A stretch of 63,307 nucleotides of DNA, the filler included, from Octopus bimaculoides (taxonomy: Eukaryota): the NCBI RefSeq assembly GCF_001194135.2. It is 7 parts of 6 records of this genome, joined end to end, with 100 filler letters (N's around TTAATTAATTAA, not from the genome) between each part and the next. Parts side by side here need not be neighbours in the genome. Positions count along the whole stretch, not along the records: positions 15,648 to 21,401 come from NW_026349454.1; 6 more parts are not named here. One strand, written 5' to 3'. A model generated the notes under the pieces. That model was given only the letters and a program-made list of their open reading frames with translations, made no database searches and had not been told where the DNA came from. Each line of letters opens with the position of its first letter. Within the stretch, counting starts at the first letter, position 1. Positions 1 to 63,307 of the stretch are shown here, piece after piece. The position numbers and the translations under genes are program-made.

Positions 1-1177
1 TGTGTGTGTGTATGTGTGTGTGTGTGAGTGTGTGTGTGTGTGACTGTGTGTGTGTGTGACTGTGTGTGTGTATGTGTGTGTGTGAATCATGCATGTTAAA
101 TTAAGGAATGAATGTGTATTGATTTCGAGAGGAGATATCTATACATTGACATAGAAAACTCTTATAGCGTTTTTTTCCCCTTGCATTAACTATTGTGATC
201 ATCATTGTTTTCTATTGCGTAATTAAATGGAATGAAAAGAAATACATTGAATTCTTCATACAAATTTGGAAATCCTGTATGTACATCAATATATTTAATA
301 TTCTGCCAGATTCTCTGAGTTGGAATCAGAATTAAATTTTCAAACTGTATGGCATTTGTATCCGTAGTTGGGAATATTTTTATATGTCCTTGTGTACGTC
401 AGTGAAATATACCCTGTTACAACACAGGGAATTTGGACATGAAAATTTTTGCTATGCAGTTAAAAAATTACGTGTATTCAATAACACAAAATAGTGAGTA
501 AAGTACAAAGGCATGTAACTCTATGTATATTGTTCAAAAGTGTAGAATGAACAAAACAAAATAATTACGGAGGCAAATTAGAAAAGGACAAACAAGCTTG
601 ATGTGTTTGGGGCTCAGGAAAAGTGGAGACATTGAAGTTTTTAGCCTACGCTTTTCTTCAGAAAGAAATCAAGAGAGAAGACAGATGGAGAAAAGGAAAA
701 ACGGAGAGTGGAAAAAAGGGACTGGGTTACCGGTTGCATATTTTAAGTTTATTTATTATGGTAGGTGTTCAGTGTTTCAAAAAGAGATACGCTAGGGCGG
801 TGAGGTTTCATAGTATGTGAGTTTTCGTCAACAATAATTCGTTATCGTGACGATTCAGTGGAAGGAGACTTGCTAACGTTCACATCAAGTTTAAATTATA
901 CTAATTCGTATATATAGGAAAGAGTGAATTCACTGGTATATATCCACTACTGTAAGCAATGAAAGGTTGGTATGCGTATGAGGTAATAGAGAGAAGATCT
1001 TGGAAAATAATTAAATGATGGAAAGCGTAGGGTATTCTACTGGTTGTATACTAAATGTATATGAAGTAAATAATTTATTGCTCACCTGTAAACTGAATTT
1101 TTTTTATATCTAATTTCAACTTACGAGCTGTGGCCATGCTGGGGCACCGCCGTTTGGTGTTGCTACATAATTTTACT

Positions 1178-1795
1178 TCACGAATGATTTATAAGAATTG
1201 ACATTTGGTTCATGATAGAGTTTGATGCAGGTGCCCTCATCTGCACCTCCTGCCGCGAAGTTGCTTCATCTGGGACAGTTGACAGTAAGAGGTCGAGTAT
1301 TCTTTTGAATACACCTATATCTACCCCGTGCACATCTCTCAGGTCCTTAGCGAGGATATTGAAGAGCTGTGTACCACTGAAGCCCAGACTGTTGCAGTAT
1401 ATTGTCCTACATTTTGATGGCAAATTTGGAGTCCTTGGCACTATGAAGTGGCGCCCAGTTGTAGTATTCGATGCCAAAGTTTGGGACAAGTCCTTCTAGG
1501 ATCTTCCAGATGTATATTATGGTATATCTTTCTCGACTACGTTCTATGGAATACAGTCTTAATCTCTTGAGTCTTTCTCAGTAGCTTATATGCTGCATAG
1601 AGGCTATCTTCTTCATGTAGCATCGTTGGATTGCCTCTAGTTCTGTGATTGATTTGACACTGGTTGGTGACCATAGCTGAGAGCAATAGTCAAATTGGAT
1701 TAGGACAAGTGTCCTCTACAGGACCATCATGGTTTCCTGATCTCTTGTTCTAAATGTTCTAAGAATCCATCAGGTTAGCCGTCTGCATTTCATTG
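1178..1795 (-). mobile_element. CR1/L2-type LINE, degenerate 3' end of RT ORF
   Basis: Minus-strand translation with stops: WILRTFRTRD..FDYCSQLWSP..ELEAIQR..SY*ERLKRLRLYSIERSRERYTIIYIWKILEGLVP..GTQLFNILAKDLR..FKRILDLLLSTVPDE. Confidence 0.8.
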
Positions 1796-3442
1796 CCAAT
1801 TTAGCAACAACTTTGATGAAAAACCATGCACGTACAATTCATATAGTATGACATGTGTGTTTCGTTTTGGAGAATCCAGATCCAGTTGTACAATGGCCTG
1901 TACCCGGTTAGAGCTCTAAGGAAATAGCTCAAAGCAAATCGAAGGGAAATAAGTATTCATGCATCGTTTCTGTTGAATTTCCCCAGATTTATTATCATAA
2001 CAAATTTGCTTTACATGTTTCAGTTACATATGTTTAAATAAATAATTGCTTTTGTCAGCAAAATTCGAAGTTTTGTTGGAGGAGTATAATTGAATACATT
2101 TCGGCCCCGAAATGATGAGCGACAAGGTCGACTTCCTCAAAATTTCAACACAAAATAATGTTTAATGTTGAGTAAAATATATGAAATATGGAATACGTGA
2201 GTGATACTTTAAAGATTTATAGTTATTTAAAGAAATCTCAATATTACATACATGTATCGTATCTGCTTCTTAATAGGACTATTCGGGTGCGCATAATGAA
2301 GATGCGTGTTATATTCTACAAAATAATTTCATTTGTAAAACTTCCAAAACATGTCAGTCAATTTTTTCATTGTATGTCGGGTTTGGAAGATTTAATCGTG
2401 GAAATGTGTAATGCTTCATCTTTTCTCTTCTACGTGTTTCAATCGTTAGACTGCGGCCATACCGGAGCACCGCTTTTCAGTAATTTTTAGTCAAATGAAT
2501 CGATACCAGGACATATTTTTTTAAAGCCGGGTACTTATTTTATCGGTCTTTTTCGCCGGAATACTAAGTTACATGCAACGCAGTGGGACTGAACACGGAA
2601 TCATGTGGCTGAGCATTTGTAATACCGCATGAGATTCATTTATGAAATGATAAATTAATGCATCTCCTGACAGTAAGAGGTAAATAGAAATTATAAGTAT
2701 CTTAACTCCAAAGTTCACAAGTTAGTGACAACTACAGAATAACCATTTCAAGAAATATAAATCGAAAATAATTGGACAAGTTATTGCTAACGAGGATAAT
2801 TTATATTCTCATTGGAAATGGAAAGTTGACGAATATTTAACGGCTGTTTTGTTAATGGAAGGAAAGGCTCTAATGATGAATTAAGAAAGACTCATTATCT
2901 AAGTTTAGTGGTCATCTGTTTATCATATTACAAGTGTAATATCATATTATTATAAACATTTAAGTCTCTATCCTCGTTTTATGATAGAGTTGAGTAGTAC
3001 TGTACTGTAACAATCATGAAATCAAAGTTAGAGAGCAAAGACCTGTACTAACATGACTATTAAAACACAGGAGACACTTTTAGACTATAAGATTTCAATA
3101 GAAATATAAACATGGTGAACGAAATTATATTGTCTATTTAATTTATTGAAAGCACGATATGATAGATGAGAGTAAAGTTATGATTTTATATAAGTTTTAA
3201 ACGTTCTTTATTCGTTTAAGCGTTTCGGACATTATGCTAAGGCCACGCTGGGGCAAAATCTTGAAGACCCTAGTATGTGTAATTTTTTTAAACACCTGGT
3301 ATTTACACTTTCGGTCACTTTTGCCGAACCTCTATGTAATGGGTTCGTAAACATTAACAGAGGTTGTTAAGCGGTTGTGGAGAACAAACATAGACACATG
3401 CACACACATACACACATACAATTATATATATATATGTATATA

Positions 3443-3473
<31 letters not shown>

Positions 3474-4287
3474 NNNNNNNNNNNNNNNNNNNNNNNNNNN
3501 NNNNNNNNNNNNNNNNNNNNNNNNNNNNNNNNNNNNNNNNNNNNNNNNNNNNNNNNNNNNNNNNNNNNNNNNNNNNNNNNNNNNNNNNNNNNNNNNNNNN
3601 NNNNNNNNNNNNNNNNNNNNNNNNNNNNNNNNNNNNNNNNNNNNNNNNNNNNNNNNNNNNNNNNNNNNNNNNNNNNNNNNNNNNNNNNNNNNNNNNNNNN
3701 NNNNNNNNNNNNNNNNNNNNNNNNNNNNNNNNNNNNNNNNNNNNNNNNNNNNNNNNNNNNNNNNNNNNNNNNNNNNNNNNNNNNNNNNNNNNNNNNNNNN
3801 NNNNNNNNNNNNNNNNNNNNNNNNNNNNNNNNNNNNNNNNNNNNNNNNNNNNNNNNNNNNNNNNNNNNNNNNNNNNNNNNNNNNNNNNNNNNNNNNNNNN
3901 NNNNNNNNNNNNNNNNNNNNNNNNNNNNNNNNNNNNNNNNNNNNNNNNNNNNNNNNNNNNNNNNNNNNNNNNNNNNNNNNNNNNNNNNNNNNNNNNNNNN
4001 NNNNNNNNNNNNNNNNNNNNNNNNNNNNNNNNNNNNNNNNNNNNNNNNNNNNNNNNNNNNNNNNNNNNNNNNNNNNNNNNNNCACCATTATCGGTGGAGA
4101 ACTTATTTAAAAGTTCATATATATTTATAAACATAATTTAGGGATCAGCAAATATTTGCTTCACCACATACCGAAGTTCAGAAATAGCAGCTAAAAAAGC
4201 TGAGACTCCAACAGATTGCATTACTTGTAACTCACAAAGGCAAAAACAAGAAGAAAAAACAATGAAAACTAACCATTCCGAAGATTA

Positions 4288-4347
4288 ATCGTAGACACGT
4301 TCCTGGATTATGAGTGATAAATGCTCAATTTCCTTCATCAATACGAT
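4288..4347 (-). ncRNA. Degenerate type I hammerhead ribozyme motif (Penelope-associated)
   Basis: Minus strand reads ATCGTA-TTGATGA-AGGA..TCC-AGGAAC-GT-GTC-TACGAT. The 6-bp stem I and GUC triplet are intact; both core boxes are mutated. Confidence 0.45.
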
Positions 4348-4366
4348 ATTCCAGTAGTAAATTCGA

Positions 4367-4742
4367 CTATGCTAGCAAACTGAGCATGCATGAACGAGTA
4401 ACTTTCTACATTGACACAAATCTGAAAGCATAACCGAATCTACCTCGGCCAGCTAGTCTACTATTCTTCCTTCAAGAAATTACCATGTGCGTGACAAGCA
4501 ATAACGCAGAGAATGTGCGTTTACTAACAGGGTTTGAATAATTATCACAAATTAAAAGGGTAAAGGATTATCAATTTATTAATTTATTAATAAATCAACA
4601 ATTGGTATTGCTTGTCACGCACATGGTAATTTCTTGAAGGAAGGATAGTAGACTGGCTGGCCGAGGTAGATTCGGTTATGCTTTCAGATTTGTGTCGATG
4701 TAGAATGTTACTCGTTCATGCATGCACAGTTTGCTAGCATAG
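4367..4742. repeat. 137-bp inverted repeat (arms 4367-4503 and 4606-4742) abutting a Penelope RT fragment
   Basis: Arms are reverse complements with about 5 mismatches; 102-bp spacer. Confidence 0.9.
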
Positions 4743-4929
4743 AAAAAGATTACATCACTAATTTCAAATGCAAGCCCAGCCTCTTCTATGGCCTCCCTAA
4801 AATCCATAAGAACAAATCCATCACCGAAGCTTGCAAACTCTCCTCTGAAATCTACATCAACATCAAGGCACCGGAAGATTTAAAACTAAGACCCATTATA
4901 GCAGGCACCTCCTGCGAAACACATCGCTT
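4742..4929 (+). mobile_element. Penelope-like element reverse transcriptase fragment (runs into gap)
   Basis: EKDYITNFKCKPSLFYGLPKIHK...DLKLRPIIAG contains the FYGLPKIHK..LRPI motif typical of PLE RTs. Confidence 0.8.
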
Positions 4930-5055
4930 NNNNNNNNNNNNNNNNNNNNNNNNNNNNNNNNNNNNNNNNNNNNTTAATTAATTAANNNNNNNNNNNNNNN
5001 NNNNNNNNNNNNNNNNNNNNNNNNNNNNNAAAAAGTGCAATTAGTCCGACTAAAC

Positions 5056-5404
5056 CAGTGGTTTTTCAACCAATTTTTTTTTTTTTATCTATGGACCCCT
5101 TTCATTAGTATTTTACTCTGGTGGACCTTCACAGCTATTCGATGTTTTGAAAACTTGTTTTATAGAAGCTCCTTTCAAAATTCCTATTTCGTTTTTCAAA
5201 CATTAACTTGTGTAATTTGAACTATGTGAAACGTTCGAAAAAGAAACCTAACTGTTTCTTGTAATAAATACATCTAAAGCAACATTTTTCCATGGACCCT
5301 TGATATACTACTGCGAGTCCCCAATTTACTATTTTGCTTGAGTGGATCCCCAGAAATATTATATGGAACCTCAGGGGTCATATGAACCCGGTTGAGAACC
5401 ACTG
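5056..5404. mobile_element. hAT (Charlie-like) MITE
   Basis: TIRs CAGTGGTTTTTCAACC / GGTTGAGAACCACTG. Degenerate 8-bp TSD gactaaac / gcctaaat. Related single ends at ~10502 and ~38506. Confidence 0.75.
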
Positions 5405-5635
5405 GCCTAAATCCTTCAAGGCGGTGCTCCTGTATGGGACCGTAATCTAAAGACTCAAACAAATAACAAAAATAAAAATAACTTTAAAAAAAACACAGCA
5501 GGGTTGCTCCTAAAAAGCAGCTCGGTTTAATGTTATTAAGTTGAAAGTCCGACGCAATTACCAGTTTTGTAATAATTATTTAATTTTTGTTTTTATTTAT
5601 TTTTTGTGTGTGTTTTAGGATCAACCTCTTCCACT

Positions 5636-6012
5636 GTGTGCTGGTACTTATTTTATCGATCCCGATAGGGATGAAAGGCAAAGTCGACCTCGGCGGTATT
5701 TCAATCCAGAACGTAAAGGCGGACGAAATGTCGCTAAGCGTTTTGCCCGGTGTGCTTACGATTCTGCCAACTCTTCCTCTTATGTTACATAATAAATTGG
5801 TTTTAAATTTCGACACAAAGCCAGCAATTTCGGAGGAGGTGGCAAGTCGATTAGATCGCCCCCAGTAATCAAGTGGTACTTATTTTATCTACCCCCGAAT
5901 GATGAAAAGTGAAGTCGACCTCGGCGACATTGGAACCCAGGACATACAGACGGACGAAATGCCACTTAGCATTTTGCCCGGCGTGTTAACGATTCTACCT
6001 GCTCTTTGCCTT
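5636..6012 (-). mobile_element. Two adjacent copies of abundant SINE family B
   Basis: Share the core GTCGAC(C/T)TCGGCGG..GAAC(T/C)CAGAACGTA..GATTCTGCCA with copies at ~12975, 17201, 17690, 21205, 28865, 43955, 47088 and 48625. Confidence 0.75.
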
Positions 6013-7302
6013 ATGTTGCATAGTAAATTAAAAAGACATATTGTAAATTCCTTGAAAAAAAAATGATCAAAAACAGAATTGAAACAAGGAAATTACTTGA
6101 AATAAAAAAAATATGAAAATTTTTTGAAATGACCTGGAGTCGTTTCTACCGAGAGAACAGGAGTGATTTCACAAAATATGAGTCAAACACTTTACTCAGT
6201 GTCAGTTATTTTGCTCGTATGTAAAAAAAGATGGATAAAACCATGTTAGGAAATAAAATAGAAACAAGAAGTACAAAAATTCTCATCTCAAATGATACAA
6301 TTTACAAACGAATTATGGCTGTATCACGTACGCACGTACGCACGCAACAGATATCGAAGAAAAGATATAAAATAAACTTTAGAAGTCAGAATTCGCTTTG
6401 CAAACAGACAAATCTACTGACATAAGTCACGAAGTATAATTACTTCCATTTCCTTATTCTATTGATGGAAATCGAATCATAAATCAGTGCTTTTTTTTTC
6501 GTTTGTGCTTTTTCTTTTGCTGTTTAATTTATCGCTTAGAAAAATATCAAAGTTAACTAATAGTGTCGCTGTGGAAAAAAGGCGAGCCATACCTATACTA
6601 GTGGCACAGCTAGAGTGTGTGCTACCCGGGTTAACCCTTGAGCTATTCGCTACACTCTGGGTTCCACAACATACACGAAGTACTTCCGCTCAGTTTCCGT
6701 CTAACGAATTCAATCATAAGGCATTGGTCGACCCGTGCTACAACAGAAGACTCTTACGCAAGGTGCCATGCTATGGGACTGAACTCATAAAGTTCCTCCA
6801 CCGTACAAATGCTGCCCGGGGAATACCGTCCCTGCCCCCGGCTCTATCTACACTACAGACCTATTACAGGCATTGAACGAATTGAGACTGCTTACTTTAA
6901 TTCGCCTTGACAACCAATGACATATTTCTCATGGGTTTTGTTACATTTTTAGTTTTGAAATCTTTTGTCGAAATACGTCAACGTTATTATTGCTACACAT
7001 AAAACTGTCACGAAATCAATAAAGTCACGGGTAACCGTGAGACGTTGATAATTAAGTGCAATCAATCTATTATGCACGCAGTATTCATTCATTCATTACT
7101 CGTTTAGCTGCTGGAGCAAATCGTCGCCGAAATAAGTGGTATTAATGTCACTGAACCCCTATTATTTACATAATTCAGTTTCAGGTAACTCTTCTTTCGA
7201 TTATCGTATACTTCAAACTTGAGCAACTCGACCTACACACACACACACGTGCGCACGTACGTACTCACAGACACACGCACGTGCACACACACACACAGAC
7301 AG

Positions 7303-7348
<46 letters not shown>

Positions 7349-7699
7349 TGCGTTTATGCGTTTTAACATTCAGGATTCATCCAGTTGCCATTCACCACCA
7401 TTTTCATCAGTATGAAGTAATTCCCACCAAGATATTCTGTTCTCTGAAATACTGGCTTCAAATTTTGGCGCAAGGCCCCAAATTTCGGAGTAGGGGCTAA
7501 GTCGATTAGATCGACCCCCAGTACTCAACCGGTTCTTATCTTATCGATCCCGAAAGGAGTGAAAGGCAAATTGAATAAAAACAAACACGATACTCAATTT
7601 AGAATATTTATTTATATTATCATAACTGCATCTTATTCAAATGCTGCCGGGATTGACTTTGCCTTTCATCCCTTCGAGATCGATAAAATAAGTAGCAGC

Positions 7700-8135
7700 T
7701 GAACATTAATTTTAGCCGTGTGACAAGGAGTTCCATCTTCCATAAATACGGAATTTTCTTTAATCATTTCACCAGTGGAGAAGATTGGAAGGGGTCCTTT
7801 CTACAATGTGGACACGTATTTATCTGAGTTTATGTTTCTCTCACACTCCACCAGTTCTGATCAACCACTGCTCCAAATTGCTCCCCAGGCCATCGTAGAA
7901 TAGCTGCCGTGTTTCATTGTTGGCTGCAATCTTTTCACATCAAATTCTTGATTACAGAGTCTTCAGACCCACATTCGACCACTGCCAGGAAATACAACGA
8001 ATCTGGACTCATCAGAAAATATGACAGTGTCCCAAAATGCTAGTGGCCTCTCCACCATCGCACTGGCCCAATCTTTTCTCCGCTTGACGTTGGCTGGTCG
8101 AAGAAGTGGCTTCCTTCTTGCTGTTCTTCGCCGGG
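7700..8135 (-). mobile_element. Tc1-like transposase remnant
   Basis: [54 protein letters not shown], covering the first two catalytic Asp motifs; internal stops. Confidence 0.85.
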
Positions 8136-8487
8136 CGAAATTCTTAGCGGTATTTCGTCGGTCTTTACGTTCTGAGTTCAAATTCTGCTGAGGTCGACTT
8201 TGCCTTTCATCCTTTCGGGGTCGATAAATTAGGTACCAGTTGCGTACTGGAGTCAATCTAATTGACTGCTCCCTCCCCAACAAAATTTCAGGACTTGTAC
8301 CTTTAGTAGAAAAGTATATTGCGACAGTTACAGAATATAGAAAGAAGTGTAAAAATGATAACTATATAATCCAACCAAAATATCTGTTACGTAAACGTAA
8401 ACAGAATTACTATTTAGCCTTAAAATACATCGTACATATTCAAAGAACCTTCTTGGTTTAGTGGTACAGACCATCCTTCTGGTATTC

Positions 8488-8700
8488 TTTTACTTGTTTC
8501 GGTCATTTGACGGTGGCCATGCTGGAACACCAGCCTTTAGTCGAAGAAATTGAATCCTGGACTTATTCCCTGTAAGCCTGGTGCTTATCCTATCAGTCTC
8601 TTTGCTGAAGAGCTAAGTTTCAGGGATGCAAACACACCAACATCGGTTGTCAAGCAATGGTGGTGGGAGACAAACACAGACACAAACACACACATAAACA
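8488..8700 (+). mobile_element. SINE family C copy
   Basis: TTTTACTTGTTTC.GTCATTTGAC.G.GGCCATGCTGGA.CAC..CC..GACAAACACAGACAC motif; other copies at ~2430, 3230, 14195, 24005, 29505, 31560, 34235, 43870 and 61695. Confidence 0.7.
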
Positions 8701-8759
8701 TATACATATATACATATATACATATCCATCCATATCTATCTATCTACCTACCTACCTAC

Positions 8760-8818
<59 letters not shown>

Positions 8819-8879
8819 ATATATATATGACGGGCTTGGAGGTGGTGGTGATGTTGGCTGGTGCGATTTTGTGGTTTGC

Positions 8880-9228
8880 TGGTATGCCGAGAGAGATCCT
8901 TCTCTCTTTCTCATATTTTCCCAGCTGCATTTCTCATATTTTTCTAAGTACAGCTGCCTTTGCTCTTGACTCACATATTCTCGATTCTGTGGATCTCTAT
9001 CTCTCTTATTTTGAAAATACTCTTTTCTTTGGTCATGGCTCATTTGTTCTATCCTTTGCTGATTCCTTTCCTTCCTATGCCATAGGATACGTTCCCTCTC
9101 CTCTTGGCTCTTCTCTGTCTCATCCTCAAGCGATTTTGATTCCTTATTTCCTCCCGCTGTTCCTCGTGCAACCGTTCTCCCCTCCTACACTGACGCTCTC
9201 GTGCTGCATCTCTCATGCGATTATCCAT
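8880..9228 (-). pseudogene. Frameshifted charged R/E/Q-rich ORF remnant, possibly a Helitron N-terminal repeat region
   Basis: MDNRMRDAARERQCRRGERLHEEQREEIRNQNRLRMRQRRA, then after a frameshift EERERILWHRKERNQQRIEQMSHDQRKEYF..SQEQRQLYL. Family assignment is by resemblance only. Confidence 0.35.
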
Positions 9229-10670
9229 ATTTTAAAACTTGTTATTAAAACAATAAATCTCCAAAATGATTCAGAGTATTCCAATTGAAAAACATATACG
9301 AACGTATTGGACAGTTTTTGTTTAAAAGGTGAAAATATATCTGAAATACTCATCTAATGTGCAAGGACGCAGTATATAGGATACGGTAATTAATTATATT
9401 GTAGGAAAGTAAAAAGTAAAGAGAAAAAATAGAATTAATATTTTTGATTTTGTTCGGCTCTATGAATTTAATTTTTTTTAAATGCTTTCGTTAATTGCTT
9501 GATACAAGAAAAAAGAAATTGAAAAAATCCCAACTAAANNNNNNNNNNNNNNNNNNNNNNNNNNNNNNNNNNNNNNNNNNNNNNNNNNNNNNNNNNNNNN
9601 NNNNNNNNNNNNNNNNNNNNNNNNNNNNNNNNNNNNNNNNNNNNNNNNNNNNNNNNNNNNNNNNNNNNNNNNNNNNNNNNNNNNNNNNNNNNNNNNNNNN
9701 NNNNNNNNNNNNNNNNNNNNNNNNNNNNNNNNNNNNNNNNNNNNNNNNNNNNNNNNNNNNNNNNNNNNNNNNNNNNNNNNNNNNNNNNNNNNNNNNNNNN
9801 NNNNNNNNNNNNNNNNNNNNNNNNNNNNNNNNNNNNNNNNNNNNNNNNNNNNNNNNNNNNNNNNNNNNNNNNNNNNNNNNNNNNNNNNNNNNNNNNNNNN
9901 NNNNNNNNNNNNNNNNNNNNNNNNNNNNNNNNNNNNNNNNNNNNNNNNNNNNNNNNNNNNNNNNNNNNNNNNNNNNNNNNNNNNNNNNNNNNNNNNNNNN
10001 NNNNNNNNNNNNNNNNNNNNNNNNNNNNNNNNNNNNNNNNNNNNNNNNNNNNNNNNNNNNNNNNNNNNNNNNNNNNNNNNNNNNNNNNNNNNNNNNNNNN
10101 NNNNNNNNNNNNNNNNNNNNNNNNNNNNNNNNNNNNNNNNNNNNNNNNNNNNNNNNNNNNNNNNNNNNNNNNNNNNNNNNNNNNNNNNNNNNNNNNNNNN
10201 NNNNNNNNNNNNNNNNNNNNNNNNNNNNNNNNNNNNNNNNNNNNNNNNTTTATAATTAAAACAAATTCAAAATTTAAATTTTGGAACATAAGATTTAACA
10301 TGTTATCTAGTGTATGGCCGAATTCAAATGGGTAGAAGACTTAAAACAAATGTGTGTGTGTGTGTGTGTGTGTGTGGTTGGGCCTTTAATAGCCAGGGGT
10401 CAATTTCAGTTCAACCGTAGAAAGGAATTCGAATTGGAAAAATCCTGACCAAAACAGATAAATTCTAACTTAACTTTCTCATGTTAGTTACATGTTTAGA
10501 CCAGTGGTTCTCAATCAGGGTTCATATGACCCTTGGGGTTCCATATAAGATTTTGTTGTTAAAATCCATGTCCAATAAACTGGATACATTTCTACATTAC
10601 ACGAAATATTTTAATAATTTAGAAATAATACATTTCTAAATCTCTCAGAGAGATTTATGCAGTAATGATA

Positions 10671-10921
10671 CGATGAAGTAGTTGTATACTGTCAACTTAA
10701 TGTGACAGTCCCATGAAGGGAATAATACTACTGTTGGTTAGACCTAGGAAGCTGCATCGCTTCCTGTCGGCCTTGACACATTTCCTGTGTCCTTATGTTT
10801 ACAAGGGGGAGACAAGCACCTCCACCCAGCTAAGCCTGCATCCAGAGACATGTTTCTGAGTCTATTTTATTCCCTTCAGGGGACTGTCACATTAAGTTGA
10901 CAGCATACAACTACTTCATCG
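10671..10921. repeat. 55-bp inverted repeat element (arms 10671-10725 and 10867-10921)
   Basis: CGATGAAGTAGTTGTAT..GAAGGGAATAA and its reverse complement differ at 2 positions; the right arm ends at a gap. Confidence 0.85.
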
Positions 10922-12082
10922 NNNNNNNNNNNNNNNNNNNNNNNNNNNNNNNNNNNNNNNNNNNNNNNNNNNNNNNNNNNNNNNNNNNNNNNNNNNNNNN
11001 NNNNNNNNNNNNNNNNNNNNNNNNNNNNNNNNNNNNNNNNNNNNNNNNNNNNNNNNNNNNNNNNNNNNNNNNNNNNNNNNNNNNNNNNNNNNNNNNNNNN
11101 NNNNNNNNNNNNNNNNNNNNNNNNNNNNNNNNNNNNNNNNNNNNNNNNNNNNNNNNNNNNNNNNNNNNNNNNNNNNNNNNNNNNNNNNNNNNNNNNNNNN
11201 NNNNNNNNNNNNNNNNNNNNNNNNNNNNNNNNNNNNNNNNNNNNNNNNNNNNNNNNNNNNNNNNNNNNNNNNNNNNNNNNNNNNNNNNNNNNNNNNNNNN
11301 NNNNNNNNNNNNNNNNNNNNNNNNNNNNNNNNNNNNNNNNNNNNNNNNNNNNNNNNNNNNNNNNNNNNNNNNNNNNNNNNNNNNNNNNNNNNNNNNNNNN
11401 NNNNNNNNNNNNNNNNNNNNNNNNNNNNNNNNNNNNNNNNNNNNNNNNNNNNNNNNNNNNNNNNNNNNNNNNNNNNNNNNNNNNNNNNNNNNNNNNNNNN
11501 NNNNNNNNNNNNNNNNNNNNNNNNNNNNNNNNNNNNNNNNNNNNNNNNNNNNNNNNNNNNNNNNNNNNNNNNNNNNNNNNNNNNNNNNNNNNNNNNNNNN
11601 NNNNNNNNNNNNNNNNNNNNNNNNNNNNNNNNNNNNNNNNNNNNNNNNNNNNNNNNNNNNNNNNNNNNNNNNNNNNNNNNNNNNNNNNNNNNNNNNNNNN
11701 NNNNNNNNNNNNNNNNNNNNNNNNNNNNNNNNNNNNNNNNNNNNNNNNNNNNNNNNNNNNNNNNNNNNNNNNNNNNNNNNNNNNNNNNNNNNNNNNNNNN
11801 NNNNNNNNNNNNNNNNNNNNNNNNNNNNNNNNNNNNNNNNNNNNNNNNNNNNNNNNNNNNNNNNNNNNNNNNNNNNNNNNNNNNNNNNNNNNNNACGCCA
11901 GCACTATTTGAACGCAGAACGCCGAGGGATATATGCAAAGAGGGCGTGGCTTGTGTCACTGAACGGCCGTTGTAAAGTTAAATATAATAGATGCTTGAAG
12001 GATCATTAGACGATGTTATAAAAGATTATTAGGCTTTATTCTGTAGTGACGTGGAAATTAATTAGCTTCGAATATTTGTTCT

Positions 12083-12686
12083 ATAATTAATGACGTGTGT
12101 GTGTGTGTGTGAGTGCACGTGTGAATGTATATGCCTGTGTATGTACGTGTGTATGTGTACGTGTGCATGTGTGTTTATATGCATGCGCGCATGTGTGTGT
12201 ATATGTGCAAGTGCGTGTACATGTGTATGCATGTATGTGTACGTTTGTAAAAGACTGTGTGTGTGTGTGCGTGCGTGCGTGTGCGTGTGTGTGTGTGTGC
12301 GTGCGTGAGTGTGTGTGCGCGTGTGAATGTATATGTCTGTGTATGTACGTGTGTATGTGTGTTTATATGCATGCGCGCATGTGTATGTATAGGTGTGAGT
12401 GAGTGTACATGTGTATGCGTGTATATGTACGTGTGCATATGACTGTGTGTGTGTGCGTGCATGAGTGTGTGTGCACGTGTGAATGTATATGTCTGTGTAT
12501 GTACGTGTGTATGTGCGTATGTGCACGTATGTACGTGAGTATGTGTACGCGCGTGTGTTTGTATGTGTGCCCGTATGTGAATATATATGAGTAAGCGCGG
12601 GTACATGTGTATGCGTGTATGTGTACGTGTGTATGTGAGTATGTGTAAGCATGTGTGTGTGCGAGTGCACGTGCGTATATGACTAA

Positions 12687-12724
<38 letters not shown>
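12083..12724. repeat. Compound (TG)-derived satellite with higher-order repeats
   Basis: GTGTGAATGTATATG(C/T)CTGTGTATGTACGTGTGTATG recurs near 12119, 12321 and 12479. Confidence 0.85.
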
Positions 12725-13129
12725 TTGCTGCATCTATGATACTGTTTACACAGTCAAATGTATACAAATAACAACAATAACTACAAAAGTAGCAATAGAA
12801 CAATGATGACAGCGACAGCACTGACAGTAACAAACCCCAACGCTGCCCCTCCCCACCAAAAACTGCCCTGAGACAATTAAAAGTAACAGTAGCAGCAGCA
12901 ACTAAAGAAACAACAACAACAACTATAACAACACCACCAACAATAAAAGTTGATTCAAATTTTGGCACGCAGTACTTTATTTTATCGATCACCGAGAAAT
13001 GAAAGGAAAAGTCGATCTCGGTGGGATTTGAACTCAGAACGTAAAGAGCCGACAGAAATGTCGCTAAGTATTTTTGGCCACGTTAACGACTCTGCCAGCT
13101 CTCCACCTTAAGAGAAATAATGACAATAG

Positions 13130-13512
13130 TTGGCACTCCGTCGCTTACGAGGTCGAGGGTTCCAGTTGATCCGATCATCGGAAACAGCCTGCTTGTGAAA
13201 TTAACGTGCAAGTGGCTGAGCACTCCACAGACACGTGTAGCCTTAACGTAGTCCTCGGGCGAGATTCAGCGTGACACGGAGTGTGACAAGGCTGGCCCTT
13301 TGAATTACAGGCACAACAGAAGCAGGAAGAGTGAGAGAAAGTTGTGGTGAAAGAGTACAGCAGGGTTCGTCACCATCCCCTGCCGGAACCTCGTGAAGCT
13401 TTTTAGGTGTTTTCTCTCAATAAATACTCACAACTCCCGGTCTGGGAATCGAAACCGCGATCCTATGACCGCGAGTCCGCTGCCCTAGCCACTAGGCCAA
13501 TTGCGCCTCCAC
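13130..13512 (-). mobile_element. Full-length tRNA-head SINE (family D) with 11-bp TSD
   Basis: Reverse complement of the 38604-38994 copy. TSD AATGACAATAG at 13119-29 and 13513-23. Confidence 0.9.
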
Positions 13513-13619
13513 AATGACAATAGATGTAATAGCTTAAGAGCAGGCACAACAGCAACAATATACTGTACCTTTGTAATGTTTTATTTGTGACATTTCACCA
13601 TTTTCTATATATAACTTCC

Positions 13620-13960
13620 CCTTTTCTGATACGTCTTATAACGCTCTGATACAACTAGCACATGTATGACAATCTTATAACATTCTGATCTATCTTATGC
13701 GCTTGTCATATTTTGCTCCTTTGTCCTAAATCTTGTACGTTTGTGATATATTTTGTATCTTTGTGATATATCTTATAATATTCTGATATCGACAAGAACA
13801 TTGTGCACAGATTGATAAAGAAGTTTAAAGAAGAGAAAACCAGACTTCAAAACAAACTATTTCATGGGCGACAGCCAATGCTGAAATATCTTTGCCTCTT
13901 TGTGACATAGCTTTTAATATTGTGTGATATATCTTATGCATTTGTGATATATCTTACATC
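13620..13960. repeat. Diverged ~20-bp minisatellite (TTGTGATATATCTTAT..) interrupted by a ~100-bp insert
   Basis: A 20-bp period is visible at 13741/13761 and 13623/13643; the array resumes near 13895. Confidence 0.55.
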
Positions 13961-14291
13961 AGGGGTCAGCAAATTACTTGTATCACTGGCCTCTTCGTGG
14001 AATCATCTATAACTTAGCGACCACCATTATGCAAATTTCTAAAATAAAATTAAAAAGTATTATAAAAAAATCTTGATTTAAAAATAATAATTCCTATGTA
14101 CTTTTGTGTCGTTATCAGGTTTTGATAAGAAATATTTAAAGAAATTTAATGAAAATATTTAGGCGCAGGCGTGGCTGTGTGGTAAGTCGATTATATTGAC
14201 TCCAGTTATTCTATCAGTCTCTTTTGCCGAACTGCTAAGTTACGGAGACGTAAAACACCAACAACGGTTATCAAGCGGTGGTGAGGGACAA

Positions 14292-14353
<62 letters not shown>

Positions 14354-15128
14354 NNNNNNNNNNNNNNNNNNNNNNNNNNNNNNNNNNNNNNNNNNNNNNN
14401 NNNNNNNNNNNNNNNNNNNNNNNNNNNNNNNNNNNNNNNNNNNNNNNNNNNNNNNNNNNNNNNNNNNNNNNNNNNNNNNNNNNNNNNNNNNNNNNNNNNN
14501 NNNNNNNNNNNNNNNNNNNNNNNNNNNNNNNNNNNNNNNNNNNNNNNNNNNNNNNNNNNNNNNNNNNNNNNNNNNNNNNNNNNNNNNNNNNNNNNNNNNN
14601 NNNNNNNNNNNNNNNNNNNNNNNNNNNNNNNNNNNNNNNNNNNNNNNNNNNNNNNNNNNNNNNNNNNNNNNNNNNNNNNNNNNNNNNNNNNNNNNNNNNN
14701 NNNNNNNNNNNNNNNNNNNNNNNNNNNNNNNNNNNNNNNNNNNNNNNNNNNNNNNNNNNNNNNNNNNNNNNNNNNNNNNNNNNNNNNNNNNNNNNNNNNN
14801 NNNNNNNNNNNNNNNNNNNNNNNNNNNNNNNNNNNNNNNNNNNNNNNNNNNNNNNNNNNNNNNNNNNNNNNNNNNNNNNNNNNNNNNNNNNNNNNNNNNN
14901 NNNNNNNNNNNNNNNNNNNNNNNNNNNNNNNNNNNNNNNNNNNNNNNNNNNNNNNNNNNNNNNNNNNNNNNNNNNNNNNNNNNNNNNNNNNNNNNNNNNN
15001 NNNNNNNNNNNNNNNNNNNNNNNNNNNNNNNNNNNNNNNNNNNNNNNNNNNNNNNNNNNNNNNNNNNNNNNNNNNNNNNNNNNNNNNNNNNNNNNNNNNN
15101 NNNNNNNNNNNNNNNNNNNNNNNNNNNN

Positions 15129-15180
<52 letters not shown>

Positions 15181-15508
15181 ATATACGTGAATTTGTATGG
15201 GTGGATGATTGTATGTGTATGTATGTATGTATGTATGTATACACACACATAATAATACATACATACCTCTATGTTTATAATACATACATATATGTATGTA
15301 TGTATGTATGTATGTACAATCTGTCCTAGAACTAACGACTGATTTTAATAGAGGGCGTCACCTATTTGCTTTGTAAATGCATTGATAAAATTCTTTCAAC
15401 TCACAAATTATTGTATCACAATAATCGGGTGTGACATTCGGGACATCCTTTGTGTGTATATGTGTGCGTGTGTGTAGAAATATATAACTATGTATGCATG
15501 TATGTCTA

Positions 15509-15547
<39 letters not shown>

Positions 15548-15715
15548 NNNNNNNNNNNNNNNNNNNNNNNNNNNNNNNNNNNNNNNNNNNNTTAATTAAT
15601 TAANNNNNNNNNNNNNNNNNNNNNNNNNNNNNNNNNNNNNNNNNNNNCAAGAAAACAATTAAATTGAAAAGCATCCATATTATTTTAATGCAAATGAAGT
15701 CGAAAAACGAGTTTG

Positions 15716-15752
<37 letters not shown>

Positions 15753-15953
15753 CCGTGATGGGCGTGCTTGGCGTGCTTGGCGTTCCTGTTTGTGCAGTTG
15801 TTTTGCATAAGTGGTCGTCTGTTCTCACCGGTCATCTTTTACCTGACAATGGAGTAGTTTTGCTTCCGTATTGCTGGACAATAGAAGATAACGGACCTCT
15901 GTTCTTTTTTGATTTCACCTCCCGGATTCGATGACATCAACACTTCTTTGGTG

Positions 15954-15996
15954 CCAATGAAATTGCAGAGCAGGGTGTAGATAATTTGTTATAAAT
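15954..15996 (+). promoter_or_regulatory. Possible core promoter of the secreted-precursor gene (CCAAT + TATA)
   Basis: CCAAT at 15954-58 and TATAAAT at 15990-96, about 140 bp upstream of the ATG. Motif match only. Confidence 0.3.
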
Positions 15997-16132
15997 GTGA
16001 GAGTGTCTTAGTAGAGATGTGACAGAGCTTGGCCGATTGTGCAACGGGACTGTTCCAAATCTGTTCCTTCTGATATTGGAAGCTGTCCGTGTGTCAGTAA
16101 ATAGGGGGAGCACCGAGAAGAAAATAACAGCT

Positions 16133-16905
16133 ATGAAGAACCTCGTTCTTTTCTTATTTGTTTTCGTTGTTGGTCTTTGGGTGACTGAAGGACAGCGGGT
16201 AATTAATGAGTCAGTGGTGACTAAAGGACCGTCCGTGAATAGTGAAGGACTGAGTGTGACATTAGGGGACAAAGACCCGTCAGTAAGTAATGTTTCATCG
16301 GAGAATGAGGAACAAGAAGAGAGTGTTGCAGGATCAGACGATGAAGGAGAGTCAGAGGGTGGAGAGGAATCAGAGGGCGACGGACTCTCGGTGGATGACG
16401 AGTCGTCGGAGGACGGTGAAGACGAGTCAGTGGATGGAGAAGAGTCAGTGGATGAAGAGGAGTTAGAGGGTGAAGACTCAAACAATGGAGGAATATGGGT
16501 GGTTGACGACGACTCAGTGAACGAAAGCGAGTCACTGGACGGGGTCGAGTCACTGGATGAAGTCGAGTCAGCGGATGAAGACACGAACAATGGAGGACTA
16601 TCAGTGGGTGACGATGAGTCAGTAGACGAAGACGAGTCAGTGAACGAAGAGGAGACAGTGGACGGTGACGAGTCAGTGGATGAAGTCGAGTCAGCGGATG
16701 AAGACACGAACGATGGAGGACTATCAGTGGGTGACGACGAGTCAGTGGACGAAGACGAGTCAGCCGATGAAGGAGATTCCGAGAGTGAAGATGAACCAGT
16801 GACTGAAAGTCCCTTACTGAATAATGGAACGTCGGTTTATAACGAAACGCTTGATTCTGGAAACTCAACAACAGAAGGAGAAAGTCTTGCTGTGAGGAGA
16901 AGTCG
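16133..16905 (+). CDS. Coding exon 1 of a secreted precursor: signal peptide, acidic Asp/Glu/Ser-rich repetitive pro-region, and RRSR proprotein-convertase site
   Basis: ATG at 16133 lies inside ORF 16019-16909. MKNLVLFLFVFVVGLWVTEG|Q has signal-peptide form. About 88 D/E in ~238 aa (hand count) and six N-x-S/T sequons. The ORF ends AGG AGA AGT CG|GTAAGT, so the apparent TAA stop is part of a consensus donor at 16906 (phase 2). Confidence 0.88.
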
Positions 16906-17200
16906 GTAAGTTAATGTTTCATTCCACCCGATTTCACATCGCCACTTTCCTCTTGGGTACTTCTTGTGTTTTTTACGCTTTTATTAAATAATTGGACCGT
17001 GTTTATGTCCATGTGATGTTTTAAATGTTTTAGTGAAAAGAGAGGAGTAGAGACCGTAGCTCTGCTCGGAGCCTCTGATATTGGTGGGAAACAATGGGTG
17101 AGGTGGCGCTTGCCCTAACGATTGCAACAGAATGGACTCAGAGTACCTGAATTACCCCAGCATTTGTAATTTTCTTCTCTTCTTTAATATTTCATGAGGT

Positions 17201-17418
17201 ATTCTTTTCTACCCTAGGCACAAGGGCCGAAATTTTGGTGGTGGCGTGGGGACCAGTCGATTAGATCGATCCCAGTACGCAACTTCTATTTAATTTATCG
17301 ACCCCGAAAGCATGAAAAACAGAGTCGACCTCGGCGGAATTTGAACTTAGAACGTAAAGACGAAATACCGCGAAGCATCTCGCCCGGCGTGCTAACGTTT
17401 CTGCCAGCTCGCAGCCTT
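17201..17418 (-). mobile_element. SINE family B copy in intron 1
   Basis: Same core as the other family B copies. Confidence 0.8.
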
Positions 17419-17929
17419 AATATGATGAGATATCGACATACGACTGGGCAGATGATCTCTTTAAAAGGGCTTGACCTGTTTTCCTGGAGCCTTACAACAA
17501 TATCGGGTCCGTTGTGTTTAATCCGGGCTGCTGATTCTATTGAGATGTTCCACTAACATAAGTCTGGATACATTCTGGTTCTGGAGCGTCAATCTTGAAT
17601 AAGCCAGATTCCTGTAACCAAGCTACGAACCTCAATGGGCCCAAATAATTCTGTTCTAGATGATAATGATAATTAGTATTATTTCAAATTTCTTCCACAA
17701 GGGCAGCTTGAGGGAGGTGAGGACGAGTCGATTACATGAAGTCCAGTGTTTTATTTTATCGATGCTAAAAGGATGAAAGCAATGTCGACTTCGGTGGAAT
17801 TTGATCTCAGAACGTAGCGACGGGTCAAATATCGCTAAGCATTTCGTCCAGCGTGCTAACGATTCTGCCAGTTCGCCGTCTTAATACTAATTTTGTCTAC
17901 TATAGGCACAGGGCCTGAGAGACATACCT

Positions 17930-18310
17930 CTAAACTTCGCGACATTCCTGTAGATGTCTGAAGAAATACGGCTGCCCTGCTTCTATCGCAGGATAAACAG
18001 GTACCTGTCTGGAAGCAATCTCGTCACTACAATTCACATCCAGGACCATCAACTTGCCTTCTGGATCCAGAAAGATAGTCTTTATCTTGAGATCCATGCT
18101 TCTACGGATCAACACCGCCGTTCAACCTCCCATTTCATGTTGACATGGAGATAAATACTTCTCGTATCCCACGAAAGATGGCAAGAAAGCTTGTGGGTCG
18201 GAGAGTCTAGTTTCACTGATGGTGATTACATCGACCCTTAGTGACCTAAGGTCGTTGAGTAGGTGGCCTTGTTTCCAAGGCGATCCCATGCCAAGTGCAT
18301 TTCTACGGTT
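17930..18310 (-). mobile_element. L1/Tx1-type LINE AP-endonuclease fragment in intron 1
   Basis: GSPWKQGHLLNDLRSLRVDVITISETRL, then VLIRRSMDL..DPEGKLMVLDV..VY..GQPYFFRHL, after a frameshift. Confidence 0.75.
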
Positions 18311-18622
18311 CACTCAGACCAAGAGTCACGTTAGATCAAAGCTTAGAAGCAGAGAAGGCTACTTTGATTTAGTGTGCGAAAGGAGGGGACGGATGTTCCG
18401 TTCTCACAAATCTGTGTGGATGTTTCCACGAGCAGTTCTTTGTATATTCGTCTATTTATGTCTCTGGAAAACCCCTATTCCTTCAAGGGATTTTATTTTG
18501 ATACTGTTATATGTGTTTGTATGTATATGTATATATGTATATATGTTTATACACATACAGACACACGTACACACACACACAAACACACACTCACTTATAT
18601 ATTCGTCGATTCTTTTTTCCAG

Positions 18623-18715
18623 GGGATTATGTCGAGTGAGATGTTATAAAACCGTGACCTACAAAAAGTCCCGAAGAAGCTGGTGTTGGTTCTTGAGACG
18701 GTGTACAAAATACAG
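18623..18715 (+). CDS. Coding exon 2: (R)GLCRVRCYKTVTYKKSRRSWCWFLRRCTKY(R), N-terminal half of an EMI-like Cys-rich domain
   Basis: Acceptor tcttttttccag (AG 18621-22) and donor GTAAAT at 18716. Phase 2 in and phase 2 out, matching exon 1 and completing RRSR. No stops. Confidence 0.85.
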
Positions 18716-19166
18716 GTAAATACGCAGCCACCTTTCCGGATTTTCTATACAAAGTAAACTTTCAATATAACGGCATCCATAATAACGTAAAACCTAAGCT
18801 AACGGCATTTTACTCCTCCCTTCATATATACATTTTCATTCATCTAATTATTCAATGAGTTATTTATTTACCCGAATATGGTCACAAGTAAAATGTAGAA
18901 GTTAATACTGTGATGTCTTGTATAATTGAAATCTGTATTTCTTTTTGAATTCACTCTCGCTACTATGCGTGCAACACACACACGCACACACACACGCACA
19001 CACACACACACACACACAACACACACACACTCACATACACTAACACACGTCTATATTTGTTTCTGAATTCCCGTGACGAGCACTGGTATCTGAGTCCATA
19101 ATGTATACTAATCTGTTGTATACGTGTGGGTGTATATATATATATGTGTATATATANNNNNNNNNN

Positions 19167-19250
19167 TCTTCTTCATCAGCTACCCCCGTTTTAACACCGG
19201 CGTTTCGAAGAGCTGAGCAGGACGCATCGTTAAAACGGCTCTTCCCATGG
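19167..19250 (-). ncRNA. Hammerhead-like motif cut by a gap
   Basis: Minus strand: GAAGAGC-24nt-GCTCTTC GAAAC GCCGGT GTT .. CTGATGA AGAAGA|N. Stem I cannot be formed from the visible sequence. Confidence 0.35.
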
Positions 19251-19309
19251 ACCGCAGATTAAATTTGTATACACAAATTAAACCTTGCCATGGAGGAATG
19301 TAGTGGCGG

Positions 19310-19470
19310 ATAAGCGTAGCGTGGTTGTATGGTAAGAAGCTTACTTCCCAACCACGTGGTTCCGGGTTTAGTGCAACTGCGTTGTGAGTGTCTCCTAAGA
19401 TAGCCTCAGGCCGACCCAATCCTTATGAGTGGATTCGGTAGACGGAAACTTAAAGAATCCCGTCGAATAT
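19310..19470 (+). mobile_element. tRNA-head SINE family A copy
   Basis: GGTAAGAAGCTT.CTTCCCAACCAC.TGGTTCC.GGTT..GTAGACGGAAACT.AAAGAA motif; other copies at ~6690(-), 26280(-), 30270(-), 31335, 32780, 33050(-) and 43660. Confidence 0.75.
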
Positions 19471-19475
19471 CTATA

Positions 19476-19540
<65 letters not shown>

Positions 19541-20683
19541 TTCTGTGTGTCTGTGCTTGTCCCTCACCACCGCCATCGCTTGACAACCGGTGTTGGTGTG
19601 TTACGTCCCTGCATCTTAGTAGTTTCTCAAAAGACACCGACAGAATATGTTCTAGGCTTGACCGCACTCAAATAACTGAGACAAGTAAACGAATGATGTA
19701 ATGAATGCACCTATATCTATGCGTTCAGATTATTGCGAAGTGGCATAGCGTTGCGTTTAATTATTTTTACGTATACAGCCTGACATAAATCCACACGTGT
19801 TTCAACTGCATCGATTAGTAACCGTTGCAATTACACCCCTACTATATTGCTGGTGCACTTCCTTCAGGGTCTTCTCCTTAATATCCCTTGATTTATGTCT
19901 TTAAAGTCCTTCGTTTATTTACTCTGCGTTGTATGATTTAAAGTTGTTGGAGAATTTAGACGCGAAATGTTTTCAATTCAAGTTTTGATTGGCTAATCTC
20001 TTATAGTCCGTCATTTCAAAACATCCTGTTGTTTAAATGTTTATTAGTTAATTATACTGAACAAATATGAATTTTCTCATGTGCAAGCATCCCGAAGCTT
20101 GTTCCAGTCTACAATTTATTGTATTACCTTTAGATGAAGAAAAATCTAGTGAAATTCTTCTAAGCATAAATCACATTGTTTAGTTCCAGGTCTGTGTGGT
20201 TTTGCAGTGGAAATTAATTCCCAATCGATTGTATAGTGTTTTGTTTTTGTCTTTACTCGACCAGATTAGTTTACTAAGACTCTCTTATTATTATCTCCAA
20301 ATGAACTGAAATAATTTGCCAGTCTCCTCTTGAATATTAATGAAGTCGCATAAAAAAGTATTCATTACCCTCACTTATTTATATCTTAATATTTCGCTTG
20401 GGCATACCGAAAATAACAACATGGTGTAAAACTCAAGATAGGTTTGGACCAGAATTCAATGGTAGATGAGGGTAGAATGGTAATAGAAATGACACCGGAA
20501 AAACAAAGCTTATGTAACGAACTTCATTAGCTAAGAACTGTTTCTGCAATAGAATGTGGTGGAGTCTTAGTTGAGTACCAGTATATCATCCTCTAGCTTC
20601 ATCAGAGCCTTCAATATGAAATGCACTTTATTTAGGAAAATAACATTTTCAGAACATACAGGTGTATATTCTGAAAATGTAAC

Positions 20684-20715
<32 letters not shown>

Positions 20716-20784
20716 TTGTCTGAAATTACCATCACTGCGTTCTGGTTATATATCCAATTATTCTATCCTTCTCTCATTTAACAG

Positions 20785-20861
20785 GACGGCTTTCAGGAGA
20801 ATTCGTACAACCTGTCTCAGATGCTGTAGAGGATGGATCGGCACGCCTGGAAGGTGCAAAG
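20785..20861 (+). CDS. Coding exon 3: (R)TAFRRIRTTCLRCCRGWIGTPGRCK, C-terminal half of the EMI-like domain
   Basis: Acceptor ctctcatttaacag (AG 20783-84) and donor GTAAGA at 20862. Phase 2 in, phase 1 out. Joined to exon 2 it gives C..C-TKYRTAFR..CCRGW..C, matching the EMI pattern (C..C..YRTAYR..CCPGW..C) of EGFL7/MEGF10-type proteins. Confidence 0.85.
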
Positions 20862-21501
20862 GTAAGAATATGTTTTCAGTACTGTCCAGATGTAATCTGT
20901 GGATAAGGCCTAATTTTTTTTTTATATATATTTTATATCTTATATCCAAATATAATGACCAATAGCCTCGTTTGAAATTTCCATTTTTTCATATCACAAT
21001 CCTTTGAAGAAAAGCAGCGCTATTTCATCTATTTTTTTTTTTCTGTTTTATATTCTAATATATGCAAATGAGTATCGTGACGTCTTCTTTCCAACATATT
21101 TGATTAGTTCACGTCCATTTTGATGTTGTATATCATCCCTTTTTCACAGGGAATAATCTGAGAAAGGTCTGTCTTCTTTCTCTGTCAAAGGAAGATGATG
21201 CATATCCCTTATTCTACAACAGGCGCAAGGCCTGATATTTTGGGGTAGGCTGGGTCAGTCGATTACATCGACCCTAATAATTCAATGCTACTCATTTCAT
21301 CGACTCCGAAACGATGGATTCCAACGTCGACATTGGCAGAGTTTGAACTCAGAACAAAGAAATAACGCTAAGAATTTTGTCCGGCGTGTTCACGACTCTG
21401 CNNNNNNNNNNNNNNNNNNNNNNNNNNNNNNNNNNNNNNNNNNNNTTAATTAATTAANNNNNNNNNNNNNNNNNNNNNNNNNNNNNNNNNNNNNNNNNNN
21501 N

Positions 21502-21503
21502 CC

Positions 21504-21537
<34 letters not shown>

Positions 21538-21554
21538 TATCGTCGCCGTCGTCA

Positions 21555-21585
<31 letters not shown>

Positions 21586-21800
21586 ATTCGTCGTCGCCGT
21601 CGTCAAATATCATTATCACCAACATCATCACTACCACTACCACCACAACCACCATCACTACCGCTGCTGTCACCATCATCAGTATACTCATCATCATCCT
21701 CACTGCCACCACCACCGCCGCCGCCACCACTACGACCATCGTCATCATCATCATCGTTTTCGTCGTCATCATCATCTTTATCATCTCCATACCATCAGTA
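21502..21800. repeat. Mixed (CAT/CGT/CAC)n trinucleotide tract
   Basis: Directly visible. Confidence 0.9.
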
Positions 21801-22049
21801 ACGGTGACTCACTGACGTCACCTTCGAAACCAATACAATCAATAATATAGATTATTGATGATTAATTATGGTATATATAATTGATACATAATTAAACTAA
21901 ATATTATTAATGCATAATTATTAATTTATACTTTGCTAATTCGATACCTTGTTAACCCACAATTGCTAAGTCACATGATGCTCTACAGACTCTCATTCTC
22001 TACATTGAGCATTTCTCTAAAAGCTGCTGTCTTCCATGTTCTTAAGGTC

Positions 22050-22051
22050 TA

Positions 22052-22111
<60 letters not shown>

Positions 22112-22120
22112 CATCCATCC

Positions 22121-22172
<52 letters not shown>

Positions 22173-22325
22173 GTCTGCCTGTCTATCTATCTATCTGTTT
22201 GTCTGGTTGTCTGTCTGTCTGCCTGTCTGTCTGTCTGTCTACCTATCTAATCTATCTGTCTCTCTGTCTATCTATCTGTCTGTCTGTCCGTCTGTCTGTC
22301 TATCTTTCTGTCAGTCTGTCTATCT
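22050..22325. repeat. (ATCT)n grading into (GTCT)n tetranucleotide repeat
   Basis: Directly visible; similar tracts at 8733-8818, 30861-30920, 48343-48505 and 51345-51395. Confidence 0.9.
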
Positions 22326-22375
22326 GACTAGCTATCCAAACAAGGGGGACGTAGTTGATTGAAACCAGAATAGTT

Positions 22376-22458
22376 ATAGATAATCCAGTATCGGTATGGA
22401 TAGACCAGCGATACACTGCAGACTGATGGTCTCATTAAGCCGGTACTGGATTATCTAT
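22376..22458. other. 83-nt hairpin (19-bp outer stem plus inner AGACCA/TGGTCT stem)
   Basis: ATAGATAATCCAGTATCGG pairs with CCGGTACTGGATTATCTAT, fully paired on the + strand with one G-U. Confidence 0.7.
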
Positions 22459-23568
22459 GTTGGTTGAAGGCCTACATTACCAAACTGATTAATTGCGAGT
22501 TTAATGGAATAATTCAATGGTCGAAGGATTAGCCCTGGACAGTGGTGCCTTAGAAGAATTTGAGCTCTGAATGCAAAGGAGGATATATGTACACTAAGCT
22601 GTTCCAAAACATGTTCGTGTTTGCAGGAAAAAAAACGAAGAATTTATAAAGTATGAACATGGGTAATACTTTAATGCATGACAACGTGACAAAAACCTAT
22701 AAAAATCGCACGATGCTATATAGAACGACATCAATGCATAAGCAAATAACATGCTCAAGACCAGCTGCATTGCCAAGGAAATCATACATAACACTCAAGG
22801 CTCACAAGTACAATATCAGCAGCATACGTAAATTTAGGCTAATTAAATCTTGAAAGCGTGAAATATATATCTATAGAAAAAGAAATCTAGACAGTATCTT
22901 CAGAGAGTAAATATATGAAATAAAATCCACCCCAAATCTCGGAGGTAAAAGGCTACGAGAATTCATACAATTTCCCATCGTAGATTTTTACCCATGCATC
23001 AACAAAAACTTCTTTCATAAAACCATAGAAAAGCTCGAATTTCAAGCAGAAAATAGAAAAGCTAGGCCTATTCCTCTGAGTGGTGCATAAACTGAAGGAA
23101 CAATGTTAGCATGGGACTGTGGACTAATGGTTTCGAATATCCAGGGTGGATTCACATAGAATGCTCCAAGGAAAATATCATAGGCACCTTAAAATATCTA
23201 ATCAGAAAATAACATTAGAAACTTAGGAGCAATTTGTCAATATCCTGGATATAACGTTGAACATAATTTCAGCTTTATACGAGCAGTGTGTAGAATCTAA
23301 AAACTGTTCTTGGTATATAGATAGCTATCGCGAACAACCATCAAATTTTCATGGAATGCCTTACAATTCGTTTACCACACATCAGAGGACAAGCATTTTC
23401 TCATTCTTCTATTTACGAAGAGAAATTATAACAAATTGCAATTTATATAGAATAGAAATAACTTTTAAAAATGGCTGGACTAATTTGCATAACGATCTTT
23501 TATCAGAAGTGTAATTAAACAGTTGTTGCATATCTATGCTCAGTACACAATGCATAAGAAAACACAAT

Positions 23569-23599
<31 letters not shown>

Positions 23600-24734
23600 C
23601 ATATATGTATGTATATATATTTATATATATCCAAAATTTTCTGTAATAATAATAATAATAATAATACTAATACTAATAATTAATTAATTGTTTGTTTTCA
23701 CTTCTTGCACTGAGGAAAACAGTGATATGTAATTAATTTAATTTAACCAAATTAATTTAATTATTCTACCATGAATTTACATATTAATATCGCTGTTTGA
23801 AACGATCGTATGCATGTATTAAAATTCTTTGAAATTTCAACATCTCTTCTCTATTTTTAACAAACTTGTTGAGTTCTATGTGATAATTTTCCATAAAATT
23901 TTCATGACACATCATATATATACACACATATATGTATATATATATATTGTGTGTGTGTGTGTGTGTGTATGCTTGTGTGTCTGTGTTTGTCTCTTCACCA
24001 TCGCTTGACAACCGATACTGGTGTGTTTACGTCACCCGTAACTTATCGGTTCGGCAAAAGAGACCGTACTAGGAGATAAGTACTAGGCATATAAAGAATA
24101 AGTTGAATTGACCGACTGAAAGCGGTGCTCCAGTATGGATGCAGTCAAATGACTGAAAAAGAATAGAAGAACCACTACATCTTTTTCCTCTCTATCATTT
24201 ACCTTTTGGTATTAGTATACACCACAAAAATACGTTCTCAGACAGATTTCTTTATTTCACATTTGATTGGACAAGACTGAAATGCCGAAATTTGATTAGC
24301 TATTCAATAACAATACTTGATTTCGTATTTGTATGCTAGATACTTGATTGTGAGAGGGCATATAAAAGAGAAGACAATAAGAGAAAAACATTTTTTTTTT
24401 CCTCTGGCGTTATAAAAATGGTTTACATCAAATTGTAATGCAATGTTTTCACAAGACAAAAAAAGAACAAAAACAACGAAAACAAAATCCTTGCAAAGGA
24501 TGCGAAATAGAAATAAAATATATGGAAGAGGTTAAAGGCAAAAAGCGACATAAAAATCTCAGTGTTGTACAAGTTATTATATTTATCACCAAGCGACAAC
24601 ATAGCTTCCATGTGACGTGCACAGTATTTGATAATATATATAAAATTTCCTGTTCAGAAGATGTGTTTATGCACTCTCACGCAATCATATACACATACAT
24701 ACATACATACATATATATATATATATACACTCAA

Positions 24735-24770
<36 letters not shown>

Positions 24771-25007
24771 GCACGTATGTTCACATATGCATTTATATAT
24801 GCATGGATGTATATCTATATAAGGAAACACACACATATATAGATACANNNNNNNNNNNNNNNNNNNNNNNNNNNTATATATATATAGGAATATATATATA
24901 TATGTGTGTATAAATATGAACACACACACACGTATACATATATATATATATCTAAGCACGTATACACACGCAAACGCACATATATACATAAAGATATAAG
25001 CGCGTAT

Positions 25008-25047
<40 letters not shown>

Positions 25048-25427
25048 GATGCTTAAATTTATCTCTCTAATCAATTATATTATGTATGCAAGTGTATGTT
25101 TATATGTATGTGTCACTGTGTTAGTGAGAGTTTGTGTGCACGTACTTTTTAGATTGTTGGCAATTTAGAGGTAATTTAAAAAATCCGAAAAGTCAGTTTC
25201 AAATCTCGTGTGTTTCTTTTACTTTTTAAAATTTGAATTAAGATTTTCTGTATAGCTTATCTCCTCTTGATAAATTTTTCATTATTTTTTCAACCGAGTC
25301 TATAAAACCCCAGTATTTTTACGACTATCTGCAGTTTAACCTTCCAACCATACGAACAACACATACAATATTATAGAGGAACGTATTAGAATAAAATATT
25401 AGAATAAAAAGCAGAAATGGACAAATT

Positions 25428-25478
<51 letters not shown>

Positions 25479-26001
25479 TACACACACACATACACACACA
25501 CGCATACACACACATGCACACACACGCGTGCACACAGCCAAACACTCACACATACATGCATAATTCAATCTGATAATGTTACTCTTTTGCCTGCAACTTA
25601 AAGCTTCGTGGGCTCGTAGGTCGAACATACCTCGTCAGGCATCTAGGAGAGAGTATCTTCTAGACGCATCCCGATATAGGTTCGTTCTACGACCCCTACG
25701 ACATTTTAAGTCATATGGAGCTGTGTCATTGTTGTGTCGACGACCCCAAGCGAAGAAGTAGGATCGCCTAAGACATATAAATAGAGGTAGTCTGACCGTG
25801 GTAGGGAGTTGAGTAGCAGTCATGTAGCGGTTGAGGAGAGATCATCCGAACGTGCTAGATAGCAGTAGCTTGAGACATAACAGTCATATTGCTGTTAAAC
25901 AATATGCGTAAACTTCTGCTAAATGTGTTGTTGAGTGCCTCTTTCGTTTGTTGACTGGTATATGTGTATTTCTTCTGTATTTAGTCTTCTAAATTCTTCC
26001 T

Positions 26002-26055
26002 CTGAAGAAGGAGCTTGCTTCTTGCAAAGATACAAAGCTCCATCATTGAAATGTA
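26002..26055 (+). ncRNA. Degenerate hammerhead-like motif within a ~25560-26200 repeat-like unit
   Basis: CTGAAGA A GGAGC..GCTCC atcatt GAAAT GTA, followed by AATAAAAA. Confidence 0.3.
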
Positions 26056-26615
26056 GATAATAAAAACAATGTCACATTTAAAACCTGAGAAAAGACTTGC
26101 AGAGTCTTACTGTTCCGCTTACAGCTTGTATTCGTAATGTGTGAATCCGTTGATTTCCACTTCTGAGAATCCAAGCTTATCCAGACTGACAGTTAGGCCT
26201 GTATGTAAGTATGTATGTATTTATGTATGTATGTATGAATGTATGTATGTATGTATGTATTTATGACGGATGTCAGCACAGTTTCCATCTAGCTCTGGTC
26301 GGCTCGGGGCTGTAGTTGAAGATATTTACCCAAGGTGCCATGCAGTGGTATTGGATCCAGAAGCATGTGGTTCGGAAGCAAACTTCTTACCCCACAACCA
26401 CACCTGCACCTATCAACTACTCCACGATGGGGGGTTGTAGTGGTGGCGATGGTAATGTTGCTCAGTGTGATGGTGGTGATGGTGGTGATGTTGGTGATGT
26501 TGGTGGTGCTCTGTATATTTCGGCTCCTTGAAACAAATTTTCCACAAGAACTTCCTACATTTGTTAACATCTAAAACCCTGCGAACAGAGAGAAAGAGAG
26601 GGAGATAGATAGAGG

Positions 26616-26651
<36 letters not shown>

Positions 26652-26808
26652 GAGCGAGAGAGAGAGGGAGAGAGTGAGAGAGAGAGAGAGAGAGAGGAAG
26701 GAACCCCGGCATGGCTATAGAAAATGATAAGGTTGTAGATATATAAATATTCATTGAAACAGCTGGTGGTAGCAACCATTTTCTTGTTATTTTCCATACA
26801 CACTTTTC

Positions 26809-26934
26809 ATTCTTCTTCTTCTTCTTCTTCTTCTTCTTCTTCTTCTCCTTCTTCTTCTTCTTCTTCTTCTTTTTCTTTTTCTTCTTCTTCTTCTTCTTCT
26901 TCTTCTTCTTCTTCTTCTTCTTCTTCTTCTTCTT
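26809..26934. repeat. (TCT)n microsatellite ending in a gap
   Basis: Directly visible. Confidence 0.95.
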
Positions 26935-27205
26935 NNNNNNNNNNNNNNNNNNNNNNNNNNNNNNNNNNNNNNNNNNNNNNNNNNNNNNNNNNNNNNNNNN
27001 NNNNNNNNNNNNNNNNNNNNNNNNNNNNNNNNNNNNNNNNNNNNNNNNNNNNNNNNNNNNNNNNNNNNNNNNNNNNNNNNNNNNNNNNNNNNNNNNNNNN
27101 NNNNNNNNNNNNNNNNNNNNNNNNNNNNNNNNNNNNNNNNNNNNNNNNNNNNNNNNNNNNNNNNNNNNNNNNNNNNNNNNNNNNNNNNNNNNNNNNNNNN
27201 NNNNN

Positions 27206-27275
<70 letters not shown>

Positions 27276-27669
27276 AGTGTGTGTGTGCTTTGGTGCCGTT
27301 TGGCTTTTGCGTGATGTGGCGTTCAGCAGAGAACTTTTCTTCCTTACAGACAACAGAAAATCACAGTTTCTTTGATTATTTTCACCAAACGAGAAAGCTG
27401 GATCGATCCCTGCCTCATTTATATTCTAATTCGTCAGATTTCTTTAGAGTTTTCAGCCATCTTGGATCAGGTGTTAGAACCGCTGTTATTCTGCTTGCTA
27501 TTGTTGTTGTTGGTTGTTGCTGCTACTGCTGCTGCTGCTGCCGCTGATGCTTTCTTTCATTTCTTCACTTTCTGGTTGACTGCTTCACTGAATGGATGGA
27601 TGGATGGATGCCTTCTTTTAATATGAAATAAGATTCTTCTTGAAGTAAGATTTAAATCGTTATTTTGGC

Positions 27670-28130
27670 TATTAATAGCAACAGCCGAGGTGGTGGCGAT
27701 GCAGGCGGTGAAGGTGGTGGTGAGGTTGTTGTTCGTGGTGGGGATGATGATGGTAGTGGTGGTGGTAGTAGTAGTGGTAGTGGTGGCGGCGGCAGTGATG
27801 TTGGTGCTGTTGGTGATGATGATGATGATGGTAATCGTAGTAGTAGGGGTGGTGATGGTGTTGGTAGTGGTGGTGATGGTGGTTGTGGTGGTGTTGGTGG
27901 TTGGGATAGTGTTGGTGGTGGCGATGATGATGGTGATAGTGACGGTCGTGTTAGTGGTGATGGTGATGGTGGTGGTGGTGGTGGGGGATGGTGATGATGA
28001 AAGTGCTGGTGGTAGTTGTGGTGGTGATGGTGGTGGTGGTGATGGCTGTAGTGATGCTGGGGATGGTGTTGCTAGTGGCGATGATGGTGGTGGTGCTGAT
28101 GATAATTGTGGTGGTTGTGGTGCCAAGGAA
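27670..28130. repeat. Mixed (GGT/GAT/GTT)n trinucleotide tract
   Basis: Directly visible; produces low-complexity ORFs in several frames. Confidence 0.85.
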
Positions 28131-28371
28131 ATCAGAAGCATGAAAGACTCATGTTTGGCCTTTGCCCAAAACACATAACGTAATACTAGTTCCAGCAACA
28201 CAATGGCTAGTCGCAACAATGGCAGCACCTCGACGCTCCAGCAGCCCATCCCCATCAAAAAGTATAAAACAAACAAACAAATAAAATATATAAAAACGCA
28301 TTCATAAACTTCTGTGAAAAACACCCCTTTTGCTAATGCATGCAGAGACATAACAGACATACAGAGTCAAA

Positions 28372-28412
<41 letters not shown>

Positions 28413-28647
28413 ATGCATGTATGTATATGTGTGTATGTATATATCTATATACATATATATATACAGATATATATATTTATATATATACATATACATATAT
28501 ATGTACATACACATTATATGTACATATATATATGTACATACACNNNNNNNNNNNNNNNNNNNNNNNNNNNNNNNNNNNNNNNNNNNNTTAATTAATTAAN
28601 NNNNNNNNNNNNNNNNNNNNNNNNNNNNNNNNNNNNNNNNNNNTATA

Positions 28648-28751
28648 TATCTGTAAAAATATGTGACAATTATTCGGTAGCCATGATAAAACTCCGAGTT
28701 TCGGATGTTTTATCATGGCTACCGAATAATTGTCACATATTTTTACAGATA
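28648..28751. repeat. Near-perfect 104-bp palindrome
   Basis: 45-bp perfect arms (TATCTGTAAAAA..GATAAAAC) enclosing TCCGA-GTT-TCGGA plus a 1-nt bulge. Confidence 0.92.
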
Positions 28752-29140
28752 AATTCCTCTATTTACATAATATCTTTAAAGACGAACGAAATACCAGCTA
28801 AGCATTTCGCCTGGCATGCTAACGATTCTGCCAGCTCACGACTTCATATTAAGTCATAAATAATCCTTTCCACTATAGCCACAAGGCCTGAAATTTTTTT
28901 TGAGAGGGGGGTGACTAGCCGATTACATCGACCCTAGAGTTTCACTGGTACTTAATTTATCGACCCCGGAAGGATGAAAGGCGAAGTTGATCTCGACAGA
29001 ATTTGAACTCAGAACGTAGCAGCAGACGAAATGCCGCTAAGCATATTGCCCGGCGTGCTAACGATTCTGCCAGCTCCCCCGCCTGATATTACGTCATAGA
29101 TAATAAAAATTAATTAATTATACTAATAACTGTGAAGGCG

Positions 29141-29345
29141 CGTGGCTTAGTGGTTAGGTTATTCGGATCCCAATAGTATGGTCATGAGTTCGATTCCCGG
29201 TGGGGCATTGTGTCCTTGTGCCAGACACTTTATTTCGCGTTGCTCCACTCGCCTGGCTGAAGTTAGCAGCCTCTGTAATTCAAAAAGGCCAGCCTAGTTA
29301 CATTCTGTATCACGCTGAATCTCCCTGGGGACTACATTTAAAGGT
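29141..29345 (+). mobile_element. tRNA-head SINE related to family D
   Basis: A box TGGCTTAGTGG and B box GAGTTCGATTCC, followed by CAAAAAGGCCAGCCT..GTATCACGCTGAATCTCCC shared with family D. Confidence 0.65.
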
Positions 29346-29730
29346 GCGCGTGATTTTAATCCTGGAATATATTCTATCGGAATCTTTTTCCCGAACCGCT
29401 ATGGTATGAGGACGTAATCATACCAACACCGGTTATCAAGCGGTCATGATGGACCACAAACGCACACACAAACATGTATGTGTATATATATCCTTTCTTT
29501 TTTTTTTTTACTTGTTTCAGTCATTTGACTGCGGCCATGCCGGAGCACCACCTTTAGTCGATCGAATCGACTCCAAGACTTATTACTTGTAAGCCTAGGA
29601 CTTATTGTATCGGTCTCTTTAAGCTGAACCGATAAGATACAGGGACGTAAACACACAAGCATCGGTTGTCAAGCGGTGGCAGGAGACAAACACAGACACA
29701 CATACATATATATATGTATGTGTGTGTGTG

Positions 29731-29761
<31 letters not shown>

Positions 29762-30707
29762 NNNNNNNNNNNNNNNNNNNNNNNNNNNNNNNNNNNNNNN
29801 NNNNNNNNNNNNNNNNNNNNNNNNNNNNNNNNNNNNNNNNNNNNNNNNNNNNNNNNNNNNNNNNNNNNNNNNNNNNNNNNNNNNNNNNNNNNNNNNNNNN
29901 NNNNNNNNNNNNNNNNNNNNNNNNNNNNNNNNNNNNNNNNNNNNNNNNNNNNNNNNNNNNNNNNNNNNNNNNNNNNNNNNNNNNNNNNNNNNNNNNNNNN
30001 NNNNNNNNNNNNNNNNNNNNNNNNNNNNNNNNNNNNNNNNNNNNNNNNNNNNNNNNNNNNNNNNNNNNNNNNNNNNNNNNNNNNNNNNNNNNNNNNNNNN
30101 NNNNNNNNNNNNNNNNNNNNNNNNNNNNNNNNNNNNNNNNNNNNNNNNNNNNNNNNNNNNNNNNNNNNNNNNNNNNNNNNNNNNNNNNNNNNNNNNNNNN
30201 NNNNNNNNNNNNNNNNNNNNNNNNNNNNNNNNNNNNNNNNNNNNNNNNTATATATACGACTGGCTTCTTTTGTTTCTGTCCACCAAATCCACGCACAAGG
30301 CTTTGGTCAGCTAGAGGCTATAGCAGAAGTTGCCAGGTACTGGAACCGAACCTAGAACCATCTGGTTGGGAAGCAAGCTTCTTATGCTCAAACACATCCA
30401 CCCGAACTGAATCAACAGACGCTACAGCGATATCTGCAAAGTAGCAGACGACACCAGTGATGGTGGCGTGCACGCGTGTACATGTATATATGTACACAAA
30501 CACAATCACAAATCATAAGTTGTTATTGAACTGAAATCTTGATCGATAGCAAATATACTTTCGGACATATGCGTGTATTTGTGAATCTATATATGCCTGT
30601 GTATGTGTGTGTGTATGCATATATATATAAATATATATATCAGTGTATGTACGGGTGTACGTAGGTTTGCATGTATCTATGTCTCTCTCTCTCTCTCTCT
30701 TTATGTT

Positions 30708-30740
<33 letters not shown>

Positions 30741-30857
30741 ATGAATGGATGCATATGTGTATGTATATGTGTATGTGAGGGCGGGGACAGAGTAAATGTA
30801 ATATAGATTAATAAATAGTGAGTAGAAGAGAGAAAAGAAGGAAAGAAAAAGAGAGGG

Positions 30858-30916
<59 letters not shown>

Positions 30917-31985
30917 TAGATAGAAAGAGAGAGAGATAGAGGGAGAGAGAGAAAGAAGAAAATATATTCCACAGGGCAAAAATCGGTCAAGTGAAAAATC
31001 GAGTTCTTACTGTTTTATCTAAACAGACAGACACGTATATGTATATATATATATATATATATANNNNNNNNNNNNNNNNNNNNNNNNNNNNNNNNNNNNN
31101 NNNNNNNTTAATTAATTAANNNNNNNNNNNNNNNNNNNNNNNNNNNNNNNNNNNNNNNNNNNNTAAACGGATACGAAGAATAAGGCAAAGTCAAAAGGTA
31201 CAACGATAGAAAGACAAATACACACCCATACATACATACATGCATACATATATTTATAAAGACATACACATGTGACTGTGTGTATGTATGTGTGTATGCA
31301 TGTATGAAAGAAAAATAAACAACAATAGGCACATAAGTGGCTGTGTGGTAAGTAGCTTGCTTACCAACCACATGGTTCCAGGTTCAGTGCCACTGTGTGC
31401 CATCTTCAGCAAGTGTCTTCTACTACAGCCTTGGGCCGACCAAAGCCTTGTGAGTGGATTTGGGAGATGGAAACTGAAAGAAGCTTGTCGTATGTGTGTG
31501 TGTGTGTCTGTGGCTGTGTTTGTCGTCCCCTGCCCACATCATCACTTGACAACCAGTGTTTGTTGTGTTTACATCCCCGTAACTTAGTGGTTTGGCAAAA
31601 GAGGCCAAAAGAATAAGAATTAGGCTTCAAAAATAAGTCGATGTGTTCGATTAAAACACTTCAAGGTGGTGCTCCAGCATGGCCACAGTCAAATGATTGA
31701 TACAGGTAAAAGAATAAAAGAATTGAAGAATACTAAGGGAGGTTTTCAGAGGGGAAGGTTGAGGCGAGTAGCTTCATTCCAGGTAATGAAAGGCTCAAGT
31801 ACACACCCAGACAGGGGTTGGACAAAATACAGGTAACACCATTTTTATTAACTATATATTCTATTTGCTTTTAGAAAACTTTGTCAGTGGTTTCGAATTT
31901 GAATGTAGGCAAACGATTCTCCCCATTCACCCCTCCTCTAAATGGTTACTCAACCTGCTAAAAAGAGCAGTTAAATATCTCTTAA

Positions 31986-32205
31986 CCCTTTCGTTACTGT
32001 ATTTATTTTGAGATGCTCTGTGTTTCTTTCAATTACTTTAAATATAACAAAGAATTTAGTAAAATAACTTAGTTATCATTCAGCTAGTGTTAGGAACATA
32101 AATTGTGACTAAGGTTTGGTGGAAGATTTTAATTCAAAACTTATGAAAACAAGACATCTGTACTCAGAGCCAGAACTGGTTTCAGCCGGGTTGGTAACGA
32201 AAGGG
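31986..32205. mobile_element. piggyBac-type MITE
   Basis: TTAA|CCCTTTCGTTAC ... GTAACGAAAGGG|TTAA: perfect TIR and TTAA TSD. Confidence 0.88.
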
Positions 32206-32884
32206 TTAAATCTCACCATACCAACTTGAAAAAGAACAAAAAATATCATTGGACAATGTGATATAGCGTGTATTGTTTGTACTATGCCAAGGATAAAAAG
32301 ACAAAGAACTTGGATGATGGTCACAGTTGGAATGCCTGTGATCAAATATCTTCTTGGCATGGGCTAACCTGAGACTTAAACAACAACTCACAGCTTCTCC
32401 CCACACACACAAAGCATCGATGACAGTTTGACTTGAACCAGTTGACTTCACAAAACCAATCTAACAAGGAGTTGTTTGAGATTATTTTAGCAATGGGTCT
32501 TTAAACTTTCATTAACTTATTTTTGACAGTGTTCGTAATACAATCATTGGTTATGTTAATGATTTGTCTTGTTGATTATAGTGCTGCTGGAATGTGTACT
32601 GCGAAGTTACCAGTATGTAGAAGAAAACAGGGGCTCTATTCTAGGTAATTTCATTAAAGATGGTTCTTGATTATCTCCTGCTACACATACACCTACCTTT
32701 TTCAGTAAGCACTAAGTGAAAATAAACAAACAAATCAAGAAGTTGCAGACATATGTGCTGGCAAAGTCTTGTTGTTAGGAACTTTGCGTTGCTGCAACAA
32801 GCTTCTAAATTCAACCTCACTGCATGGTACATTGGGTTGGCCAACACTTTGTGAGTGGAGTTTAGTAAATAGAAACTGTACAGA

Positions 32885-32946
<62 letters not shown>

Positions 32947-35011
32947 TATATATATTATTATTATTATTATTACTTAGCGTCTGCTTTCCATGCTGGCCTG
33001 GGTTAGACAGTTTGAATGGAACTGGTAAGCTAATCCACTCAGAAGGCTGTGGTCAACTTGGGGCTATAGCAGAAGACAGTAGCCAGAGGTGCTACATAGT
33101 GGAATTGAACACAAAACCATGTGGTTGAGAAGCAAACTTCTTACCACACACTCATGCCAGTGCCTTACTAGGGTAAATTTAATTAACTGCAAACCTTCAA
33201 AAACCAATGACAAACCAACAAAACTAATTTGGGATGACACAAACTTTACAACTCAAAACTGTGACCCTCACCTTATCAAAATGCCAACACTCTGATGATA
33301 AACATTTTGAACACGCACCACAGAAAGTATTAGTTACTTGTCAGTAATTAAGTTCAGCCATAATTAATGAACAAAGGGTTACTCAACTTGCTCGAAAAAA
33401 AAAAAGCAGCCAAGTTATTCTCAAATCACATCCTACCATCTTTAAAAAAAATGGATACCATACTAAGTCTACAGTGAAACTTTGAAAACGTAAAAAATAA
33501 AGACAGGATGGTCATGGGTGAATTGCTTTTGATCAGTGGTCTTGTTCGGATTGGGTGCCATCTTTGGCTAAATAACAACAGTAATCAACTCTAATGATAA
33601 TGTATTCTTGGACAGAAGAATACTCGTTGACTACATAAGTATAAATGCAATACTGTTAATTATCTTATGCTAATGGCCTTTTACTTTGTATATGCTGGAA
33701 TTTGAAGCATTTGTGTTGTGTAGCCAACTCCAAGTTGGTTTGTGATCAAGCAGACCCAGAGGGGGAATTCGTGTAATATAAGTGATGGAGTGATAATTAA
33801 GATTAAACTTTGACCTCTAAAGAAGACTTATTAGTAACAAGCCAATGAGAGAGCTTCACTTGCCAGAAATAGCAGCCTAGTACCACCCTAATACCTGAAA
33901 CACGGACAAGCACAAACTGAATAGTACTGTCTGAGATATTTATAAAAAGACAAGATGGTCATGGCTGGAATGCACTTGACCATAGTGCTGTCTTGTTTAG
34001 GTCTGATAAGGGGGGGGGACAAAGCAACAACATACTTATGACTCAGAAGTTGTTGTCTACACCCCAGATTGACTCTGTTGGAACAAATTCAAAGGCATTC
34101 TTTTATATATGCATATGTATGTGTGTGTGTGTGTGTGTATACATACACACACACATACTTTTATATATATTTTAGTCATCAAACTGCAACCATGGCCTTA
34201 AAGAGTTTGAATCAAACAAATGGACCCCATTACTTATTTTTCCGTCTGTTACTTATTCTATCAGTCTCATTTGCCAAACTGCTAGGTTACAGGGATGTAA
34301 ATACACCAACACCGGTTGTCAATCAGTGGTGGTAGACAAACAGACAAAAAGACTTCCATATATATTCATATGTATTATTATTATTTATATATGCATGTAC
34401 GTATATTTGGTTGGTCCAAAGCTATTAGAAGACACTTGCCTAAGGTGCCATGCAGTGGGAATGAATCAATATATAAGAAATAAATGGCAGAGAGAGTATA
34501 TAAGATTAATTTGTATAAAAATTAATACATTTAACCGGTTTCATGAAAGTATAAGTTTTGAAGGATGTAGAACTGTGTCACAAACTGTATTGCTTCTAGC
34601 TGTGATATAAAAATCATCCATTTTTATTGAGGGAACATGGCTACTAGACAGATTGATTGGTTGAGGACAGTCATGTGATGTGGTAAGGGAATTTTCAATC
34701 AGTTCTCTGCTGCAAGTCTGTTTGTGTATTAAGGCCATGTGACATCCACGAAAGAAGGTCACACCAAAAGCTTAGTTCAGTAGATAATTTATTTCTTCTA
34801 TGCTACAACTTCTTGTATGGATTAGCAACTACATTTGATTGATTGAGTGAGTGATTGAGCGATACATACATACATACATACATACATACAAACAAACAAA
34901 CAAACAAACAAACAAACCGTATGCATGTATGTATTACAAAGGTCAAAGTGTGAGCTCTGAAGACTTATTAGTGAGGCAAATGTTAAATCCCTGGTCAGCT
35001 ATGTCGAGAGC

Positions 35012-35161
35012 AGAGCTGGAGGCATTCTTGTTTGTTTGTGTCTGGAAGTGTATATCATCATCATCATCATCGCTGTCTGATCTTGAGTAGAGCTGGAGGC
35101 ATTCTTGTTTGTTTGTGTCTGGAAGTGTATATCATCATCATCATCATCGCTGTCTGATCTT
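35012..35161. repeat. Exact 73-bp direct duplication (period 77 bp)
   Basis: AGAGCTGGAGGCATTC..(ATC)6..GATCTT at 35012-84 and 35089-161. Confidence 0.9.
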
Positions 35162-35511
35162 TGAAACAGATTGTTATGTTTTTTTTTTTAATTTCTTTTT
35201 TTCATATTATTTAAACCATGATTCATCAGATCTATGCTGTTTGTCACAGCTGTGATCAACCCCAGCTTTTAGTCGATTAGTGCATCTAGGACGATATCAT
35301 GTAATGTGTGTCAACGTTTTTTTTTATCTTTCAAATGGTAAAGTGTGATTTGGAGGGTATTTGGCTGTTATTTCTATTATATAGAATGTGTAAGAGCAGA
35401 CGTGGCTGCATAGTTTAGTAGTTCACTTCCCAACCAAGTGGTTTCAGGGCCACCCGTAAACCTACCAAAGCAAAACATGATCTGATGCTGATCAACAATT
35501 GCATATATTTA

Positions 35512-35724
35512 CGAAGGGGTGCCTGAAAAGTTCCTGGCTCTGAGGCAAAAAAAAAAATACAGGAGGATTAGTTACTTATGATTTTATTCAACATATTCCT
35601 TTCTCACACTTATTGCAGCAGTCCTTCAGATTTTCTAAACCCTGTAAAAGAACTTGGAAGGTTGGGCCTCCAGGAAAGTATTTCGCAATACCCCTAAAGC
35701 CACGTAACTTTCATCACCTCCTTG
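35512..35724. mobile_element. Mariner-derived MITE
   Basis: TA|CGAAGGGGTGCCTGAAAAGTTCCTGGCT ... AGCCACGTAACTTTCATCACCTCCTTG|TA. The interior is the reverse complement of the 44525-44690 mariner C-terminus. Confidence 0.7.
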
Positions 35725-35924
35725 TATAACATATAACAAACATTTCAATTGTGACAACACTAACAACAAATATAATTAACAAGACATTATAAGAAAACAA
35801 AATCCAATTAAAATGGTACTCATTTTGGAAAAATTGTTTTGTTTTTTTTTTTGCGTTTTGTTTAGAAATTTATTTTAGAATATGGTTGGAAGGAAGAAGA
35901 GCAACTCTTGTGACATCTTTTTAA

Positions 35925-36136
35925 CCCTTTAGTATTCAAACTGGCCATATCCAGCCAAAATATTTAATCTGTTCAAACTGACCAGATCCAGGCTCTCACA
36001 CCTACCCTACAATGTTATTCTACATTAAGTAATTACACCATCAAGATCTTGAAGATGAGATAATGCATGATTAATCCAAGTCAATGTGAATCAATAAGCA
36101 TATTACGTTTGATAGAATAATCTGAACGCTAAAGGG
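35925..36136. mobile_element. piggyBac-type MITE (second family)
   Basis: TTAA|CCCTTTAG ... CTAAAGGG|TTAA. Confidence 0.85.
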
Positions 36137-37177
36137 TTAATCAAGTCTCAGGGACTGGATATTGGAGAGAGAAGAAACCCACTTTTCATTCTTTTATTCT
36201 TTTTATATGCAAGCTCAATGGTTAAGAAGCTTGGTTCACAATCACTAAATCATGAGCTCAATTCCACTGCACAGCATCGTGAAGCAAATGTCCTCTACCA
36301 TAACCATAAATTCTCCCAAGCATTGCAAGCGCAACTGGGTACTGTATTTTCCAGCAAACAAGCAAACATGTAATGTGGACATTAAAACCAAACCATGTTA
36401 CTGTTTTTCTGAATCCTGCAGTATTTCTCATGGAATTTCGTACATAAGTCAACTCACCCATTTGGTCATAAATTTTTGAATGGAAATTTTTGTATGCCAG
36501 AAAATACGGTAAATAGACAATACATGGAAGCCCAGGTAGCTTGGTTGATCAAACAACTGAATACTTGTTGCTGAAACCAACAGAGAGCCAAGATGGTAGA
36601 GTAGAATTGTATGGAGATTTGGTTGCCATTTCTACCATTTTAAGTAATCACATAATAGTTTCTTCATCAGCTCCCATTTTCTAATTTTAACTGCCATGTG
36701 CAAGTTCCCACCCCTTGAAGCTCAATGCCCATCTATTAACTTCATCACCACCCATCTCTCAGCACGTTACAAAGTAGGAGGGGCTGAACATTATATACAC
36801 AAGGTAAACTTAATGGTTTTATATAAATAATCTGCCATATGTTTAAGTGACACTATATATGTATTATACACTATTGGTTATGCCTCATATATAGCCAAAG
36901 AATGCAGTTTAAAATATCAAAACCATATACTTGAAGTCAGGTACATACAGAATGTATGAACCCTATTTCCAGCTGTTGCCTATAAAAACGAAGAGATTTA
37001 TATTTGAATCAGAAGCAAAGTATTGGTATTAAGAATACTAATAGGTGTATGTATGAGAGAGAGGGGGGAGAGAGAGAATCATTACTTAACATCAGTCTTC
37101 TATGCTGGCATGGTATGGATGGTTCACCAGGATCCAAAGAATCAGAGGGCCTAGCCAGCAGCTAAATTTAGGGTTAA

Positions 37178-37440
37178 CCCTTTAACATTTAAACCGGCCA
37201 TATCCACCCCAAATACTCTATCTGGTTTATGTTCAAATCAGTCACGCCAGGCTCAAATATTCTACTTGTTTTATGTTGAAACAAGTCAGATCTGGCCTCT
37301 CACACCTACCCTACAATGTCATTCTAAAAATAAAACAATCACTACATTGAAATCTCAAAGCTCTAAGCTAATGCATGATTAATTGCAAACAGAGAGATTA
37401 AAGAAGCCTTACATTTGACAGTAATCTGAATGCCAAAGGG
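37178..37440. mobile_element. piggyBac-type MITE (second family)
   Basis: TTAA|CCCTTTAAC ... CCAAAGGG|TTAA; interior similar to 35925-36136. Confidence 0.82.
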
Positions 37441-37919
37441 TTAAACAGTATAAACAATGCTACACAACAAGAATGACGAAGTTCAAATCTAGTACCTGCT
37501 TGACTTGTACATACTAGACAATGGGAAAAAAGATTCAGTTGAAATCAATAGTAATTAATGAACTGGTGAATGATGGGTGATGTGAGAACAAGAGAGGAAA
37601 GAAGAAGGAGAGACAGAGAGGAAAGGAGGAGGAGAAAGGTCATAAAATAAGGCGGTTAGAAGTGACCTTAGAAACGGAGGTTAGATTTACAATTACAGAG
37701 CTCATTTCCTGTTCTGATACACGGCCAAAACAAGTGGTGGTCACAGTTCACATCTTTCCTGTATGACCCGCAGCCAAGGCAGTTGCAGTCACATAATCAT
37801 GTCTTCCCAGATTTACAAATGTTACGTATTAAAATCCAACAAGAATTGGCTTGAGATATTCTACCACATTAAAACAAATTGCTGCTCTTTGGTTGTTTGG
37901 TCTTAGAGGACACCCGGCT

Positions 37920-38135
37920 TTAATTTGAGATGACAGGCCTTATCAAGAGATAATGGATCTTACTCCAAGAGTTCAGTAATTATTAAGAGCAGGCTAGTCT
38001 TAGCATAAGAGGGTATAATCAAAAGCAGCCTAACTGTAATTCATAAAAACAGGTTACACCATAAGAGAATGATAATTATCAAGGACAGATTGGTTTTGCC
38101 ACGAAAAGAAGGTATTATTAAAGGTAGAGTAATTA
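37920..38135. repeat. Degenerate ~90-100-bp satellite block (second block at 39535-39720)
   Basis: GTTACACCATAAGAGAATG and GTCTTAGCATAAGA occur in both blocks; GTTACAC at 39549 and 39648. Confidence 0.6.
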
Positions 38136-38603
38136 CCCACCCATACATCTTCAACTATCCTGGGAGGACCATGGAAGTAACATCCTCAGAAACCTCCTTC
38201 ATAGGGTCCTATCAAAAAGAACCATCATGACACTTTCTGATTGGATTCCCAAGCATGACCAACTGAGACTAGGGATATTATTCAACCATCTCGTTCAACT
38301 CCTAGGTCTCCTGCCTGTTAGCTTAGTTAAAAAAAAAATCTGTCTTGTGATTCTTTCCTGCAACATTCTCATCACACACCCATAGTACTAGAACTGTGAC
38401 CCCCCCCCCCTCAATACAGAGAAGTAGCAACTCAACTTGGAAAAACTCCCTGATCTCCGAGCTACACACCCTGTCAAGTAATATTACTTCTGAGACTCTC
38501 CAGAGCAGTGGTTCTCAACGGGTGTCCATATGGCCTTTGGGAGTCCATATAAGATTCTGTCTTTACAATTTATGTGCAATAAATTGGTTATACTTCTTCA
38601 ATA

Positions 38604-38994
38604 GTGGAGGCGCAATGGCCCAGTGGTTAGGGCAGTGGTCTCGTGGTCATAGGATCGCGGTTTCGATTCCCAGACTGGGCGTTGTGAGTGTTTATTGAGC
38701 GAAAACACCTAAAGCTCCACGAGGCTCCGGCAGGGGATGGTGGTGAACCCTGCTGTACTCTTTCACCACAACTTTCTCTCACTCTTACTTCCTGTTTCTG
38801 TTATGCCTGTAATTCAAAGGGTCAGCCTTGTCCCACTCTGTGTCACGCTGAATATCCCCGAAAACTACGTTAAGGGTACACGTGTCTGTGGAGTGCTCAG
38901 CCACTTGCACGTTAATTTCACGAGCAGGCTGTTTCCGTTGATCGGATCAACTGGAACCCTCGACGTCGTAAGCGACAGAGTGCCAACAACAACA
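38604..38994 (+). mobile_element. Full-length tRNA-head SINE (family D) with 12-bp TSD and (CAA)n tail
   Basis: A box TGGCCCAGTGG, B box GGTTTCGATTCC. TSD ACTTCTTCAATA at 38592-603 and 38995-39006. Partial or older copies at ~40480-40745(-) and 46310-46490(+). Confidence 0.92.
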
Positions 38995-39059
38995 ACTTCT
39001 TCAATACACAAATTATTTTAACTTCTTTTCTCTTTGATTCAATTCCTAATAATATTTCA

Positions 39060-39525
39060 TTACAAAAATACAATAGGATTTTTAAAACATTGAATGGCTA
39101 TGGAGGTTCAGTAGAGTAAAATAGGAACCAAGGGATTGCACAGAGAAAAAATGGTTGAGGACCAACCACTGCTCCAGAGAAACCCCATTTCAGCTGCTTG
39201 TATTCATGATCGTACTCGTTTAGGTTATTACCTATCCTTCGTGACCATAGGCGAGGACGGGTATGGAAACCAAATGGCAAATAGCAAGTTTTGCTTTTTT
39301 GATACCAACCTCTCCTTTTCTGAGGACTGAATGCTGGAGCTGGGACGTCACTGTGCCAACACCTGCAATTCTAGCATCCGATTCAGCCCCTTGCTTCCCA
39401 TCTCTCAAGAATACAGCTCTGAGATACGTCTCCACTTGTCTCAGTGATGTCCCACTAACGTGCAGAGTGCTCTGGGAAAACTTTCTTAAGAAGACCAATG
39501 CCTCAGTCTTCACAACACTGATTCT
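39060..39525 (-). mobile_element. RTE-clade LINE RT fragment
   Basis: LHVSGTSLRQVETYLRAVF..DARIAG..KAKLAI..SIPVLAYGHE; a second piece of the same family lies at ~45770-45965. Confidence 0.75.
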
Positions 39526-41324
39526 CTAATCTTAGTTCAAGAAAGTAAGTTACACCATAAGAGAATGGCAATCATCAAGTGTAGACTGGTCTTAGCATAA
39601 GATGAGGGTACCATCAAAGGTAGACTAATACTACTTCATAAAAATAGGTTACACAATAAGAGATTGACAATAATGACGAACAGACTGGTTTTAATGCAAG
39701 AAGACAAGTCTTACTATAAAAACACTAGCTTTATCAATTTAATAAATTTAAACTGGCTCCAACTAAATGAAGAGAGATGATCAATAAAATGCAAAGAGAT
39801 GATCAATAAAACTTCAGTTGTGACACAGATGTTCGAGAGCTAAAATTATATTTAACTTGGTACCATGCCATTATAAGTTCTGTTTGTGATATGGCAGTTT
39901 TTGAGTGATTAGATATAGAAGGTTGAGAGGAAAGTGTGCATAAATTCACGGAGGTTAAGACAATCATAAACAGCTCAATGAGAACCGTGAACCCAAGAAC
40001 ACACAAGTTCATAACGTCAAATGTATGGGGGGGGGGGGCATGGCCAGGTACCATATTTTCTGACATGTGAGTTGAAATTTTCAAACGAAAATTTACAGCC
40101 AAAATAAAGATAGGTTAATTTATTCACCAAGGCAATTTTGGTAGACCAAAAATTCCATGTGAAATACAGCAGGGTTTGGTAAGATAGAGATGGTAATTGA
40201 ATACTTGTATTATAGAATACATCAATTTGTGTGCTGGAAAATTGCACCTTCAGGTGTTTTGTACCATTGACTTGAGTTGACCCAAAACTTGGGAGTGAAA
40301 TTGGGTAGCAAAATCTGTAGGGAAACTCCTCAAATAAATTAGACCTTTGATCCAAAGGGCCACAGATTCTGCCTGATGATTACATTATAGGTACTAGTAT
40401 CTGTGAAATACTCAGCCATTTACATATAATGCAATGAGTACATAGCTCCATTGTTGATCAGATGGCTAAAATACTCCATGTCAACTTATTGGGTTGCGAT
40501 GATGAGGGTTTCAGTTGATCCAATCAACGGAACAGCCAGCTTCTGAAGACAGAGACACAAATACCCTTAATGTGGTTTTCAGGGAGATTCAGTGTGACTC
40601 AGAATATGAAATACAGGTACAAATCTTTTCTGCCAGCTGAGTGAAATAAAGTGTCTTGCTCAAGGACACAATGTGCCACCAGGAATCAAACTCACAACCT
40701 TATGATCACGAACCAAATACCCTAATCAATAAGCCACTTGCCTTCACATGGAAGATAGGGCACATATATAAATACCTCTAATTACTAGAATAATTCCTGA
40801 GCCAAAGAGGTAGCCTCTATGTGGTCATAAGACATGCTAAATATAGCAGCCAATCATACCCAACTGATTTTAAAAAAAAGAAAGAGATTGGATAATGTAG
40901 AGTGGAATCCTTAATACCACTTCACTTACATACCCCTCCCTGTAACCTGAGGGTATGCTGTGACACCCCTTCTTCCCCGTCTTCTTTCTCTTTCCTTTTC
41001 CAACCAGGATAACCAAATATCTCTTCTCCTGCAAGACACCCGTTTCTATCCCTCTATCATACTCTAACCCTGCCCTCACCACCTGGCACAAAGCCACCTC
41101 CTTCAGTATCACTCCCACTTTTGTTGAGAGGGGTCTTGTCTTGCAAGTTACCAGGTGACCTCTCTGGTGCTGGTGCAACATAAAAAAAAACATCCAGTAC
41201 GCTCTGTAAAGGGGTTGGCATTAGGAAAGGGCATCCAGCCATAGAGACTGAGCAAAAGCAGACAACAGAGCTTGGTGCGGTCCACTAGCTTGTAAGCTCC
41301 TATCAAACCATCCAACCCATGCCA

Positions 41325-41355
<31 letters not shown>

Positions 41356-41657
41356 GTAAAATGATGTTGATGAAAGACAAGATGGTCATGCCTAGAATGT
41401 CACTGATCATAGATTAGCTTTAATCAACCTTCGGCTCAACAACGAGTATTACTTCTAATACGAACTGCTGTAACGACCACTTCCTATGACCACCAACCAC
41501 CACCACCACCATCAACATTATTAACGCTGCCACAACCATATAAAAGCTGGTCAGTTTTAACAACAACAAAAAGAAACCCAATTTCCTAATTTCAATCCCA
41601 TCTGCATTGAAAACAACAGCTTCAATTATTTAAACCACTAGCTATGTGTGGATACAT

Positions 41658-41695
<38 letters not shown>

Positions 41696-41696
41696 C

Positions 41697-41727
<31 letters not shown>

Positions 41728-41897
41728 ACATATACACTGACACACACATAAATATATACACAACTCATACATATATGCACACATGACACATGTCTATATA
41801 TGCATCGACAAACATTTCTGTATGCACACATGTATATATACATGACTAAATATGCACATATATCCATGTGTGTATGGGTATATAAAGTGCAAAGGAA

Positions 41898-41930
<33 letters not shown>

Positions 41931-42347
41931 CAAACATACATCCACACATACATAACATACATACATATACACACAACTGTAAAAGTGAGTATGAGTGTAG
42001 GTGTGCTGGAGTGGGTCGGGAGTTTGGCAAAAGAGAACTCAAAGAACAGTGACTAACAAAGCAATACTTATGTCTGGACTACCACCAGAAACCTCTGGTA
42101 CGGGGTAGGTGTGTAGCAGGGGGCAGAGACTCGGGAAGCAGGGGGGGGAGGCTTCCTAAAGTAACCGTTTTAGATAAAACTCTAAAAAGAACTATACTAA
42201 CACTATTAAAAGCATGGTGGGAATTGGCCAGAGTGCCAATTACATACACACATACAAATGTACATTTGTGCGTGTGTGTATGTAAGTAAGGATATAAATT
42301 AACCATAAATACATACAGACTTGTATGTATAGACAGATATATACATT

Positions 42348-42391
<44 letters not shown>

Positions 42392-43089
42392 TATAAACAA
42401 GGAGAATGGAGTAAGCAAGGCCTTTTATTATATGAATTTGCTATTGTTTCATCTGAATTCAGTCTCTTTCTTTGATAACCTGGACCTGTGGATGAGATTG
42501 ATAAGTTACACTCCAGAGTTAACACCCACAGGAAAAAAATATATTCATATGTACATACACATGCTACACATAAGCATATATATATATATATATATANNNN
42601 NNNNNNNNNNNNNNNNNNNNNNNNNNNNNNNNNNNNNNNNNNNNNNNNNNNNNNNNNNNNNNNNNNNNNNNNNNNNNNNNNNNNNNNNNNNNNNNNNNNN
42701 NNNNNNNNNNNNNNNNNNNNNNNNNNNNNNNNNNNNNNNNNNNNNNNNNNNNNNNNNNNNNNNNNNNNNNNNNNNNNNNNNNNNNNNNNNNNNNNNNNNN
42801 NNNNNNNNNNNNNNNNNNNNNNNNNNNNNNNNNNNNNNNNNNNNNNNNNNNNNNNNNNNNNNNNNNNNNNNNNNNNNNNNNNNNNNNNNNNNNNNNNNNN
42901 NNNNNNNNNNNNNNNNNNNNNNNNNNNNNNNNNNNNNNNNNNNNNNNNNNNNNNNNNNNNNNNNNNNNNNNNNNNNNNNNNNNNNNNNNNNNNNNNNNNN
43001 NNNNNNNNNNNNNNNNNNNNNNNNNNNNNNNNNNNNNNNNNNNNNNNNNNNNNNNNNNNNNNNNNNNNNNNNNNNNNNNNNNNNNNNNN

Positions 43090-43132
<43 letters not shown>

Positions 43133-43954
43133 TATAAATATATAAAACATCATGGGAAAGTGAATCTAAACTGATGAATATACAGTTTGTTTTATATACA
43201 ATAAACTGAATGGAATGAATTTATCTTTATACACATATTCACATGTTCATATACATACATATACACACACACATTTAAAATAATGACTGCTAATTAATTG
43301 CTAGAAAGATTAATTTCTAGAACCCCTTTCTCCTGCTCTTACACACAAGTGCTTGTGTATGTATGTTAACATCTACATATGTGCACACATATCTGTCCAT
43401 TATATGTGTGTGTGTACACATGCTCACACACACACACACACACATGCAGCCCTGTTTCTTTGTGGTCCATTTAAAATCCAGCTGGTTTTCAGTTACAACA
43501 CCATTGTCTCCCTCCATTGCACCTGTTTAGGCTTAGCTGTAAGTAACCCCTCCACTCTATCCGATCTCCCTTCATTATAATTAAGCTGTCTTTTGTTTGG
43601 TTTATTAACCATAAAACAATGGGGACAACAAATGATATTAACGATAAAAATTAGGCTTGTATTTGCGGTTAGAAGTTAGCTTCTCAACCACATGGCTCAA
43701 GGGTTCAGTCCCACTGCATGACACCTTGGGCAAGTGACTTCTACTATAGCCTCAGGTTAACCAAAGCCTTGTAAGTGGATTTGGTAGACAGAAACTGAAA
43801 GAAGCTTGTCATATATATGTATGCATACATGTGTGTGTGTGTGTGTGTGTGTGTGATTCTATGCTTGTCCCCATCACTTCACAACTGGTGTTGGTGTATT
43901 TATGTCCCTCATAACTAAGCAATTTGGCAAAAGAGACTGATAGAATAAGTACAA

Positions 43955-44189
43955 ATAAGGCGTCGAGCTGGCAGAATCGTTAACGCGTCGGGCAAAATGC
44001 TTAGCGGCATTTCGTCTGTCTTTACGTTCTGAGTTCAAATTCCGCCGAGGTCGACTTTGCCTTTCATCCTTTTGAGGTCGATAAATTAAGTACCAGTTAC
44101 GCATTGGGGTCGATGTAATCGACTTAATTCCTTTGTCTGTCCTTGTTTGTCCCCTCTATGTTTAGCCCCTTGTGGGCAATAAAGAAATA
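43955..44189 (+). mobile_element. SINE family B nested inside a SINE family C copy, 13-bp TSD
   Basis: TSD AGAATAAGTACAA at 43942-54 and 44190-202; family C sequence continues on both sides. Confidence 0.85.
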
Positions 44190-44524
44190 AGAATAAGTAC
44201 AATGCTTTAAAAAACATAAATACTGGTGTCATTGATACATTCAACTAAAAATTCTCCAAAGTAGTGCCCCAGCATGGCCACAGTCTAATGACTGAAACAA
44301 GTCAAAAGATACTGGAGTGTTACCCATCATATAAGTGAAGGTGCATAGGCCATTGGTTAAGCAGTTTGCTTCCATTCATGTGGCATAGAGGATCAAGCTT
44401 TTTTAGATCTGCTAGTAGCTTCTCGGTAGCACTAAAGCAACTTTTTTGCTGTGGTGGCACTGGCTTGCTTCCTGTTCTGCTGTTAATTCGAAACTCTCTG
44501 ACAGCCATAATGGGGAACAGTACA

Positions 44525-44690
44525 ATGGGATGCTGAAAAGATCCTGGCTTTAAGAGTATCACCAAAGGCCTGGATGGAAGCTCAACCTTCCAAGTTCTTT
44601 TACAGGGCTTGGAAAAACTTAAGGACTGCTGCAATAAGTGTGTGAATCTGAGAGGGGAATATGTTGCATAAAATCATAATTACCTTATCC
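44525..44690 (+). mobile_element. Mariner transposase C-terminal remnant
   Basis: AWMEAQPSKFF, then after a frameshift GLEKLKDCCNKCVNLRGEYVA*, matching the mariner end W..Q..FF..GI.KL..RW.KC...G.YVE. Confidence 0.65.
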
Positions 44691-44858
44691 CCCCTGTATT
44701 TTCTCTTACCCAAAGCCAGGCACTTTACAGCACCCCTTCTTAATTCAGATGACCGAGAAGAAATGTTTTCCATAGGAACAACATGGTTTCCTTTTTCTAT
44801 GTTCCGAATGATTTCAGAATCCAGCCAGTCAGTTACCTGCACATTGTAGCCATCTTGA

Positions 44859-45075
44859 CCCTTTAGCATTTAAACCGGCCATATCCAGCCCAAATATTCT
44901 ACCTGTTTTATGTTAAAAGTGACCGGATCTGGCTTCTCACACCTACCCTATGTCACTCAAAAAGTAAACAATCACATCATCGAAATCCAACAGCCATAAG
45001 ATAATACATGATTAATTGTAAACAGTATAGATAAATAAGTGTTACATCTGACACAGTAATCTGAATGCTGAAGGG
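44859..45075. mobile_element. piggyBac-type MITE (second family)
   Basis: TTGA|CCCTTTAGCATT ... AATGCTGAAGGG|TTAA. Confidence 0.78.
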
Positions 45076-45389
45076 TTAATAACATACGTGCAGAATGATG
45101 TGTCACCACTAATGCAGACTCCCAGGTCGTGCACTGACTCAGAGATTGCAATACACCCTGGTCTTGTGTACTCTGATTATAGTCTGTTTGTGAGCTGAAA
45201 CTGAAGTGCCCACTTAAAATACAGCCTTCAGATCTTTCTGTAATTTTGAGGTATCATCAAGAATCCCTGAGCTCAAGCTACGCATGTTGTTGAATAATAT
45301 TATTCCAGACACCCTTCAAAGGAACCCCCATCTTGGCCATTTGCATTCACAACCATACTCTTTTAGTCATTACCCAACATCCAGGACTG

Positions 45390-45690
45390 TTCATCATCAT
45401 CATCATTGTTTAACGTCCGCTTTCCATGCTGGCATGGTTTGGACGGTTTCACTGGGGACTGGTGAGCCAGATGGCTGCACCAGGCTCCAATCTGATCTGG
45501 CAGAGTTTCTACAGCTGGATGCCCTTCCTAATGCCAACCACTCCGTGAATGTAGTGGATGCTTTTACATGCCACCGGCACGAGGGCCAGTCAGGCGGTAC
45601 TGGCAACGGCCACACTCAACTGGTGTTTTTACGTGCCACCTGCACAGAAGCCAGTCCAGCGGCACTGGAAACACCCTCACTCGAATGCTG
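45390..45690 (-). mobile_element. SINE/LINE-tail repeat ending in (ATG)n
   Basis: GTTGGCATTAGGAA(A)GGGCATCCAG motif shared with 41150-41330(+). Confidence 0.55.
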
Positions 45691-46665
45691 TTTTTCACGG
45701 AAATGCAAACCAAACTGAAGACAGCGAGTTTTGGGTTTTTTGGGGTTATTTCCTTTTTAAACCAAACTTTCGCTTTCTGAGAATCAAATGCTGGAGTTAA
45801 TACGTCACTGTGCCAGCACCTCCAACTCTAGAATCCAATTCAACATCCTGCTTCTCATCACTTGTGAATATGGCTCCAAGATACTTTAAACTTCTCCACT
45901 CGTCTCAGTTATATGCAGCTAACGCACAAAGCAAACAGGGAAGACTTCCTTGAGAGGACCAATGTGTGGATGAATTAATCAAATCTCATTAAATTTAATT
46001 ATTAGTTTTTTTAGTGTTTTATGTTTCGAGAAAACCTCTGCCTTTCAATCTCAGTATTAAAGCTATGCATAGTACTGCTGTAGTACACGTGCTGTATACA
46101 TTTCTGCAACACCATTTTCTTTATGTGCTATAAAGGCAGAAGTAAATCTGTCTTCAACTCGGTCACACGTCTGTATTTGGCTTATTTTTTGTGTGTTTTA
46201 CGATATAAATGTTACCAACTGCCTACCTTGAGTTATTACTGACAGCGCATGCCTGGTGTGTATGCATTTGTGCCACTCAGATGGCAAAAATGAGCAGAAC
46301 CTGTATTTCAAAGGGCCAGTCTTATCATACTCTGTGTCACACTGAATCTCCCTGAGAACTACATTAAGGGTACACGTGTCTGTGGAGTGCTCAGCCACTT
46401 GCACGTTAATTTCACGAGCAGGCTGTTCCGTTGATCCGATCAACTGGAACACTCGACGTCGTAAGCGACGGAGTGCCAGCAACAACAACAACCGAACACT
46501 GTATCTGCCACTTCTTCAATGAATTTTTTAAAATCCTGGACTTATTTATATATATATATATATATNNNNNNNNNNNNNNNNNNNNNNNNNNNNNNNNNNN
46601 NNNNNNNNNTTAATTAATTAANNNNNNNNNNNNNNNNNNNNNNNNNNNNNNNNNNNNNNNNNNNN

Positions 46666-47025
46666 GAATCCATAGAGAAGATTGTCCCATTGCCCTCCTT
46701 TGGCCTGGAGGAGCAGGCAGTTTTTATTTGTCTCATCAAGTTTTTCAAGTTTCACTTGAAAAGGAAGTTGAGGCTGGAGAGAGAAGTGTTGCCTTCTAAC
46801 AAGTTTGTTGAAAGGTGGGTGAATGTTGGAAGAATAGCCAGTGTGAAAGGACCAATTCTGAGCATATACCTGTGAAGAACTGAAAGGAGTGTTCTATGTT
46901 GTTTAATTGTCGTTGTTATATAGTGTTTACACGTGGAAAACCCTTTGTACCGTTTTGTGTTGCCCTTTATGTTGTGGCATGTCCTTTAATGTTGCTTTAT
47001 GTAAGCCCGTGTGACTAATAAAAGA

Positions 47026-47060
<35 letters not shown>
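46666..47060 (+). mobile_element. 3' end of an L1/Tx1-type LINE with AATAAA and (TTA)n tail
   Basis: FFKFHLKRKLRLEREVL..FVERWVNV C-terminus, then a T-rich 3' UTR, AATAAAAG and (TTA)n. Confidence 0.55.
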
Positions 47061-47068
<8 letters not shown>

Positions 47069-49019
47069 AATAATATTATTATCATAAGGCGGCGAACTGG
47101 CAGAAATGTAAGCACGCCGGATGAAATGCTTAGCGGTATTTCGTCTGTCTTTACATTCTGAGTTCAAATTCCGCCGAGGTCGACTCTGCCTTTCATCCTT
47201 TCGAGGTCGATGAATTAAGTACCAGTTGCGTACTGAGGTCGATCTTATCGACTGGCCCCCTCCACAAAAATTTTGGGCCTTGTGCCTGGAGTAGAAAAGA
47301 TTATTATTATTATTATTATTAACATTAGAAAACATTCTTAGATTTTACTGAACATCAAAAGCTGCGACAAAGCTAAAAGACAGAACTCTCCTTTTCTTAG
47401 AAATGGAATTATTTATTCCCAAAGTGAAAAGTTGACATAATTGGCACTTGAATGCTTTACATTGATATAATGGTCGTGCATGTCCCAAATGAATAAATTG
47501 GGTCAATGGAAAAGATTTTAAGGGATAAACCTATATGTTCCTTTATTTTATTTTTGCTTTATGGGGAGTGGTTTCAACATATATAATTGTCGAATTCTTC
47601 ACTTTTATCGTCAAAGGTAAGAAGTTTCACGAATTTAATTTTCTATTACACGTTTTTTTTTCTCTCTGTGCTTCTATGATTCCTGCGAACCAAACATTTT
47701 CACATTTCTTTTGACATTCGCTTTCTCCCTGACTTTCTTTTTGTTTCTAACGGTATTTTAAATTTCCAATAGCAACATGAACTATGCAAAGTGAAAAGCA
47801 ATTTTTCTATCGATTTTCATGGGTATTTTCAATATCGAAACTGACTGATCACTGTTTGCTGGTGATTTCTTTAAAACATGACAGGCTATAAGAGGAAATT
47901 TCAATAAGGTTTCAATTGATTCTTACCACATATACTTCTTTTTTCTTTTTCATCTTTTTCTTTTTTCTTTTTTTCTTTTTTTGTTCAGTGAAGTAAATTG
48001 CTCATCGATATCAAATGTTTCATCTTTTAAACGTTTCTTTTTTGCCAACTAAATATGTTATCAAGTCTCTTCTGAGCACTTGTAAGTCAACTCAAAAGCT
48101 GAAATTAGTTACACCCTGAAACATTTGCCAACGACTATGAAAACAAAAAAATAAAAGTAAATAATCTATAAAATAGAATATGTACGACAAGGATTTATGG
48201 GTATGAGTTAAGTTTCTGTATATGAAGGACATAGGGGAATGTATTTGGCACAAGAAATATATTCCAGACCTGAGTATATCTTCATGGAAACATTTATATA
48301 CGTATACATAGACAGATGGGAAAATTAGATACATACAGCCATAGATAGATAGATAGATAGCTAGATAGATAGATAGATAGGATAGATAGATAGGTAGGTA
48401 GGTAGGTAAGGAGGGAGGGAGATAAATAGATAGAGAGATAGATAGATACATACATACATACATACATACATACATACATACATACATACATACATACATA
48501 CATACAAGCTTTAGACTCAAGTATTAAACTCTAAGTGCATTTTATCTCATAGCAGAAACAGTTGTATACTAATGGATTTCATAACGGAATCATTTCTTCC
48601 TTTGTCATTATTACTGTTCTTTAAGGCGGCGAGCTGGCAGAAACATTAGCACACCGGCCGAAATGCTTAGCAGTATCTCATCTGCCGTTACGTCCTCAGT
48701 TCAAATTCCACCGAGGTCGACTTTGCCTTTCAACCTTTCGGGGTCGATAAATTAAGTACCAGTTACGCACTGCGGTCGATGTAATCGATTTAATCCCTTT
48801 GTCTGCCTTTGTTTGTCCCCTCTATGTTTAGCCCCCTGTGGGAAATAAAGAAATAAGAAACTTTAGCTACGCCGGGCGAAATACTTAACGGTATTTTGTC
48901 TGCCGCTATGTTCTAAGTTCAAATTCCGCCGAGGTCGAATTTTCCTTTCATCCTTTCGAGGCGTATGTATGTATGTATGTATGTAATTACCAGTTACACA
49001 CTGTTATTTGGTATCAACT

Positions 49020-50210
49020 TTTCATCTGTACACTCTCCATTTATTTCTTTGTAGAATCTCTTCTGATCTACTCTGAATAACCTATCCTGCTGGTATCCCT
49101 TCATTCTTAGGTCGTATCTTACCATCTTTACTTTGCAACGTGGCGCTGTTTCAGTTCCTCCATTACTAATTTCAGGTCCTTTCTTTCAATATCATACTTC
49201 CTGTTCAGTGACCTGAATGCTTGTTCGCTTTTAAGCCTCCTCTTCTCTTTTCGGTCTAACACAGATATTTCCTTCGAGAGCATATCTAACCCTGCCTGTA
49301 TTCTTCTTTTTCACAATGGAACTTTTCCTTTGTCACTCTCATTATATTTCTTTTTCTTGACATCAACACTCACATTTTCTGCTATAATCAAATTATTTGT
49401 TTCCGTGATGCCTTTTTTTTTTTTTTTGTTCTGATGTATTTCAGAATTTCATTCACATTTTTCGTTTCTTGGTTCAATTTCCACCGGTCAACCTTTCTAA
49501 GGTTGCAAATTATGTCTCTATCATTCTCCTAGGGCCTTGCCTTTATTCGGTCGGAGATTGCCTTTTGCCTGTCTGTCATGTCACCATTAGTTTTATTGTC
49601 TTCTTCCAAACCATCTATATATCTCTCATCGAGCGAGCTATCACTGTTCCTTCCCTTTGCTTTATTAGAGATTTCACCTCTCTTTTCTTCTATGAGATTA
49701 CTTTTATCAGTAAGAACTCTATTTTCATCGTTTCCTCTGCTGTTGTTTTCTAATACCTGTCTTTTGATAATTTAGAGCTCTACTTCTGTGAACCAACGAT
49801 TTTTTTTTCTTATTGCTCTAGCAATTAATCACATAATCTCTGTTCCATGAGTTGAAACAATCCCTTTTCTTTCCAGTGATCATACATACCTTGTCGGCAT
49901 CCCCTAATATGAGCACCATTTTCGACTACGGCATTGATTTGTTTGTTCCATCTACGCCGTGTGTGCTGGTCCCTTTCTGGATATGGACAGGCTGGAGCCG
50001 GACCAGACTCTCTGAGCCTACCGGGTGTAACACTGTCACCAACATTGGCTTCAGTTTCATTACCACCGTTATTCACAATATTTTATTTTTTCATTGTCAC
50101 TCATGTAAGGTAGCGATTATCAGGTTCTGCAATTACCAGTGTTTCTCTTCTGACACCATCACTAGATGTCTCATCAATCAGAGTATAGGGAGATTCCAAC
50201 CGCTTCCTTT
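49020..50210 (-). mobile_element. R4/Dong-clade LINE, degenerate 5' part, abutting a (TAA)n tract
   Basis: TRRRWNKQIN..GCRQGMYDHWKEKGLFQLMEQRLCD ... RKYDIERKG..RYDLRMKGYQQDRLFRVDQKRFYKEI. Confidence 0.7.
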
Positions 50211-50211
50211 A

Positions 50212-50268
<57 letters not shown>

Positions 50269-51046
50269 CAATTAGGTAATCATTTAAACAATTAACTAAT
50301 TTATTGCTTGATTAATTGCTCGCTCAAACCATCAGTCAGCGAAATTTCTGAATTCTCTTTCCTTTCCATCCATGACCTCATCGATGATTGTCTCCTTTAA
50401 CATTTGAGTACACATGTATATAATCGAGCATTTTTTAAATCTTCGTATCCATACAGAACTTTGTAATTTTGAATAATTTTGTTTCTTAAAATTTATGTTT
50501 ACAGTGAAGTATATTATTGTTTTTCAATGCAGATGCTGTGTGTGCCTTCCTTACAAACTTAGAGACCCATAACATTGCGACACCAGTCACGAGTTTCCAC
50601 TTTTCCCACAGATTGAATAGAAGGATACGGGCGTCATGAAAGATGGTTGGGCTTACTTTTCAAAGAACTTCACTGTATTTGCTGAACTATTTTGCTTTTG
50701 AATGTAAATTCAAAATAATGTAAGCGTGTATGTGTGGGCATGTATGAATAATAGATTTTATTACTCTGCCCCTGATGTCAACCAATATCACAGCCATGAT
50801 TTAATCATATTAATAGTCAGCAACTGAGCTTAACGATACTTTAGTGGTGTTGCTCATAGAAACACTTTAAAATGGTTATTTTCTGATTTTATAAAACAAT
50901 ATAATTCATTTTATTTAACGGCAATAAAATAAAGTCCTCTTGAAAATACTTCAAGGCCAAAACATAACTCTTGTACTAGCATGATATGAAAATACAGTTC
51001 GTATCCGTGCGTGCTTGTGTGAGCCTATGCATATATGTGCGTGAGA

Positions 51047-51142
<96 letters not shown>

Positions 51143-51343
51143 GTATATATGTATATATACATATTTATATATATGTATATATACATATACATAAATATAT
51201 ATGTATGTATGAATATACATATGTATTATATAAATGCATATATATGTTTATATACATATATATACATGAATATATATAATATATATATATATAATATATA
51301 TATATAAATATACACATATACACACAATGACAATCACACACAC

Positions 51344-51392
<49 letters not shown>

Positions 51393-51879
51393 TAGACGTA
51401 TGCACATAAAAATAAAACAAGACATATAACTAACAGCAAATATTTCCTATATATTTTCAATGGATGCAGTGCCATGGCTCACACGCATGAACGGAACAGA
51501 TACATGATTATGTATACACATGATGCCGTTATCTTTAAACTTAAATACGACAGTTAAAAAACGTTACATAATTTATATATCTATGATTTTGCAACAGAAT
51601 ATTGGGGACAACCAGAAAGTTGTAAAATTCAAAAATATATCGATAGTTATCAATACAGTTATTTTTTTTGGGGGGGGGGCTTATTTTATAAGTGAAAAGC
51701 ATTTGCCTTTAGAACTTTCGTTAACCAACAATCCATTGAAACTGTTGACGATTGTCAGAAGGATACGTACAAAAACATGCCTCTTTCCACTTCGTAATGA
51801 TGAGTTCCTGTTGTTTGAAAATGTTTGCAATATTTTCTTGACTTGTTTGTTTTATTTGTCAAATTACAACAAAAGAAGA

Positions 51880-52400
51880 GGTCACCGTGTTTTACCGCCT
51901 GAAGCTACCTTGGCTCTTGATCTTCGGCGCGAAGAACTCCTTCACTGAAGCTTCCACCTCCTCTTGGCTGATGAGGCATCACGAGCGCACAAAGTAAACC
52001 ATAGAGCTGAATAAATAATTCGAGCGGCTCACGTCTTGCCTATATGCTGGGTGTTGCATCAGTTCGATTCCTTCAAATTCCTGGATTTTATTCCGGGTCT
52101 CTCAAGCAGCATGTCTTGCGTTGTCTTGCTGCAGAAGAGCTCGCTTTCTGTTAACCAATACCGGGTAGTTTTGCTGTCCAGTGGAATACATCCGTGAAAT
52201 GCCAAGCTCGCCTGAGACTCTCGGAGTCCTATTGGCCTGATTTTCCCCTATGGTTTGGAGTACGGCCTGGAACTCCAGGGTTTTAGATCTTCCTGTCTTT
52301 GCCTGATCGTCGAGGTTCCTGTAACCTAAGCAAAATTTCTTAAACAATCTGGTAACTTACTGTGATCAGCTGCACCTTTAACCTTCACACAACGAATATA
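51880..52400 (-). mobile_element. Mariner transposase remnant with internal deletion
   Basis: FKKF..NLDDQAKTGR (HTH region) fused to YPVLVNRKRALLQQDNARH..HPAY..SQEEVEASVKEFF. Confidence 0.8.
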
Positions 52401-53299
52401 TTGGGTTGCTTCAGTAACATTATGGCCTGCTCGCTATCTCTACTAGCATGAATATTATGAAGTAGAAGCTTTAAACCAGTACCTACACCTCAAAGAATAT
52501 GTCGAAATGATTCCTTGAATTATGTTTCGGTTAAAACTAAAACTATTGGCTTTTTATGACGTCTTTACTAGGTAGAACTCTCTGGAAAGAGCTACACTGG
52601 ACGTAGATACTAAAAACATTCTGTCTCGTTTCTTTCGATTATTAAATTTCTAACACTTTATATAGAAAAGAAAGGAAAATGTGCGTTCAATGAATTTCTT
52701 CCAATCTAATTATTTTCCATCTTTATGAATGTTTCACTTCATAAATGTTTAGTAAATAAATTCCTGATTACATCATGCTGATGATGTTTAAAAGGAATGA
52801 AATAATGCTATACATGATTACCACAAACTAGAAACTTTAAGGAAATATAAATTCAATACATCAATACATAAATTCTAGGGATCTTTTTCTCTTTAGCCCC
52901 TTCATTTCAAATCTAAATTTCTAATCTAGCCATACATTGTGACTAAATGGTTGCCTCCCTTGTAATAATTGTCAGCTAGCTGAAGCCAGGTGGTTTTATT
53001 TTTACTGTTGCTACTTCTACAGTTGTACAATTGTAAATGTTGAATCGACCTTTCTCCCTATTGACTACCTTCTGTGGATCATGGACGGATAGATTCTTTT
53101 TATATCATTAAATCCTGATTTACTCTAATGTACAATCCAAAGATCCACATACACACATCAGAGAGAGAGGGAAAGAAGAGAGGGTATGTGAATTACAACC
53201 AAATCCCAAATTAACTAACCAACTATGAGCAATAGAAAATGACAACCAGAATGACTGATCTATATGAATGAATAAAAAAAGCGATTATATTTAAAATCC

Positions 53300-54010
53300 T
53301 GCAGCTTGTTGAGTAGCCCACAAATTTGCCTCAAAACAGTTCCAGTGCGTAGGTGTCAATGACCAGGTCACCTTTTGTACGCACCTGTACTTGATAGTCT
53401 CTTTCTATGATGTACGGCTTTCAATTAATCCCTCTCAGAAAACCACATCGATCACCCGCACTTTAAAGTTACAATTTATGACATCCTTAAACTCGTTTAT
53501 GCCGTTGTGCTGAAACCTTCTCCCTCTGATTATCTCCCCATAAAAGTCTGCTTGGATTGTCTGCTGTCATCTACATCGCAACTCTAACGCATCTACGTCA
53601 AAAATTATTCCTTTCCTCAAAATTAGGTGCGTAAGTGGACCGATTTCTGGTCAGGATGCATTAGATACGATGCTTAATGAGACCTTTCCAACTGCTTGAT
53701 ATAATGTCTGTAAATTGTCCACGTTTCGTAGCCATATAGCTGGATTTTAAGAACACAGGCTCCATACAAAGACAGCTTCATGTCTCTTGTGACGTCCTGA
53801 TCTGACTAGACTCGCTTTTCCAGTTTCGCGAAAATATCTGCAATGGTTTTCGCAATCATGTGATTTATTCCAGTGCCAAAAGGGCCTCCAAGACACACAA
53901 AGCTCTCCACCTCTTCAGGTAATTTTCTCCCTAGAAAATGTCAGTCTTTACATACGCTTCCCTAACGGGTGGAGTGTACATGACTTTTGTCCTTCTAGTG
54001 CAAATATTTG
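53300..54010 (-). mobile_element. RTE (BovB-like) LINE RT 3' fragment, heavily decayed
   Basis: RRTKVMYTPP..EEVESFVCLG..FAKLEKRV..MKLSLYG..YGYETWTIY motifs across frameshifts. Confidence 0.7.
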
Positions 54011-55020
54011 TTTGCAAATTAATGTATTAACTAAGCGATTCAGTAACTATCAAACAAATAGTGCTAGCTGACTATGTTGAAATACTGCAAACAAACTAGA
54101 CTTCCGGTTGTAGGTGCATGCTAGTTTGGCAATACACATGCAACAGGCCGCTTCCGCAGCACTCAAGATTCAAGGACTGATACAATAGCAATGATCCCCG
54201 TCTCAATAGCAGCTATTAATTCAAATGAATTCAAGCGGTTAGCGTAATGATTAAATACGTTTTGTTTTGGGTTTGCATTTTCATTTAATTTAAAAAATTG
54301 TGTTACTATTATTGTTTTTATTGAAACCTACCAATTACAAATTTTCTTTAAAAAGACATGTAATCAAATTCAAGTTCCAATCAAATTTCGAAAGGAATTT
54401 AATTTTACATTTAAAAAATAAACACGAAATTCCATGCACCAATAGTTTGACGCTAAGAATATAGTTGTCAAGTGACTCTCTACGTAAATAAATGATTGCG
54501 CATGTATCCCAAAAAATGTATGTAACAAAAATAAGTAGTTATACATGCATAGATAGAGAGATAGATAGATAGATAGATACATACATACATACATACATAC
54601 ATACATACATGCATACAGATACACACATACATACATAGATACATGTTTGTAAGGGTGTGATTGCGTATATTTAATATATTCAGCTGTTAATATTTAACGG
54701 TTTTGGTAAGATAAAGGTTACATTTCAAACTCATTTTTATCTTGCATCAGCATCAGATTCTAACTTCAATTCCTATTTCTAGAGCTTCCAGTTTCAAAGA
54801 GTTGATGATTGAAGACGACGCTTCATCTAACATTACCGAAGGTAGACATTCGAAGGCATTTATATTTAGCCTCGTAGTTTAGGAACTTTATCTATTTTCA
54901 GCTGAGATACTCACAGACAGACACGTCCATACACACGCACAGCACACTGATATATATATATATATATATATATATAAATTTAAGGAATGGAGAAAACGCA
55001 TGTTATAATTGCATACTTTA

Positions 55021-55104
55021 TTCCTACATATGTTTCAAAGGATTACAACCTATGTGATCCATAGGGATCTGTGATATTAAAATTGTAACCTTCTCATCAG
55101 GGAA
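55021..55104 (-). ncRNA. Near-intact minimal type I hammerhead ribozyme
   Basis: Minus strand: TTCC-CTGATGA-GAAGGTTACAAT..GTTGTAATCCTTT-GAAAC-ATAT-GTA-GGAA, then TAAAG. Both core boxes are intact; stem I is 4 bp, stem II is long, and stem III is the palindrome ACATATGT with a GUA triplet. Confidence 0.75.
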
Positions 55105-55574
55105 AGCATGGGAATCATCTTAAACGTAAGACATACTTCTCATCAGGGAAAGCATGGGAATCATCTTAAANNNNNNNNNNNNNNNNNNNNNNNNNNNNNN
55201 NNNNNNNNNNNNNNNNNNNNNNNNNNNNNNNNNNNNNNNNNNNNNNNNNNNNNNNNNNNNNNNNNNNNNNNNNNNNNNNNNNNNNNNNNNNNNNNNNNNN
55301 NNNNNNNNNNNNNNNNNNNNNNNNNNNNNNNNNNNNNNNNNNNNNNNNNNNNNNNNNNNNNNNNNNNNNNNNNNNNNNNNNNNNNNNNNNNNNNNNNNNN
55401 NNNNNNNNNNNNNNNNNNNNNNNNNNNNNNNNNNNNNNNNNNNNNNNNNNNNNNNNNNNNNNNNNNNNNNNNNNNNNNNNNNNNNNNNNNNNNNNNNNNN
55501 NNNNNNNNNNNNNNNNNNNNNNNNNNNNNNNNNNNNNNNNNNNNNNNNNNNNNNNNNNNNNNNNNNNNNNNNNN

Positions 55575-55628
<54 letters not shown>

Positions 55629-55863
55629 GTAAAGGTAAGATTCAAGGATCAAGGTGTAGGAAGATAGTAAGCTTCTAGCAGTCCCTAGAAGTTATAAAAA
55701 AACAACTTTCAGAAATAATAATGTTTTATTGGTTGTAAGTTTCTTTTTCTGTTTTGAAGTTCAATAAGGTCAGGAAATTGTTTTATAGCTTATTGCTAGA
55801 AGCAGGGATTGTTGTGTATCCGAAAAGAAATCCACAATTAGAGAATGAAGCAGAGTAGATAAA

Positions 55864-56156
55864 ATCCAGGCTTCATATGTTTCATAGCTAGCAGAATCTC
55901 GGAAGGAGTAACTATCCAAACGAGAGGTAATCCGCTCGCTACTCGTCGGACCAAAGACACCTTAATCAAAGGAAGTTTACATTATCGTTAAGGGTTCCCA
56001 TCTGCTGCGAGTCAACATGGGATCCCTTGACGACAATGGTAACTTCTTTTGATTAAAGTAACTTTGGGCCTACGAATAGCGAGCGGACAACACCTCATAT
56101 TTGGACAATTGCTACTTCCGAGATACGTCTAGCTATGAAACATATGAAGCCTGGAT
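55864..56156. repeat. 293-bp foldback element (imperfect hairpin, 28-bp perfect outer arms)
   Basis: ATCCAGGCTTCATATGTTTCATAGCTAG and its reverse complement; pairing continues in blocks to a ~15-nt loop at 56002-16. Confidence 0.88.
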
Positions 56157-56196
56157 ACTATGAACTTCATTCCTTAATTTTGGATATATATATATA

Positions 56197-56242
<46 letters not shown>

Positions 56243-56399
56243 TAGATAGATATATATATATATAGTGATTCTTGCTTATCTTCGTCGCAGACGAATAGTC
56301 AGTTTCATGCAGAGACACCCTTGGTGAGGGGAGAGGTGCAGGCTGTCCAACGAGCACACAAGGCGAGAATTTGTTTACAGTAATAATGCTATTCATAAT

Positions 56400-56860
56400 A
56401 CCCGTGTGAAATGATGGATAAAGAAGTTTGAAAAAGGGAAATTAGCATTGATGACAAGACATACATTGAAAGACCGTCAATTGTGACCAGTGACGTAAAT
56501 CGTTGAGAGCAGACTAATTGATTCGCACATAAATTGTTTCATAACCCGTGAACTTGCTGCATAATTGGATTGTGGGTAGAATGCATTACAGAAGATGTTG
56601 GAAGACTTTGGGTATCATAAGATGAGCATGACGTGAACATCATAATAGTTGACACCAGCTTTGAAGAGAGAAGTTTGGAGATCTATTTAGATGCGCTTGA
56701 AGCCAACGAAGCAATATTTTGTCCCATCTGGTAATAGTGGAACAAATGAGCCCGTGTCTTGGCGATTTCGGAAATGAATACTCTCTCTATGGAATGGCAT
56801 TACAACGCTTCCCAGAGCCTAAAGTGTTCAAGATCCAGTGATGTGCACAGAAAGTCTCGG
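56400..56860 (+). mobile_element. Mariner transposase remnant (HTH to first catalytic region)
   Basis: [43 protein letters not shown] across frameshifts. Confidence 0.6.
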
Positions 56861-57789
56861 GGCTTCAGTTTGTTTGTTTTCATTTAAATTTCCCTAATTT
56901 TGTAACTGTGACGCTGTACTTCTGTAGATAATATTTCGTAATTTGCTGTTAGATAAGTTAACTTATACAAACATCTTAAATTGTACTATGAATTCGTCAC
57001 AGAATATTTTATTGATATTCCATTTTTGAAAATCGACCAGACTTGATTCTGATTTGTAATATGGTTACACAAAATATTTTATTCACGTTGAAAGAAATAT
57101 GATAATGATTGTTTGATATATGTACAAAACCAGGAAGTCTGAGGGAGGAACAGTCGACAAGTAAACAACGAAATAGAAAATCAAGCTGAGGACAAATACA
57201 TTTTGTGTAACGTTCTATTTATTCTACCAAAGCACAGTTCTTCGTATAAGCGGAGTGAAATCACAATGAAATTTTGTCACACTGAACTTTGAACGTATTT
57301 TAATTAGAAGATTAATGTCAAAACCAAAAAGATAGAAGCGAAAGAATATCACATTATTACAAATATACAAATAAAACTGCATCAAAATCAGTCTACACGT
57401 GCAAAGAAAACTGAATATGATATACAACTATTGGGAAAACACTGTAAAATAACAATAGTTAAAATACGATATAGTTACGCATTGCAATTCTGTTGACATC
57501 TTGATCCATCTCGACTATTTTCTGCTGTTTACATCAGTTTCAGTTCCTTTATAGTTTCAGCATAACTTACAGTGTCAACAATGGAATATTAAACGTTTAT
57601 TTAAAACAACATCAAAAAACAAATACACGCCGCGGAGTTCTAGTTAGAGACACAGTTTTATCAGTAGTTCTACAAGCAGCGAACGGAGGAACGGTTACTT
57701 ATATAGGCATATAGAAATTTTACATTAGCCGACTATTCTGCGGCTCACTACTTTTATAACAATAATAATAATAATAATAATAATAATTT

Positions 57790-58990
57790 CTTTTATTAGC
57801 CACAAGAGCCTAACACAATACAAATAAGGACAATACAATATAATGGACAAGTAGGGTATTGAACAATGCCGTGTAAACAAAAACAAAAAAATAACAAAAC
57901 AATTGAACAATAAAAATTCCCCATGTATGCATGGCGCTTTTCTTCTTCTCAACTCCTCCGGTTTACAAACGAAATAGCAGAGCAAGCCCATTCACACGGG
58001 CCAACCACACCACATACACCCACATTCCAACAAATTTATTGGGGGACAGAACTTCCCTCTCTACCCCCACTTTCCTTTTCAAGTGGAACTTAAAAGAGTC
58101 GATGAAGGTTCGATCGAAGAAGACAGTATGTGTTCAGTTCTTTCAGACCCGTCTACCACACTTCCTCCTTCGCCACCAGACAGAAGAACACTGTCTTTCC
58201 TACTCAACCAAAGGAAAACGGCAGAGCGATCTTCACAATGGACTCGTCTGATAATTGGATTCGTCCAACACGTGATAACGGCTGGTCAACAGAGCTCCAC
58301 AAGTCATTAATGCATGGACACTAGACGAGTCTTTTTCTGATTAATTTCTGCTCCTGTCACCGCTTCGTACCCACTTATGTTAAAGCCGCTCATCTCGATT
58401 TTCATGCTGTCCGACGCTATTACGGTGATAACGTCCGCATCAGCCGATACAAAAAAGTCGATGAGGTCTTGGCCGAACCGAAAAGAATCTGTTTTCAGTC
58501 CTTTCTATCTCGTCCACCACACTACCTCCTTCGCCATAGTCACCAAACAGAGGAAAACTGCTTTCGTTCCCGACCAAAGTAAGGCAGCAGAGCAATCGTC
58601 ACGACGGACTCGTCTTATAACCCGATCCCTCCTACGCACGATAACAGCTCTTCGAGAAAGCTCTACAGGTTAGTAATGCACGGACACTGGACACTGGACG
58701 AGTGCGTTTAAGACGGCTTCGACGTCCTGCACACACCACGAGCACGTCCAGCCGGCAGTACTTCCCTTTCTGCAGAGCTTGTCTCGAATCAGTAGAGCTC
58801 TCCAGTAGCATGGATTTATGGAACTTATCCATAGGTGATGTTGTCCGCATAACGCGACACGAACCTTCTGCATCCTAGATCAGGCGGGATGCCCCTCGAG
58901 ATATCCAACTTCTTCAGTAATGGCTCGAGAGCCAGCACGTTCAGCAGGGGACAGACTGGGCATCCTTGACGGATTCCACCCAATCATCGT
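57790..58990 (-). mobile_element. L1/Tx1-type LINE 3' remnant with C-terminal zinc finger and an internal diverged duplication
   Basis: IRDKLCRKG..TCSWCVQDVEAVLNALVQCP (CCHC-like); 3' UTR ends in AATAAAAG and (TTA)n on the minus strand. Confidence 0.7.
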
Positions 58991-59061
58991 TGTCAATCTT
59001 GGGGTATAGTGATGGAAAATCCATTACATTCATGAAAAATTACTCCAATCTTCATAAATCA

Positions 59062-59286
59062 ATAATAATAATAATAATAATAATAATATTAATAATAATA
59101 ATAATAATAATAATGATAATAAAATAAATAATCATAATAGATAGACGATTAAGAAGAACAAGAAAAAGAAGAAGACGTAAAATATGAGGAGGAAGAAGAT
59201 AATGTAGAAGTAACATTTGGTTGAGGGAAATAAATAGCGGATGAATAAGCAGAGAGGGTGGTTAAAAGGGATAAGATAGATTAATA

Positions 59287-59371
<85 letters not shown>

Positions 59372-59385
59372 GTAATAATAATTAA
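59062..59385. repeat. (AAT)n microsatellite tracts
   Basis: Directly visible. Confidence 0.9.
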
Positions 59386-60540
59386 AAATAAAAATATATC
59401 TACCTTCCATATAGTAATACTGTTCATTATTCAACAGTTATCTGGTCATAAATATCATATCTATATGATATTGATTATCCCCCACCGCATGTTATTGATT
59501 ATGGATATTGACTCTATTGTATAGACATATTTAACATTACCGTAAGTAAAGCTTCCCATCTCGTCATGTGTCACGTGTCTCCAGTTGTTGTATAGGAAGA
59601 CGGATTAACTAAAGATTATATTCTGCTTGGTTATCCAATATAAAGTGTCAAGGAACATGAGAGATAAAGTTAATAATGATTTCTTTTGCTATGATTTAAT
59701 GTTAATTTCTACAGAGTAAGACAACAAATTCGATAGAACTGATACCTGTATATTACTGGTATTTTAATATTTACAGCTACTGATGCAGAATGAAATACAG
59801 AATGAAGGACAGCATAATTTTAACATATTCTCATCCATTACAGAATGTAAAGAAATGTAATCCAATGAGCTGTCTTACTGTCGCACATATTCAAGTCTTC
59901 CTTGTTAAATGATACTCATTTACGTTTAAACAAGTTACAAGTCAAAACACAAAACTCACCTTCTGCCTAATTGTCTCTCTTCTCATTTTGTTAGTAACAA
60001 AGAAGAGAGAATGAATATTGATAAATTACGTAAATTTCTCAGACGTAAAACAAAATAGCATTAACCAGAAATTGAAATAATGTTCTAGACTCTAACCAAG
60101 AATTTATTAGATATACACCAATATCAGATGATATTAATCTCATGTGGCAAACAGCATTTGAATTTGGAGGAACAGTACATACCACAAATAGTTTCTTCTG
60201 GTGTCTCTAACCTCAAATCCCACAACAGAGACGGATGTGTTATTTGTTCATTGTCTGTCCTAAATAGAATTACCAATAACATTGATTTATGACATAAAAT
60301 ATGTATTTCTAACATACAATAATGAATAATATATTGAAGAATGGGTTTGATTTGTTTTTACATTAAGCTGAACGAAATTGGATCTGTTGGTTAGTTAACC
60401 ATCCTCACCCACAATATTACTGCTATATTCAAAAGTCATATATAACGTAACAAATTGACCGAATTATGGGAGAAGAGTTTAAATTTGTTGTGTCATTCGA
60501 TCACTTCGAATCTTGAAAGCAATAACAACTTTATTATTAA

Positions 60541-60612
<72 letters not shown>

Positions 60613-60624
60613 CATCATCATCAT

Positions 60625-60850
60625 TGCCTTTGCACGGCTTCTAACGCTGGAGATGTACTACGGTGCCAGCTATTCACTACCAGTGAACTAAGGTAACATC
60701 CCTTATTTTCTGAACACCATCCGGAGTATTCGAGCAGTTCCAGGGAAACTCTGTTTTCTGCAAGTGCTCCACCCTTATTCTAGCTCCTGTTTGTTCCAAG
60801 TACTTCTCAAGATCTTTACTCGCTGTTCCCAGGGCTCAAATTCGTACTTT
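60625..60850 (-). mobile_element. R4/Dong-clade LINE 3' end running into a (TGA)/(TAA)n tract
   Basis: LGTASKDLEKYLEQ..GTARILRMV C-terminus; tail at 60540-60625. Confidence 0.7.
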
Positions 60851-61866
60851 TTGCTCTTTATTTTGTGCATCTTCCAGATAGTGTAATCTATATGAGATGA
60901 AACAAAAAGTAAATAAAAGTGCGGTTAGGGAACATTTTTTGCTTGGTTGCACCAGAGGAAATTTCAAAGTTTATTGAAAACGTTTAAATTTGGTGTATTA
61001 ATGTAATTTTTCAAGCTGAATCTCAGGAGATATTTCACTGTTTCCAGAAAAAAGTTTTAAAAAGTTATAGATGTTTAATCTTTCATAATTTTTAACCAGA
61101 TAGAATATAGGATTTTGAAGCTGTCATTTTGTGCGTGACAGCCCGTGTTGTCAACTGTAAACAAATGAAATATTGGCGAGTTTCTGCTTTACGCACGCCA
61201 TATAATCCCTCAAAAGTTTTTATTTGTTTGAAATTTTCAGACAATCTTTGTGAATTTGTATTCTACACACAGAAATTCACGCAATTATGCCACGTCACCA
61301 CCACCCCAATGACTAGCCTTTTGGTATTTATATTGACAATTAATGTTGTACGTCCAGAGTACGCCTTCCAGAAAAGCATAGTTTTTGCTTCCAGTTGGTC
61401 TATATGTAAGAGTCCCCTAATAAAACCAATGTTATAGAAGTGAGGCCAATAACCAGCTGTGACAGCGGGGTTACTTCTGCATAAAAGGAAGCCACACCAT
61501 CTTTCGTTTTTTAGCGATGGATTCAAAATACTTTGTTGATTTGGTAGTTTTCTGGAAACCAGCTTAGCCTCAGTCACTCTATCGATATCGCATACAGAAT
61601 CTTTCATAATTTCAATTGCTTTATTACTTTTTAATTCTTTCAGTCATTAGACTACGGCAATGTTTAAAGAATTGTTTTTGTTTTTTTTTTAAGTCTGGAA
61701 CTTATTCTATCAGTCTTTTTGCCGAATCGCTAAGTTAGGAGGGGTCGTAAACTCAACAATACCGGTTTCCAAGAGGTGGTGGGACGACAAACACAAGCAC
61801 AAAGCTACACATCGCGCCCGCACACGTACATACACGCGCACACGCACACGTAGATACACGCACGCA

Positions 61867-61900
<34 letters not shown>

Positions 61901-62220
61901 ACCACACATGCACACACATATGTATGTATGTATATATATATATATATAGGTGAGAAAGTTGGTATGTGAAAGCACGTGGTTGGATGTATAAAAGATAAAC
62001 AAGAGTGAAAAAAATACAGAAGGCTTGTGTTACATGGTTAAAGTATATATTTAAATTATGTCAGAAAAATGTTATAAAATTTTTTGGTATATAAACATTG
62101 TATTTGGAGAAATAACCGGTTTCGTATTGTCTTTTCAAATTTTTCTACTTCATCGTAACATGTGTTCAGCGAACACATAAAATACTAAACTCCAAATCAA
62201 AACATCGTTCAGTAATTTAC

Positions 62221-62436
62221 ATTATTTACATTTGATGGATATTTGAACCCCATCTTGTTTGTTGTTAACACAACTCTTCGGCTGATATACCCTCCAGCCT
62301 TCGTCAGCCTTAGGAATGAGAACCCATGTTCGAAATTTCACCCAAGACACCTGATGAACACTGGAGGGTATATCTGCCGAAACGTTGTGTTAACAACAAA
62401 CAAGATGAGGACAAATATCCGTCAAATGTAAATAAT
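62221..62436. repeat. Inverted repeat (arms 62221-62307 and 62351-62436), each arm carrying a hammerhead-derived motif
   Basis: Plus arm: GACAC CTGATGA ACACTG..CTGCC GAAAC GT T GTGTT. Minus arm: CTGACGA AGGCTG..CAGCC GAAGA GTT GTGTT. Confidence 0.88.
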
Positions 62437-63194
62437 ATAAATAATGTAAATAATGTACATAATTCCTCATCTCTTAAATATAGAACTGTATCGTTAAGTA
62501 AGTTTGAATTCATAAAGTACACCTTTTGTTCATCCTTTTACTGTTTAAAGATAAAATTAATATTTTCTACCGATTGCTGGATTTTCAGTCAAATTCTGTT
62601 TCCTGAATGTATTTCCTTTTCATCTGAACAGCCTATAGAAAAAGCTGTCTGTCACTATTCTGCTCGTTAACAATAACACCGGAAAAAAAAGTTGAGAACT
62701 AAATAATACAATTAAAATGCTTAATGGAATGTAGAAAGAATGATTTATTATCAACAGCACCTGCTACGAAAATTATTTTTGAGGCTAAACGACATAACTT
62801 CACCTCCAGTTTATTAACACTTATCATTATTACAACCACAACGAATAACAAAAAAAAAAGAAGTGCTTCTGTCGTTAAAACTCTCATATCTACCATTAAT
62901 CTCCCTCTCACCCTAAGTTATCATAAATCCTACAAAAACCATCATTCATATAATTATATTTAGCAAAGTAAAAACATCGGCCTGCACATTAATAATCACC
63001 ATCCCCGCCCAACCCCCACCCCTGTAAACCAACATAATCATCAAACCAGCTGTACAATTTCCATTATGCCATACATACATACATACACACACACAAGCAC
63101 GGCACACGCATTTCTGCCCATGTATTCCCTTGAAGTATAATACCCAAAATTGTCACACACAAACACATTTATATGTATGTGTACGTGTGTGTGT

Positions 63195-63239
<45 letters not shown>

Positions 63240-63307
63240 TGTGTAAAGGTAAGCAGAGTTAGCGGTTATAATAACCGACTAAGAAATAAAATATCCGTAC
63301 ATACTAT

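Follow-up and report, generated by a model that had tools for sequence, protein, structure and literature searches.

A secreted Octopus gene with a hyper-acidic repeat and a cationic eight-cysteine domain, probably the 5' part of an EGF-repeat family member

Three spliced exons at positions 16133 to 20861 of the Octopus bimaculoides window (the whole stretch of DNA analysed here, 63,307 nt, made up of seven joined parts) are real, yet they are only the 5' part of a longer gene. Judged by its relatives, it is the 5' part of an Octopus-restricted family of secreted EGF-repeat proteins. We estimate a probability of about 75% that the gene encodes a secreted modular protein composed of a signal peptide, an acidic glycosylated linker, a cationic 8-Cys domain spread over two exons, and an array of calcium-binding EGF (cbEGF) domains. 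The part of the window concerned (positions 15,648 to 21,401, from NW_026349454.1; here, the piece) quite probably holds the promoter, the leader, and the first three exons of this family gene, with the cbEGF exons lying past its edge.

The gene model proposed in an earlier note on this DNA was reproduced, with exon 1 at 16133-16905 (773 nt, + strand), exons 2 and 3 of 93 and 77 nt (Table 1), phases 2, 2, and 1, GT/AG introns, polypyrimidine/AG acceptors, and GTAAG/GTAAA donors. A public protein record, P0001 (379 aa), which is the single record for the 16133-20861 locus, is 100% identical and uses both junctions exactly; 16016-16905, 18623-18715, and 20785-20938 joined together translate exactly to it. 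Upstream, an in-frame TGA lies at 15998, five codons before the start of P0001 at 16016, the leader block from there to the ATG is kept in the paralogue loci L001 and L002, and a TATAAA box may act as the promoter. As claimed earlier, intron 1 splits the last codon of RRSR (CG|G), with linker and domain on separate exons. Because the O. vulgaris paralogue gene (P0003, in L001) has identical intron positions and phases, the exon model is more than a chance arrangement. The same exon 2/3 junction splits the 8-Cys domain in both paralogue genes that were read as DNA (n = 2; P0003 in L001 and P0004 in L002), no exon lies between the domain halves in P0001, P0003, or P0004, and the domain is unbroken in sequence in all four paralogues. 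The sole N run in the piece, 19157-19166, is inside intron 2, where it adjoins a (TA/TG)n microsatellite, and no reading frames spanning it were found. At its 3' end, exon 3 reads AAA G|gtaaga, a phase-1 donor without a stop codon; thus, the three exons are an incomplete gene. P0001 continues past this donor and reads 77 nt of intron 3 without splicing.

Table 1. Features of the 5' part of the gene (positions count along the window)
Feature	Position	Strand	Basis or remark
TATAAA box, putative promoter	15990..15995	+	21-26 nt upstream of 16016, the first P0001-covered base; the O. vulgaris paralogue locus L001 aligns here with an identical TTATAAATG
5' untranslated leader, minimum extent	16016..16132	+	P0001 in frame from 16016 to ATG 16133
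Signal peptide (predicted), MKNLVLFLFVFVVGLWVTEG, aa 1-20	16133..16192	+	Hydrophobic core
Acidic Ser/Asp/Glu-rich linker (“pro-region”), aa 21-258, ends RRSR	16193..16905	+	Composition
In-frame tandem-repeat expansion (probable)	16200..16800	+	Units of 18, 105, and 123 nt; motif [DE]ESV[DN]E; inserted relative to closest paralogue
RRSR codons, possible proprotein-convertase site	16895..16905	+	Last codon completed by G at 18623
Intron 1, phase 2	16906..18622	+	GTAAGT donor, TTTTTTCCAG acceptor; position and phase as in the P0003 gene; SINE-like copies at 17203-17420 and 17751-17890
Exon 2 (93 nt), first half of the cationic 8-Cys domain (GLCRVRCYKTVTYKKSRRSWCWFLRRCTKY-)	18623..18715	+	P0001 junctions; homologues at 17666-17752 in L001 and 15547-15636 in L002
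Intron 2, phase 2, with assembly gap 19157-19166	18716..20784	+	GTAAAT donor, TTTAACAG acceptor; microsatellites on the flanks of the gap
Exon 3 (77 nt), second half of the domain (-RTAFRRIRTTCLRCCRGWIGTPGRCK)	20785..20861	+	Ends in phase-1 donor
Intron 3, 5' part, cut by the edge of the piece	20862..21401	+	95.4% identity with intron 3 of L002, as far as the final base

What lies downstream is indicated by the paralogues. P0002, P0003, P0004, and P0006 (from O. vulgaris, O. bimaculoides, and O. sinensis; 195-351 aa) begin as this gene does, with signal peptide, acidic linker, and 8-Cys domain, and in 4/4 of them this domain is directly followed by 2-6 EGF_CA domains (Pfam E = 1e-12 to 1e-37), including PF07645 calcium-binding EGF domains, which amount to 80-220 aa of cbEGF sequence. 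In the P0003 gene, each cbEGF domain is encoded by one phase-1 exon; in the paralogue genes, exon 3 has the same end codon as here, and the next exon starts (G)AC-AxA-AAC-GAG/A-TGC, i.e., D-x-N-E-C. Positions 20700-21401 align with L002 at 91% identity, and L002 exon 4, the first cbEGF exon, begins 107 nt after the aligned end. Since intron 3 is about 95% identical to that of the closest paralogue up to the edge, the first EGF exon is expected about 107 nt past it; no EGF-like reading frame was found in 20862-21401. The long downstream multidomain frame that the earlier note had named as evidence against a released 56-aa effector is therefore seen through the paralogues, which read on into D-x-N-E-C where the effector would have needed a stop after exon 3. 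An exhaustive search with a profile of alignment A1 against 1.84 billion representative proteins returned, apart from two repeat artefacts, nothing but Octopus family members. Because the relatives continue into cbEGF repeats, the encoded product has the look of a matrix-type protein, if one of unusual acidity, rather than that of a free cationic peptide.

The layout of a secreted precursor, in which an acidic region is followed by a cationic 8-Cys domain, stands as first described. The signal peptide has a hydrophobic core (h-region Kyte-Doolittle means up to 3.3) and is near-invariant in 6/6 family members, terminating in TEG|Q, after which it is presumably cleaved. Residues 22-258 (237 aa, against the roughly 238 aa counted before) contain 51 E and 37 D, 88 D/E altogether as previously reported, for a net charge of -82, whereas the linkers of other family members are 36-72 aa long with net charges of -5 to -16. 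Of the six N-x-S/T sites in the precursor as a whole, five lie within the acidic linker. Tandem Repeats Finder (TRF) reported arrays at 16417-16801, in which the 123-nt units are 91% alike, and the unit lengths (18, 105, and 123 nt) are all multiples of three. The flanking segments 16056-16199 and 16801-16933 align to neighbouring L002 positions, 9921-10067 and 10069-10198; therefore, the 16133-20861 copy has about 600 nt extra. On this comparison, the acidic block is a tandem-repeat insertion of about 600 nt, in frame and specific to this copy, and repeated in-frame duplication of [DE]ESV[DN]E in tandem has probably lengthened the linker, once about 40-70 aa, to 237 aa.

The 8-Cys domain carries the opposite charge. 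Its 56-mer has the composition given in the earlier note (13 R, 5 K, 8 C, 3 W, no D/E) and a pI of 11.1, and the net charge of the domain is +11 to +18 across all family members. Immediately ahead of the first EGF, 5/5 members share C-C-x-G-W and the final Cys without variation, and the Y that opens Y-x-x-[AK]-[YF] is likewise invariant. AF2 models (pLDDT 63.8 and 73.8) predict a long beta-hairpin stapled by disulphides. No family in Pfam or the PDB recognises this N-terminal domain; a profile of alignment A3 had 0 matches in the PDB at E <= 10, and Foldseek searches of the AF2 models against the PDB gave no match below E = 3. By these comparisons, the domain is uncharacterised and EMI-like in motif only.

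A true EMI domain, strongly shortened and diverged, in an octopus counterpart of EGFL7, MEGF10/Draper, or Nimrod-type EMI-plus-EGF proteins is a possible but doubtful reading. The earlier note had proposed an EMI match, and its motif part holds: Y-x-x-A-[YF]...C-C-x-G-W...C resembles the EMI consensus. Moreover, EMI was the sole Pfam family reported for the 62-mer, with a match covering profile positions 11-69 of 69, and 0/99 Cys-fixed shuffles matched EMI. However, PF07546 scored 10.2 bits (E = 1.4) on the 62-mer against a gathering threshold of 25, and P0002, P0003, P0004, P0006, and the family consensus had no EMI match at E <= 10. As 14/99 of the shuffles gave a better E-value against unrelated families, E = 1.4 is at noise level for a domain of this composition. 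No EMI protein turned up with the family profile, either among the 1.84 billion representatives or in the PDB, and the Foldseek searches above found none in the PDB, which is not known to contain a canonical EMI structure. EMI domains have about 70-75 aa and 6-7 Cys, against 56 aa and 8 Cys here. The family-wide C-C-x-G-W...C directly before the first EGF still favours EMI, and Nimrod proteins carry their CCxGY motif in the corresponding place (PMC4073527).

The other readings concern what becomes of the product. That an acidic pro-region is cut off at RRSR to free a cationic disulphide-rich antimicrobial, venom, or mucus effector is very unlikely in our view. An acidic linker and a cationic domain that balance in charge are kept family-wide, as that reading would have it; P0001 runs past the exon 3 donor, beyond which a stop 34 codons later would give a short product, the predicted stapled hairpin would suit such a peptide, and the dN/dS of the signal peptide (0.17) and the domain (2.57) differ as in toxin and defensin families. 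Nevertheless, the domain is not followed by a stop, a strong phase-1 donor ends exon 3, and cbEGF arrays follow in all paralogues. The read-through tail shows no coding sign, since this intron sequence matches that of the paralogue at 95% identity. RRSR itself, called a furin site in the earlier note, is a minimal R-x-x-R (aa 255-258); two further R-x-x-R lie inside the supposed mature domain, and R-x-[KR]-R occurs nowhere in the precursor. The position reads TTKR in P0002, FRHR in P0003, RPPI in P0004, PTKR in P0006, and WTPP in P0008. RRSR is thus a possible convertase site, as a candidate only, that is not kept among paralogues. The alternative offered alongside the effector, a Ca-binding extracellular matrix protein, does fit the 2-6 cbEGF domains of the paralogues. 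A truncated or decaying duplicate, with exons 1-3 transcribed, the EGF exons no longer joined, and the acidic repeat unconstrained, seems quite unlikely. P0001 does terminate within intron 3, the piece, and possibly the scaffold, stops before any EGF exon, and the likeness of the 123-nt units makes the repeat growth recent; yet the three exons are open with intact splice sites, the repeat units keep the frame, and intron 3 is collinear with that of the paralogue up to the edge. Furthermore, 4/15 polarisable amino-acid differences from P0004 fall on the side of the 16133-20861 copy, which is therefore the conservative one. We also regard as unlikely that the family consists of Octopus-specific, fast-evolving secreted effectors (immune, venom, adhesive, or reproductive) with a new non-EMI hairpin fold held inactive by an acidic spacer, which reaches -82 here; in that event, RRSR cleavage or intron 3 retention could yield polyanionic and polycationic products.

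Against the closest paralogue, the 8-Cys domain shows high non-synonymous divergence (dN/dS 2.57, p = 0.065). Effector or immune genes show such divergence more typically than structural matrix proteins do. The divergence between these recent paralogues is a lead for diversifying selection that is not significant yet. It counts against the secreted cbEGF protein that we prefer, as do the end of the piece before the cbEGF exons of this copy and the intron 3 read-through of P0001, by which a short product or lost EGF splicing is possible. Searches for expression or protein data returned none, which likewise counts against it.

If the preferred reading of a secreted cbEGF protein is right, the protein would be exported and might serve as a component of an extracellular Ca2+-binding matrix or surface coat. 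Its cbEGF array would form a rigid Ca2+-dependent rod, and the predicted disulphide-stapled hairpin could serve as a module that binds polyanions or partner proteins and may be masked by the protein's own acidic linker. Any convertase cut at RRSR would separate an acidic polypeptide from a protein of cationic domain plus EGF repeats and would not release a 56-residue peptide. Secretion, Ca2+ binding, charge masking, and the matrix role are all inferred.

On the same reading, this is a member of an ordinary gene class, secreted cbEGF proteins, with two unusual lineage-specific features: a new, strongly cationic 8-Cys N-terminal domain, found in Octopus only, and a recent hyper-acidic repeat of about 200 residues adjoining it in the 16133-20861 copy. 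The gene would be a clean case of tandem repeat growth within an exon reshaping a secreted protein, and the 8-Cys domain family is now defined and merits structural work and binding assays. The evidence does not bear out the more exciting idea of a free antimicrobial or toxin peptide with an EMI fold, which is corrected here.

Several known systems share parts of this architecture. In EGFL7/8, MEGF10/Draper/CED-1, and EMILINs, an N-terminal Cys-rich domain ending in CC-x-G-[WY]...C immediately precedes EGF domains, as in the Octopus family, and Y-x-x-A-Y/F upstream of CC is common to both; the Octopus domain, however, differs in its lesser length, its 8 Cys, which include an additional C-x-x-CC, and its net charge of +11 to +18, and it fails the Pfam EMI model. 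In Nimrod proteins, a CCxGY motif is followed by NIM repeats, CxPxCxxxCxNGxCxxPxxCxCxxGY (PMC4073527). The Octopus paralogues differ from the secreted NimB type of insects in having D-x-N-E-C cbEGF domains and CCxGW in place of NIM and CCxGY, and the family profile found no sequence homology to Nimrod among the 1.84 billion representatives. Precursors of the defensin and toxin type also place an acidic segment before a cationic disulphide-rich module and combine a conserved signal peptide with a varying domain on a Cys framework, whereas the cationic module of this family is not C-terminal, its processing site varies, and EGF domains follow. Mollusc shell-matrix proteins of biominerals resemble this gene in a long D/E/S-rich low-complexity repeat within a secreted protein, and in the paralogues Ca2+-binding modules are adjacent; the other Octopus family members have only short acidic linkers, and the comparison showed no homology. 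Octopus has no shell, and a search for tissue data returned none. Automatic annotation names the paralogues “fibulin-1-like” and “LTBP2-like.” Fibulins or LTBPs proper were rejected because Pfam scans of P0002, P0003, P0004, and P0006 gave EGF-type families only, and no fibulin C-terminal module, anaphylatoxin, or TB/8-Cys domain was found in them by Pfam. The paralogues are small, lack the modules implied by their names, and have an N-terminal domain without a match in Pfam or the PDB. Fibrillin, a furin-processed protein, likewise carries a short Cys-rich unit with a CCPGW motif at its N-terminus. What fibulins and fibrillin/LTBP have in common with the Octopus paralogues is a tandem cbEGF array behind a signal peptide, with one phase-1 exon for each domain.

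The three-exon model of the earlier note was reproduced in full on the sequence, with phases 2, 2, and 1 and all residue counts, and the observation of the spliced exons and their composition is confirmed. The spliced product has 314 aa and opens with a hydrophobic N terminus (MKNLVLFLFVFVVGLWVTEG), followed by an acidic region of 237 residues (51 E, 37 D, and 39 S; net charge, -82) that holds five of the six N-x-S/T sites in the precursor. Intron 1 interrupts the last codon of RRSR (CG/G), behind which lies a 56-mer with 13 R, 5 K, 8 C, 3 W, no D or E, and a pI of 11.1. A Pfam scan of the full 314-aa precursor reported no family.

Exons and repeats in the window and in the two paralogue loci, L001 (O. 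vulgaris, P0003 gene) and L002 (O. bimaculoides, P0004 gene); splice sites were checked mechanically
Feature	Sequence	Position	Strand	Details
Exon 1	window	16133-16905	+	773 nt; donor gtaagt; phase 2
Exon 2	window	18623-18715	+	93 nt; acceptor ttttttccag; donor gtaaat; phase 2
Exon 3	window	20785-20861	+	77 nt; acceptor tttaacag; donor gtaaga; phase 1
SINE-like copies	window	17203-17420, 17751-17890, 21221-21401		last cut by piece edge
SINE-like copies	L001	10564-11062		
SINE-like copies	L002	1736-1903, 34276-34496		
Microsatellites (AC)n, (TG)n, (TA)n	window	18507-18591, 18974-19048, 19479-19533, 20685-20714, 15719-15751		

The gene probably encodes a secreted protein with calcium-binding EGF (cbEGF) domains and an additional 8-Cys domain that is found only in Octopus and is absent from domain libraries. 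A full-length search returned two O. vulgaris proteins, P0002 (“fibulin-1-like”) and P0003. When a profile built from the 8-Cys domain was searched exhaustively with HMMER over 1.84 billion representative proteins, the only matches other than these two and P0001 were P0004 (O. bimaculoides), P0006 (O. sinensis), and two repeat artefacts; an additional search yielded P0008, an exon-1-only record from O. bimaculoides. A word-index search with the 56-mer alone gave no candidates and missed even the identical record, P0001, and is thus uninformative for short queries. The four paralogues P0002, P0003, P0004, and P0006 have a common signal peptide (MKNLV.FLFVFVVG.W.TEGQ), an acidic linker that ends with the motif GNSTTEGESL, and a domain with eight Cys residues, of which seven occupy invariant columns of the alignment, along with invariant K, Y, Y, and G-W. 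In all four, D-x-N-E-C directly follows the domain and leads into two to six cbEGF domains (Pfam EGF_CA E-values, 1e-12 to 1e-37). Literature searches on octopus “fibulin-1-like,” the UniProt identifier of P0008, and octopus cbEGF secreted proteins found nothing relevant.

The three 5' exons recur in the P0003 gene, where their introns are likewise in phases 2, 2, and 1; phase-1 cbEGF exons of 117 nt follow. In the P0004 gene, exon 3 occupies L002 19855-19931, with the first cbEGF exon beginning at 20581. Window positions 20700-21401 are 91% identical to L002 19775-20474 (intron 3 alone, 95.4%), and 20862-21401 contains no hidden EGF exon and encodes nothing EGF-like. From this collinearity, the next exon of the window gene is expected about 107 nt beyond the last base of the piece. 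The paralogues and the collinearity, rather than sight of the exon itself, establish the 56-mer as an internal N-terminal domain and not a C-terminal “mature” part. The free effector peptide proposed earlier is therefore not upheld: the paralogues and the collinear intron 3 place cbEGF exons downstream, an arrangement that the earlier note had itself named as contrary to it.

The sole N run in the piece 15648-21401 (19157-19166) lies inside intron 2, is immediately preceded by a (TA/TG)n microsatellite, and is crossed by no coding frame. P0001 (UniParc UPI00069532CB, 379 aa) is the exact translation of 16016-16905, 18623-18715, and 20785-20938. In the P0003 and P0004 genes, exons 2 and 3 each code for half of the domain and meet at the junction seen in the window, no extra exon was found between the halves in these two genes, and the domain is unbroken in 4/4 paralogue proteins. 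Because of the P0001 identity, the shared junction, and the lack of an extra exon there, both flanks of the gap belong to one gene. P0001 begins with a non-Met codon, 5 codons past an in-frame stop and with a TATAAA box, conserved in a paralogue, 21 nt upstream (15990); it ends without a stop 77 nt inside intron 3. Such ends would be expected of an ORF read from an incompletely spliced transcript or of an incomplete gene model built on transcripts. The UniParc numbers of P0001 and of the O. bimaculoides proteins P0004 and P0008 are near one another, which makes O. bimaculoides the probable source of the window. No encoding contigs are on record for P0001, P0002, P0006, or P0008. The 5' leaders of L001 and L002 carry about 105 nt extra between two conserved blocks, missing at window 16040-16056, a difference due to either an indel or a small intron in the 5' UTR.

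SINE-like interspersed repeats of about 220 nt occur in introns 1 and 3 and in both paralogue loci; they are 70 to 85% alike and had no Rfam match at any threshold used. The Rfam scan gave only sub-threshold artefacts of the microsatellites, the “miRNA” matches (mir-297 and mir-466; 54 bits versus a gathering score of 90) being of this kind. A second interspersed repeat (19321-19659, intron 2, just right of the gap) matches several sites on either strand of L001 and L002 at 65 to 79% identity. Pfam matched neither of two minus-strand ORFs in intron 1 that appear LINE-like by eye; at 18122-18313 (-), a 63-aa ORF with VDVITISETRLS resembles by eye the N terminus of a LINE apurinic-type endonuclease, and Pfam gave no hit to it. 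The gene adjoining the P0004 paralogue (L002 35867-37215) encodes a 712-aa thermolysin-like protein of the Peptidase_M4 family, which is uncommon in animals.

The hyper-acidic repeat is specific to the window copy. Within 16417-16807, Tandem Repeats Finder detected nested arrays with units of 18, 105, and 123 nt; every unit length is divisible by three, and the copies of the 123-nt unit are 91% alike. Aligned to L002, window 16056-16199 and window 16801-16933 abut each other, so that some 600 nt (about 200 aa) represent an insertion in the window copy. Linkers of other members have 36 to 72 aa, a net charge of -5 to -16, and one or two [DE]ESV-like motifs, and their domains have net charges of +11 to +18. 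An acidic segment followed by a basic one is thus shared across the family in modest form, and the window copy shows a much exaggerated version. Two Ser/Leu/Pro-rich antisense ORFs that overlap the acidic repeat (15937-16707 and 16221-16871, both on the minus strand; 256 and 216 aa) were dismissed as by-products of GAN codon periodicity, with no gene evidence. RRSR, which had been read as a furin site, fits only the minimal R-x-x-R rule, as do RRIR and RCCR inside the domain, and R-x-[KR]-R is absent throughout the precursor. The aligned position reads TTKR, FRHR, RPPI, PTKR, or WTPP in other members, and a conserved site is thus not supported. Cleavage at RRSR is possible in the window copy and is no family feature; if it occurs, it would part an acidic polypeptide from a protein composed of the cationic domain plus EGF domains.

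Between the window gene and P0004, its closest paralogue, the domain (window exons 2 and 3 versus L002 15547-15636 and 19855-19931) has a dN of 0.295 and a dS of 0.115 (ratio, 2.57; 32 non-synonymous versus 4 synonymous; one-sided p = 0.065, not significant), versus a dN/dS of 0.17 in the signal peptide, a pattern that recalls toxin and defensin families. Between the window and L002, identity is 77.9% in exon 3 and 95.4% in the adjoining intron 3 (p = 2e-6). We rejected this contrast as proof of positive selection because the divergence of intron 2, whose 3' part is only 81.3% identical, matches that of the exon. The pattern may reflect fast domain evolution or, just as plausibly, a gene-conversion boundary at the end of exon 3. 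Of 15 polarisable differences, 11 fall on the P0004 side, which makes the window copy the conservative one. The divergence pattern leaves a small probability for an effector-like role.

The EMI assignment of the domain likewise lacks support. For the domain of the window copy, Pfam listed EMI (PF07546) as the sole family, at 10.2 bits and E = 1.4 (gathering score, 25; profile positions 11-69), and reported no EMI at E <= 10 in the four paralogues or the family consensus. Among 99 shuffles with the eight Cys fixed, EMI appeared in 0/99 and unrelated families appeared in 14/99 at E = 0.023 to 1.2; E = 1.4 is therefore noise level for this composition. The family profile found no EMI proteins among the 1.84 billion representatives or in PDB; phmmer and profile searches of PDB gave nothing at E <= 10, and an approximate EMILIN1 EMI query matched no EMI chain there. 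AlphaFold2 modeled the domain as a long beta-hairpin of two strands and then a loop (pLDDT, 63.8 with three sequences and 73.8 with five), and Foldseek searches of PDB with both models gave only generic beta-hairpin matches, none below E = 3.

Thus, an exported, modular, Ca2+-binding extracellular protein is the best-supported reading, its functional steps being suggested by domain content. The cationic N-terminal domain would likely be a binding or assembly module, and the acidic linker might shield this domain or contribute polyanionic, Ca2+-binding character. The literature searched yielded no expression or protein data for the gene. Secretion, the acidic linker, the cationic Cys domain, and the matrix-type architecture stand from the earlier interpretation; the released peptide, the conserved furin site, and the EMI assignment do not. 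The evidence does not establish the domain as a member of the EMI family, and the likeness that remains is one of motif and position. The domain presents Y-x-x-A-[YF], C-C-x-G-W, and a last Cys, in this order, directly before the first EGF, and EMI-EGF proteins have a comparable motif directly before their first EGF. The CCxGY motif of Nimrod proteins is positioned likewise (PMC4073527).
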